Origin: Eledone cirrhosa
Lineage: Eukaryota
Length of the DNA: 64,000 nt
Assembly (NCBI GenBank): GCA_964016885.1
Contig: OZ024743.1
Coordinates: 50,592,001 to 50,656,000, forward strand
Direction of reading: 5' to 3'
How positions within the stretch are numbered: position 1 is the stretch's first letter; each line of letters begins with the position of its first letter. A model generated the notes under the pieces. The model did no database searches. It saw nothing but the letters and a program-made list of their open reading frames with translations, and had not been told where the DNA came from. The position numbers were made by a program, and so were the translations under genes. This document shows, piece after piece, positions 1-64,000 of the stretch.

Positions 1-33
1 TACAGGCAGGGGCGAAGGCCGGGAGACTGCTAG
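1..33 (+). mobile_element. 3' end of a Helitron-like element (rest lies upstream of the window)
   Basis: GC-rich ...GGCCGGG then AGACTGCTAG|T into (TA)n, the same layout as the Helitron ends at 6176-6203 and 53161-53188. Confidence 0.5.
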
Positions 34-61
<28 letters not shown>

Positions 62-64
<3 letters not shown>

Positions 65-359
65 TGTACCACCGGCATTCGCGGTCCCGACATTCGCTGT
101 TTCGGTTATTCGCGGGATTTTCCTTACCACCACATATTCGTGAAATCGTAAATATCTTCCGTGATTTTTTTTTATCGCACTTTTCGTGGCTTTTTAACGC
201 TAAATTATTAATAACAATATACCGTATGTGATGGCCTATATTTTACGTTATATTTTGACGTTTATAGGCATTTTTAGGGACCACGTCCGGTATTCGCGGT
301 TTCCCCCATTTCGCGGGTGCTCTAAGAACGTATCCCCTGCGAATACCGGGGGACAACTG
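62..359. mobile_element. pogo/Tigger (MER2-like) MITE
   Basis: Imperfect TIRs CAGTGTACCACCGGCATTCGCGG / reverse complement CAGTTGTCCCCCGGTATTCGCAGG; lies in TA-rich context; no ORF. Confidence 0.7.
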
Positions 360-651
360 TATATATATAAAGACAGGTTTCCGAAGAGGATTGGAAAGAA
401 ACAACAGTCAAACAAGATGCTCAAATCATTGGTAAAGAAGATATATTCCTGATGATTTGATGGTTTCAAACGAACGAAACAGTTTTAGTCATGTAGAATT
501 CATTTATATATTATATATTATTCTTTTACTCTTTTACCTGTTCCAGCCATCCGGTTGAGGCCATGCTGGGGCACCAGGAAGTGTGGTTAGGAACCAGGTG
601 GACCATAACGCACCAGAGTACTCGATACTTTGGGTAGTAGAGTGGGTAATA

Positions 652-768
652 GGAAAAGGTTCAGGACCCCGACGGCAGAGCTCAAGCCGTTTCAACAGCT
701 ATTTTTGGACTCCAGAAATAGCCGTCGAAACGGCCTGCGCTCTGCCATCGGGGTCCTGAATATTTTCC
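652..768. repeat. ~117-bp imperfect palindrome (hairpin MITE-like) flanked by TA
   Basis: Left arm GGAAAAGGTTCAGGACCCCGACGGCAGAGC... matches the reverse complement of the right arm ...GCTCTGCCATCGGGGTCCTGAATATTTTCC with about 8 mismatches. Confidence 0.8.
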
Positions 769-769
769 T

Positions 770-811
<42 letters not shown>

Positions 812-1489
812 GGAGAGAGGAGATTATTTGGCAAGAAACTTAGAATTTAATCTAACAATTCCAATCACATCCACAGATTTATCTTCAGAATTATCAACAA
901 AAAGAGAAAATGAAAATGAAAATACTGTTATCGTTTGTCTTTTGTTTTGTCTTCCTATTAATTTACACAAAGATTTTATGTTTTTCTCTTTTCTCTGCTC
1001 TCTCTGGCTGAGTGTAAGGTTGACTCTGCTATTAATTCCATTCTGTTTATGGTAATTCCAAAGAGATAAGAATTAACGATGAGTTCATTGCATTATTTAG
1101 TAGAGAAAAAAAAAGTAAAGATAAAGAAAATATCCAATGATTTCGTCTTTCTCATTTATCGTTCTCAGGAAGAAATTTAGAAAAAAAAACTGATCAATTT
1201 GCCCTCTGTAGGTATCTATAGATGGCGCTTCTGTCGCATAGATTTTAACATTAAATACTATTGTGCTATGTTACTTTTCTTTTTTTATACACCCATACAT
1301 ACATACATGCAGACAGAGCTACATACAACACATACAGAATTGACATCCGTCAGTTTCAACGATGAGTTTTCCAGTTGTTCGATCCACGGAACAGCCTGCC
1401 CATGAAATTGTAAGAATTTCATGTAGTACAGAAGTAATAATTCCAACGTGATCAGGTGATGAGTTCTTATTCAGTATATATTTGGTTAT

Positions 1490-2880
1490 AAGTGTGTTTG
1501 AGTGTGTTGATGTGTGTTAGAGTGTGTTGGAGTGTGTTGGTGTGTTGGAGTGTGTTGGTGTGTGTTGTTGTGTGTTGGAGTGTGTTGGAGTGTGTTGGAG
1601 TATGTTGGTGTGTGTTGGAGTGTGTTGGTGTGTGTTGGTGTGTGTTGGAGTGTGTTGGTGTGTGTTGGTGTGTGTTGGAGTGTGTTGGTGTGTGTTGCGG
1701 TGTGTTGGAGTGTGTTGGTGTGTGTTGGAGTGTGTTGGAGTGTGTTGGTGTGTGTTGTTATGTGTTGGAGTGTGTTGGAGTATGTTGGTGTGTGTTGGAG
1801 TGTGTTGGAGTGTGTTGATATGTGTTGGAGTGTGTTGGTGTGTGTTGGAGTGTGTTGGAGTGGGTTGGTGTGTGTTGCGGTGTGTTGGAGTGTGTTGGTG
1901 TGTGTTGGAATGTTTTGGAGTGTGTTGGTGTGTGTTGGGGTGTGATGGAGTGTGTTGGTGTGTGTTGGTGTGTGTTGGAGTGTGTTGGAGTATGTTGGGG
2001 TGTGACGGAGTGTGTTGGTGTGTGTTGGAGTGTGTTGGAGTGTGTTGGTGTGTGTTGGGGTGTGTTGCAGTGTGTTGGAGTGTGTTGGTATCTGTTGGTG
2101 TGTGTTGAGGTGTGTTGGAGTGTGTTGGAGTGTGTTGGAGTGTGTTGGAATGTGTTGGAGTGTGTTGGAGTGTGTTGATATGTGTTGGTGTGTGTTGGAG
2201 TGTGTTGGAGTGTGTTGGAGTGTGTTGGAGTGTGTTGGTGTGTGTTGGAGTGTGTTGGTGTGTGTTGGAGTGTGTTGGTGTGTGTTGGAGTGTGTTGGAG
2301 TGTGTTGGAGTGTGTTGGAGTGTGTTGGTGTGTGTTGGAGTGTGTTGGAGTGTGTTGGTGTGTGTTGGAGTGTGTTGGGGTGTGTTGGTGTGTGTTGGGG
2401 TGTGTTGGTGTGTGTTGGTGTTTGTGTGTGTTGGAGTGTGTTGGTGTGTGTTGGAGTGTGTTGGGGTGTGTTGGTGTGTGTTGGCGTGTGTTGGTGTGTG
2501 TTGGAGTGTGTTGGTGTGTGTTGGTGTTTGTGTGTGTTGGAGTGTGTTGGGGTGTGTTGGTGTGTGTTGGGGTGTGTTGGTGTGTGTTGGGGTGTGTTGG
2601 TGTGTGTTGGAGTGTGTTGGGGTGTGTTGGTGTGTGTTGGGCTATGTTGGTGTGTGTTGGAGTGTGTTGGTGTGTGTTGGAGTGTGTTGGTGTGTGTTGG
2701 AGTGTGTTGGGGTGTGTTGGTGTGTGTTGGGGTGTGTTGGTGTGTGTTGGTGTTTGTGTGTGTTGGAGTGTGTTGGGGTGTGTTGGTGTGTGTTGGGGTG
2801 TGTTGGTGTGTGTTGGGGTGTGTTGGGGTGTGTTGGTGTGTATTGGGATGTGTTGGTGTGTGTTGGTGTTTGTGTGTGTC
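1490..2880. repeat. 10-bp tandem repeat (GTGTGTTGGA/GTGTGTTGGT)
   Basis: Direct 10-bp periodicity; source of the spurious HTPTHTN/VGVC ORFs. Confidence 0.97.
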
Positions 2881-2885
2881 TGTAA

Positions 2886-3860
2886 GTATAATAATTATGA
2901 AGCCAGAAAAAACACTACTATTCACAAACGGTTCCACCTGGGTTAAAAAGCCAAACTCAAAGGACCTATTCGGCGCTCCATAAGGTTGTATGATTGCGCA
3001 GGTATCAGTGATTTGGGTGAATTATTTATCCTTCATACTCGCAAGGAGAAATTCCCAGACTCCCTCCATTGGCCTATATAGCGATCTCCATTGGCCTATA
3101 TAGCGATGCTGACCTGGCAGTCTCCCATAACAACAACGGCCGTTCCCTAGATAAGTTCCGTAAGGACCTAACACAGACCTTCAAGGACTTATGGATCAAT
3201 ATAATCGTAGGCATTAACTTAACTAATGCGAATTTCTGAGACGCTAATTTATGTTTAGCCTCGGGTATCTATAGATCCTCCTATAAGTCCAATGAAAAAT
3301 TAAGATATATTAACAGAGGGTTCTGCCACCCATCAGTACTATTTAATACCCTTGTCCCTAACATTAGTCGTAGGATCTCCAATTTATCTTCCTCTAAAGA
3401 AATATTCGATAATGCCGTCCCATACTACAATAAAACATTTAGTGATAGTTGTTTTAAAGATAGCATTACATATATACCAATGGCTAGCAACCAAAATAAA
3501 AGTAAGAATGAGGATAGAAAAATCATCTGGTTTACACCACACTACTTCCTTACAACTAATAGATAAGCACTTCCCAACATAGATGTAACAAGATATTTAG
3601 CAGGCAGTCGGTGAAAATTAGCTACTCTTTCGGTCGATAAATGAAATATAAAATAACTGAAAAAAGAACACCAGAGGTCAATCCAGGATGCTCATGTAGG
3701 AAAAGGAAAAATTCTCCCTACTACAAAAATATAACACAAGATCAGTTGTCTATTATATGAACTATAAACGGCCAACTGGCCGCAAATGAACATTATGTGG
3801 GTGACATAAGTCGGCTTTAAAGAGCGGTACTACTTACATATCGCGTCATTTAGACACCAA
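2886..3860 (+). pseudogene. Degraded Penelope-like element (RT to GIY-YIG region)
   Basis: Translated remnants KTLLFTNGSTWVKK, IGLYSD, NEKLRYINRGFCHP and IWFTP are homologous to the PLE ORFs at 30327-32210 and 49707-50636; many stops and frameshifts. Confidence 0.8.
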
Positions 3861-4019
3861 GCTACAATACTCCCTCGTTCTACCTTTCGTTGTACAACTC
3901 CTTTAACCCACCCTCAGCTATAATACACTTGCATTCTCTCTCACTCAGCATTCGCTAAAAATAATCAGCCTTCATTTATAATACTGATTCTCTCCATACT
4001 CAACTAGAATACTTTTTCG

Positions 4020-4310
4020 ATGTTTAGGAGATGAGAGAAGGTGTTTAGTGATGGAAGGATGTGCTTAGATGTTGAAGGAGGTGTTTAGTTGGAGAAGGTG
4101 TTTAGCGGTGGAAGTGTTTAGCAGTGGTGGAGTGTTTAAGGGTGGTGATAGGAATTTAGGGATGGGAGAAGGTGTTTAGCGGTGGCAGTAAGTGTTTAGC
4201 GGTGGTGGAGTGTTTAAGGGTGGTGATAGGAATTTAGGGATGGGAGAAGGTGTTTAGCGGTGTAAGAAAGTGTTTAGCAGTGGTGGGATGTGGGAGAGTG
4301 GAAGGAGTGG
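4020..4310. repeat. Degenerate G-rich minisatellite (GGTGTTTAG-based units)
   Basis: Repeated AAGGTGTTTAGCGGTGG, plus a ~74-bp duplication. Confidence 0.75.
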
Positions 4311-4938
4311 TTTAAATTTGGAGCCCTTGTCTCACTGAAATATCGTTACCCCAATAACGTGAGCATGTTTTTGTTTGCTACTAATAAAGCTTGTTAAAAG
4401 GTTTCTATCTAAACTGTACATTCCCAATGAACAGAGTTTTTATCCCTGTCCATATTTTCTTTTTTCTTTTCCTTGAGGATTGGAATCTATTTAATTCCGT
4501 GGCCTCACAATGTAAATTGTTTTACTTTGTGAAAAGCTGTTCTGAAGCAGCATCATTGTCTGTTTGTCAATAACAACTGAAATCTCTGCTGTGAGCGAGA
4601 AATATAAGAATGCTGAGCTAAAACCTATTCATTCGCAGAGAAATAAATCTGACAGAAATCACAACCAACTGACACGATGAATAATTTATAATGAAATTAA
4701 ATTTCATCAAGAAAATATCATGACATGAAAAAACCTGCAGCACCTGAGAAATAAATTCTGAGAAAGTTGAGTGATATAAATCTACGTTTGGTCAGCTGAA
4801 ACTTAAAATTATTGTTCTTTTAATAGTAACGAGTGTATCTTGCCTTAGGGGCACCTTCATATATATCCCTTCTTTTCTCTCTTTCAAACTCCTTTCTCTC
4901 TTTCTCTCTCCCCCTCTCGCTCCATCCTTCTCTCTTTT

Positions 4939-4986
<48 letters not shown>

Positions 4987-5140
4987 GTTATATCCATGAC
5001 AGACGGTCCCCGGGGGTCGTTTGTCATGGCTATAACACTGAATTGGTAGGCTGCCCCCAAATTGAATCGGTCCTCTATTTTATATTTTATATTCTCTGTT
5101 TGTGTTCGACGTCATCTTATGGAACTAATTCTGCAATTAA

Positions 5141-5212
5141 CACCTGATGAAATCGTCTACGTCTTTCATCATGATCGGATGATGAGGTTGCGCCATCGAA
5201 ATATGTATAGTG
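5141..5212 (+). ncRNA. Type I hammerhead ribozyme motif (minimal, PLE-type)
   Basis: CAC-CTGATGA-(long stem II)-GAAA-TATGTA-TA-GTG, followed by ATTAAA; stem I is only 3 bp. Confidence 0.55.
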
Positions 5213-5282
5213 CTTTCGCGGTATTAAAATTATAATGTAAATTTCCAGTCCGGCCTTCTGTTATTGGTTTTAATGTGTGTGT

Positions 5283-6244
<962 letters not shown>

Positions 6245-6428
6245 GGAAGGGGTGCCAAATCGGTTGTTCAGACCTGGAGAGGAATGGGCTCTGCCAGGAA
6301 GAAATACCTGGGACATGCTGTATGTTAGTGTGTTACGACGATACCAGGACAACTTCATCAGGAATTAAGGTCCCTGCTCCTGTGTTCTTGTTTCAGCATC
6401 GGTTTCTTTTATTTCTTCGGTCGCAGCG

Positions 6429-6845
6429 ATTTTATTGGGGAGTCCCAGTATTTCCATTGACCTTTGACCTGTTAAAGAACATGTGAACACATATTTTATT
6501 GGGGGGTCCCATTGACCTGTTAAAGAACATGTGGACATATATTTTATTGGGGGGTTCCAGTGACCTGTTAAAGAACATGTGGACATATATTTTATTGGGG
6601 GGTCCCAGTGACCTGTTAAAGAACATGTGGACACATATTTTATTGGGGGGTCCCATTGACCTGTTAATGAACATGTGGACATATATTTTATTTGGGGTGG
6701 GGTCCCAGTGACCTGTTAAAGAACATGTGGACATATATTTTATTGGGGGTCCCGGTGACCTGTTAAAGAATATGTGGACATATATTTTATTGGGAGGTCC
6801 CACTATTTCCAGTGACCTGGTAAAGAACATGTGGACATATATTTT
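6429..6845. repeat. ~44-46 bp minisatellite (about 8-9 units)
   Basis: Repeats of TGACCTGTTAAAGAACATGTGGACATATATTTTATTGGGGGGTCCCA. Confidence 0.92.
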
Positions 6846-7234
6846 AACCCAGTAAACTTTCGCCTTCTGTCCTTCGCGGCCTCGTCAAGTATTTATGAAT
6901 ATTTTTTCCGTCATGGCAGTGTACTCGTACTTTCACGTTTATAATAAATATGATGCTTTCAATTATTAAAAAAGGGGCGGTACTGGGGAAGAAGAAGGAA
7001 AGGAAAAGTGACGGAGAAAATAATTCGCTGGATTCTCTCCCTTGGTAAACAAGAAAAAAGCGCTGAAATTTATTTTCTTTGCTGCCTCAGCAATCTATGA
7101 AAGACTCATTATTGAATGAACGATCGATCTGAGGAGGGTAGTGATGTGATGAGAGAAGTAAATCTGACACCATGCTCCTGTTGCAAGAAATCTAGGTTAG
7201 TATGGCTTCCAGTTTATACAAGACAGAGATGAAA

Positions 7235-7520
7235 CAGCTACAACAACAACAACAACTACAACAGCTACAACAACACAACAACTACAATAGTTACAACAAC
7301 AACAACTACAACAGCTATAACAACAACAACTACAATAGCTTCAACAACAACAACAACAACAACAACAACTACAACTACCAGAAGAACAGCTATACCAACA
7401 ACAACATCAATTATAACAACAAAAACAACAACAACAGTAACAACAATAACAGCAATAACAGCATTATTAAAAATAATAGACAAGACACACATAAAGATTA
7501 CAGAACACAACAACAATAAC
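7235..7520. repeat. (AAC)n-derived microsatellite
   Basis: Degenerate CAA/AAC run, followed by (GA)n at 7550-7630. Confidence 0.9.
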
Positions 7521-7574
7521 AAAAGCAATATGAGAGAGAGACGCTATTATACGAGAGAGAGAGAGAGAGAGGGA

Positions 7575-7635
<61 letters not shown>

Positions 7636-8261
7636 ATTATTGTTTTATTTTTGTTTGATGTACTTTTAATTCCAATATGAAATCGAACGAGATAGAATGG
7701 AATGGAAGATTAAACGTTGGAATTGAATCTAAATTATGTTGTAAATTTCTGCTGAATTGGAGCCAAGAATTCTCTAATTAGAGAGCAGCTGGAACTATAA
7801 TGATTAGATATTGTCGTCGATGATGAATAAAATGGCGGAGGAATGAGTGACGTTAAGAACGACATATATCACTCTGGCGACATTGCAACACATTGGTAGA
7901 GCCGTTAGAGCATCCGGTTAAAAAGCTCGGTATTTGTTCCACTGTGGTCTTCCATATTGTCTTTCATCCTTTTGAAGTACCAATCCAGGGGATGGTGGAT
8001 TGGTGGAATTGTTAAAGACTCAAATTGGATGCTTTGTAGTTTCTGATCCGGTTGTGTGAGTTCTGAGTTCGAATCTCGGCGAGGTCAATTTTGTTGTTCA
8101 TACTTCTAACGTAGATGAATAAATACTAACACAGGGGCAGTGACCCGGTGTAATTGTTAAAGAGACGTGGTATCTGATCCGCATCTGTAAGTTTTACTAG
8201 TAAGCAAAAATTTCAAAGGGAGAGAATTTTGAGAAAATCAATAATATATAAGTAAGATGAC

Positions 8262-8545
8262 TGATAAAATGACAAGTCAGTCAATCATATTGGTGGCCTC
8301 CCCACAGCCCCGGTGGACAGAATGGAGAAGGCGTTTCCCCGGAGGACGGCAAGGGAGACGTGCTGGAAAAGCCATTCCAACTCGCGAGGCTCACACCTGC
8401 GGCTGGCCAGCTCTGCGCCTATGGTGGTGAGTAGGGAGGTAGCCCTAGGGCCGAGGACACCAGAAGTCTCCACTGCCAAGGGTACAACCGCAAACCTGTC
8501 GGAGACCGACCGGTATTTGAGGAGTTTGGCCTCCTCAGCAGAACC
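8262..8545 (-). mobile_element. 3' fragment of a CRE-clade non-LTR retrotransposon (restriction-like endonuclease C-terminus)
   Basis: ORF 8285-8566 contains FAVVPLAVETSGVLG...LFQHVSLAVLRGNA, the typical CRE C-terminal pattern; related fragment at 37450-37608. Confidence 0.75.
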
Positions 8546-9035
8546 TGGGTTAGTGGCAGGCTGCACCAGGTTGCGGCTGGAGTTCAGATCCTGCCTCTTG
8601 CCAGGCAGATAGTATTAGCAATGGAAAAATCAAGACCAAAGGAAACATTTTTTCCTCGCCCCATTTAACGATCGACTCCTTTCATTTTGAAATTGCAATT
8701 ACAAAAAGCCTACTATTCGAAGATGTGCTATACATATTCCAGTCTTGGAAGTCTCTACTGCAGACGCATCCCACTTTGTCGGCAGACATTCTTTTATGGC
8801 AACAAACCATGTTTCATAGAATTTCTCGAAACAAATATGAAATCTGAAGTAGAAATTGTATATCTGACAAAACAAGCAACATCCATACATGCATATACAT
8901 GTAATATACACACATACATACACACGCACACAGCACAGACATACACACACATACATCATACATACATACATACACACATACATACATACATATATATATA
9001 TATATGTGGGTGTGTGTGTGTGTGTATGTGTCTAT

Positions 9036-9260
9036 GTGAAGGCGTGTGGCTGAGTGGTTAGAGAATTGGATTCGCAATCGTGAGGTTGTGAGTTCGATTC
9101 CCAGACCGGGCGATGCGTTATGTCCTTGAGCAAGACACTTTATTTCAGGTTGCTCCTTCTACCTGGAGTTGCCACCGGTAGATAGTATTAGCAACTGGAA
9201 AGACCAATGGAGACATTGTTTCCTCGGTCCGATTTGACGAAAAGTCGATCGTTCCTTATA
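9036..9260 (+). mobile_element. tRNA-derived SINE, family A
   Basis: A-box TGGCTGAGTGG, B-box GAGTTCGATTC, core TGTCCTTGAGCAAGACACTT; close copy at 61477-61687; tail-only copy near 8608-8685. Confidence 0.85.
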
Positions 9261-9639
9261 TAGAATCAATTATCTAACTTCACCTATATTTGGTAAAATG
9301 TATTCATATTTTGTGAAGGATACATATGAGGGAGATATATATGATTTTTATTTGGTATCTATATTTTAAATTTTGTTAAATTTTAATATGATATTGTAAC
9401 GAACTATGTATTCTTACATTCTATACATATTGTCTCCTGCTAAAGTTTAATATATCTTATACATTTATATCATTAGATATTTATGTGTATATATATATGT
9501 CATTCACTATATTATAATGTTTATATGCTCGGATTTATTCCTTGAATTTTTTCTTTGAGCTGATTTTGAGAGACAGGACACATGTTCAAGATTATCTCAA
9601 TCATGACATCCATAACTTTGATTGTAATATATATATGTG

Positions 9640-10017
9640 GAGCTAACATTGCTACTTCCTCTCCCTGGTCATACGCCCTATCATCAAAATGTCCCCAGAT
9701 ATATGTGCGGAAAACCTCCTCAGCAGAATCAGCGATCTCAACCTTTTCAGGGATCTAACAGGCTGTACAATAGGTAGCATGAATGTAGTGTCCCTATACC
9801 ATCCATCGACGTTTATTTTGCTGCTGAAAAGGCATAGAAATGATCAGTGAGAGCGATGTGGAATTCCATGGGATTGGTACCAGTGAGCTGGGACTCCTAC
9901 TTAAACTCATATATAATAAGGAATACCTAGACACACATGACCTCAGCAGGCCCTGCCCCACAAGGATATAGCCATTGAAATCTAGGTAGACCAAAGAATT
10001 TAGCGGGGTTGTATACC
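9640..10017 (+). pseudogene. RT fragment of a second Penelope-like lineage (Neptune-like)
   Basis: Translates with disruptions to ENLLSRISDLN...TIGSMNVVSLYPSIDV...ELGLLLKL...CPTR; SMxVxSLYPSI corresponds to PLE RT motif A. Confidence 0.6.
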
Positions 10018-10019
10018 AG

Positions 10020-10632
10020 ACAGAGGATTGTTTTCCTTGTGATTTGCGTCTAGCCTACAAAGTCAAGTTAGATGATTGTAGTCGGTGTTGTATCAATAAA
10101 AAATAAAAGCATACGGAAGACGTATGAATACGTGATTTTCACTTACGAATTAAGTGAAAATCACGTTGATAGTCCTATCGGAGAACATGTGCCGAAAAAC
10201 CTGACGGACTGTTGTGTCAATATTGAAATCGTAGAAATTGCGTATCCCGACCTCTAAGATGTAATGGATAGGCCTTGGAGGTGAAGAGGAAGAATTGGTA
10301 CAATTGTTTTGCTGAACATGTTGACCATTAATTTAAATAGACTTACGCAGCATCATCGTGCGGTTTTGTTGTTTATGGCCTAGAATGAGGGCCGGTTAAA
10401 CGCGGCAGAAAAATAAGCCATGCTGATGATGTTTAGGGGCGTCGCAGGGAATAGATGCGGCGTTGTGAATCAATTGTGAGGACAGTGGGAAGCACGCTGA
10501 TCGCTTGAGAAGACGCGATGCTACACAGAATGCTTCTCGGCCATAATTGACAGAAAAGCATGTCAGGAGAAATGAAAGAGTTGCTATTCATCCTTTGCTT
10601 AGCATGATGAACATGTAATTAAAAAGATTTAC
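10020..10632 (-). pseudogene. Spliced gene remnant, possibly BEN/DUF4806-like
   Basis: Three GT-AG introns (10521-10632, 10254-10346, 10055-10146; the last has a CTAAC branch site). Spliced peptide VGIRNFYDFNIDTTVRQVFRHMFSDRTINVIFT*FARRKSQGKQS. Confidence 0.4.
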
Positions 10633-10759
10633 CATGGACTATCGTGTGCGTTGGTATTGTGTTTAGCCTGCGAAAATCGGTGGTCAAATGGGGAAACAAT
10701 AAGCCATGCTGATGACGTTTAAGCGGGTGGCATGAATTGATGCGGCATAGATAGCCATT

Positions 10760-12390
10760 GGAGTTTTGAAGAAGCACGGCGGTCAGGCAAAAGAAAGGGC
10801 CGAGGAGGGGGGGTGGCTGACAGTGCATGGATGCGGCACCCTGAGACATGACGATGCAGTGGGACGACGGCCAGCAGGCAAGGAAGGGGGCAGGAGTGGA
10901 CGGTGGCAAGGATGTCGCATGGTGAGTCATGGCAGTCTTGAAGGAGCACTGCGGGCAGGCAAAAGAAAGGGCCGAGGAGGGGATGGCGGCTGACAGAGCA
11001 TTGATGCGGCATGACGATGCATGACGATGCAGTGGGACGACGGCGTACAGGGAACGGAGAGGGCAGGGGTTGACGGTGGCAGGGATGCGACTTGGTCCCT
11101 CAAGACTGCCATGCCTAGGCAGTGGAAAGAATCGAGGAGTGGATGGCGGCTGACAGGGCAGGGATGCAACATGATGAGGCATGACGAAAGGGCAGGGTGC
11201 ATGGCGGCTGACAGGGCGTGGATGCAGCATGCCAATTGAGTTGCACCTCGGGAATGTAGAGAGCACCGGGGGCATGATGATTGTTTGAGAAAACCGGGTG
11301 CAAGGCAGGATGTTTATCGGTCATACATGATCGGTAGGCTTTGGATGAATTTTTGTTTAATTTTGTTAAATATGGTCAAAATGAATGTAAAAAGACTTAC
11401 ACAGGATCGTCTTCATGTTCGGTGCTGTCTTTGGTCTGAGATAATGGGCGGTTATGTGCGGCGCAGGAATAAACCATGCTGATGACATTTGAGCTAGTTG
11501 CTGACAGGGCAGAAATGCCGCATGGTGAGCCATGGCAGTCGTGAGGGAGCAAGGCATGCGGGCATGGGAGAGGGCAAGGGTTGACGGTGGCAAGGATGGG
11601 GCTTGGTTAGGCATGGCAGTCTTGAAGGAGCACGGCGAGCAGGCAAAATAATAGGCTGAGGAGGGGATGGCGGCTGACAGATCATGGATGCGGCATGGTG
11701 AGGCATAACGATGCAGTGGGTCGACGGCGTGCAGGGAAGGGAGATGGCCGGGATTGACGGTTGCAGGGATTCCGCATGGTGAGCCATGGCACTCGTGAAG
11801 GACCAAGGTGTGCGGGTAAGGGAGAGGGCAGGGGAGGGCATGGCGGCTGACAGAGCATGGATGCGGCATGGTGAAGCATGACGATGCAGTGGGACGACGG
11901 CGTGCAGGGAAGGGAGAAGGCAGGACTTGATGGTGGCAGGGATGCGGCTTGGTTAGGCATGGCAGTCTTGAAGGAGCACGGCAGGCAGGCAAAAGAAAGG
12001 GCTGAGGAGGGGATGGTGGCCGACAGGGCACTAATGCGGCATGGTGAGGCATGACGATGCAGTGGGTCGACGGCGTGCAGGGAAGGGAGAGGGCAGGGGT
12101 TGACGGTGGCAGGGATGCGGCTTGGTCAGGCATGGAAGTCTTGAGCTCTCCCGGAGTGTAGGCAATGGAAATGGGCAGGGGTGGAGGGTGTCAGGGATTC
12201 AGCATGTTGAGCCGTGGCTGTCCTTAGGGACCACGGAGGGCAGGCAATGGAAAGTGCCGGGGAATGAATTGCGGCTGACAAGGCAGAGATGCGCATGGTG
12301 ATGCACAACGGTACAGTGGGTCGACGGCGTGCAGGGAAGGGAGAGGGAAGGGGTTGCCGGATGCCTCATTATGCTACGGTAGTGGGACCA
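10760..12390. repeat. GC-rich complex minisatellite, ~170-180 bp units in two blocks
   Basis: Recurrent GCGGCTGACAGAGCATGGATGCGGCATGGTGAGGCATGACGATGCAGTGGGTCGACGGCGTGCAGGGAAGG. Confidence 0.85.
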
Positions 12391-13174
12391 CGGGAATGAA
12401 GAGAGCGCTTGGAGGCTCGATGATCGCTTGAGAAGATTGGGCGCAATACAGGATGATGCGCGGCGGTATAGTCTTGATAGTCCTTATATAAGAAATGGAA
12501 GAATCGGCATAAAAGGTTTGCTGAATATGGTGAGCGTTAATTTAAAGAGACTTACGGTGTATAATCCTGTTAGATTGAACCTTTTTTGCATGGCGGGAGT
12601 CGCGACAAATGGAAGCAAGAAGAATGGCGTTTTTCGGTTGCCGGATTTTTCCCACGTTGATCCCCGCATCAAAATACATACCTACGTCAAATTTCATTGG
12701 AATCGGACAAATTTCGTAAATATCGATTTTTGCCTGGTGATCCAATTATCATTTTCCGAAACTTCAATGTAGCCCACGTTCATCCCCGGATCAAAATACA
12801 CACTTGCGTCGAGTTTCATCGAAATCGGACGATTTTTGAAAATATCGATTTTGGGCTTCTGGGAGCCCGATTATCGATTTTTCAAAAATTTCAAGTAGCC
12901 TATTCCAATATACAGGTCGAGTTTTATATATGTGTCAAGTTTCATGAAATTCGGATGAACGGTGTAGCCTCCAAGTTCGGGACACCAAACAAACAAACAT
13001 ATAAGGTATAGCAACGGAACATTATATGTTTGTTTACTTGTCTCGCTCGCTTTACGCGATTTACTTGTCCCAATAGCTTTATTTAGCTATTGCTCGCACC
13101 AACTGGAGGTATATGATTTTTAAAGCGATGAAATACCAATGAAGGTTGGAAAATCACTGATGAAGGACTATTTT

Positions 13175-13220
<46 letters not shown>

Positions 13221-13357
13221 GTTATATAGTAAGGTGCATTATTGGTTGTGTAAAATGGTCCAATAACTTTATGTTAGCAATATTAAGTTCTCCACGCTTT
13301 TGTATATCTCCAATTCCATTCAAGGGAACAGCTAGATGATGTAAAACGGAGTATAAG

Positions 13358-13675
13358 TATCAAAAGGAAAATCCGAAGGCAAGGTAAAATTACAATCATT
13401 TAATCACGACACATGTTTCAATAAGAGATAGACCGATTGTGAAGACATGATCGATTATCACTGATCTCATCAGGTGAAAATAAATTGTCTTCAAATTCTT
13501 GATATGAGGGAGAAAAAATAACGATGTTCTCTTATTTTTTCTCCCTCATATCAAGAATTTGAAGACAATTCATTTTCACCTGATGAGATCAGTGATAATC
13601 GATCATGGCTTTCTTATTGAAACATGTGTCGTGATTAAATGATTGGAATTTTACCTTGCCTTCGGATTTTCATTT

Positions 13676-13680
<5 letters not shown>
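13358..13680. mobile_element. Fold-back (inverted pLTR-like) element with a hammerhead in each arm
   Basis: Arms of ~150-165 bp in inverted orientation. Plus HHR 13576-13634: TCAC-CTGATGA-...-GAAA-CATGTG-TC-GTGA; mirror copy at 13404-13477. Confidence 0.8.
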
Positions 13681-13753
<73 letters not shown>

Positions 13754-13755
<2 letters not shown>

Positions 13756-13961
13756 CTGCACTGCGTTGAGTACTCTTCACAATATTACACTAGGATTGAC
13801 CATACGGAATGACCAGTTCTATCCAGTGGTGAACCAACAAACCTAAGGATATATATATATATATATCTTTAGGTTTGTTGGTTCACCACTGAATAGAACT
13901 GGTCATTCCGTATGGTCAATCCTAGTGTAATATTGTGAAGAGTACTCAACGCAGTGCAGTT
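13754..13961. repeat. ~95-bp inverted repeat around a (TA)n spacer
   Basis: 13754-13848 is the reverse complement of 13866-13961 with about 2 mismatches. Confidence 0.9.
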
Positions 13962-14060
13962 CACCCATCTTCGTTTGTGTAGTTGGTGGTGCGAATACGG
14001 AGTTAATTATAAATGAAATAACAGGAGGCTGGACTGGTGTAAATCCTTGAAAGGTTTATT

Positions 14061-14118
14061 ATACTATGATCATTTCAATGACCGGGTTCCATATGAATCC
14101 GGTGATATCATCAGGTAT
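14061..14118 (-). ncRNA. Type I hammerhead ribozyme motif
   Basis: Minus strand ATAC-CTGATGA-(ACCGG..CCGGT stem II)-GAAA-TGATCA-TA-GTAT, then AATAAA. Confidence 0.7.
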
Positions 14119-14266
14119 TGGAATATAACAAAGGAATATGTAAAAAGCCATGGGTCTGAAAAATCAGAGACAGAGGGGACGGCTGACCGACTAGCTTCTC
14201 TATATATATATGTGAGAGAAAGCCCAAACGTTTAGCTAACATTATAGTTTTGATTGTAGTTTTGAA

Positions 14267-14456
14267 GGGCAGTGAATTGGCAGTATCGGTAGAGGGTCGG
14301 GCGCCATGCTTTGCAGCACAGTTTCGTCCCTTTACGGACTGAGTTCAAATCCCGCCGAGGTTAACTTTGCCTTTCATCCTTACGGGGTCAATAAAATAAA
14401 GTACCAGTAATACACTGGGATTATTGCTGGCCTTGTGCCAAAAGTAGAAACAATTA
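14267..14456 (+). mobile_element. tRNA-derived SINE, family B
   Basis: B-box GAGTTCAAATCCC, core TTTGCCTTTCATCCTTACGGGGTC, tail GTGCCAAAAGTAGAAACAATTAT; at least 7 other copies in the window. Confidence 0.85.
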
Positions 14457-14795
14457 TAGTTTTGATTGTTGTGAATAGGAGAAAAATGTGATTTTCAAAT
14501 TATTAAAGAAGACCAAACCAATATATTTAGTTGTATCAACATATTGTATCAAGCAATATATTGAAATGTGTCATACAACCAATTAAAAATACGAAACAAT
14601 GGCTTAAAATGAAGTTTTGATTGATAACCGCTTTCAAATAATTTCACATTACTCCTGTCTTTGTAAATTACAGTATGTGTGTCTTCTGCCTATGGACTAC
14701 ATCAAATGTTTGCAGATGTATACAGTGTATACACCCACATATAAATAGAAAAATAAATCATATATATATATTATACGTGAATGGATGTACGATCA

Positions 14796-14840
<45 letters not shown>

Positions 14841-14865
14841 TTCGCTCTACATGGCTGAATACAAT

Positions 14866-15105
14866 AAATGTAATCTGAGTTTTTCGAATATTAATAATAA
14901 CATTCGATTCGTTTGCAATTATGCAAACAAGCCTCAATTTTATAGCCATGTTAGCAGAATGAACACTTCATTCTTGCTCTTATATTGGCATGTAAACAGA
15001 ACTGCAGACACTAATGATTCTGGGTATCACCCTTCATCAGTACAGCTCACTGTTCACCTGCCAATTGTCAGAGCTAGTGAAAATATATGCTATTTTCTAA
15101 AATAT

Positions 15106-15108
<3 letters not shown>
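14866..15108 (+). repeat. Unclassified dispersed repeat (second copy at 53401-53640)
   Basis: High identity over ~240 bp; both copies next to (TA)n. Confidence 0.8.
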
Positions 15109-15148
<40 letters not shown>

Positions 15149-15395
15149 ATACTTTGGGAGGGTCATGTTGCCAATAAGAAACACACGCACCAGTTGCTTT
15201 CACTTCAATTTAATTTATTATATATTTATAAATTTACAAATTTATAAATTTCTGGTTGGTTGGTTGGTTCCACAACCAGATATTTGTTTATATATATATA
15301 GTCATAGTTCTTTCGTCACACACTCTGTGACCTCTTCAGTGACTGGGGATTTCTTTCTTCGTTTCTGTGCCTTTCCTTTCTTCTATCCTACGCCA

Positions 15396-15448
15396 GAGAT
15401 TCCTGATGATTTCTAATGAATGAAACAGTTCTAGTCCTGTAGAATCTC
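15396..15448 (+). ncRNA. Type I hammerhead ribozyme motif
   Basis: GAGATTC-CTGATGA-TTTCTAATGAAT-GAAA-CAG..CTG-TA-GAATCTC (7-bp stem I); same family as 47717-48182; degenerate relative near 445-500. Confidence 0.8.
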
Positions 15449-15529
15449 ATCTATATTAAAACTGTTATACTCTGCTATGTATTGAGTACCTTACTTACTG
15501 TGGTTACCTCCGATTCAACCCGGAATAAC

Positions 15530-15567
<38 letters not shown>

Positions 15568-15573
<6 letters not shown>

Positions 15574-16490
15574 AATTAGTATATTTACCAACATATGTAT
15601 ACAGATGCATACCTATGCTAGCAAATATATATGTTTTGTTTGTCTTAGTAACTTTGCGGTTCTATGCAAGGGGATGCAGAACAATTATATGAAAGACGTA
15701 AATAAGAAAGTTATGAAAATTGACTTACTTACTACAATTTTCACTCCAACTAATTAGTTTCTGTAAGGGAATAAATATGGTTACGGAGCGTTTCCACAGA
15801 GAAACCTTACGTCATCAGGTAGTCTATTCTCAGCTAAGCTTCCAGGCTATGCGAGGACACTGGGAACTTATATAAAAATAATTCAGTGGATGGAAAAAGT
15901 GAGCGGGGACTAAATTCCAAGACATTGAAAAATTCACTGCCTACTTGGTCAGTGGCAAATTCAAAAGAATCAATCACGTGACACTGAGGTTAATCAGTGA
16001 GGAGTGGGGTGCTATTAAGACAAGGGCCTAGCCACTACCATGAACCATAGCAGTAATTTCGGCAAGTTTTGCTCAACAAATAATTTGGAGATAATTATAA
16101 AGAATTAGTATATCTACCAACATATGTATACAGATGCATACCTATGTTAGCAAATATATATGTTTTGTCTTAGTAACTTTGCGGTTCTATGCAAGGGGAT
16201 GCAGAACAATTATATGAAAGACGTAAATAAGAAAGTTATGAAAATTGACTTACTTACTAAAATTTTCACTCCAACTAATTAGTTTCTGTAAGAGAATAAA
16301 TATGGTTACGGAGCGTATCCACAGATAAACCTTACGTCATTAGGGAGTCTATTCTCAGCTAAGCTTCCAGGCAATGCGAGGACACTGGGAACTTATATAA
16401 AAATAATTCAGTGGATGGAAAAAAGCGAGCGGGGACTAAATTCCAAGACATTGAAAAATTCACTGCCTACTTGGTCAGTGGCAAATTCAA
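15568..16490. repeat. Partial tandem duplication, ~529-bp period (pLTR-like)
   Basis: 15568-15963 is repeated at 16097-16490; degenerate CTGATGA...GAAA on the minus strand near 15785-15820. Confidence 0.8.
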
Positions 16491-16821
16491 GAAGAAGAAG
16501 AAGAAGAAGAAGAAGAAGAAGACGAAGAAGAAGAAGAATTTCTTTATTGGCCACAAGGGCTGACATCAAGAAAAACATCACAGACGGAACAGGACGGTAC
16601 GATGTGGGTTTTGTGCGTGTAAATATTTTTATTATTTATATAGGAAAAGAAAAAAGACATAAAACATATATATAAACAATAAAATGAAAATTGAAACAAT
16701 GAAAAATTCCCCAATAGGGGGGAAACCTCCGAGGGTTATTCGTGGCGAAAACCGCACAAAACACCACGGCCACCCTGACTACCAGGGCAAGCGCCCTCTC
16801 TCAATTTTTCCATCTCTCAAA

Positions 16822-19800
16822 CTACAGACGTATATTCAGAGTGGTCCCGTTCACTCGGACCATTCTCACTACATTCACCCACCTTTCAACAAACTTGCTA
16901 GAAAGCAGCACTTGCCTCTCCACCCTGATTTTCCTCTTCAAGTGAAACTTGAAAAAGTTAATCAGGGATTCGCCGAAGAGGAAAGTGTTTGTCTTTAATC
17001 CTTTTAACCTTGTCCACCACACAATCTCTTTCGCCATGGCCACCAGGCAGATGAAAACCGCCTGCCCTTCCTCCTCAAAGGAAGACGGCGAGACTATTTG
17101 CACAATGGACTCAGTCGACAACCGGATCAGTCCCACACGTGACAGCAACTGTTCGACATAGCTCCACAAGTCAGCAATGCTCGGGCACTGAACGAGTGCG
17201 TGCACAACGGTTTCGTCGCTATGCGCTCATCTCGGACAGGCTCGGCTGACGGCACTTCCGTGCCTGTAGAGCTTATCTCGAACCGGCAGCGCTCCCCGGT
17301 AGCACTGCCAGGCCAGGGATTTTTGGAAGTTATCCATAGGCCCCGGGCTGAAAGTTCTCCGGAAGAGAGCAAGCAGCTGATCTTCTTCGACGCCCAGGAT
17401 CTCTCCGAGAACGTCGTCGCTCTTCCCCTCCACTAGTCCTCTATAAAACGCCGAGGTGGATGTTCCACCGATACTGGTGCCCAACTGGGAGAGGGCAGTG
17501 AGGGCCTAGAGACATTCCATTTTCCAAGCGCTATCCCTCGGTCTTTTTCTGACCCAGGACTGCAGCTCCGTCAAGGAGACGAGCTGTGGGAAAATGTGCC
17601 TGGCGAACGGCGACCACACCCGTTCACCATCAAGGAAGCACCAGAGATGTCGCAGTCTCAGCGCATATTTGCGCATCATCAGCCATGGCATGCCCAGTCC
17701 TCCACGCAACGGGTGTTGACAGCAGATGGATCGTCTGACCATGGGAGCGCGTCCCTTCCACAAAAAGCGGAAGAGGAGGCGCTCCATTTTGGTGAGAGTT
17801 GGGCTGGAGCAAGGGACGACGGTGAGGTGGTAGCAGATGACGGATGCGATGTACGCATTCGCCACTTCCGCCCGGCCTTTCAGGGACAGCTTCCTCTCAG
17901 CCCATTTCTGGGTGAGGGAGGCCACCCTGCTCGTCACCTCGTTCCAGTTTTTCTCCATCTGGAGGTCCAGTCCGAACCAGACCCCGAGCAATTTAATCGG
18001 TCCGTCCGTCCAACGCCCCACGACGCTGTCGGATGGCATGAACTTGCCTCTCCAGGTGCTGAGCTGCAAGCCCACCGACTTTTCCTGGTTTATCTTTGCT
18101 CCTGTCACCGTTTCGTATTCCTTGAGATCGGTGCCGAGCATCTGGACGTGTCTCGTGCTCGACACCACCACGGTGACGTCGTCGACGTAGGTCGACTCGG
18201 ATTTCCCGCATCCTAGTTCGCGTGGGACGCCCTTCATCGCCCCCAGTTTGTGCAGTAACGGCTCGAGAGCCAATACGTACAAGAGGGACGAGAGGGGACA
18301 ATCCTGGCGGACTGAGCGCATGATGCTGAACGGCTGCGACAGGTGACCGTTCACCCTCACAACTGAGCAGATGTCGCTGTACATTGCTGCGATCCAACGC
18401 CTGAAAACGGGCCCGAAACCTGCTGCCTCGAGGACCGCCGCCAGGTACCGATGGTCGACCCTATCAAATGCTTTGGATTGATCCAAGTTGATCAGGGCCC
18501 CACCCTTGCCAGGTTCCTTAACCACCCTCTCTATGATGTATCGCATGAGGTGGAGGTTGTCGTGTATGGATCTGTCCGGAATGGCGCATGTCTGCGCCTC
18601 TCCCACCAGACCCTTTACGACAAGCGCCAACCTCGTTGCTAACACCTTGGCCAAAATCTTGAACTCTGCGTTTAGCAGAGTTATGGGCCTGAAATTATCA
18701 ATAACATCCCCCTTGTTCGAGTTTTTTCTCAGCAGCGCCACTCCTCCCGGCTCACAAAACTGGGAATGCTCCCGTTCTGCTGCCAGTTGCAGTAGACGTC
18801 TGCCAAGAGGTCACCAAACAAGTCTGGCATAAATGCATAAAGCTCGTAGGGCAGACCATCTAAACCTGGCGATTTACCTCTTGTGCAGCTAGCCATCGCT
18901 TCCCGTATTTCACAGGCTGTTATTGGCTTTTCGCAACACTGTGCTGCGGTCGTCGAGAGCCGAGGCAGTCCGTCGAGGTATGCACTGAAGTCCATGTCCC
19001 GATCCGGGCCACCGCCGCTCCCGAACAGTTCAGAAAAGTGCTGCTGAAAAGCTTCACACATCCGCTCGGGTTTTAGCATCACGCACCCGTTTTGGTCAGA
19101 CAAAGACCGAATTGTGGCTTTATTGCCACGTCGCGCCTCTGCCACCCGGGCCCATTGGACGGCTTTTGTCCCCTCGTGTTTCAGAGCACGCGCTCTAGCT
19201 CTGACAACGCAGCCTTCGTGTTTTGCGTTGGAGAATTGGTCGAGTGCCAATCTCGCCGCAAGCACGTCGGTTGCGATGCCTGTCCTAAACGCCTCTTCTA
19301 GCTTTCTGACTAGCTCTCCCTCTACTCTATTTTCCTCTATCACTACTCCTTTGCTAAACCTAATCGACTCTACTTTAATTGCCCTTTTCAGGGCGAACCA
19401 CCACCTATTGTTGACGACGGCTCCCGTCAACGCCCGCTTAACTAATACGCTAATCCGGTCTCTGTAGGCCTTGCGCGCCGGGAAAGACGCGTTCAGCTTC
19501 CAGTAACCAAGCCCTTGTCTATGAAGTCTGTCTATGTCGATCTCACAGATCACAAATGTGTGGTCTGTGTAGTCGACTATTTTAAATTGTGGACAACTTA
19601 TACTAGCCTTATCTAGTTCCCTGCAGAATACCCTATCTAGATACGATCTGGATGACCCGATGCGGTTTGTCCATGTCTACATTGGCACATTCGGGGGATC
19701 CAGTCGATACCTGTCAGACAGTTCAAAACGTCTGAGCAGGTTGGTGAGGCTCTTGCACCCTCCTCCCCTATCCACTAGCCCCACACAATCCCAGCGTGCA

Positions 19801-20240
19801 TCCAAGATACCGTTCCAGTCGCCCAAAAGCACTAAAGAGCGGGACGTTCCAAGAAAGGTCTCTAGACGTCTGAAGAAATCTGGCCGTCCTGCGCCTGTTG
19901 GGGCGTAGACGGCTACTAGCCTGAAAGCATTGCCTTCGCTGCCGGTCACGTCCAGCACCACCGACTTACCTTCTGGGTCCAGGAAGATGGCCCGTATCGC
20001 GAGTTCCAAGCCTCTCCGAAAAAGGACGGCAACCCCTCCCCCCGATCCTGGACGGCTGGGAGATGCGTATACATCGTAGCCGCCGAAGATCGGTGCGAAG
20101 GCCCGTGCCTCGGAGATTCTGGTTTCACTGATGGCCACCACATCTATGTTTAGTGACCTGAGGTCATTGAGCAGGTGACCCTGCTTCTAAGATGACTCCA
20201 GGCCACGTGCATTTATACTGCCTATTCTGAGTACAGCCAT
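16822..20240 (-). pseudogene. Tx1 ORF2 (APE endonuclease, RT, C-terminal Cys/His finger), disrupted
   Basis: ISETR, VYAP, GDWNG, GYWKLN, KSPGLDGLP, FRPITLLN, DQSKAFDRV, YVDD, CPR..HA..C, split over several ORF fragments. Confidence 0.92.
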
Positions 20241-20272
20241 GTTGGATGAGAAACGAGGCAAATGAGAAAGGG

Positions 20273-22302
20273 TCACTTACCTTGTTCGTGTGGTGAAGGG
20301 ACAGTAGAACCGTCCCTTTCGCTGGTAATGGGTGTTTCCAAGAGGATATCAGCGTATATCCTCTTGGTAACCGACCCTCTGAAGTCTCCAACTGCGTTGG
20401 GAAATTTTTGTTTTAAAGGTTTGTATTGTTCTAATGAGATTTCGATGATGCTTATGTTTGTCGGGAGAGTTCTTGGTGTTGGTGGGGTGTAGTAATTTTT
20501 TTCCGTGATGTCTGTGTGCTGCTTTATATATTTTATGAGTTCTTTTTTTGCTATTTTTATGGCTGTGTACTTTTGGGGAGGAGGGGTGATTTTGTTGCCG
20601 TTTTCTTCTTGCTGCTGTTTGGTGTTTGCGTTGTTGGTGTTTGTGGTGCTGTTGCTGCAAGTTTCCTTGCTGGCTTTACCCCTCTTTGTATGCCTTCGCT
20701 TTTGGAGGGTGAATCTAAGGGTTTTTTCCTTTTTTGTTTTTTGTGGCAGACTGTTTGCCACGTCACTCCCGCCTCAAACTCCATGTCGGATTCTGTGGCG
20801 TCTGGGAGGGGTATGTGCTCCACGGCTGTTGGTGGTGGTAGTGGAGCCCTCTTCGGCAATGTTGTTGCTGGTGTAGCTATTTCAAATGTAGCTATTGGTG
20901 TTGCCGCTACTGATGATGCTGCTTTAGTTATCCGTGGCCTTGGTACGGGTGCTACGGACGTTGCCCTCCTACTCACCGTGGAAGGGGCTTCTTCGTTTGT
21001 TGCCTGTCCTGCTCTTGGTAGCAGCGGACCAGGTATTGGAAGGAGGGGGGCCCTCTTCGGTGTCATCTGCGGGCAAAATGTCCTGAGGTGACCTTTCGAC
21101 CCACAGAGATAACATTTTGGCCGTCTTAGTTCTACACTTATAGGGAGTTGGAGTCCTTCCTCAAAGTCTATGATATCGGGGATAGCCTCGATACATTCCT
21201 GGTCAGTTTGTATAAGCATTTGCATGCCTATACCTGACCAGTTCTCTCTCCCTATTTTTTCTACTTGCAGCATGGTCGCCCTGTTCTCAATTCCAGCAAG
21301 GACAGACGCGGCCAGCTAAGGTATGGGCACGTCGGGTGGGACCTGGGTCACTTTGACCCTCACAATTTTCTGCCCGCAGTAGAAGGGCACCAAGACTAAC
21401 TCCTCACTCTTTAGGGTTTCCAAAGAGTGAGACTTTGCTTCCTGGGGGGTGGCGAAAAGTACGTCTACTGTGGCGTACTTTCTGCCTCGGGTGATGTGGG
21501 TTTTGCGTGCCCAGACGCACCCCAAGGCCTTTTGGATTTGAGCCTCCGTGTCTCTCTCCACTCGATGTAAGATTTTGCTTACGGTGCGGTAAGTCACCGT
21601 TCGTAGCTGCTGATCCTTGAAAAAATCGGGTGGAGGTTTCAGGGAAACTCTATTTGCGCTTCTTGTCACCATGGCCCTTGCGACTGCCATCTCCTCCTCT
21701 GTGACTAACACTGTCTCGATATTTCGGGCGACACCTGCAAAAGAAGTGGTCCCTTTTTCAGCAGCACCACTATTGCTGCCGCTACTGGTCTTACTGGTGG
21801 TGCTGAGGTCGCTATTACAGGTATCGATGTCATTGTTGTTCTTTTCGCTGGTACAGTTGTTGGTGTTGTTTTCGTTGATACTGTTGCTGCTGTTACTGTT
21901 ATTGTGGCTGTTGTTATTATTGTTGTTTTTGTTGATACTGTTCCTACTATTATTGTTGTTGTGGCTGTTGTTATTGTCATTGTTATTGTCGTTCTCGACC
22001 TTACCGCTGTTATTTTTGTTATTGTCGTTCTCGACCTTACCGCTGTTATTTTTGTTATTGTCGTTCTCGACTTTACCGCTGTTATTTTTGGTGTTGTTGT
22101 TGGTGATGTTGTTGGTGTTATTGTTGGTGTTGTTTGTGTTAGAAATATTTGTTAATTTTAAATCTGTAACAATCTTTTTTTCCTTTGTAATATTTTCGTT
22201 TATATTTACCTCCGCTGGAACGCTGTCTTGTTGACATGTTCATAAAGTCTCCCTCTCTCTGTGTTGTCTGACAGCGCTCTCTCTCTTTTTTGTGTTATCC
22301 AT
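20273..22302 (-). pseudogene. Tx1 ORF1 (gag-like, CCHC knuckle), disrupted
   Basis: CAACATGG start at 22302; CYLCGSKGHLRTFC knuckle; in-frame stops near 22240 and 21316 and one frameshift. Confidence 0.8.
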
Positions 22303-22529
22303 GTTGAAATTTTTCAAAAGATATTTTTACACAAATACGAATACGACACCCCGTAAAGGGGTGCCGTATTATTTACTAGTGAACCCCTGTATTAGGTGGG
22401 TCATTTCTAAACTTTTATCAAATGTAAAACGGTTTAGAACGGTTGAAAAAGAGGTAAAACGTTGAAAAAGACTGGAGGCGATAAGAAGCGTGGCTTCACC
22501 AACCAATAATAATAATAATAATGTGTTGT

Positions 22530-22996
22530 ATGCAGTGGGATACAGAGAGCGGGAGGGAATTTGTTGGTTTAGTGAGAGAGCGGGAATTAACAGAGTGAAA
22601 GAGAGTGAGTTATGTAGTGTAATATAGAGAGGGGAGAGAATTTTGTGGTCTAGTGAAAGAGCGGGAATTAAGAGATTGAAAGAGAGTGAGATATGTAGTG
22701 GAATATAGAGAGAGGGAAGAAAATTTCGTGGTCTAGTGAGAGAGGGGGTTTTGAGAAAGAGTGAAGTATGTTAAGGTATGTAATGGTATAGAGTGAGGGC
22801 GAGAGAGTTTGTTGGTCTAGTGAGAGAGGGGGGAATTGTGAGATAGAGTGAGGTGTATAGTGATATATAGAGAGGGGAAAATAATTTGTTGGTTTAGAGA
22901 AAGAGGGGGAATTAAGTGCGTGGAATAAAGGGAGTTATGTAGCGAGTTATGTAGAAAGGAGAATAGAGTTTGTTGGTTTAATGAGAGAGGGGGAAT

Positions 22997-23063
<67 letters not shown>

Positions 23064-23200
23064 GGTGTAGAGTGATATATAGAGAGGGGAAGAGAATTTG
23101 TTTGTTTAGAGAGAGAGGGGCAATTAAGTGCGTGGAAGAGAGGTAGTTATGTAATGGAATATAAAGGGAGGGGGAGAATTCGGTGGTTTAGTAAGAGAGT
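22530..23200. repeat. Degenerate GA-rich minisatellite between the two Tx1 elements
   Basis: Repeating TTTGTTGGTTTAGTGAGAGAGGGGGAATT...TATATAGAGAGGGG units. Confidence 0.75.
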
Positions 23201-23441
23201 AATTTCTATTTATTTGCCACCAGGGCATCAAAGATTGGGACAACTACAAAAGAGGGAGTTTACATACATTTAAAAAGACGTGTAAAAAACATATAACAAA
23301 TTAAATTTAACAATCGATATCCTCAATAGGGAGGGGCGTTGACATGGGTCGCACACACCCCCGAAAAAATGTGCAACCCTCCTCTTCAGGAGCACAAAGA
23401 GCGGGTGCTTCCTTCCTCTTCTCATTCTTCTCCTCTCTCAC

Positions 23442-26400
23442 CTACAGGCTGATATAGAGAGAAGGCCCATTCACTCGGGCCATTCTCGCTACTTTCACCC
23501 ACCTTTCATAAAACTTGCTGGGGTAGAGCACCTCTCTCTCCATTCTGATCCTTCTTCTAAAGTGGTACCTGAAAAAAAGGACCCGTTGTTGGCCGGAGAG
23601 AAAGGTGTCTGACCTCAGCCCTTTCAACCTTGTCCACCATACAACCTCTTTCGCCATAGCTATCACACAGAGGAAAACCGCCTCTCCTTCGTTTTTGAAA
23701 GGGGAAGGCGGTTTGATCGTGACAATGTTCTCGGTGGTCAACCGGATTGGTCCCACCCGCGACAGTAGTCGTTCCACATAGCCCCACAGGTCAGCAACGC
23801 CCGGGCAGTGTACGAATGCGTGTGCGACGGTTTTCTCTTCACGCACGCATCTCGGACAGATCTTCTTCGAGGGGTCCCTACCCGGGCGCCCGTGTCTGTA
23901 GAGCTTGTCCCGAACGGGTAGAGCTCCTCGGTAACATTGCCAAGCCAGGGACTTTTGGAAGTTGTCCATCGGCCCCGGGCCAAACGTCCTACCGAACAGA
24001 CTGGCTAGCTCATCTTCCTCCATGCCCAGAGCCTCTCCGAGAGCGTCGTCGCACTTACTGCGCACCAACCCTCTATAGAATGTTGAGGTTGAGTCTCCAC
24101 TGATTGCCGGATCCGCTTGCCAGAGGGCCGTGAGCGCCTGGGCACATTCAATGTGCAAGTCGCCCACTTTTCTCGGTCTTTGCTTGACCCAGGATTGCAG
24201 TTCGGTGAGTGAGACGAGTCTCGGAAAGGCTCGCCTCACAAACAAGGCCCACACCGGCTGACCGGTGAGGAATACCTGGAGGTGCCGTAGCCTTAATGCG
24301 TGTCTACGCATTTCAGCCACGGCATCTCCAGCCCTCCGTTCGAAGGGTGTTGACAGCAGATGGATCTTCTCACCAAAGGAGCCCGCTTCTTCCAAAGAAA
24401 TCGGAAGAGCGCGCGCTCCATTTTGGCGAGTGTTTTCTCTGGGCAAGGCACGACGGTCAAGCGGTAGTAGATGACGGAGGCTATATAAGCGTTTGCCACC
24501 TCCGCTCGACCTTTCTGGGATAGTTTGCACTCGGCCCACTTCTGGGCGAGTTTAAACACCTTGCCCGTTACCTCGTCCCAGTTTTTCTCCACCTGGAGGT
24601 CCGGTCCGAACCAGATCCCGAGCAGCTTCACCGGTCCCTCCGTCCAGCGTCCGACGATGCCGTCGGAGGGCATCGGTTTGCCCCTCCACGTCCCGAGTTG
24701 CAAACCGACGGACTTGTCCCGGTTCAGCTTGGCTCCTGTGAACGTTTCATATTCCTCCAGTAAGGTGCCGATCTGCCCGATTTCCGAGGCGCACGACACC
24801 ATTACTGTCACGTCATCGGCGTAGGCCGACAACGCTTTCCACAATCCCGGTTCCAAGGGGATGCCCTGCAACAGCTCATGCTTCCGCAGTAGTGTCTCGA
24901 GAGCCAGCACATACAGAAGGGAGGAGAGAGGGCATCCCTGTCGAAGGGATCGCGTGATTTGGAACGGCTCCGAGAGGTAGCCGTTCACCTTGACCCTCGA
25001 GCAGATGTTGCTGCTGTGCATTGCAGCAATCCAGCCCCTGAAAACGGGTCTGAAGCCTGCCGCCGCGAGCACCGCATCCAGGTACCGACGGTCGACCCTA
25101 TCGAACGCCTTAGATTGATCCAAGTTGATCAGGGCTCCACCAAAGCCGGGTTCGTTCCCTACGCTCTCTACGATGTATCGCATGAGGTGGAGGTTGTCGT
25201 GTATGGACCTGGACGGGATTGCGCATGTCTGCGCTTCTCCCACCAGGTTCCCGACGACAAGTGCCAACCTCTTCGCTAACACCTTGGCCAAAATCTTTAA
25301 CTCTGTGTTTAGCAGAATTATGGGCCTGAAGTTATCTATGTCATCCCCCTTGTTCTCGTCCTTCCTCACCAGGGTCACTACGCTCTTGGTCACAGAACTG
25401 GGAATTCTCCCGTTCTGTTGCCAGTTGCAGTAGACCGCCTCGAGGAGACCGGAGAACAAGCTCGGCATCGCTACATAAAGTTCGTATGGTAGACCATCGA
25501 GACCCGGAGATTTGCGTTTGCCGCATTGGCTCAGCGCTTCCCCTATTTCAGCGGCTGAAATCGGCCTCTCGCAGGACTTCGCCTCCCCGTCCGAGAGCCG
25601 CGCCAGACCGTCGAGGTATGGACCGAAATCCATGGCCCCACCCGGCCCGCCGCCCCTCCCGAACAGTCGTGCAAAGCGCCGTTGAAAGGCCGCGCTCATC
25701 CGCTCAGGTTCAAGGATCACGCGTCCATCCTGGTCTTTCAAAGACCGAATCGTGGACTTGTTTCCACTTTTTGCCTCTGTCACTCGGGCCCAGCTAACAG
25801 CTTTGGCTCCCTCGTTACCCAGAGCACGTATTTTACTCCTGAAAACGCAGCCCTCGTACTTCGCATCAAAGAACTGGTCTAGGGCCGTTCTTGACGCCAG
25901 CACGCCGGCCACGTTGCCACTCCTAATCGCCTCTTCTACTCTATCTCTTAATTCCCTTTCAGTTCTATTCCTATCTGATGCTAATTCCTGACTAAAACCT
26001 ATCAATTCTATTCTAATTTCTCTCTTGAGAGAGCCCCACCACCTGCTGTTGACAATTGCCCCCGTCAACCGCTGCTTAACTAGTGTGCTAATCCGCTTAC
26101 TGTAAGCTTTGTTTGTCGGTAAAGACAAGTTTAGCTTCCAGTAACCGGGTCCCTGTCTATGAGTTCTATCAAGGTTGACCACTCCGGTCACTAACTTGTG
26201 ATCCGAATAGTCAACCATGAACATTCGTGGACAGCTTAATATGTCCCTATCCTTATTTCTAACTAGGAACCTATCTAGGTACGACCTAGATGTTCCGCTA
26301 TGATTAGTCCACGTCTACAGTGGCACAGTCGATATCTATCGGCCAGATCAAATCGGCCTATTAATCGTTTGAGGCTGTTACACCCTCCTCTATCGGGACA

Positions 26401-26864
26401 TGCCCTACATAATCCCAACGTGCATCCAGGATGCCATTCCAGTCCCCCACTAAAAGCAAGGAGCGAGACGTTCCCAGGAAATTCTCCAGGCGTCGGAAGA
26501 AGTCCGGTCGCGGTGTCCCAGATGGGGCATACGCTGCCACTAGCCTGAAAGCTCCACCTTCACTACTGCCGACGTCTAAAACCACCAGTCGACCCTCCGG
26601 GTCCAGGTGTACCTTCTGTGTGGCAAGACCCAGGTATTTTCGCAGCAGAACGACAACCCCACCCCCACCCCTCGGCTGACAGAGAGATGCGTAGATCTCA
26701 AAGTCGTCGAAGATGGGGGCCAGTTGGCGCTCGCTGCTGATCCTGGACTCGCAAATAACCATTACATTCACTCTGTGCGACCTGAGGTCATTTAAGAGTT
26801 TGCCCTGTTTCCAGGACATCCCCAGGCCGCGTGCATTCACACATCCAACTCTTATATTGGCCAT
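23442..26864 (-). pseudogene. Tx1 ORF2 (APE, RT, zinc finger), frameshifted
   Basis: NARGL, ICESR, YAP, GDWNG, YSDH, RQGCPLS, YADD, CPRC..HA..C. Confidence 0.93.
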
Positions 26865-26905
26865 GTTGGTGCTGAAGAGTTAAAAGGAAGTGGAAAGGAA
26901 ATTAC

Positions 26906-28748
26906 TTACCTCTTCGTCTCCTGGGGACCAGGCTGCACAATTTCCATGGGGGTGTTGGAAGGGTTGTTTGGTGGGGTGGTGGTTTGTGGTGGGGTGAGGA
27001 CATCAGTGTGTGGTGGGATTGGGGTGTTTGGTGGGGTGTGGGTGTCTGGTGTGGGGGTGGGGAAACATCTCAATAGGACGCTGTTAAGTGGTTTGGTGCA
27101 GTTGGTCCCCACATGCATTGGATGGTTCTTTTTCAGAGTTACATAGATTTCCGTTGGGACCCTAATCATCATTAGGTGCGGTTTGTCCGCTGCGTAGGTG
27201 AAAGTGATCCCTTCGGTTTCCACCGAAGGGTTATTGTCTATTGCTTTCATCAAAGTTTTAATGTTTTTGTTAATGTATGTATAGAGTTTTTGTTGTGTTG
27301 TGTTTGTTTTTGTTTTTGTTTGTTGTTCTTGTGCGTGTTTACGTTTTGTAGTATGTGTTATGTTTTCGGGAGGAGTGGGTTTTTTTGTTTGTGATGTTTG
27401 TTCTGTTTGTGCTGGTGGTTGTGTGTTTGTTGCATTTTTGTTAATGTGGCGCCTTTTTTTTTCACCTGTTGAAAGGGTTCTCCCTCGTCGACACTGGGTG
27501 ACGTTGATACGGAGTTTTCTTCCGTGTTGTTGGGGAGGGGTATATTTTGGGGTTTTGTTGTGGTTGCTTTTGTATCTGTTTTAGGTGGGGAGGGGTTGGG
27601 TGGAACAGTGTCTTGTGTTGTTATTTTTTCGTGTTGTTGTAGTTGTTGTTGTTGTTGTGGTGGTGGTGGTGGTGGTGGTGGTGGTGGTGGTGGTGGTGGT
27701 GGTGGTGGTGGTGGTGGTGGTGGTGGTTGTGTTGTTGTGTTCGGGGTTGGCAGAAGAGCCTTTTTTTTTACTCGTTAATTGACGACAGGCAGCCCTCATG
27801 TGACCCCTGCTTAAGCAGTGGTAACATGACGGCCGCCTTCCCTCCACTGAAATGTTTATATAAGTTAGCCCGTCCAGAGGCACGCGTTGTGGGGTATTCG
27901 CTATTCGTTCTGGGCTCATTTGCACCAGAACTTCTACGCTGATCCCACCAAATACACCTCCGGGGGACTTTCCTACTGAAATTATCCTGTCTTCATCAAA
28001 GTCAATGAATCCACATAGTATCCACCAAATATTTACATTTGGTGTGATACTCATAATTTTTTATTCTTTGTGTTCTTTTTCCCCTGTATGTGGGGAAAAA
28101 GGTGAAGCGGGGGGACACAATGGGTGATACAGAGTATGTTTGTGCTGTTGGCTGGTTATTCATTAGCACCGAAATGCTACCAAACAGTTTTCCTTTTTGG
28201 ATGAAGGTTATGTCCTTCATTGCATCTTTTAGAACCAGCACATTTTCATTTTGTGATAATTGAGCTGGTTTTCTTGTTTCGTTAGATATTGTCCTGAAAA
28301 CCACAGTTTTCAGAACAGCTTCTCTACGTAATACCTGTGGAGAATTGATGCTAAAAGCACCGTTTTCGCCAAAAGTCATGAATTGTTTTGCGTCTTGTAG
28401 TAGTTGTTTAGCATTTGTTATGTCAATTGGCGTGTATAGTTCGTTTATTTTTACAGTCTGTGCGAACGTTGTTTTGGTGTTGTTGTCTTTTTTGTTGCTG
28501 TTGTTGTTGTCACTGTTGTTGATATTGTTCATGTTTTCCTTGGTGTTGTTATTGTTACAGTTGTTGGTTGTGGTGTTATTGTCATTGTTCTTGTTGTTGC
28601 GGGTTTGGTTCCGTGGTTTCAATTTTCAACGTTTTTCGATAATGCGAGGGGGGGAAGGCTGCAAGCTTTGTACTCCTACCTTCCCTCCACCACTTATCTT
28701 AGTGAACGTGGTACTCACGACAGTGTGCGAGGTTGAAATGGCATCCAT
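26906..28748 (-). pseudogene. Tx1 ORF1 with CCHC knuckle, frameshifted
   Basis: CAACAATGG start at 28748; RRPSCYHCLSRGHMRAAC; Asn/Thr low-complexity tracts. Confidence 0.8.
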
Positions 28749-29096
28749 TGTTGACTACCAAGTCTACACAGTTTTGAGATGAAAATGAAAATTTCGCCCC
28801 AGAAAGGGGCGAAAATTAGTTGACTCAACATCTGAAGGCCCAAGCAAGGGGTTAAACTAAACAATGCTAACAAATTGAACAATGAACTCACAGTTTTTTT
28901 AACAATAATCCGTAAAAATCCGGAGCGAAGTAATACACGTCTAGTGGTATATCGTAGTAGTATATAGAGAGGGTTAGAAAGTTATAATATTTTGCGCCGT
29001 TTGGCTGTATTAAACTGCATACAAGCACACAATCGCAGAGTTTTAGTAGTATAGAGATGTTATATTGATCACATTCCGCGATGAACATGAATAAAT

Positions 29097-29440
29097 AATT
29101 GTTTCTACTTTTGGCACATAAGGATGAAAGGCAAAGTTAACCGTGGTGGGATTTGAACTCAGAACGTAAAGGGACGGAACTATGCTGTAAAGCATGGCGT
29201 CTGACCCTAAACCGATATTGCCAATTCACCGCCCTGAACATAAATAAATAATTGTTTCTACTTTTGGCACAAGGCCAGCAATTACCCAATGCATTACTGG
29301 TACTTTATTCTATCGACCCCGTGAGGATGAAAGGCAAAGTTAACCCCGGTGGGATTTTGAACTCAGAATGGCAAGGGCCGTAACTCTATGCTGCAAAGCA
29401 TGGCGTCCGACCCTCTACCGATACTGCCAATCCACCGCCT
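29097..29440 (-). mobile_element. Two tandem family B SINE copies
   Basis: Reverse complement of 14267-14456; the first copy is internally deleted. Confidence 0.85.
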
Positions 29441-29798
29441 CTAAACATAAATAAATAATGTAATGTATATATATATATGTGTGTGTGTGTGAGTGGTGTG
29501 TGTGTGTGTGTGTGTAATAAAGTTACTATTCGAAGCAACACCACAAAAGAATTTTTTAAAAGACGAGATTACTTGTGTGTTATATATTTTCTCATTTTGA
29601 ATCTGTTGAGTTTTCTAATGGAACAAACGAGCTGCGAATGTTTGTTCTGTTCGGAAGGTATATCCTCAGACTATGAAAACACGCGGGGGCTACTCTTTCA
29701 CAGCGTCAACTAACCAATAACTCTTTTCTCTGCTGCATAAGAAGACACATGTGAAGGCGCATGGCTGAGTTGTTAGAGCATTGAGCTTGCAATGGTTG

Positions 29799-29851
<53 letters not shown>

Positions 29852-29855
<4 letters not shown>

Positions 29856-32210
29856 ATAATAATAAATTTGAAGACTAAAATCCAAAGAGGGCTCGATAAG
29901 GATAAATATATATCAAATATATAAGAACCGTAGAGAAAATATTTATTAAAATAACAGATTAAAGTTTAAACAAAGAATCGCTGCTTTCACCCTTAACGGG
30001 ATCTTCTGAAACTAACAAAGTCAATCTGTGAACGCAGAAGTGAGTATTTCAAAAAACGTTGCAACCGGAGGAAGACAGGAAGACGATACTTTGGTTCGTG
30101 GAAACGTTCCCTGGCAAAGAACGGGAAAAAACGAATATAATACGTCATTATTTGGAGCGGTGAAAAACAATTACACGCAAAGACAAAACCACGTTTATGC
30201 TCTACGGTTCTTATATATTTGATATATATTTATCCTTATCGAGCCCTCTTTGGATTTTAGTCTTCAAATTTATTATTATTACTATTTGGCTCCCTCGGTT
30301 GAGCACTTCATTGACTTATATTCATCATGCAGAAACAACATCTGAATATTTTTACAAAGAACATACCCGTACCAAGCAGGAAAACATACCTAAAACTCCT
30401 GATACAGAAAACAGACGCGTTCATTAAAAGGTTTCGTTGGCGTGCCTTTTATTTTGATAATCAGGGAAAAGCAGACAACAAACAGGATAAATTTGGGTTT
30501 AAAACTTATAATAACCCTCCGAGTATCCCAGCATTGCTACCCTTCGAAAATGATGTCTTGGAACTCATACGGAGTATCAAATTTCGGAATAGGAGCAATT
30601 CCTTCCAGCAAGACCTGAAGAATAGAATTCGTTCTATTAAGGATTCTAATGCCATGCATGTCCATTCCGACAAAACTGGCAACCTATATCAAGTGGAGCG
30701 CAGTACCTACCATCAACTACTACATAATGCTGCGACTAAGGATTACCGTAAAACTAATCGGTGCGTCATTAATCAAATCAACGATGCTGGGTTTAAAATC
30801 ACCTCCTATCTCAACATCCTGGACCGGACCGAACCTCTGGACTCTATTTCTCCCCACTTTACCCTGAGGATCACAAATCCAATTTTCCGAACAACCCCTC
30901 TATTCGGCTTATTAACCCTACGAAGTCCGATTTAGGTAGACTTAGTAAAAGGATTCTTGATAGAATTATACCTGAAATTAGAAGTTTGGCCCCTCTTGCA
31001 CTGTGGAACAATTCTTTCGCGGTGATTGACTGGTTCAACGGCATATGTAACAAGGAACATTGCCGTTTTATCCAATTCGACATCAATAATTACTACTCCT
31101 CCATCACTTTACCACTTCTCCTTAGAGCTATCAATTTTGCTAAACACTCACAGCGGTTAAAGATTTCGAAGTCGATGTCATCCTCAATGCCCGTAAGTCG
31201 GTGATTAATTTCGACGACTCTATTTAGATTAAAAAATCTAATAGTACCCCATTCGACGTGAGTATGGGCGCCAGCGATTCTACGGAGGTGACTGATCTTA
31301 TCGACCTTTTCCTTCTTTTCTCTATCAAGGACGAATTCCCCAACGAGGGCAGTGGTTTGTACCGTGATGATGGTCTTTTGACCATGACTAAGTGCGGCCC
31401 ACGTGCTTGCGACAGGTTCAGAAAACTCACAGCCTTCTTTAAAGGCTTCTTCAACCTCTCTATACAGGTTGAGGCCAACCTCTCGGTCGTTAATTACCTC
31501 GACGTTACCCTCAATTTATCGAATGGCTTGTATTACCCGTATAGAAAGCCGAATGATACGCTTAATTGCATAAGTAAGCATTTTAACCATCCTGCCATCA
31601 TAACCAAGAACCTGGTAAGAAACGTTTCTTTGAGGCTTTCCCGTCTAACGAGCATATTTTCAACGACCATTCCACATATTACAATGAAGCTCTTGCTCGG
31701 AGTGGATTTGTCGATAAGGTAGCATATACAGAGTACGAGAATAGATCTAGAAGAAATAGATCCCGACGCATTATATGGTATAACCCACCATATAATATGG
31801 AGGTGGCCACACCATTAGCTAAGATCTTTCTCTCCCTTATTACGAAGCATTTTGCCTCTACACATAAATATAGTAACATTTTTAATAGAAATACTATCAA
31901 AATTTCTTACTCTACGACTCCTAGCCTTGCACATAACATCACAGCTTCAAATTTAGCTGAACTACCTAGCCGTAGGAACACGTGCAACCCTGTAGTTAGT
32001 ACTAACTATAATTGTAGGAATCGGGTTGACTGCCCCCTATCCGGGAAATGCCTCTCTAGTAACATTGTCTACAAATGTAAGGTTGAAACACCCACGTCCC
32101 GTAGGGCCTACATAGGGTTAACCGCCAATAGATTCAAGCAGCGTCTTTACATGCATACCCATTCTTTTCGTTACCCTCTAAGAAGGAATATGACGTCACT
32201 TTCAGCTTAA
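29852..32210 (+). mobile_element. Penelope-like element (Naiad-type) with inverted 5' pLTR piece, 3'-truncated
   Basis: 84-bp inverted repeat (29852-29935 / 30200-30283) upstream of the ORF; starts at a (TA)n tract. Confidence 0.88.
30327..32210 (+). pseudogene. PLE RT-GIY-YIG ORF, frameshifted
   Basis: KNIPVP, RFRWRAF, SDKTGN, QFDINNYY, MGASD, GLYRDDGL, YLDVT, WYNPPY, NCRNRVDCPLSGKCL, IVYKC..AYIG..FKQR. Confidence 0.9.
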
Positions 32211-33051
32211 CATTTTATGAAGAACAGGTCGTAGAGATTCACCTCTATGTTCTTGTGGTGACTCTCCAGAAACTCTATGGCACTATTTGTTCCAATGTAG
32301 AAACTATCAGTCTGAGAGAGAGGCCATGTTGAAATCAATCTTTTAAAAAAGACTACCAATATTGTAAGTTCAATATAGGATTAAAGGTCTTCAAAATATA
32401 AACAAAATCTTTGAGTACATGGAAGCTAGGGAAAGATTCAACAGAAAATTCTGTTTTACAGCTTCCATTCTTTCATATTTTCTTTTTTGTTTTCATTTTC
32501 TTATCACATAATCTGCCTCCCTTCAATATTGGACATTTTTGGTTGTTTTCTTTTTTTTAATTTTTAACGTTTTTTATTATTTGTCTCACTAGCTCTTTTT
32601 TTATTACCAACTGTAAGGAGTACTCAATACTTCTCCTAATCTGCCATGGCTTACTAGCTCTATACGGACGTTTAAATTGAATAAATAAATAAATATCATA
32701 GTCTTGAGTTGATCCAAGCCTTGTTAGTGAAATTGGATGACGGAAACTGTGTGGAAGCCCACTGAATGAACTGTATCATACTGAATCTCGTCAATGGTAC
32801 ACGTGTCTGTGGAATTAACGTCAATGGTACACGTGTCTGTGGAATACTCAGCCACATGCACCTTAACTCCATGTATATATATATATGTGTATGTGTGTGT
32901 GTGTGTTTACGTGTGTGTGTGAGGGCGTGTGTTTGAGTGTGTGGACGTGTGGGAAAGAGTGAGAACGTGAGTATGTGTATATGTATAACACCTGTGAACT
33001 ACCCCCTCCGATCTCTCTCTCTGTATATATAATCTGTATAGAATCCACGCA

Positions 33052-33108
<57 letters not shown>

Positions 33109-33593
33109 CAGTAAATGTGTGTTTGTTTGTGTGTGTGTGATAATATGAGTAAGACGTAATGACGTCATTGAGTGACATTTGTGTGGTTATCTTTGGAGAA
33201 GTAATCAGTGTGAAGGGGGTGGGTGGGGGGTGACTAACTGATTAACTGATAAAAGGGAGGTGGGGTGGGGGTGATTAACTGATTAACTGATAGAGATAAT
33301 TAAGGAATACCAGTGTGTGCTGATTGGTAAAGTACCTGGCCTAATTGTTACAGTGTTCCACTCACGTTGTTAACGTGTATAATATATATATATATATATA
33401 TATACATATATATATTTTTTTTTCTATTGGAGATCCCTAAAAACCGGTTTGTCTGTGTATTTACATACAGAATAGCTGGACACTCACAGTAAAGTGACCA
33501 GTGAAAAACTCGGTACATCTACATATGTACACGTGTGTGTATTCATATGCATACTAGTATTTCAGTATACATATGTGGATGTACATTTTTAAC

Positions 33594-33651
<58 letters not shown>

Positions 33652-34298
33652 ATAGAAGTGGTAACACAACAGTTAGTTCATCATACCGAGAACAATTGTT
33701 TCACCTTAGCGGATCCTCAGCTCGTAATCTGTTGTGTAACCACTTCTACCAAACTCGTCCCATGGACTGAGTGCTCTACCACTACGGATATTACCTTCCA
33801 GTGTTCTACCTCTATATATATATTTCTCTTATCGAGTGGTCTTGGATTTCCTACCTATAGTTACTCGCACATTGCTCGGTTTGTTGTTGTTTTTCGCTGT
33901 TTTGTTAGTTTTCTCTTTTCTTCCCCTTTACTTTCCTTCCCTCCTTCCTCGGTTTTCCCAATAACTTATCCAGTTATTGACGCCCTGGGGCGAGGTTTAT
34001 TGTCTTTAAAGCGTAGAAATATCCAACACCTCGAGTAGACAATTGATGAGGACCCTCCACCCCACCCCACCTGTTCTTGCTTTCTTCGTATTCCCACTGA
34101 ATTTTAAATTACCTTAAATAGCAACTACACAACCATTTCTATAATATATAAACACACAGTTCGTAGCTGTGGATCCGCTAAGGTGAAACAATTGTTCTCG
34201 GTATGGTGAACTAACTGTTGTGTAACTACTTCTACCAAACTCGTCGCATGGACTGAGTGCTCTACCACTACGGATATTACCTTCCAGTGTTCTACCTC
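33652..34298. mobile_element. Small non-coding PLE-type unit with inverted hammerhead-bearing ends
   Basis: Minus HHR 33687-33724: CGAG-CTGAGGA-TCCGCTAAGGT-GAAA-CAATTG-TT-CTCG; inverted, mutated copy at 34162-34200; ~70-bp direct repeat at 33743-33812 / 34228-34298. Confidence 0.7.
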
Positions 34299-34317
34299 TC
34301 TCTATATATATATAGAG

Positions 34318-34387
<70 letters not shown>

Positions 34388-36175
34388 ATTTCTTTATTAG
34401 CCACAAGGGCAAAAGAAGGGGACAAATACAAATGGGGAGTTTACATAGAGGTATATGAAAATAAAACTATTAATAAAATAACAAATAACAATTGAAATCC
34501 CCAATAGGGGGAGGCGTTACACAGGGGTTGTACACACCCCGAAAAAATGTACAACCCTCATCTCCAGGAGCACCAAGAGTGAGTACTCCCTTCCTCTCTT
34601 CCTCTTTTTCCTCAACCGACAGGTTTATATAGAGAGAAGGCCGAACCACTCGAGCCATCTTTGCCACATTCACCCACCTTTTATAAAATTTGCTGGGGTA
34701 CAGCACCTCTCTCTCCATCCTGATTCTTCTTCCAAAATGATATTTGAAAAAACGAATCAGTTGCTTGCCGGAGAGAAAGGTGTCTTTTAACCTCGTCCAC
34801 CATATAACCTCTTTCACCATAGCGATAACACATAGGAAAACCGCCTGTCCCTCGTTTTTGAAAGAGAGTGGCGGTTTGATCATGACAATGGACTCGGTGG
34901 TCAACTGGATTGGTCCCACCCGCGAAATAGTCGTTCTACATAGCCCCACAGGTCGGTAACGCTCGGGCAGTGTACAAATGCGTGCGCGACGGTTTCCTCG
35001 TCGCGCACGCATCTCAGACAGATCTTTTTCGAAGGGTCCCTGCCCGGGCGTCCGTGTCTGTAGAGCTTGTCTCGAACTGGTAGAGCTCCTCGGTAGCACT
35101 GCCAGGCCAGGGACTTTTGGAAATTGTCCATTGGTCCCGGGCGGAAAGTCCTACCGAACAGACTAGCCAGTTCGTCCTCCTCTACGCCTAGAGTTTCTCC
35201 GAGCGCGTCGTCGTACTTGCTGCGGACCAACCCTCTATAGAATGTCGAAGTGGAGTCTCCACTGACCGCCGGGTCCGTGAGCGCCTGAGCACATTCGATT
35301 TGCCAGTCGCCCATTTTCCTCGGTCTTTGCTTGACTCAGGACTGCAGCTCGGTCAGCGAGACGAGTCGGAGGAAGGCTCGCCTCACGCACGAGGCCCACA
35401 CCGGTTGTCCGGTGAGGAATACGTGGAGGTGCCGCAGCCTGAGCGCGCGTTTGCGCATCGTCAGCCACGGTATCCCCAGCCCTCCGTTTGAGGGTGTTGG
35501 CAGCAGATGGATCTTCTCACCAAAGGAGCCCGTTTCTTCCAAAGGAATTGGAAGAGCGCGTGCTCCATTTTGTTGAGCGTTTTGGCTGGACAAGGCACGA
35601 CGGTCAAGTGGTAGTAGATGACGGACGCTATAAAAGTGTTCGCCACCTCCGCTCGACCTTTCAAGGATAGTTTGCACTCGGCCCACTTCTGGGTGAGCGC
35701 AAACACCTTGGCCGTCACCTCGTTCCAGTTCTTCTCCACCTGGAGGTCCAGACCAAACCAGACCCCGAGCAGCTTTACCGGTCCTGCGGTCCAGCGATCG
35801 ACGACACCATCGGAAAGGATCGGTTTTCCTATCCACGTTCCGAGTTGCAAACCGACGGATTTGTCCCGGTTCAGCTTCGCTCCTGTGAACCTTTCGTATT
35901 CCTCCAGTAAGGTGCCGACCTCCCCGATTTGCGAGGTGCTTGACACCATTATGGTTATGTCGTCGGCGTAGGCCCACGCCACTTTTCGCAGTTCCGGTTC
36001 CAAAGGGATGCCCTGCAATAGCTCCAACTTCCGCAGTAGTGGCTCGAGAGTCAGTACGTACAGAAGGGAGGGGAGAGGGCATCGTAGTCGGATGGATCGC
36101 GTGATATGGAACGGCTCCGAGAGGTAGCCTTTCACCTTGACCCTTGAGAAGATGTTGCTGCTGTACATTGCAGCA
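34388..36175 (-). mobile_element. 5'-truncated Tx1 copy (related to family 2) inserted in (GATA)n
   Basis: RT YADD through C-terminal finger and 3'UTR; GATA repeats on both flanks. Confidence 0.92.
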
Positions 36176-36311
36176 TAGATAGATAGAGAGATAGATAAAG
36201 AGATAGAGAGATAGAGAGATAGAGAGATATGTGTGTTATACCTGGTTGTTGTATAACATCTATATAATTGTGTGTTGTGTGTTAAACTTAGCGGCTGTAT
36301 ATTATTATAGT

Positions 36312-36500
36312 AGCGGTTGATTGGCAGTATCGGTAGAGGGTTGGACGCCATGCTTTGCAGCAAAGAGTTACGGCCCTTTATGGTCTGTGTTCAAATCCAG
36401 CCGACTTAACTTTGTCTTTCATCCTTACGGGGTCGATAAAATAAAGTACCAGTAATATACTGGAATAATTGCTAGCTTTGTACCAAAAGTAGAAACAATT
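36312..36500 (+). mobile_element. SINE family B
   Basis: Similar to 14267-14456. Confidence 0.85.
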
Positions 36501-36823
36501 ATTGTAAATGAGTGAGTTGTGTGCGTTAAACCTTACAAGTGTATAACAACATGTGTGTGTGTTGTGTGTCTAATGTTATGTTGTGTGGTGGCGTTGATTC
36601 GGTTGTTGTGTGAGTACTCGTGGATTCCTCGGTGATGTGGTCACTGTAGAGTGTAGGCGAAGGACGATTGATGTACTCGACAGTGTGACCAGAGATTGCA
36701 GGTGTGTAAGTAGCTGTGTTGATGATGATGATGAGATGATTCCTTGACCAAGTGATTTACTGATGTAATGAAATACATAAACCACAATAACAGAGACTTT
36801 CTATATTAATACTTTATTAAATA

Positions 36824-37415
36824 CTAGCAGTGGTACCCGGCGTTTTACGGGATAACATATTGTGAAATATATAACCGCCTTAGCTAAGCTTAGTATTGCT
36901 ACAACCACGGCTGGCAAAGAAGTAAGGGTCTGGTGGTATGTAAGTAAGCAACACTGTGGCTTAAAACGTGAGGAAGAAGTTGTGTGCACTTACCAACTGT
37001 TTGGGAATGAGTGTGAGATTTGTCTTGAGCAAGGGTGGCAGAATAACCGGATGCAGCAGACAGCCAGACATACAAACAGATATTATAAGGGCGCGTCCTG
37101 GACGCAGAGCGAACTTTAGGAAGTGACGTAATGCAGACAGCCAGACATGCAGACAGATATTATAAGAGCGCGACGTTATATGTATGTATCTATCTAAAAA
37201 GAAAAAGACTAAGAATTATAGAGAGAGATCGCTAAATCGCATAATGCGGTCCCTATGGCATTGAAAATTTGAAAAGACTTTTTGCCCAGAACACTCCCTG
37301 AAACATAAGTATTACATGTGTAAAGTTTGAAAACAATCGGTTGGGTGCTTCTCTAGTTTTAGGGATTCAAACTCACACACACACAGAGATACATCCTCAG
37401 TTTTATATATATAGA
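36824..37415 (-). mobile_element. Non-autonomous Helitron (deletion derivative of 5283-6203)
   Basis: On the minus strand reads A|TCTATATATATAAAACTG...GCCGGGTACCACTGCTAG|T, giving canonical TC...CTAG ends at an AT site. Confidence 0.88.
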
Positions 37416-37449
37416 TAACTTTAGTCCAAGTTATAACAATAGACTCACC

Positions 37450-37608
37450 ACCAGAGCTGGCCAGCCGCAGGGGTGAGCCTCTCGAGCTGGAACGGCTTTT
37501 CCAGCGCGTCTCCATTGCCGTCCTCCGGAGAAACGCCTTCTCCATTCTGTCCGCCGGGGCTGAGGGAAGGCCCCCACTATGATTGACTGACTTGTCATTT
37601 TATCAGTC
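37450..37608 (-). mobile_element. CRE-like 3' fragment (related to 8262-8410)
   Basis: Encodes LERLFQRVSIAVLRRNAFSILS with the same 3' tail as the 8.3-kb copy; coding sense is actually opposite to that copy (reads on the + strand). Confidence 0.6.
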
Positions 37609-37699
37609 GGATGTTTGTAGACATCACCCAGTTAAATATGAGTAACAAAGGCAGAGAGAATTCCACAATAGACGAAGAATAACCACAGTTGAATTGTGT

Positions 37700-39388
37700 G
37701 ATGTTATGTTATAGTTGTGATGTGTATGTTATAGTTGTGATGTGTATGTTATAGTTGTGATGTGTATGTTATAGTTGTGATGTGTATGTTATAGTTGTGA
37801 TGTGTATGTTATAGTTGTGATGTGTATGTTATAGTTGTGATGTGTATGTTATAGTTGTGATGTGTATGTTATAGTTGTGATGTGTATGTTATAGTTGTGA
37901 TGTGTATGTTATAGTTGTGATGTGTATGTTATAGTTGTGATGTGTATGTTATAGTTGTGATGTGTATGTTGTAGTTGTGATGTGTATGTTATAGTTGTGA
38001 TGTGTATGTTATAGTTGTGATGTGTATGTTATAGTTGTGATGTGTATGTTATAGTTGTGATGTGTATGTTATAGTTGTGATGTGTATGTTGTAGTTGTGA
38101 TGTGTATGTTATAGTTGTGATGTGTATGTTATAGTTGTGATGTGTATGTTGTAGTTGTGATGTGTATGTGTGTATGTTATAGTTGTGATGTGTATGTTAT
38201 AGTTGTGATGTGTATGTTATAGTTGTGATGTGTATGTTATAGTTGTGATGTGTATGTTATAGTTGTGATGTGTATGTTGTAGTTGTGATGTGTATGTTGT
38301 AGTTGTGATGTGTATGTTATAGTTGTGATGTGTATGTTATAGTTGTGATGTGTATGTTGTAGTTGTGATGTGTATGTTATAGTTGTGATGTGTATGTTAT
38401 AGTTGTGATGTGTATGTTATAGTTGTGATGTGTATGTTATAGTTGTGATGTGTATGTTGTAGTTGTGATGTGTATGTTGTAGTTGTGATGTGTATGTTAT
38501 AGTTGTGATGTGTATGTTATAGTTGTGATGTGTATGTTGTAGTTGTGATGTGTATGTTATAGTTGTGATGTGTATGTTATAGTTGTGATGTGTATGTTGT
38601 AGTTGTGATGTGTATGTGTGTATGTTATAGTTGTGATGTGTATGTTGTAGATGTGATGTGTATGTGTGTATGTTATAGTTGTGATGTGTATGTTATAGTT
38701 GTGATGTGTATGTTATAGTTGTGATGTGTATGTTGTAGTTGTGATGTGTATGTTATAGTTGTGATGTGTATGTTATAGTTGTGATGTGTATGTTGTAGTT
38801 GTGATGTGTATGTGTGTATGTTATAGTTGTGATGTGTATGTTGTAGATGTGATGTGTATGTGTGTATGTTATAGTTGTGATGTGTATGTTATAGTTGTGA
38901 TGTGTATGTTATAGTTGTGATGTGTATGTTGTAGTTGTGATGTGTATGTTATAGTTGTGATGTGTATGTTGTAGTTGTGATGTGTATGTGTGTATGTTAT
39001 AGTTGTGATGTGTATGTTGTAGATGTGATGTGTATGTGTGTATGTTATAGTTGTGATGTGTATGTTGTAGATGTGATGTGTATGTGTGTATCTGTGTATG
39101 TTATAGTTGTGATGTGTATGTGTGTATGTTATAGTTGTGATGTGTATGTGTGTATGTTATAGTTGTGATGTGTATGTTGTAGATGTGATGTGTATGTGTG
39201 TATCTGTGTATGTTATAGTTGTGATGTGTATGTGTGTATGTTATAGTTGTGATGTGTATGTTGTAGATGTGATGTGTATGTGTGTATCTGTGTATGTTAT
39301 AGTTGTGATGTGTATGTGTGTATGTTATAGTTGTGATGTGTATGTGTGTATGTTATAGTTGTGATGTGTATGTGTGTATGTTATAGTT
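37700..39388. repeat. 20-bp minisatellite (TGTGTATGTTATAGTTGTGA) with 28/36-bp variants
   Basis: Direct periodicity. Confidence 0.97.
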
Positions 39389-39494
39389 TCATGGGACTAA
39401 CATTTGTTGAAGTGGCACGGGAGTATGACTGCCTCCACTTGTTGGTCGAGAGGACCGAAGTGAGTGTTTGTTAACTACATTGTTGTGGTCGCTG

Positions 39495-41275
39495 GACAAA
39501 TTGAACTGGACAGCCGAGGGCAGACAAATAGAACTGGACAGCCGGGGGCAGACAAATTGAACTGGACAGCCGAGGGTAGACAAATTGAACTGGACAGCCG
39601 AGGGCAGACAAATTGAACTGGACAGCCGAGGGCAGACAAATAGAACTGGGCAGCCGGGGGCAGACAAATTGAACTGGACAGCCGAGGGCAGACAAATTGA
39701 ACTGGGCAGCCGGGGGCAGACAAATTGAACTGGACAGCCGAGGGCAGACAAATTGAACTGGACACCGAGGGCAGACAAATTGAACTGGACACCGAGGGCA
39801 GACAAATTGAACTGGACACCGAGGGCAGACAAATTGAACTGGACACCGAGGGCAGGCAAATTGAACTGGACACCGAGGGCAGACAAATTGAACTGGACAC
39901 CGAGGGCAGACAAATTGAACTGGACACCAAGGGCAGACAAATTGAACTGGACACCGAGGGCAGACAAATTGAACTGGACACCGAGGGCAGACAAATTGAA
40001 CTGGACAGCCGGGGGCAGACAAATTGAACTGGACACCGAGGGCAGACAAATAGAACTGGGCAGCCGGGGGCAGACAAATTGAACTGGACAGCCGAGGGTA
40101 GACAAATTGAACTGGACAGCCGAGGGCAGACAAATTGAACTGGACAGCTGAGGGCAGACAAATTGAACTGGACAGCCGAGGCAGACAAATTGAACTGGAC
40201 AGCTGGGGGCAGACAAATTGAACTGGACACCGAGGGCAGACAAATTGAACTGGACACCGAGGGCAGACAAATTGAACTGGACAGCCGAGGGCAGACAAAT
40301 TGAACTGGACAGCCGGGGGCAGACAAATTGAACTGGACACCGAGGGTAGACAAATTGAACTGGACAGCCGAGGGCAGACAAATTGAACTGGACAGCCGAG
40401 GGCAGACAAATTGAACTGGACAGCCGGGGGCAGACAAATTGAACTGGACAGCCGGGGGCAGACAAATAGAACTGGGCAGCCGGGGGCAGACAAATTGAAC
40501 TGGACAGCCGAGGGCAGACAAATTGAACTGGACAGCCGGGGGCAGACAAATTGAACTGGACAGCCGGGGGCAGACAAATAGAACTGGGCAGCCGGGGGCA
40601 GACAAATTGAACTGGACAGCCGAGGGCAGACAAATTGAACTGGACAGCCGAGGGCAGACAAATAGAACTGGGCAGCCGGGGGCAGACAAATTGAACTGGA
40701 CAGCCGAGGGCAGACAAATAGAACTGGGCAGCCGGGGGCAGACAAATTGAACTGGACAGCCGAGGGTAGACAAATTGAACTGGACAGCCGAGGGCAGACA
40801 AATTGAACTGGACAGCTGAGGGCAGACAAATTGAACTGGACAGCCGAGGCAGACAAATTGAACTGGACAGCTGGGGGCAGACAAATTGAACTGGACAGCC
40901 GAGGGTAGACAAATTGAACTGGACAGCCGAGGGCAGACAAATTGAACTGGACAGCTGGGGGCAGACAAATTGAACTGGACAGCCGAGGGTAGACAAATTG
41001 AACTGGACAGCCGGGGCAGACAAATTGAACTGGACAGCTGGGGGCAGACAAATTGAACTGGACAGCCGGGGCAGACAAATTGAACTGGACAGGCGAGGGC
41101 AGACAAATTGAACTGGACAGCCGAGGGTAGACAAATTGAACTGGACAGCCGAGGGCAGACAAATTGAACTGGACAGCTGAGGGTAGACAAATTGAACTGG
41201 ACAGCCGAGGGTAGACAAACTGAACTGGACGGCCGGAGGCAGACAAATTAAACTGGACAGCCGACGACAGACAAA
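39495..41275. repeat. 28-bp minisatellite (GACAAATTGAACTGGACAGCCGAGGGCA) with 26/27-bp variants
   Basis: Direct periodicity with no unique spacers. Confidence 0.97.
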
Positions 41276-41644
41276 TTTTATGAGGATAGCGTTATCTCCT
41301 TACAACCTGTAAAAGACCTCTAGAATGTCATTTATCTAGGGGAACCTGGGGCCAAAGGTCTACATGTGTGGTGGTATTGTCCTACCTAGCCAACCTGGGA
41401 GCAAAAGTTCAAGTCAGTCTGATCGCTACAAGAGTTAAACCTGACGGGCTTATAATATCTAGACAATTGTGTATTGTGAATGTTGTGTGTGTTAAACCTG
41501 GCGATTATATAACAGCTATATATTTGTGTGTGTTGTGTTAAACCTAACGGGTGTATATATATGTGTGTATAAATGCTATATGTGTGTTAAATCTGACTGA
41601 TGTATAATATCTATGTATTTGTTTGTATTGTGTTAAAACTAATG

Positions 41645-43520
41645 GGGCTCCTCCGAAGGATCATTAGAGCAAAGTTACTCGATAGGGTGTATAACTCGGA
41701 GATCAGAAAATTGCTCTAGTTTGAATAGCCATTTCTCTGAAAGATCACAGCTCCGATACTACAGACATGTTGTTAGAATGTCTAATGAAAGATACTACAG
41801 GCATGTTGTTAGAATGTCTAATGAAAGATACTACAGACATGTTGTTAGAATGTCTAATGAAAGATACTACAGACATGTTATTAGAATGTCTAATGAAAGA
41901 TACTACAGACATGTTGTTAGAATGTCTAATGAAAGATACTACAGATATGTTGTTAGAATGTCTAATGAAAGATACTACAGACATGTTGTTAGAATGTCTA
42001 ATGAAAGATACTACAGACATGTTGTTAGAATGTCTAATGAAAGATACTACAGACATGTTAGAATGTCTAATGAAAGATACTACAGACATGTTGTTAGAAT
42101 GTTTAATGAAAGATACTACAGACATGTTGTTAGAATGTCTAATGAAAGATACTACAGACATGTTGTTAGAATGTTTAATGAAAGATACTACAGACATGTT
42201 GTTAGAATGTCTAATGAAAGATACTACAGACATGTGGTTAGAATGTCAAATGAAAGATACTACAGACATCTGGTTAGAATGTCAAATGAAAGATACTACA
42301 GACATCTGGTTAGAATGTCTAATGAAAGATACTACAGACATGTTGTTAGAATGTCTAATGAAAGATACTACAGACATGTTGTTAGAATGTCTAATGAAAG
42401 ATACTACAGACATGTTGTTAGAATGTGAAATGAAAGATATTACAGACATGTGGTTATAATGTCTAATGAAAGATACTACAGACATGTTGTTAGAATGTCT
42501 AATGAAAGATATTACAGACATGTGGTTATAATGTCTAATGAAAGATACTACAGACATGTTGTTAGAATGTCTAATGAAAGATATTACAGACATGTGGTTA
42601 TAATGTCTAATGAAAGATACTACAGACATGTTGTTAGAATGTCTAATGAAAGATATTACAGACATGTGGTTATAATGTCTAATGAAAGATACTACAGACA
42701 TGTTGTTAGAATGTCTAATGAAAGATATTACAGACATGTGGTTATAATGTCTAATGAAAGATACAACAGACATGTTGTTAGAATGTCTAATGAAAGATAC
42801 TACAGACATGTGGTTAGAATGTCAAATGAAAGATACTACAGACATCTGGTTAGAATGTCAAATGAAAGATACTACAGACATCTGGTTAGAATGTCTAATG
42901 AAAGATATTACAGACATGTGGTTATAATGTCTAATGAAAGATACTACAGACATGTTGTTAGAATGTCTAATGAAAGATATTACAGACATGTGGTTATAAT
43001 GTCTAATGAAAGATATTACAGACATGTTGTTAGAATGTCTAATGAAAGATACTACAGACATGTGGTTAGAATGTCTAATGAAAGATACTACAGACATGTG
43101 GTTAGAATGTCTAATGAAAGATACTACAGACATGTGGTTATAATGTCTAATGAAAGATACTACAGACATGTGGTTAGAATGTCTAATGAAAGATACTACA
43201 GACATGTTGTTAGAATGTCTAATGAAAGATACTACAGACATGTGGTTATAATGTCTAATGAAAGATATTACAGACATGTGGTTAGAATGTCTAATGAAAG
43301 ATACTACAGACATGTGGTTATAATGTCTAATGAAAGATACTACAGACATGTGGTTAGAATGTCTAATGAAAGATACTACAGACATGTTGTTAGAATGTCT
43401 AATGAAAGATACTACAGACATGTTGTTAGAATGTCTAATGAAAGATACTACAGACATGTGGTTATAATGTCTAATGAAAGAATCACTAAGCTAACGAGCA
43501 GAAGACCCAGAGGTTGACCA
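41645..43520 (+). mobile_element. RTE-clade LINE RT C-terminal fragment containing a 36-bp array
   Basis: Flanks translate as LRRII..LLDRVYNSEIRKLL..ERSQLRYYRHVVRM ... RRPRG*P, matching the RTE motif LRW.GHV.RM...RPRGRP. Confidence 0.75.
41754..43480. repeat. 36-bp minisatellite, ~48 copies
   Basis: Unit ACAGACATGTTGTTAGAATGTCTAATGAAAGATACT. Confidence 0.97.
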
Positions 43521-43786
43521 CCAACAAATTTGCTAGATAACATCCTTGGACTCGGTTAGTCTCTCTTGACAATCCAGTCGAATCAATTGAAACGGTCACT
43601 TCTGAGAGAACCCTCTGGTAGAAGTGTCTGGACACTCTGCCCCCCCCCCCCCCCCCCCCACGACCATCCCAGGAATTAGTGGGAGAAGAAAAAGAAGAAG
43701 AAGTGTTAAATCTGGTAGGTGTATAATATCGATTTATCTCTATGTATATGTGTGCGTGTGTGTGTGTGTACGTGTGTGTGTGTGTG

Positions 43787-43882
<96 letters not shown>

Positions 43883-44558
43883 TTGTGCGCGCGTGTGTGT
43901 GTGTATGTGTGTGTTTGCGTGCGTGATAAACCTGGTGGGTGTATATATCTATATATTTGTGTGTCGGTTAAACTGTAAAAAGAATGGTAGAGAAAAGCCA
44001 TGTTAGAAATGTTGATCTAAGTTATATTATTAGATGCAGTGAGTTTATTGAGAGGAACTATCTCGTCATTTTCACCATTTCATAAGCAGCAACCTTTGAA
44101 GTTTATTGAACAAAAGAACAGTTTTCATCAGTTTTTATCATGGCTTTTATTATTAAACAATGTAATATGTCTACCGAGGTGAAATTCACCACACGTCTTC
44201 TTCCAAAGCAGACAATGGAAGCACTATTAAAGTTACATAAAATTTCACAAATAACTACTACTACTGCAGCTATGTTTTGAAAAGTCTTTGTCGTTCGTTA
44301 CACTGGCAGAATTATTTAAAATTGTCTCTGGCAGAAACACAAACAGAAGCAGACGATAATAGAGTGAACATTAAAAGAGAGAGAAAAAAAAACAAGAAAG
44401 TAAAAATAAAAAGATTGATTGGCTTGAAACCATGAAATTTCATGCAATTTTGCTGAAAATGAACAACGACGAGAGTCAACTAGTTGAAATTAGACATTTA
44501 GACATTGTATAGAACAAAGACGGGAATAAATGGAAGTTTCTCTCTATGCTGTGAATGG

Positions 44559-44597
<39 letters not shown>

Positions 44598-44616
44598 TGT
44601 GTGTGGGGGGGGGGGG

Positions 44617-44654
<38 letters not shown>

Positions 44655-45465
44655 CTGTGTGTGTGTGTGTGAGTGTCTGTGTGTGTCTGTGTGTGTGTGT
44701 GTCTGTGTCTGCGTGTGTCTGTGTGTCTGTGTGTGGTGTGTAGTTTTGTATAAAAGAGAAGTGTAACATTTGGTGGAGGGGGGAGGAATATGCTCGGTCA
44801 CGTTTGATCAAGAGTAAATTATAGACTTTAGCAACAACAAAGGAAGAAAGAAATAGAGTAAGAGAGAAAGACATAAAACCTGAGAGAGACAGAGTCGAAG
44901 AGAGGGAGAGATAGACAGAGGGAAAGAGAGGGCTTTCTAGGTTAATGCATTTTCCGTATTAAAATGCGAATCGGTTGGTTTAACACGACGGAGCACCGTC
45001 GCACGTCAACGACTACTTCAAGAAAGACAACAACAACAACAACAACAATAATGATGGTGATGATGATTATTTATTTATTTATAATAACAATTATATTTCC
45101 TTATAGAAATATAATGAGGAGTTTAACGGCTCCATCTTTCAGTAAATAAAATATAAAACTAAAATAAACGATAAAATGGTCTGCAGAGTCAGGATTGTTA
45201 AGTGACATTAATATTGATTCTGATGCCTCGTTAATAATGGAAAAAATAATGGTAAAAAAAAGGAAGATGATTTTTCAAATATATAAACAAAACATCCTTT
45301 TCTCAGAGCTGTCAACTCTCCGACGGGGAGTTCCCCACCACTTTGGGCTGCGTGAGAGATGTCTTCTCTTATGAAAATGGGTATAGCTTTCATTATGTAA
45401 AATCTCCCCCATTTGCCTCATTTCTCCCAGTTTGGGGACACTTTTGTTCATGGTACTCCCCGTTT

Positions 45466-45720
45466 GTGAAGGCGCATGGCTTAATGGTTAGAGCATTGGG
45501 CTTGCAATCGAAAGGTTGTGAGTTCAATTCTCGGACCGGGTGATGTGTTGTTTCCTTGAGCAAAACACTTTATTTCACGTTGCTCCAGTTTACTTAGCTG
45601 TAGAAATGAGATGATAAGACTGGGGTCCCTATCATTAAATCACCCAAGACACCTCCAACGGGATATACCTTGGAGGAGGCCAGTTAAATCTGCATAGGTG
45701 TGAGCTGTCACACACACACA
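45466..45720 (+). mobile_element. SINE family A variant with a different tail
   Basis: Same tRNA-like head as 9036; tail is repeated in inverted orientation at 46190-46329. Confidence 0.8.
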
Positions 45721-46745
45721 CTCCCCGTTTGGGTTCTTAGAGGTTGGCAGGTCTGAAGATTTCTATCACGAGTCGTTGTCAGAGTCCAAAGACACATGCC
45801 CCACCCCTACATTTTGAATTGTCATCTAGTAATTTTTCACCCGAGCACTGCATTAACACGGGCAAGGTTTTCAAGCTTCAATAATTGAGTAGTTCTGTGG
45901 TTCTCAGAGACCCACGTCGCATTCTTCCCATTGCAATCCCAGGATTCTTCAATTACTCAACAATTTTAACTCGTTATTTAGTAATCTTCCATGCGAACAC
46001 TATATTAACATGAGCAGGTTTCTGCGACCTCAAAAATTGTCTCAAACGGGATTAAATCTGAAGAAGCAGTTTTTCTTTTTCTAATTCTTCATTTCCATTA
46101 TAGTTTAATGTATTGGTATTTCATTTGATCAATATACACAGCGTACACTATTCTTACACGATTTGGATTCCTCCCCAATTCTGCCATTTGTGTGTGTGTG
46201 TGACAGCTCATACCTATGCAGGTTTAGCTGGCCTCCTCCAAGGTATATCTCGCTGGAGGTGTCTTGGGTGATTTAATTATAGGGACCTCAGTCCTATCAT
46301 CTCATTTCTACAGCTGAGGAAACTGGAGCCATTTGCTAATATATATGTATGTATATATATATATTTCTGCTCCTAACAGTAAATGTTTGTAGAACTGATT
46401 CTTTGTAGACCAAACGCACTACTATTTCTAGCATTCCCGTTTACCTGTCTTATGTATACACATATTAATACGTTTCCTCGCCATGTGCGTTCAAAACCTG
46501 CTTCAAAGTTATGGAGATGAGTCGTATATTTGCGTCTAGTAAGATGAAATATTCTACTGATGATTAAGTGCTTTACATCTTATGGTGTTGCCATTCTATT
46601 TTCACTCATGAAGTAGCGTTACATAGAATTCTGAAATCTTGCAATTTTACATACTTAAGTAAGTTTCTTATTTGCTATCTGATGTGAAAATAATCGAAAT
46701 TTTACCTTCTACATAAGTTCTTTGGCTTGCTATACGATTTTTCCT

Positions 46746-46837
<92 letters not shown>

Positions 46838-46841
46838 GAGT

Positions 46842-46916
<75 letters not shown>

Positions 46917-47246
46917 AGCATTATTTGTTAGAAGATCTGCTATCTTCTAATCAGATTGGAGTCTGGAATCTTGTTAGCTTTGCATTGAAGAATAGAAGAA
47001 TAATAATATGATATTTGAGAGGAAGAGATGTGTGCGAGAAATGTCACACAACAAGTGGAAGCTGGGGGAGAAAAAGATGGAGTTAGAAGCACAATTAATG
47101 TCGCCATAGTGACAGCAATTACTTCTCTCCCAAGTATTCTTGGTGATTCGTCATGGCGACAGATTTCAAAAATACAGGTGACGCCACTGAAACAACAACA
47201 AAATAACATTTGACCCTCTAAACATTTACACACACACACACATATG

Positions 47247-47343
<97 letters not shown>

Positions 47344-47353
47344 TTAATATAGA

Positions 47354-47710
47354 CTAGCAGATTTACCCGGCGTTGCCCGGGTTTGAAATGCAACAAAGAA
47401 TAAATAAGAAACAAACGATAATATTAGTGATTTATCTTGAAATGAATCTGATGTTTATATTTCTGTCAATAAAGTTGGTTATCTCCCTTTTTTTATAAAT
47501 ATTGTCAATAAAGTTGGTTATCTCCCTTACATCAATTTTGCTACCGATAATTTTGATATCGATTTTTTATTGCTCAATGTGGGTCGATTTGAAAAATGTT
47601 TGTGATGTGACCATCTTAGCGACCTGTGCAACGTGCACAGAAAATTTGGTCAAATTCGGTTGGAAAGTTGTACATAGACACACACACATCCTCTCTTTTA
47701 TATATATAGA
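47354..47710 (-). mobile_element. Short non-autonomous Helitron (~357 bp)
   Basis: Minus strand TCTATATATATAAAAGAGAGGATGTGTG ... CCCGGGCAACGCCGGG TAAATCTGCTAG|T. Confidence 0.85.
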
Positions 47711-47711
47711 A

Positions 47712-48222
<511 letters not shown>

Positions 48223-48525
48223 CATATAGACAGACTGAATAAAAATGGCGTAGACATACAATACAACAGGAGGAAAATATAGCACCACTGACGAAGTTGC
48301 AGATGTGCAACGAAAGATTTATGATAAACTATATATATGTGTTTGTGTCTATATTGTATCTGTATTATTTTTGACCGCCGGTCAGTCAATGGCAACATTG
48401 AGGACCGAGTATATTAGATTACCGATATAAAAGACACAGAAGCGAGAAGCGAAAACCAACCAAACAGTGAGTGTGTTCTGTTATTAATTCTGGCAATATT
48501 ACACAAATATGACCCTCCCCAAGTA

Positions 48526-48601
<76 letters not shown>

Positions 48602-49677
48602 CATATATATAAAACTGAAATTGTCTCTCTGTGTGTGTGTCCTAATTTTTGCAAAGTCTATACAAATCTACATTTCTACTCCGATTTACTTCAAACTTGT
48701 ATTTATATGTTCCTTGCAGTCTAAAGATATTAACAGCAGCTTTTATTGTTCAATTTTTTGTTGTTAAAGGGGTGTTAGGCACCGGTTATCGATCTCTCTC
48801 CCTCTTTCTTAGTCTGTCTTTTTAGACGACTCGCTGTTTCCCTTCGGTTGCAACGTTTTTCGAAATATTTACTTCTGCGTTCACAGATTGATTGTTTTAG
48901 TTTCAGAAGATCCCGTTGAGGGTGAAAGCAGCGATTCTTTGCTTAAACTTTAATCTGTTATTTCAATATATATATATATATATATATATTGAAATTTCCG
49001 TTGAAAACAGAAAAGGTCATAGAAGTGAAGAGTGCTCTATGTAAGTACCAGAGCAAAATTAAATGTATAAAAATCAATACAATATAATTACCTCATTACC
49101 AGAGGTTTCCCGAATGAGGCGAATACGAAAGAAACGTCTTCATTCGTTCGTCAGACGAGGCAATATAAAACATGGCTAAATACTTGGAAAGTCTCATCAA
49201 GAAAAACAAAAAAAATATAGACGAATGAATTACAATATGAAATATATAAAAATCTTTCAAGAAATATAGTTAGGTGTGTGTATATGTATGTATATACGCT
49301 CACAGATGTGCATATATGTGTATGCACAAATGTATACGTATAGTGAAAAAGTGTGCGTAAATATATATTTTAGGGCAAATGTATCTGTGTGTCTGTAAAC
49401 TACAGACAGACATGATGTGGTTTTCTGTTTGGCAGGTACACGGAAAAAATAGGGTAATAGATACATCATAAGAATATAAAGGCACGCGTATAAACACACC
49501 CACGGACACGTACACTTATATGCGGAAGTAAAAGAGGTAAGGGAGTGTAATAATTAAAAGAAAGTATCGTTCTCGATATATTTATAAAAATGGAACAATA
49601 ATTTAGAAAGAAAAAATTAAAGAAAAGAAGACAAACAAGGTACACGCATACACACACACGTATATCTACAAGAAACG

Positions 49678-50636
49678 ATGTAGATTTCCTAGATATAAAC
49701 CTAGATTTGCCTACTGCCTCTTATAAACCATACCATAAACCTAATGAAAACTTAAAATATATAAATAAAGGCTCTTGCCATCCTCCTATAGTTTTTAAAA
49801 ACCTTATCCCTAATATTAGCCGTAGGATCTCCACCCTCTCTTCCTCAGAAGCTATTTTTAATAAGGCATCCCCCTACTATAATAAAGCCCTCCAAAATAG
49901 CGGTTTTAGCGAACCGATTAAATACATACCCAACTATACTAACTCTATTAAACATAAAAACAGGAAAAGAAAAATAATCTGGTTCACACCACCCTACTCT
50001 CTAGCAGTTAAAACTAATGTAGGCACAAAATTCCTAGAGCTCCTAGATAAACATTTCCCTAGAACACATAGATACTATAAGATCTTTAACAGAAACTGTG
50101 TCAAAATTCGCTATTCCTGCGATCCCCCTATTAAGTCATATATCATCAACAAAAAATCACCTAGAGAAAATCAAAATTGCTCCTGTAGAATCAAAAGTGA
50201 ATGCTCATTACAAGGTAAATGCAACACCAAAGCCATTGTATATGCGGCTAAAGTGACAACCATCAGCAACAACCATCCAGCCACCAGTGAACGATATGTG
50301 GGTATGACGCAAGACAAATTCAAAACGCGTTATTACTCACATGTCGCATCCTTTCGACATCCAGAAAAAAGATTTACAACAGCTCTGGTTAGCAGAATTT
50401 GGGATTTGAAAGACCAAGGCATCCAATATAAATTGGATTGGTCAATTTTGAACCAATCTAAAGAATATGCTAGAGGAACAAGAAAATGCACGCTCTGCAT
50501 AAATGAAAAATATTGGATCTTGCAAAATCTTAAATCACCAAAGACGGAAATTTTCACCAGTTGCCCACACATGAAATCACACCTGCTTTCCAGCTCATAT
50601 AAACTTAACACACTTTCAGATACTTATCCTCCATAA
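49678..50636 (+). CDS. PLE C-terminal ORF fragment (RT thumb, Cys linker, GIY-YIG endonuclease)
   Basis: FLDINL, YKPYHKPN, HPP, IIWFTPPYS, CSCRIKSECSLQGKC, IVYAA..RYVG..FKTRY, CTLCINEK, CPH; open frame but 5'-truncated. Confidence 0.88.
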
Positions 50637-50679
50637 ACTCTTATTATTCTCTTTATAACTACCCTTTCTGATTTACTTT

Positions 50680-50965
50680 CATTTTTATCCTTATTTTTAT
50701 TTTTATTTTTATTTTTATTTTTATTTTTATTTTTATTTTTATTTTTATTTTTATTTTTATTTTTATTTTTATTTTTATTTTTATTTTTATTTTTATTTTT
50801 ATTTTTATTTTTATTTTTATTTTTATTTTTATTTTTATTTTTATTTTTATTTTTATTTTTATTTTTATTTTTATTTTTATTTTTATTTTTATTTTTATTT
50901 TTATTTTTATTTTTATTTTTATTTTTATTTTTATTTTTATTTTTATTTTTATTTTTATTTTTATT
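50680..50965. repeat. (ATTTTT)n hexamer microsatellite
   Basis: Direct repeat. Confidence 0.97.
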
Positions 50966-52177
50966 TCACATCCACCAATAACCCCCCTCCCCTTTATTCT
51001 CCGATTCACTTACCTAATATCTTCACTTTCCACTTTTTACTTCCCTATTTTCTTCACTAATTGATTACAAAAGTCACTTGCGTTTTCCACCCCAGATATT
51101 TTTTATTTTTATTTTTTATTTTTTGCAGCCAATCTTATAATTTTATATTTGTACTTACTTTTTTACACCCTGTATCTATGTGTCTGAACGCCTTAATGTG
51201 TGTACACTTTCTATATATGTACACGAGCGCCTACGTATGTGCGCGCGCGTGCGTGTATATATATATATATGTATGTGTATGTGTATGTGTCTTTATATCC
51301 GTGTTTTTACATCTATGTTTTTTTTGTTTTTTTTTCCTTTTTTTACATCCTCATTTTTATGCGTGTGCATGCAAACAGGTTAATATGCGTGAGTGTAAGT
51401 ATGTGTGTGTGTGTGTGTGTGTGTACGTATCGAATGTATGGATGTGTAAGTGTGCGTGTGTATTTAAGCATGTATATTTTTGTGTTTCTTTTTGTTTTTT
51501 TGTGTGCGAGTGTGTATACAGTCGCGTGCGTGCGCGTGATTAGATATACATGGGGCGAGGCGTATATTCGTATTTACGTGTATCCTGTGTATGTAGATGT
51601 ACTTGCATACGCTTTTGTCTGCATGTTTTTTGCGTGTATATATATATATTTCTTATAGATATACGTTTCTTGTAGATATACGTGTGTGTGTATGCGTGTA
51701 CCTTGTTTGTCTTCTTTTCTTTAATTTTTTCTTTCTAAATTATTGTTCCATTTTTATAAATATATCGAGAACGATACTTTCTTTTAATTATTACACTCCC
51801 TTACCTCTTTTACTTCCGCATATAAGTGTACGTGTCCGTGGGTGTGTTTATACGCGTGCCTTTATATTCTTATGATGTATCTATTACCCTATTTTTTCCG
51901 TGTACCTGCCAAACAGAAAACCACATCATGTCTGTCTGTAGTTTACAGACACACAGATACATTTGCCCTAAAATATATATTTACGCACACTTTTTCACTA
52001 TACGTATACATTTGTGCATACACATATATGCACATATGTGAGCGTATATACATACATATACACACACCTAACTATATTTCTTGAAAGATTTTTATATATT
52101 TCATATTGTAATTCATTCGTCTATATTTTTTTTGTTTTTCTTGATGAGACTTTCCAAGTATTTAGCCATGTTTTATA

Positions 52178-52253
52178 TTGCCTCGTCTGACGAACGAATG
52201 AAGACGTTTCTTTCGTATTCGCCTCATTCGGGAAACCTCTGGTAATGAGGTAA
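52178..52253 (+). ncRNA. Type I hammerhead ribozyme in the PLE pLTR (mirror copy 49088-49163 on -)
   Basis: TTGCCTCGT-CTGACGA-(CGAATGA..TCATTCG)-GAAA-CCTCTGG-TA-ATGAGGTAA; 9-bp stem I with G-U pairs. Confidence 0.88.
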
Positions 52254-52266
52254 TTATATTGTATTG

Positions 52267-52303
<37 letters not shown>

Positions 52304-52525
52304 TATATTCATGTACAGATATTTTTGCATACACAAAAACAAAATATTAACAAACGTATTATCGTCATTGTTACGGCGGCCGATATGCCACCCAAAACGT
52401 CCCACTACTTTTGGTACAAGACCAGCAATTACATAGTCAACGGTTCTGAAATCACATGCATCACTGACGAGTTTACTCCTTACTCTACCAGTTAGACTTA
52501 GTGTACTTCGTCCTGCTTTTAGGTC

Positions 52526-52905
52526 ATGTCTCGAAGGAAGAGATACTCCATTGGCCGAAATACTGTGGCAAGAAAAAGAACAAGGTGGGCAAACGAATCG
52601 TCAGTGGAATCTGCTATGCGACGGTCGCAAGATACTGAACTTACTGCCACCAGAAGAGCACTTGAAACAGACAACCAGCGAACCATTCGCCGAACAGTGT
52701 CGGCTTTGCAATGTCTAACAACAAATCCCAGGGTCAGACCCTAGCTGTTGCTGGTCTTCTTTTGGAAGAGTCATGTTTTTCACACGGGCAACTATACGTT
52801 GGCTGCTCAAGAGTGGAAAGCAAGACAAATATCTTTGCATATGCCCGGCACGTAAGAACGAGGAACATTGTGTACAAGGAGGTGCTACAATCATTGTTTA
52901 GGTAG
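52526..52905 (+). pseudogene. Helitron RepHel remnant: N-terminus joined to Pif1 helicase C-terminal motifs
   Basis: NKSQGQTL..GL.L...FSHGQLYVGCSRV..TRNIVYKEVL (helicase motifs V/VI), preceded by the basic MSRRKR..RRALET..QR segment. Confidence 0.85.
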
Positions 52906-53188
52906 ACGAGGCAAAAGACGATTGGCTGAAGAAGGGCAAGACTGTGTTAGTAGTACGACCAACGGCTGCTTTCACACCAACCACAGCAAAAACAACAAAA
53001 AAGAGAGGGAACGCAATTATATGCTTTGCTTTTGAAAAATCTTAATGGAAAATTATTTGCCTAAGCACAAAATGTAGACACGATCCCCAGGCCGAGTATT
53101 CCGTACTTCTCTGTACTGTTTCAGAAAGGAGGGATAAACATGCCAATCTATGTGTAGAAGCCCGAGCAACGCCGGGCCATTCTGCTAG

Positions 53189-53245
<57 letters not shown>

Positions 53246-53291
53246 GTGATACTTATAAGACTTTGTGTGTTTGCGTTGTCATTTCTTTATC

Positions 53292-53404
<113 letters not shown>

Positions 53405-53759
53405 GTAATCTGAGTTTTTCGAATATTAATAACATTCGATTCGTTTGCAATTATGCAAACAAGCCTCAATTTTAAAGCCATGTCAGTAGAATGAACCCTT
53501 CATTCTTGTTCTTGTGTTGGCATGTGAACATAACTGCAGACACTAATGTTTCTGGGTATCACCCTTCATCAGTACAGCTCACTGTTCACCTGCCAAACTG
53601 TCAGAGCTAGTGAAAATATATGCTATTTTCAAAAATACACAGTGACTGATCGGCCTGATTTGCATATTAGCAGACTGGCTGATCAGTCAGATCTGCATAT
53701 TAGCAGACTGGCCAGTCAGTTTCCTGTATACGAGCGATAAATGGCCAAATTCAATATAT

Positions 53760-53939
<180 letters not shown>

Positions 53940-54185
53940 TTTTGAGTTTATGTTGGTTGTATACCAACACCTCAGTATGCAGGCTGGAGCACTCGACGAA
54001 GTGCGCAGGTTGGTTTGGTTACTCCGGAGTAGTGTAAAATAAAGTTAAATAAAAGTCAAATGATTAAAATATGACTCCAGTTCCCCAGTGAATTAACAAC
54101 CCAACAAGGAACTGGGCATATCAGAGTATTGACAATATCATACACCTAAACAACATATGTACTTGTCTATACCATACTAATTCAA

Positions 54186-54240
54186 ACTGCCTGAAGAGGT
54201 CACAGCCAAAGATGGCTGTCACTGAAATATATATAGCAGT
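54186..54240 (+). ncRNA. Type I hammerhead ribozyme motif
   Basis: ACTGC-CTGAAGA-(ACAGCC..GGCTGT)-GAAA-TATATA-TA-GCAGT immediately followed by AATAAA; unit bracketed by a 36-bp inverted repeat (54035-54070 / 54256-54291). Confidence 0.8.
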
Positions 54241-54284
54241 AATAAACGAAGCTAAATTTTAATCATTTGACTTTTATTTAACTT

Positions 54285-54445
<161 letters not shown>

Positions 54446-54518
54446 AAGATAGGGAAGCAATGGGAGAGACAGACAGGCAGACAGATTGAGAGAGAAAGAA
54501 ACACAAAGATATAAATAC

Positions 54519-54602
<84 letters not shown>

Positions 54603-54852
54603 TTTTATTTCCTGTAGAAATGGATTAATAAATTTAACCTATAATGACATTAATTATTATAATGTATGTATATGATATGCATTTTATTAATTAAATCAAA
54701 ATATTTATTAAAATAAAATTTTTAGATGTATTTTTAAAACAGCTGAGTTTTCAGTTCAGCAAAAGCTGCATACTTACAAACACGGGATTCGAGTTGAAAT
54801 TCCATATAAAATATAAAACATTACATACGTACTTTTATTATATATTATAGAA

Positions 54853-55635
54853 GGGTGGTGGATTGGCAGTATCGGAAGTGTGTTGGACATGATGCTGCGT
54901 GGAATAGTCCATTGAGGTCAAATCCCGCTGAGGTTAGCTTTGCCTTTCATCATTACTTGGTCGATAAAATAAAGTACCAGTAACGTACTGGGGTCGATTT
55001 AATTGGTTTTTCCCCTCTCTAAATCATTATATATTATACAGTCGGAGGATTGGCAGTATCGGTAGAAGGTCGGACACCATGCTTTGGAGCCTAGAGTTAC
55101 GCCCCTATATAGTCTGAGTTCAAATCCCGTCGAGGTTAACTTTGCCTTTCATCCTTACGGGGTTGATAAAATAAAGTACCAGTAATGTACTGGAGTAATT
55201 GCTGGCCTTGTGCCAAAAGTAGAAAAAATTATATATTACATAGTCATTACATAATGTAGAGTTATTTAGTATAAGCTAGAGGTCTGTTACTTATTCTCTC
55301 TCACCTCTTCTTCTCACGTAAATCACTAATCAATCACTTGTATGAGGGTCGGCTAAAACGTCCATAGGCTGACCAAGATACTCTCATGGAATGACCAAAT
55401 GAGGGTTATATTTCAACATAGTCCCTGGAAAGAAACAATGCAGTTATTAATGATTGTTTCTACTTTTGGCACAAGGCCAGCAATTACTCAGTACATTACT
55501 GGTACTTTATTTTATCGACCCCGTAAGGATGAAAGGCAAAGTAAACTTTGGCGGGATTTGAACTCAGACCATAAAAGGCCATAACTCTTTGCTGCAAAGA
55601 TGGCGTCCGACCTTCTACCGATACTTCCAATCCAA
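54853..55635. mobile_element. Cluster of three family B SINEs (+ 54853-55010, + 55043-55230, - 55452-55635)
   Basis: Similarity to 14267-14456. Confidence 0.85.
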
Positions 55636-56084
55636 TGCAGTCATTAATAAGACGAATTGAAATTAATAGATGCAAGATTTTACAGCTTTAGACACCATCT
55701 TTCATAGTCTGAAGTTTTCAATTTCTCGTTACAGAATCTAGCAAAGTTAATTGAATGACAATTTCACTGGTTTCGACAACGAATGTTCCATTTGTTTAAT
55801 CAAAGGAACCACCCGCTCATGAGAAGAACATGCAAATGACTGCGCATTCAAACGACGCGTGTAACTTCAACGTAATTGTCGGGAAGATTCCATGTGACAA
55901 AGCTGGCCCTTTGAATTGCAGGTATAATCCATATGATAGGCTTCCAAACAATTTACCTGTTCTAAATTTCACTCAAAAGTCTTAGGTTGACTGGTGGCTA
56001 TGTTTAATGACAATTGGCCAAGATTACACCTTATCTCATCCACACCGGAAGTTAGTGATTCTTAACTATTCTGCCATGCGGGGC

Positions 56085-56120
<36 letters not shown>

Positions 56121-56163
56121 CACGCACATACACACACATACATACACACAAAAACACACACAA

Positions 56164-56230
<67 letters not shown>

Positions 56231-56234
<4 letters not shown>

Positions 56235-57471
56235 GTGCGGATGCATTCATGTATATGTGTGTGTCCGCATGTATCTGTGTGTTTCTAAATATATTGTTAA
56301 TAACTCCCTCTGGTCGAGCAATCTTTGAAGTGTGGGGACTGCTGGAAAGCTTCCATTGCTCATACTTCTCGCCAACCTCACCACCTCTTCTACGGCTTCG
56401 ATATAAATACCCCCTCCGCCTCCGTGGTATTTTCTTCGGGGTTATAGGAGGCTTAGCTCTGTTTCTCGACCGTTATATCGCGTGACTGTCTCCCCCTCCG
56501 CCTTTTGGGATTCTTTCTCACGTCGTGTAGACGCGTTCTTGAGACTAGTAAAATGAGGTATCCTCTTGATAAGTCGGCAGACCTCGCAAGGACTCTATAT
56601 CTTTATGATGTATTGTTTTTGTTTATGCCACGAAACTACGTAGTCGAGGAATCTAGGAGCAGTTTGGGTATGATACATTTTATTACTAATTATATCTAAA
56701 TGTTTCTTCTCTCTTCATAATGTATTTTTAACTCTGATACTGGTTCAGTCTAGTTCAACCGGATTGGTCTGTCCCAGTCATTCATTGAGCAACATCGGTG
56801 AAGTTGGCACCCTTAACTCACGGTTGGGTGCGGATGCATTCATGTATATGTGTGTGTCCGCATGTATCTGTGTGTTTCTAAATATATTGTTAATAACTCC
56901 CTCTGGTCGAGCAATCTTTGAAGTGTGGGGACTGCTGGAAAGCTTCCATTACTCATACTTCTCGCCAACCTCACCACCTCTTCTACGGCTTCGATATAAA
57001 TACCCCCTCCGCCTCCGTGGTATTTTCTTCGGGGTTATAGGAGGCTTAGCTCTGTTTCTCGACCGTTATATCGCGTGACTGTCTCCCCCTCCGCCTTTTG
57101 GGATTCTTTCTCACGTCGTGTAGACGCGTTCTTGAGACTAGTAAAATGAGGTATCCTCTTGATAAGTCGGCAGACCTCGCAAGGACTCTATATCTTTATG
57201 ATGTATTGTTTTTGTTTATGCCACGAAACTACGTAGTCGAGGAATCTAGGAGCAGTTTGGGTATGATACATTTTATTACTAATTATATCTAAATGTTTCT
57301 TCTCTCTTCATAATGTATTTTTAACTCTGATACTGGTTCAGTCTAGTTCAACCGGATTGGTCTGTCCCAGTCATTCATTGAGCAACATCGGTGAAGTTGG
57401 CACCCTTAACTCACGGTTGGGTGCGGATGCATTCATGTATATGTGTGTGTCCGCATGTATCTGTGTGTTTC

Positions 57472-57478
<7 letters not shown>
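56231..57478 (+). mobile_element. 2.1 tandem copies of a 593-bp non-coding unit with a variant hammerhead (retrozyme-like)
   Basis: Units 56231-56823 and 56824-57416 are almost identical, plus a partial third; (TA)n on both flanks; HHR motifs at 56561-56650 and 57154-57243. Confidence 0.8.
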
Positions 57479-57530
<52 letters not shown>

Positions 57531-58437
57531 TTATATATATATTTACATACATACAACCATACATACATAAAACCATACATACATACATACATACAACCAT
57601 ACATACATACATACATACATACATACATACATACATACATACATACATACATACTTGCATACATACATACCTACATGCACATATATGGTGGCTGCCAACT
57701 CGTTTTCGAGTACGGCCACTACTTTATATCCATGTAGGAGAACCCCTACCGATGCGCTGAACGAGTGTGACTTTTTAGTCCAGCTAGCGACTTGAAAACT
57801 CTGCTATAAACACTACACTTGTGGCAATTATTGACACATAGTGCTGGGCCCATGGTAACATGTGACGACAAGTGCAGAGAAATCTCCAGATATGAAGCAA
57901 TGCCTGTGCCGTGAAGCTTTTATAGTGAGCAAAGGCACTGCACAAAACCAGTCCCACTCTGTTAACCAAGATGATATTTACCAAAAAGAAGAACAAGTCA
58001 ACATCATTGGATACCATCAGGGTTGCAGGTGTTATATCAGAGTTTTCCTTCTCCTAGAATTCTTCCTTGACAAAAGCTAAGGGGTCATCTCTCCCGGTGA
58101 TTTTGGATGGCCATTGACTCTTAAGAGCTCCTTTGCCCTTTGACAGGTTTTGTTTTTAGTCCTGCAGGATGTCCACAGTCACCCTCCTCACCAAGAAACC
58201 TTGGTGGGGTTGCAAGTTTAGTCGCCAACGACCCGCCCATGGGACAGGTTGTACTGGGATACATGTTACTAGTAGCACCAACTGGTGACCTGACATATAC
58301 ATATACATACATACATACATACGTACATACATACATACATACATACATACATACAACCATACAACCATACAACCATACATACATAGAGATATCTACTGAT
58401 AAAGTCGAAAATGACATTATCAATTTAACACCTCGAT

Positions 58438-59260
58438 ATGTGCAGCTGTACAACTGTGCAGCTGTACAACAGTGCAGCTATACAACTGTGCAGCTATACA
58501 ACTGTGCAGCTATACATCTGTACAGCTATACAACTGTACAGCTATACAACTGTACAGCTATACATCTGTACAGCTATACAACTGTACAGCTCTACAACTG
58601 TACAGCTATACAGTGGTGAAGCTATACAACTGTGCAACTATACAACTGTACAGCTATACAACTGTACAGCTGTATAACTGTACAGCTATACAACTGTACA
58701 GCTATACAGTGGTGCAGCTATACAACTGTGCAGCTATACAACTGTACAGCTATACAATTGTGCAGCTATACAGTGTTGCAGCTATGCAACTGTACATCTA
58801 TACAGTGGTGCAGCTATACAACTGTACAGCTATACAGTGGTGAAGCTATACAACTGTGCAGCTATAAAACTGTACAGCTATACAACTTTACTGCTATACA
58901 GTGGTGCAGCTATACAACTGTACAGCTATACAACTGTACAGCTATACAAGTGTACAGCTATACAACTGTACAGTTATATAACTGTACTGCTATACAGTGG
59001 TGCAGCTATACAACTGTGCAGCTATACAAGTGTACAGCTATACAACTGTACAGCTATACAACTTTACTGCTATACAGTGGTGCAGCTATACAACTGTGCA
59101 GCTATACAACTGTACAGCTATACAACTGTACAGCTATACAACTGTACAGCTATACAAATGTACAGCTATACAACTGTACAGCTATGCAACTGTGCAGCTA
59201 TACAACTGTGCAGCTATACAACTGTACAGCTATACAAATGTACAGCTGTACAGTGGTGTG
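58438..59260. repeat. 16-bp minisatellite (CTATACAACTGTACAG) with a self-complementary core
   Basis: Direct periodicity; CTGTACAG is palindromic. Confidence 0.93.
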
Positions 59261-59398
59261 GAACTGCATGTGCTACTATATGTCGGTGATTAAGCCGGGT
59301 GCAGTGAGGAACCGTCACGGTTCACTTGAAGGTTCCACCAGACTGAACTGACGTCTGCTGCAAATCAATGAAATGTCTTTGATGTCAACATGAATGGA

Positions 59399-60262
59399 GA
59401 TGGTGGTGGTGGTGGTGGTGGTGGTGGTGGTGGTGGTGGTGGTTGTGGTGGTGGTGGTGGTGGTAATGGCTGTAGTGGTGGTGATGGTGGTGATGGTGGT
59501 GGTGGTGGTGGTGCTAGTAGTTCTGGTGGTGGTGGTGGTGATGGTGGTGTTGGTGGTGGTGGTGGTGGTGGTGGTGGTGCTAGTAGTTCTGGTGGTGGTG
59601 GTGGTGATGGTGGTGGTGGTGGTGGTGTTGGTGGTGGTGTTGGTGGTGGTGGTGGTGGTGGTGGTGGTGGTGGTGGTGATGGTGGTAGTGGTGGTGGTGT
59701 TGGTGGTCGTGGTGGTGGTAGTGGTGGTGGTGGTGGTGGTTGTGGTGGTGGTATTGGTGGTGGTGGTGGTAGTGGTGGTGGTCGTAGTGGTAGTGTGTGT
59801 GTGGGGGGAGGAGTAGTGGTGGTGGTGGTAGTGGTGGTGGTAGTGGTGGTGGTCGTAGTGGTGGTTGTGGTTGTGGTTGTGGTGGTGGTATTGGTGGTGG
59901 TGGTGGTGGTGGTGATAGTGGTGGTGGTGCTAGTAGTTGTGGTGGTGGTGGTTGTGGTGGTGGTGGTTGTGGTGGTGGTAGTGGTGGTGGTGGTAGTGGT
60001 GTTGGTGGTGGTGGTAGGGTGGTGGTGGTGATAGTGGTGGTGGTAGTGGTAGTGGTCGTAGTGGTAGTGTGGGTGGGGGGAGGGGTAGTGGTGGTGGTGG
60101 TAGTGGTGGTGGTAGTGGTGGTGGTCGTAGTGGTGTTTGTGGTGTTTGTGGTTGTGGTGGTGGTGGTGGTGGTGGTGGTGGTGGTCGTCGTCGTAGTGGT
60201 AGTGTGTGTGTGGGAGGAGGGGTAGTGGTGGTGGTGGTAGTGGTGGTGGTGGTGGTGGTCGT
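59399..60262. repeat. (GGT)n G-rich tract with higher-order duplication
   Basis: GGT runs punctuated by a repeated GGTCGTAGTGGTAGTGTGTG..GGAGG block. Confidence 0.93.
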
Positions 60263-60814
60263 GCTGGTGGGTATTGTCTGTCTGGTTGTAGGAATGACCG
60301 ACGTTACGTCTGTACCTATCAACGTCTCTCTGCATGTATGTGAGTGCGTGTATATGTATATATGTAAGTTGTGTGTGTGTGCATGTGTGTGTGTGTGTAC
60401 ACATCGTGTTTTATGAGAGAGGGAGAAACAGACAGCAAACAGCAGACAGAAAAAAAACATACATATTTGACTACTGGGGTAGGAGGAGGAGGAGGAGGAG
60501 GGAGAGAGTGGGATGAGGGGATGAGGAAGAGGAGGGGGGAGAAGATAGTAATATGTAAATGAGAGGAATGTGGGTGAAGAACCTAATTTACCTGACGCCA
60601 TACCTGACTATCAATCGGTTGACAGTATTTTCTTTAAGATTTAGTCTGGTGGAAGTCCTAGTAATATGAACACATGACTTGCATCTTTAAATCTTAATAC
60701 ACTCGCCAAATATTCTACCAAGTTGTATAATATTTCATATTTGCATGTAATTGTGCATGTTTGTGTATATATCATTAAATCTGGTGGGTCTAAATTTGTA
60801 TGCCGTTTATGTGA

Positions 60815-60864
<50 letters not shown>

Positions 60865-60922
60865 CGTTTCTGAATTTGTTTAGCAAGATTCTTTATCTGA
60901 AATCGTGTGTTGAAACCGATAT

Positions 60923-61687
<765 letters not shown>

Positions 61688-62645
61688 TATATAATTGGAA
61701 ATCAGTAAAATCGAATAGCTTGACAGTCAAAGTAACTATGGTAGCACCACAGTACCACAACAGTCAAGGTAACTATGGTAGCACTACAGTTCATAATACA
61801 GTTGAGGTAACTATGGTAGCACTACAATTCATAATACAGTCGAGGTAACTATGGTAGCACTACAGTACCACACCAGTCCCTGCAAATACCCACTAAAACA
61901 AATAACATGCTCAACCAGCAAAACTCGAACAGAAGCCCTACAATTACCCATTAATCTAATCCAAACTCAATCCTGCTTAATTAACCGAGAAATCTATTCA
62001 TGGATGTATTTATACACGTATTTATATATATATGTATCTATACATTTATAAATATATTAGCTGAATGACCCGGGTTACTGCTGTTCTTATTCAGATTAGT
62101 AAACAATAAATATGAAGATATATTTTTTTCTCATAATTATTTCAAAATATCTATATTTTAAAAATATCAAAATTGTAACAGTAGGGGTAGTAACAGGAGT
62201 GGCAGTGGGAGTAGCAACAGGAGTGGCAGTGGGAGTAGCAATAGGAGTGGCAGTGGGAACAACATCACCGCCGACACCACCACCACTCATATAAACTGCT
62301 TTTCATACCCAAGCATCTCTGTCTGCTTAATATGCTTTTATACCTGTATTGTATTATGTGATACCTTTGTCATACTGTGATATATATGCTTAGTACCATT
62401 ACTTGTTTCTTACCTGGTTATTCTGTACATGCCTAATACCTCTGCACTCTTTCTATACGCTTGCATATGTACAGCTAATGTCCTCGTTTTGCGAGTATCT
62501 TTCTTATCTTTGTCGCATCCACTGATACTAACCACATCATCTTCACTCTTTAAATATGACATTGTTAATGACAACACTAACATCTATGTATCTTTACGAT
62601 TGTTCTGTGGAATAGGAGGTTAATATTATGTCTAAACTTTGCAAG

Positions 62646-62692
62646 TGCTCCGATGATTCCAAACTTTCGTTTGGAAGAAACGATTGTCAGCA
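62646..62692 (+). ncRNA. Hammerhead motif with a U4C core change
   Basis: TGCT-CCGATGA-TTCCAAAC/GTTTGGAA-GAAA-CGATTG-TC-AGCA, then AATAAA. Confidence 0.6.
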
Positions 62693-62859
62693 ATAAAATG
62701 TTTTGAACATAGTTTTGATTATTCTGTAATTTATTTTCCGGCTCTGTAAAACATCTGATGTATTTACATTGAGCTATTTTTCTTACTGGTAATAAGGTGG
62801 TAATGAATGACTGACTTTTCCTGTTTATAATTATATATAGTGTATATATAAGTATAAAT

Positions 62860-62949
62860 AATTGTTTCTACTTTTGGCACAAGGCCAGCAATTACCCAGT
62901 ACATTACTGGTACTTTATTTTATCGACCCCATAAGGATGAAAGGCAAAG

Positions 62950-62951
<2 letters not shown>
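62860..62951 (-). mobile_element. 3' half of a family B SINE
   Basis: Reverse complement of the SINE B tail. Confidence 0.8.
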
Positions 62952-63036
<85 letters not shown>

Positions 63037-63037
<1 letters not shown>

Positions 63038-63372
63038 GATATTAAATAAATGGAAACTATATTTATAAAACCATATTTATTTCATTATATATATTTCAGG
63101 GATATCATATTAAAAATATGGTATGCCTTCATCAGACAAAATACAATATAAACAGTCTTATAAATAGATAGATTTGACATACCTTACAACTTCAACTTCC
63201 ATTTTTGGAAGTTGAAGTTGTAAGGAATGTCAAATCTATCTATTTATAAGACTGTTTATATTGTATTTTGTCTGATGAAGGCATACCATATTTTTAATAT
63301 GATATCCCTGAAATATATATAATGAAATAAATATGGTTTTATAAATATAGTTTCCATTTATTTAATATCGTA
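63037..63372. mobile_element. ~335-bp near-perfect palindrome with two hammerheads
   Basis: Arms of ~165 bp with a centre at ~63203. Plus HHR 63264-63329: TATTTTGT-CTGATGA-..-GAAA-TATATA-TA-ATGAAATA; mirror at 63078-63143. Confidence 0.85.
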
Positions 63373-63455
63373 AATATACTCCAAATACTTGTTGAGTGCT
63401 TTTATATCAGTTATAATTATTTACTTGTTGTAACCCAACAATTTAAATAAAACTT

Positions 63456-63485
<30 letters not shown>

Positions 63486-63486
<1 letters not shown>

Positions 63487-64000
63487 TTCTTATTTGCTAA
63501 ACCTTGATTATATATGTTCTGGCTCGTTAATTTATTAACTAGCCATTGAACCACATTGGCATATGGTTGGACAATACATGTGTCCCTGGACGCTTTTTGC
63601 GTGTAGGGATATATACTTTATTATTATTAATCTCCTCTTGGTCGAGAAAAAATTTGGTCGTTTTGACTGCTGCTATTTATAGTGATAGTAGACTGACCTC
63701 CCTGCCTCTGCTTCTATCTTTACACACGGCACTGGACAGAATTGTTTCCACATCATACATTCTCATCTCGGAAACAATTTTGAATAGCGCCAGTTCGTAA
63801 TTTGAACTCGAGAATTTTATATTCTCCGAGTGAAAAGAACCTTCTGACGAGAGTTTATCTTTAAAATGGAAGGCCGCAAGGACTGTCCATTTATTTTTGA
63901 GACTCGAAACCGATTCGGTAAAGGTAACCATAGTGAGTACAGTGAATTTTTTGAAATTTATTTTGAAACTTTTTCTTATTTGCTAAACCTTGATTATATA
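63486..64000 (+). mobile_element. 486-bp non-coding unit starting to repeat at the window edge, with a canonical hammerhead
   Basis: TTTCTTATTTGCTAAACCTTGATTATATA at 63486 and again at 63972; starts at (TA)n. Confidence 0.7.
63839..63925 (+). ncRNA. Canonical type I hammerhead ribozyme
   Basis: ACCTT-CTGACGA-GAGT..ACTC-GAAA-CCGATTCGG-TA-AAGGT; all core nucleotides and G10.1-C11.1 are present. Confidence 0.88.

Follow-up and report, generated by a model that had tools for sequence, protein, structure and literature searches.

In a clade of L1/Tx1 non-LTR retrotransposons the junction between ORF1 and ORF2 carries the motif AG|GTAAGT which, judged from its conservation, likely is kept by selection as a true 5′ splice site, and the putative use of this clade-conserved site is probably regulated. 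We encountered it in Eledone cirrhosa, in a stretch of 64,000 nucleotides (GCA_964016885.1 OZ024743.1:50592001-50656000; hereafter the window, with positions counted from its first letter). The GT at the junction is rather probably a real U1 site of some kind. We tentatively propose, as its best explanation, that it acts as a regulated 5′ splice site whose partner is a distant acceptor located at the ORF2 end or beyond, which would give an ORF1-only mRNA. An earlier sequence-only reading of the same DNA had suggested an RNA-level signal at this place as well as a micro-intron fusing ORF1 to ORF2; the idea of an RNA signal for the donor holds up, the micro-intron fusion in family 1 does not.

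The window elements and their ORF1/ORF2 junctions

Two decayed, nearly full-length LINEs lie in tandem on the minus strand of the window, accompanied by a truncated third copy:

about 22500-16535, minus strand: element 1 (family 1), decayed LINE
20273..22302, minus strand: degraded ORF1 of element 1, with Asn-rich N-terminus, weak zinc knuckle, one internal stop and frameshifts
16822..20240, minus strand: degraded ORF2 of element 1, with APE endonuclease and RT-like part
16510..16821, minus strand: 3′ UTR of element 1, with AATAAA at about 16548, terminating in (TTC)n
about 28900-23200, minus strand: element 2 (family 2), decayed LINE
23200..23460, minus strand: ORF2 end and 3′ UTR of element 2, with TAG at 23444-23442
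about 36200-34380: element 3, third copy, truncated at its 5′ end

These are L1/Tx1 non-LTR retrotransposons: an ORF2 with APE endonuclease at the N-terminus, RT, and a zinc-binding part at the C-terminus follows an upstream ORF1, and a self-comparison of the window revealed no terminal repeats (LTRs). The label Tx1, as opposed to L1 proper, was given in the sequence-only reading and agrees with what we take to be the Tx1 domain layout. ORF2 of element 2 contains PF00078, with PF03372 (E = 3.5e-5) and PF13966 both just under the cut-off; in ORF2 of element 1, PF03372 lies above the cut-off and the RT region was found by tblastn, and the zf-CCHC of ORF1 (E = 0.0045) falls below the cut-off. The closest named protein matches come from Octopus bimaculoides and Argonauta hians. 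AATAAA is present at the 3′ ends of elements 1 and 2. Element 2 shares the orientation of element 1 and lies ~700 nt upstream of it, and at their 3′ ends the three elements pass into (TTC)n (16510-16540), TC-rich repeats (22500-23200) and (TCTA)n (34320-34390). Elsewhere, the window contains long minisatellite arrays and, immediately downstream of element 1, a 400-nt direct duplication (39389-41299, 41643-43517 and 15567-16496), as well as two decayed elements on the plus strand (30315-32210 and 49602-50636), whose ORFs presumably resemble Penelope-type RT with GIY-YIG.

At the two junctions the following features can be distinguished:

20275..20282, minus strand: family-1 donor AG|GTAAGT, phase 1, score 8.5 of 9
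20275-20273, minus strand: family-1 ORF1 stop TGA (…EQGK*), overlapping the donor
20256..20282, minus strand: predicted hairpin masking the donor, with 5′ arm 20282-20273, 7-nt loop 20272-20266 and 3′ arm 20265-20256
20246..20248, minus strand: CAT in place of the wanted acceptor CAG; no A>C at a share of at least 10% in run X1 (see below)
20237..20245, minus strand: family-1 CCAACATGG, ORF2 start context, with ATG 20240-20238
26904..26911, minus strand: family-2 donor AG|GTAAGT, phase 2, containing the ORF1 stop TAA 26908-26906
26872..26903, minus strand: family-2 pyrimidine tract ending in CAG (26874-26872), the second-best acceptor score in element 2
26861..26869, minus strand: family-2 CCAACATGG, ORF2 start

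As described in the sequence-only reading, AG|GTAAGT precedes the ORF2 ATG by 40 nt in family 1 (CAA G|GT AAG TGA, with the G of GT at 20280 and the ATG at 20240) and by 45 nt in family 2 (AAG AG|G TAA GT, with G at 26909 and ATG at 26864), and its phase relative to ORF1 differs, being 1 in family 1 and 2 in family 2. The remark that the two ORF1s are barely alignable was also borne out, their C-termini being identical at only 23 of 89 positions (E = 5.9); the ORF2 DNA identity of the two elements amounts to 72%. Splice sites were ranked by a simple U1-match score, a crude measure without training on octopus introns, according to which the junction donor is the strongest site of element 2 (a score of at least 8 in 1 of 239 24-nt windows) and tied strongest in element 1 (2 of 248). 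A second predicted hairpin, of 10 pairs, is located in the last ORF1 codons immediately upstream of the family-1 donor (20294-20319, minus strand), and the Asn-rich start of ORF1 contains three 30-nt repeats (21980-22080, minus strand), each with a phase-1 donor-like site GGTAA(A/G)G.

The three parts of the cassette proposed to be shared by the two families behave differently: the donor is conserved, the pyrimidine tract pairs with it beyond chance in family 1 alone (see below), and CCAACATGG occurs at chance level, its 2 matches in the window being reached by 21 of 100 shuffles. We interpret CAACATGG/CCAACATGG as the context of a start codon, since TTCAACATGG opens ORF1 of element 1 and CAACATGG is thus common to ORF1 and ORF2 starts; this reading draws on the general start-codon context consensus. 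The form (C)AACATG is also common to the loose ends of sister families at the junction.

The junction in sister and distant elements

RT-motif scans rendered 80 metagenome loci and 52 genome-bin loci. The closest of them, L081-L117, match the ORF2 query at 43-44% identity; they are intact and arranged in tandem on animal-like contigs of one bin, G001, and in an RT tree of 109 rows, calculated by a quick method without named Tx1 references, the G001 clade is sister to the window pair with a support of 98, ~1.2 amino-acid changes per site away. Scans of viral contigs and the first metagenome scan revealed no relative, the G001 contigs match the window in microsatellites only, and Rfam gave no match in the window or in six sister loci. 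The bin is labelled as an Arenicella genome and contains animal DNA, namely head-to-tail arrays of intact Tx1-like elements of 6.2-6.9 kb (L081-L117, L133-L168) with up to ~10 units, comprising several subfamilies with unrelated 5′ UTRs. Two other tandem units, each containing two tRNA genes, were noted: one measures 2.19 kb (L169), the other 8.16 kb (L152), and the latter also has RT/integrase frames that resemble those of LTR retrotransposons.

In the 37 G001 stretches examined, GGTAAGT was found upstream of ORF2 in 65 of 68 distinct starts. Here AAG|GTAAGT is located one base past the ORF1 stop TAA (two in one copy), in non-coding DNA, and codons therefore cannot explain it; the donor lies 13 nt before the ATG, in a spacer of 14 nt without any AG after it, which leaves no room for an intron. 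This third lineage, whose ORF2 is 44% identical, bears out the earlier claim that the donor is conserved at the level of nucleotides and independently of codon phase. The other three starts belong to a separate in-clade lineage (L081/L147), which has a TAATG overlap and no donor. In the 13 donor-bearing units scored, the junction site reaches 8.5 throughout and ranks top in 11, being beaten in 2 by one ORF1 site. Invariance within the sister clade is weak evidence, because 407 of 496 fourfold sites (82%) are invariant as well.

The count of distant Tx1/L1 junctions was restricted to loci that have an ORF1 of at least 150 codons and whose overlap was called correctly. A score of at least 8 was found in 1 of these 31 (L027; control windows, 2 of 2,666), and the donor in L027 reads AGG TAA GT, where an Arg-stop supplies most of the motif. 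GTAAGT thus accompanies the ORF1 stop within the clade, in 3 of 4 lineages, but neither in L081/L147 nor among the distant junctions apart from this single case. The donor is therefore a feature of the clade and not of Tx1 as a whole.

Local acceptors, far acceptors and a predicted hairpin

The hypothetical cuts of the sequence-only reading are indeed in frame, 35 nt ending in CAT in family 1 and 38 nt ending in CAG in family 2, and the AG is, as it stated, missing from this family-1 copy (CAT at 20248-20246). Its suggestion that the family-1 consensus might have the acceptor G was examined by aligning three contig sets and one raw RAD-seq run to 20050-20550 at 80% likeness. The best-matching run, X1 (organism A), which may come from the source of the window itself, contributed 3,095 aligned contigs, of which 61-62 cross the spacer, contigs tending to drop rare variants. 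A minus-strand G at 20246 stays below 10% in X1, because 20327 is the only position of that run with A>C at a share of at least 10%, and this is the outcome by which the reading itself proposed to judge the micro-intron refuted. Among the 40 of 178 variants listed, none lies inside the family-1 donor (20275..20282); position 20246 is outside these 40, as are A>C positions in X4 (2), X5 (1) and X11 (4), which confines the deduction to X1. Across the spacer, X1 has no indel at a share of at least 10%, and a 35-nt skip, the joint expected of an intron-less copy, is absent among the 13 joints listed. Five of six loose ends of sister families (three in X1, one in X4, one in X5) run from pyrimidines into (C)AACATG without an AG; in the sixth (X4, 20216) an AG precedes CAACATG, and a seventh (X4, 20213) has a tract and TAG ahead of a different ATG context. 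An acceptor AG before CCAACATG, as a spliceosomal micro-intron would need, is not found for family 1 in run X1, and neither the micro-intron nor the resulting ORF1-ORF2 fusion is supported for this family.

Protein searches gave no matches for the family-1 ORF1 C-terminus; for longer proteins with the ORF2 N-terminus there were 5 and 1 matches, none of them ORF1-extended, in a weak search in which candidates were crowded out. In 150 of 2,031 representatives, no splice was seen in the upstream-extended proteins P0136, P0113, P0050 and P0148. The former two are named as predicted or hypothetical gene models, the latter two look like read-through of degraded spacers, and P0050 (…QGEQILPFLSLTRM…) fits a GGTGAG donor with a complementary arm, by back-translation only. 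The O. bimaculoides gene model P0136 (XP_014773926.1), named 'kinesin-related protein 9-like', reads …NNNANMAVLRFG and joins the N-terminus of a Tx1 ORF2 to an Asn-rich stretch and a kinesin-like part, a chimera that is probably an annotation artefact; its A-N-M needs no splice, because one family in X5 has a genomic G before CCAACATG and no AG.

The 'pyrimidine tract' of family 1 is predicted to fold back on the donor, with a pairing probability of 0.99 and a stability reached by 1 of 1,000 spacer shuffles, although attention was drawn to it only post hoc. Its 9-pair core contains two of the variants listed (138 of the 178 being outside the listing), and both keep the pairing, 20262 changing G.U to G-C (95% of the depth in X1, 86% in X5) and 20259 changing U.G to U-A (17% in X1, 75% in X5). 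Position 20272, in the loop, is variable. Against the hairpin, outer pairs are lost with the majority bases at 20256 and 20285. In family 2 the pairing of tract and donor is no better than in shuffles (415 of 1,000 as stable), in the sister subfamilies downstream pairing is inconsistent (0.01-0.98), and a hairpin was therefore rejected for both.

Donor-like sites also occur elsewhere in the sister clade. All 61 anchor-matched copies have GTRAGT right after the ORF2 end (34 GTAAGT and 27 GTGAGT, both U1-compatible), as has L081/L147, compared with none of 29 outgroup ORF2 ends; in the window elements this site is not clearly present. In all 61 (L086:2459-2530 and equivalents) a run of pyrimidines comes next, and then a YAG whose end is 33-40 nt away from the GT, in size and layout like the ORF1/ORF2 cassette of the window. 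The sister 3′ UTR has acceptor-like sites near +50 and near +250, and the more distant of these is present in 53 of 61 copies. The 5′ UTR stretch examined contains GTAAGT or GTAAGA in 12 of 14 units, most of which have an acceptor-like site before the ORF1 ATG. Donor/acceptor pairs that could bound a 5′ UTR intron were noted in the sister clade (~180-280 nt; L086:3200-3472 and equivalents) and in element 2 (~130 nt; 28891-28764, minus strand); such a pair is not evident in element 1.

Far acceptors in the window were sought at these positions:

16824-16822, minus strand: ORF2 stop TAG of element 1, one candidate far acceptor
first exon bases 23448, 23441 and 23243, minus strand: candidate far acceptors of element 2

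These candidates score 6.7-9.6, while the best internal sites reach 11-12. At neither of the homologous places does element 3 have the AG, and no acceptor common to all three window elements was found: the weak point of the far-acceptor reading is that the acceptor is not conserved across the three decayed copies. Joining the donor to the ORF2 stop TAG would lead to a stop after one codon in both window elements (TAG|TT TGA vs TAG|G TGA), but TCG replaces this TAG in element 3 and in 7 of 61 sister copies, for which reason less weight is given to the idea of a phase-compensated acceptor at this place. ORF1-only copies were not seen among 65 ORF1 ends in G001, nor were copies missing any donor/acceptor-bounded segment among these and 61 ORF2 ends.

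A strong donor at most 5 nt from the ORF1 stop in three lineages, without a local acceptor in the sister clade or, as judged from run X1, in family 1, fits ORF2 as one long intron. ORF2 would be removed as a whole, rendering an ORF1-only mRNA as copia does for gag, and the unspliced RNA would supply ORF2 as well as the template for copying. In family 1, the predicted fold of the spacer may limit the access of U1, so that part of the RNA stays unspliced. With the splice junction at the stop codon, ORF1p would be nearly unchanged and nonsense-mediated decay, which follows a 50-55 nt rule, could be escaped. ORF2 may be translated from the unspliced RNA via re-initiation at the CAACATGG context, and the whole arrangement may serve to make more ORF1p than ORF2p. 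The ratio of these proteins is generally held to be set at translation in LINEs.

The main rival to this far-acceptor reading is the docking of U1 without productive splicing, which would protect or hold the full-length RNA, by suppressing premature polyadenylation or by way of export, and would involve the sites in the 5′ UTR and at the ORF2 end likewise. We consider it doubtful. An acceptor is not required for it, each of the three non-coding parts of the sister clade has donor-like sites, and U1 has this second role in EVD, as described in PMC5580714; however, none of the 14 sister units has an AATAAA or ATTAAA in the 3.9 kb that follow the ORF1 stop, nor does element 2 for 3.7 kb, and with almost no poly(A) signal there is little for U1 to suppress (degraded element 1 has such signals at +901 and +1156). 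Moreover, the closeness of the site to the stop codon is left unexplained. That tandem stops, the hairpin and a strong start context tune the re-initiation of ORF2, the donor match being incidental, seems unlikely. GTAAGTRA does contain two stops in different frames, and its TAA shares the frame of ORF2 both in the sister clade, 12 nt ahead of the ATG, and in family 1, where the distance is 39 nt; the human L1 spacer also has two in-frame stops according to PMC5860796, and L081 has TAATG, as SART1 (PMC5972666). Yet this explanation accounts for 3 of the 7 conserved letters only, the family-2 TAA is outside the ORF2 frame, and GGTAAGT does not change in sequence as a hairpin would be free to do. 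As the family-1 hairpin includes the stop codon, a terminating ribosome should also melt it.

It is quite unlikely that the motif reflects neutral coincidence or inheritance, Lys/Arg-stop ends of ORF1 giving AG-TAA by coding alone. Coding would account for a large part of the site in family 2 and for L027, the only such case in the outgroup, and one in-clade lineage is without the motif, but family 1 (GGT AAG TGA) and the sister clade, with its motif after the stop, remain uncovered, and the background of the independent test is ~1-3 in 270 windows per lineage. A DNA-level motif resembling a donor by chance, such as a site bound by a transcription factor or part of an internal or antisense promoter, has a precedent in the human L1 5′ UTR donor, proposed to persist inside a RUNX3 site (PMC5860796); against it stand the restriction of GGTAAGT to the sense strand (antisense 0 in 14 units, once in two window elements) and the freedom of A/G at +3 of the 3′ UTR sites, which matches U1 pairing, making this very unlikely. 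The micro-intron of 35-38 nt that removes the ORF1 stop and fuses ORF1 to ORF2 is now tenable only for family 2, whose junction is known from one copy, and we regard it as very unlikely. Family 2 has a real 38-nt GT…CAG, in frame and with a good tract, and both the cassettes after ORF2 in the sister clade and the sequence of P0136 can be cited in its favour; against it speak, besides the family-1 results, the short distance of the sister-clade donor from the ATG, the predicted nature of P0136, and a length below the usual minimum of 50-90 nt (PMC13644364), for which the sections of PMC11649378 available to us give no mollusc figure. Furthermore, under cis preference a fusion-making RNA would be copied without its intron (PMC5860796). 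Very improbable, too, is a clade of spliced LINEs with donors after each ORF, in which the 33-40 nt donor-tract-AG cassettes would be real micro-introns below the usual animal minimum, family 2 would make an ORF1-ORF2 fusion, and unspliced RNA would still be copied.

Comparison with known systems

The closest likeness is found in copia, EVD and BARE1, where a conserved U1-type donor ends the structural gene; as described for copia/Ty1-Copia, splicing generates an mRNA for the structural protein only (gag subgenomic RNA), unspliced RNA provides the enzymes, and U1 has a second role in blocking early termination (PMC5580714). By its sequence, the window clade appears to share this trait of a U1-type donor conserved at the end of the structural gene. 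However, copia and its relatives are LTR elements with one ORF, for which splicing was shown (PMC5580714), whereas the window element is a LINE with two ORFs, the first of them ending in a stop codon of its own, and its splicing is putative. Human L1, likewise a LINE, has kept splice sites in its sense RNA over a long time, from which SpIREs arise, and has its ORF2 after a short stop-containing spacer, but the SpIRE donor lies in the 5′ UTR and splicing is inhibitory, gives dead-end products and is described as harmful (PMC5860796). In the window clade, by contrast, three lineages have the donor at the ORF1 stop, where it seems to be under selection as a signal in the RNA.

Attenuation of a retroviral 5′ splice site by RNA structure is known from the HIV-1 SD hairpin. 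At the 5′ splice site of MLV, too, a stem-loop limits the access of U1 (PMC2794156), and the same effect in family 1 would leave part of the RNA unspliced; unlike these retroviral structures, the family-1 fold is predicted, significant only in that family, and has its partner arm downstream in the spacer. The bicistronic layout is shared with the termination-reinitiation systems of L1 and SART1, L081/L147 having a SART1-like TAATG, but the sections of PMC5972666 available to us describe no splice donor for them. The Tx1 elements Kibi and Koshi have the same two ORFs with APE endonuclease and RT (PMC4494074, PMC3812793). They target microsatellites, inserting specifically into (TC)n or (TTC)n; the 3′ flanks in the window are (TTC)n for element 1 and TC-rich for element 2, but (TCTA)n for element 3. 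In O. vulgaris, 13 recently active L1-Tx1 families were reported (PMC13282606).

Among the matches listed from the open-access PMC and bioRxiv literature, none describes a conserved donor where ORF1 of a LINE has its stop. If the far-acceptor reading is true, such a donor would offer a direct route to ORF1-only derivatives, of which HAL1-type elements are an example. A hairpin-gated donor at the ORF1 stop would then mean that a non-LTR element has independently reached the solution of copia and the retroviruses.

Follow-up and report, generated by a model that had tools for sequence, protein, structure and literature searches.

Animal non-LTR retrozymes are described as non-coding tandem units with one type I hammerhead ribozyme each, a GC content below 50%, highly self-paired RNAs, thousands of genomic copies and co-resident Penelope-like elements (PMC7229834; bioRxiv 10.64898/2026.07.22.740005). 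Hammerheads with a U3-A8 core pair have been reported for about 1,300 sequences related to the Cercyon Penelope-like elements of Schistosoma (Cervera and de la Peña, PMC4209133), and the same pair was described as a natural covariation that is active in vitro (Perreault et al. 2011, PMC3088659). Penelope-like elements of the Hydra clade insert into (TA)n targets and carry hammerheads (PMC8557442), and the Poseidon element of Anolis was reported to nick both strands in AT-rich DNA, with a dimeric enzyme predicted (PMC11167929). The origin of tandem retrozyme and Penelope-like arrays is disputed. A circular template has been proposed (PMC4209133, PMC7229834), from which reverse transcriptase would make tandem cDNA in the proposal of PMC7229834; local, satellite-like array growth has also been proposed (bioRxiv 10.64898/2026.07.22.740005); and for Poseidon in vitro, uncut RNA was reported as the main template and cleavage as dispensable (PMC11167929). 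The genomic marks described below bear on this choice.

The window, which is the whole stretch of 64,000 nucleotides of Eledone cirrhosa DNA that was analysed, contains a complete insertion of 2.1 units on the plus strand at 56231-57480. The insertion is one-armed and 5'-truncated, and its 3' terminus is a fixed end designated B. It is located between a left (TA)n target tract at 56174-56231 and a right tract at 57475-57553, neither assigned to a strand; the 3' bases of the insertion overlap the TA tract in sequence, and the exact last position (57480) is ambiguous. The tandem has a period of 593 bp with one mismatch across 56231-57480 (56358 G, 56951 A). Unit 1 occupies 56233-56825 (q1-q593, where q is the position within the unit and q1 is 56233) and unit 2 occupies 56826-57418. 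Six-frame translation shows no long open reading frame in the unit. The first-pass annotation had described 2.1 head-to-tail copies of a non-coding 593-bp unit between two (TA)n tracts, each copy with a type I hammerhead around a UUGAUAA core, and this description is borne out, with stems, GAAA and GUC site all located. Nearby, 57690-58290 holds a separate young, high-copy repeat that is about 96% identical to copies elsewhere.

On its testable features, namely tandem units that each have a type I hammerhead, no coding frame, no attached reverse transcriptase gene and dispersed copies, the element belongs to the animal non-LTR retrozymes, and it also resembles those described in low GC content, self-pairing, copy number and the presence of Penelope-like elements in the same genome. 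It differs from them in length (593 nt versus reported RNAs of 170-400 nt, although a consensus of up to 972 bp has been reported) and in its U3-A8 core, 46-nt loop II, TA targets, two fixed ends and inverted arms.

In copy 1 of the hammerhead (56561-56650), stem I is formed by TCCTC at 56561-56565 and GAGGA at 56646-56650 (5 bp), the core TTGATAA is located at 56566-56572, and stem II pairs GT(C)GGCA at 56573-56579 with TGCCAC at 56626-56631 (6 bp), closing the 46-nt loop II. GAAA follows at 56632-56635, the palindrome ACTACGTAGT spans 56635-56644, and C17, after which cleavage is predicted, is at 56645. Copy 2 (57154-57243) is offset by +593, with C17 and the predicted cut at 57238. The NUH cleavage site (GUC), the GAAA and a core that has a Watson-Crick pair between positions 3 and 8 are those of a type I hammerhead. 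Stems I, II and III comprise 5, 6 and 3 bp, with stem I open-ended, and 96% of the alignment cells are paired. The ribozyme stems are invariant and give no evidence of covariation, with no pair altered on both sides and the shuffle control not beaten. Rfam returns no hammerhead match at E<=10, a weak test given that Rfam at the gathering score also misses the canonical-looking hammerheads of three other loci (L241, L246 and L069). Among the wider copies, seven loci (L193, L195, L198, L201, L204, L205 and L219) form a sub-lineage in which the bulged C of stem II, the sole unpaired base of the stem, is changed to U. A loose scan also finds hammerhead-like motifs with a canonical core elsewhere in the window, at 54186, 63140(-)/63267(+) and 63839, with 63140/63267 forming an inverted pair.

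Folding predictions place the active hammerhead fold about 4 kcal/mol above the local minimum. For the palindrome, a dimer duplex is predicted at -14.3 kcal/mol versus +0.8 kcal/mol for a monomer hairpin, so the modelled energetics favour a dimer. Alternatively, a possible pseudoknot between the stem I side and loop II (56555-56585), predicted to pair GAGGU at 56555-56559 with ACCUC at 56581-56585, could support a monomer hammerhead; pseudoknots of this kind have been described in hammerheads by Perreault et al. (PMC3088659). These two strands are conserved without covariation, one of their pairs is broken in 7/36 copies of an older subfamily, and the GAGG of GAGGU is predicted to be able to pair with CCUC of stem I instead. 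Loop II also contains an internal hairpin (56586-56622) in which A-U/G-U changes preserve pairing across subfamilies. The predicted 593-nt monomer or circle, taken from cut site to cut site (56646-57238), folds far better than shuffled sequences (z = -5.0). Over the whole monomer, 6 of 155 consensus pairs are changed on both sides among the eight units compared, and many one-sided A-U/G-U changes retain the fold. Stem I is blocked in the predicted circle, where its 5' strand is occupied by GAGG and the 3' strand is paired close to a second fixed end, designated A; the same block is predicted for both young units and the old unit. By this model, the block would permit cutting during transcription while protecting the circle. 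The ribozyme is considered quite likely to be active.

The frequency of the U3-A8 pair was determined with a 23-nt family pattern for the ribozyme's 5' half that accepts any base at positions 3 and 8. Searched genome-wide, this pattern gives 5,973 matches versus 0 for the reversed control, and a looser family pattern gives 6,687. U3-A8 is present in 5,950 of the 5,973 copies and C3-G8 in none. Another base at position 3 occurs in 11 copies, all of which retain A8 (none has G8), and 12 copies keep U3 but differ from A at position 8 (7 G, 4 T and 1 C). Single changes at either position are as rare as ordinary post-insertion mutation. The first-pass annotation had left open whether genomic copies would show the pair as fixed, as covarying with C3/G8, or mostly with one of the two changes alone; the pair is fixed, it does not covary with C3-G8 inside the family, and single changes are confined to 23 of 5,973 copies. 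The novelty that the same annotation attached to U3-A8 was overstated, as the pair had already been published (PMC4209133, PMC3088659).

The Schistosoma Cercyon hammerheads (PMC4209133), as far as their description extends, share with this element the U3-A8 pair, a 5-bp stem I, a long stem II and a palindromic stem III region. They differ from it in that U3-A8 is here fixed in a homogeneous, tandem, non-coding family whose hammerhead forms a 3-bp stem III and lacks an extra base between A9 and G10.1. With a generic U3-A8 pattern, 4,945 genome matches are obtained, some of them counted twice, versus 31 for controls. The 30 loci examined from this search (L220-L249, for example L226 and L241; G000 C1:6519941-6521556) belong to an unrelated tandem retrozyme family of 316-324 bp, in which U3-A8 goes with a 4-bp stem II that covaries and with a palindromic stem III. 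Its insertions have inverted arms and TA flanks, there are thousands of matches, and Rfam misses the family. Another two hammerhead-like motifs that have U3-A8 but different stems were observed at G000 C1:61772693, C1:65379868 and C1:52141231. The U3-A8 core variant is itself ordinary, and with at least two large families here that carry it, a search that insists on CUGANGA would arrive at too low a number of hammerheads for this genome.

The family comprises about 6,000 ribozyme-bearing units dispersed over many contigs. The first 100 pattern matches fall into 56 clusters, which suggests about 3,300 loci genome-wide. Identities between subfamilies span 99% to 80%, and TTGATAA is kept in 35/36 ribozyme copies of the 80%-identity subfamily. 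When the window unit is compared with the column majority of the older subfamily, 0/43 ribozyme positions differ versus 98/533 others (p=4.5e-4, a value inflated by the use of a 14-mer of the ribozyme to find that subfamily); without the 14-mer positions the count is 0/29, with p of about 0.003 by hand calculation. The two longest unchanged runs in this comparison are the two halves of the ribozyme. This conservation between subfamilies agrees with the first-pass interpretation, which is supported in part. In the older subfamily (L107-L136), the 12 nt right after stem I (q419-430) vary much more than other parts of the unit. Patterns designed for short-stem and for diverged relatives give 2 and 2 matches, none of which was shown to be autonomous. 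The family may already be listed in the supplements of PMC8557442 or PMC7229834.

The head-to-tail junction also recurs in 4/4 public runs examined (X5, X6, X10 and X12), where circular contigs of 590-591 nt keep the core unchanged. These contigs confirm the junction outside the assembly and, together with the 5,973 genome matches to the ribozyme 5' half, exclude chance as well as the assembly artefact against which the first-pass annotation had cautioned. The same contigs were considered as evidence for circular RNA or for spread to other species, and this was rejected: the same four runs contain the unrelated neighbouring repeat at 57690-58290 about 3-4 times as deeply, and the contigs are therefore put down to trace genomic DNA. 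None of the 20 public runs that hold the unit is on record as RNA, and these runs have no bearing on expression.

Insertion anatomy was analysed in 83 position-sampled clusters, consisting of the 56 behind the first 100 matches and 27 new ones behind another first 100. TA is present on both sides in 75/83 clusters and on one side in 8/83. The 3' ends fall at two sites that are 162 nt apart on the circle: end A (q493; 56715-56725, with a second occurrence at 57318) and end B (q62; 57470-57480), which would correspond to reverse-transcription start sites 1 and 2, respectively. The window insertion uses end B. One-armed insertions end at A in 23 cases and at B in 17, with 1 irregular, and two-armed inverted insertions comprise 38 with A+B, 1 with A+A, 0 with B+B and 3 with an irregular end. 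Inverted insertions thus have one of each end in 38/39 cases, where independent choice would give about half mixed, and the A+A exception (L145) is a junction of an old and a young copy. From this strict pairing we infer that each subunit of a reverse transcriptase dimer takes one start site. In one locus (L149), an entire two-armed insertion is duplicated 2.55 kb apart.

Insertions measure 0.4 to 7.7 units. Their 5' truncation points are scattered, with 1/118 at the cut site and 14/118 at q423-445, just 3' of the cut, where young copies show a cluster. In 166 of 166 ribozyme 3' halves the cut site is crossed without an indel. Truncation at the 5' side, partial tandems, an inverted arm and an optional tail are Penelope-like traits, and the TA flanks, two ends and 5' truncation constitute Penelope-like anatomy with a tail. 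The first-pass view of a young, high-copy, non-coding retrozyme with such anatomy is supported, and the element is very probably a non-autonomous retrozyme mobilised by a Penelope-like enzyme. Two internal reverse-transcription starts that define a tail are also reported for Anolis Poseidon in vitro (PMC11167929), the starts being inferred here. That account gives no strand difference in start site, whereas the arms here take different sites.

The window insertion has no reverse transcriptase plus GIY-YIG open reading frame of an autonomous Penelope-like element, and in the first 56 stretches no retrozyme cluster continues into a Penelope-like frame. The window does hold Penelope-like remnants, one of them from an abundant family with a 719-aa open reading frame, whose locus L069 is the candidate partner. 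Read by eye and without a tree, this frame contains RWK, DKT, a CxCX5C linker, CxxC, CxH and a C-terminal endonuclease; it has no match in Pfam, and in the Atlas clusters nearest to it 25-31% of the members have HTH_animal. By these sequence features the 719-aa family appears to fit the Hydra clade as described in PMC8557442. The hammerhead of this family is a C3-G8 one of its own; TA flanks are present, and the two ends lie about 75 nt from each other. The 10-mer CTCTGATACT occurs a few bases after end A in both this family and the retrozyme (q500; 56732-56741, with a second occurrence at 57325-57334), and the chance of this sharing is about 1e-5 for ten offsets. The hammerheads of the two differ and only the 10-mer is shared. 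Of the several Penelope-like families resident in the genome, the 719-aa one was compared, and blastn gives no match to the unit at any of 30 loci; a homologous pLTR was not found there, a further point of difference from the described animal retrozymes. The two ends, the TA flanks and the shared 10-mer make a Hydra-type element the likely mobiliser, a partnership that the sequences lean towards and that is not established. Relative to the Hydra clade of PMC8557442, (TA)n targets and hammerheads are held in common. So are 5' truncation, partial tandems, copies in inverted orientation and a one-ended tail, which are traits of Penelope-like elements at large; the retrozyme differs in having no open reading frame and a tail of 162 nt versus 30-40 bp.

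Several other repeats were noted. The left flank of one diverged copy (L042) was considered as a coding parent element and rejected as an unrelated dispersed repeat ending in CTAG. This repeat (L042:640-1097 and L078-L106) is at least 450 bp long, ends in a GC-rich repeat plus CTAG and has 1,222 candidates; by resemblance, it is presumably Helitron-like. Within the window, 30315-32210 and about 48990-50636 are broken Hydra-type Penelope-like elements. They come from two families that share 37% identity across 196 aa, and both have inverted ends in TA tracts. The segments at 48800-48990 and 29850-30300 hold the terminal repeat of another Penelope-like family, with an unusual CAGAAGA...GAAA motif and apparently two ends, and 16500-28600 and 34400-36400 contain several degraded LINE copies with endonuclease and reverse transcriptase frames.

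Variants were then scored by comparing the units within each locus with the column majority of the subfamily, and a variant was called shared if present in all covering units. The set of 591-bp subfamily loci was defined by motif with a 96.5% cut, as a 98% cut had dropped one locus (L175) and admitted loci of intermediate type. Sense-strand A>G accounts for 21/35 shared versus 1/25 single-unit variants in the discovery set (22 loci), for 20/36 versus 2/32 in a fresh set (27 loci) and for 41/71 versus 3/57 when these are pooled. Counted as distinct sites, the pooled set has 21 A>G versus 6 T>C (p=4e-5) and 4 C>T; the third commonest shared class is G>A (8/71). Only 1 variant is partly shared, versus 57 in single units and 71 fully shared, and 31 shared events span both inverted arms. 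The 593-bp subfamily, sampled as 29 loci picked for likeness to the window, gives A>G in 12/28 shared versus 8/92 single-unit variants. No A>G excess is found in the older subfamily (5/19 versus 17/111, p=0.32), two of whose loci overlap, and a first analysis in which subfamilies were mixed was weak (A>G 7/29 versus 3/50; A>G versus T>C p=0.12). The shared events are non-independent, with 424A>G recurring in 8 loci and perhaps ancestral. Two haplotypes, both picked for several A>G, were also searched genome-wide: a stretch of L173, an insertion of 1.9 units, has three A>G inside 16 nt and is confined to the 2 units of that locus, and the stretch of L175 is confined to its 7 units, across both arms. 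The pattern of A>G shared by all units of an insertion is new and held on fresh loci; like the two fixed ends and the inverted arms, it had escaped the first-pass annotation; a literature search, with subscription journals and supplements mostly outside its reach, found no paper on editing marks in genomic retrozyme or Penelope-like copies.

Since A>G is fully shared and rarely partial or confined to one unit, it appears to enter at a stage with one copy per position and then to be multiplied within the insertion, which points to a monomer RNA template that is read more than once. A monomer RNA is accordingly considered the most likely template. That this monomer was circular is probable: the exact crossings of the cut site and the near absence of truncations there favour a ligated circle over jumping. 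A cut linear monomer on which a telomerase-like reverse transcriptase jumps back, making a circle unneeded, would account equally well for the shared private variants, and the truncation points clustered just 3' of the cut are to its credit. Template jumps, though, usually add or lose bases, and all 166 junctions are exact; priming is also internal, at ends A and B, rather than at the cut end, and jumping is considered improbable. Similarly unfavoured, at slightly lower probability, is a template that is multimeric and uncut, transcribed from a uniform parent array, with the hammerhead kept for another step or for late action. Many shared variants do recur across loci and are thus inherited, and uncut RNA is the outcome reported for Poseidon in vitro (PMC11167929), from which this family differs in that its variants point to a monomer. 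Edits made on a multimer would be expected in single units, but A>G makes up 3/57 of single-unit variants, and the assembly contains no parent for the stretch of either L173 or L175. Satellite-like homogenisation of units after insertion, through unequal crossing-over or gene conversion, has been proposed for retrozyme arrays (bioRxiv 10.64898/2026.07.22.740005) and is very unlikely here. It conflicts with the single partly shared variant, with shared events that cross inverted arms, and with arms of less than 2 units, such as the 1.9 units of L173, which a shorter copy cannot have reached by gaining one full unit; moreover, a change at the DNA level would not favour sense-strand A>G.

For the A>G changes themselves, ADAR is the probable source. 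Coleoids show heavy RNA editing, and relative to the ADAR neighbour preference, the 21 sites have a 5' G in 1/21 (p=0.034) and a 3' G in 7/21 (p=0.042), a context that fits ADAR weakly. The sites do not concentrate in predicted pairs (0.53 versus 0.61). Transcription error, RNA-to-RNA copying, or a wrongly assigned polarity combined with tolerance of A-U to G-U changes could instead have produced the A>G class, a reading supported by the weak neighbour bias, the rank of G>A among shared variants and the many one-sided A-U/G-U changes that preserve the fold. C-G/U-G changes would be equally tolerated, yet C>T and T>C reach only 4 and 6 sites against 21 for A>G, and private clusters of 3-4 A>G at one locus (L173, L175) also speak against these alternatives; a non-ADAR source is considered unlikely.

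Taken as a whole, the element is probably a non-coding retrozyme of about 6,000 copies in (TA)n that is moved by a Hydra-type element from an edited, probably circular monomer read repeatedly. The proposed process would begin with transcription of a tandem locus. The hammerhead would fold co-transcriptionally, either as a palindrome dimer or as a pseudoknot-held monomer, and cut after GUC; the monomer would then be ligated and refold with its ribozyme blocked, and a few of its adenosines would be edited by ADAR. Subsequently, a dimeric reverse transcriptase-endonuclease would nick both (TA)n strands, with its two subunits priming at end A and end B, respectively, and copying 0.3 to about 5 rounds apiece. 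A stronger and more tentative reading, for which the odds fall a little short of even, is that ADAR edits on one circle are written as a barcode into every unit and both arms of a new germline insertion via the dimeric Penelope-type enzyme, whose subunits would start from different fixed sites of that circle, with editing as the family's main source of heritable variation. If this reading is true, the genome is a record of the retrozyme life cycle, and retrotransposition makes RNA edits heritable, provided that ADAR is the source of the marks. With thousands of young insertions that carry natural RNA-level marks, models of array origin become separable from DNA alone.
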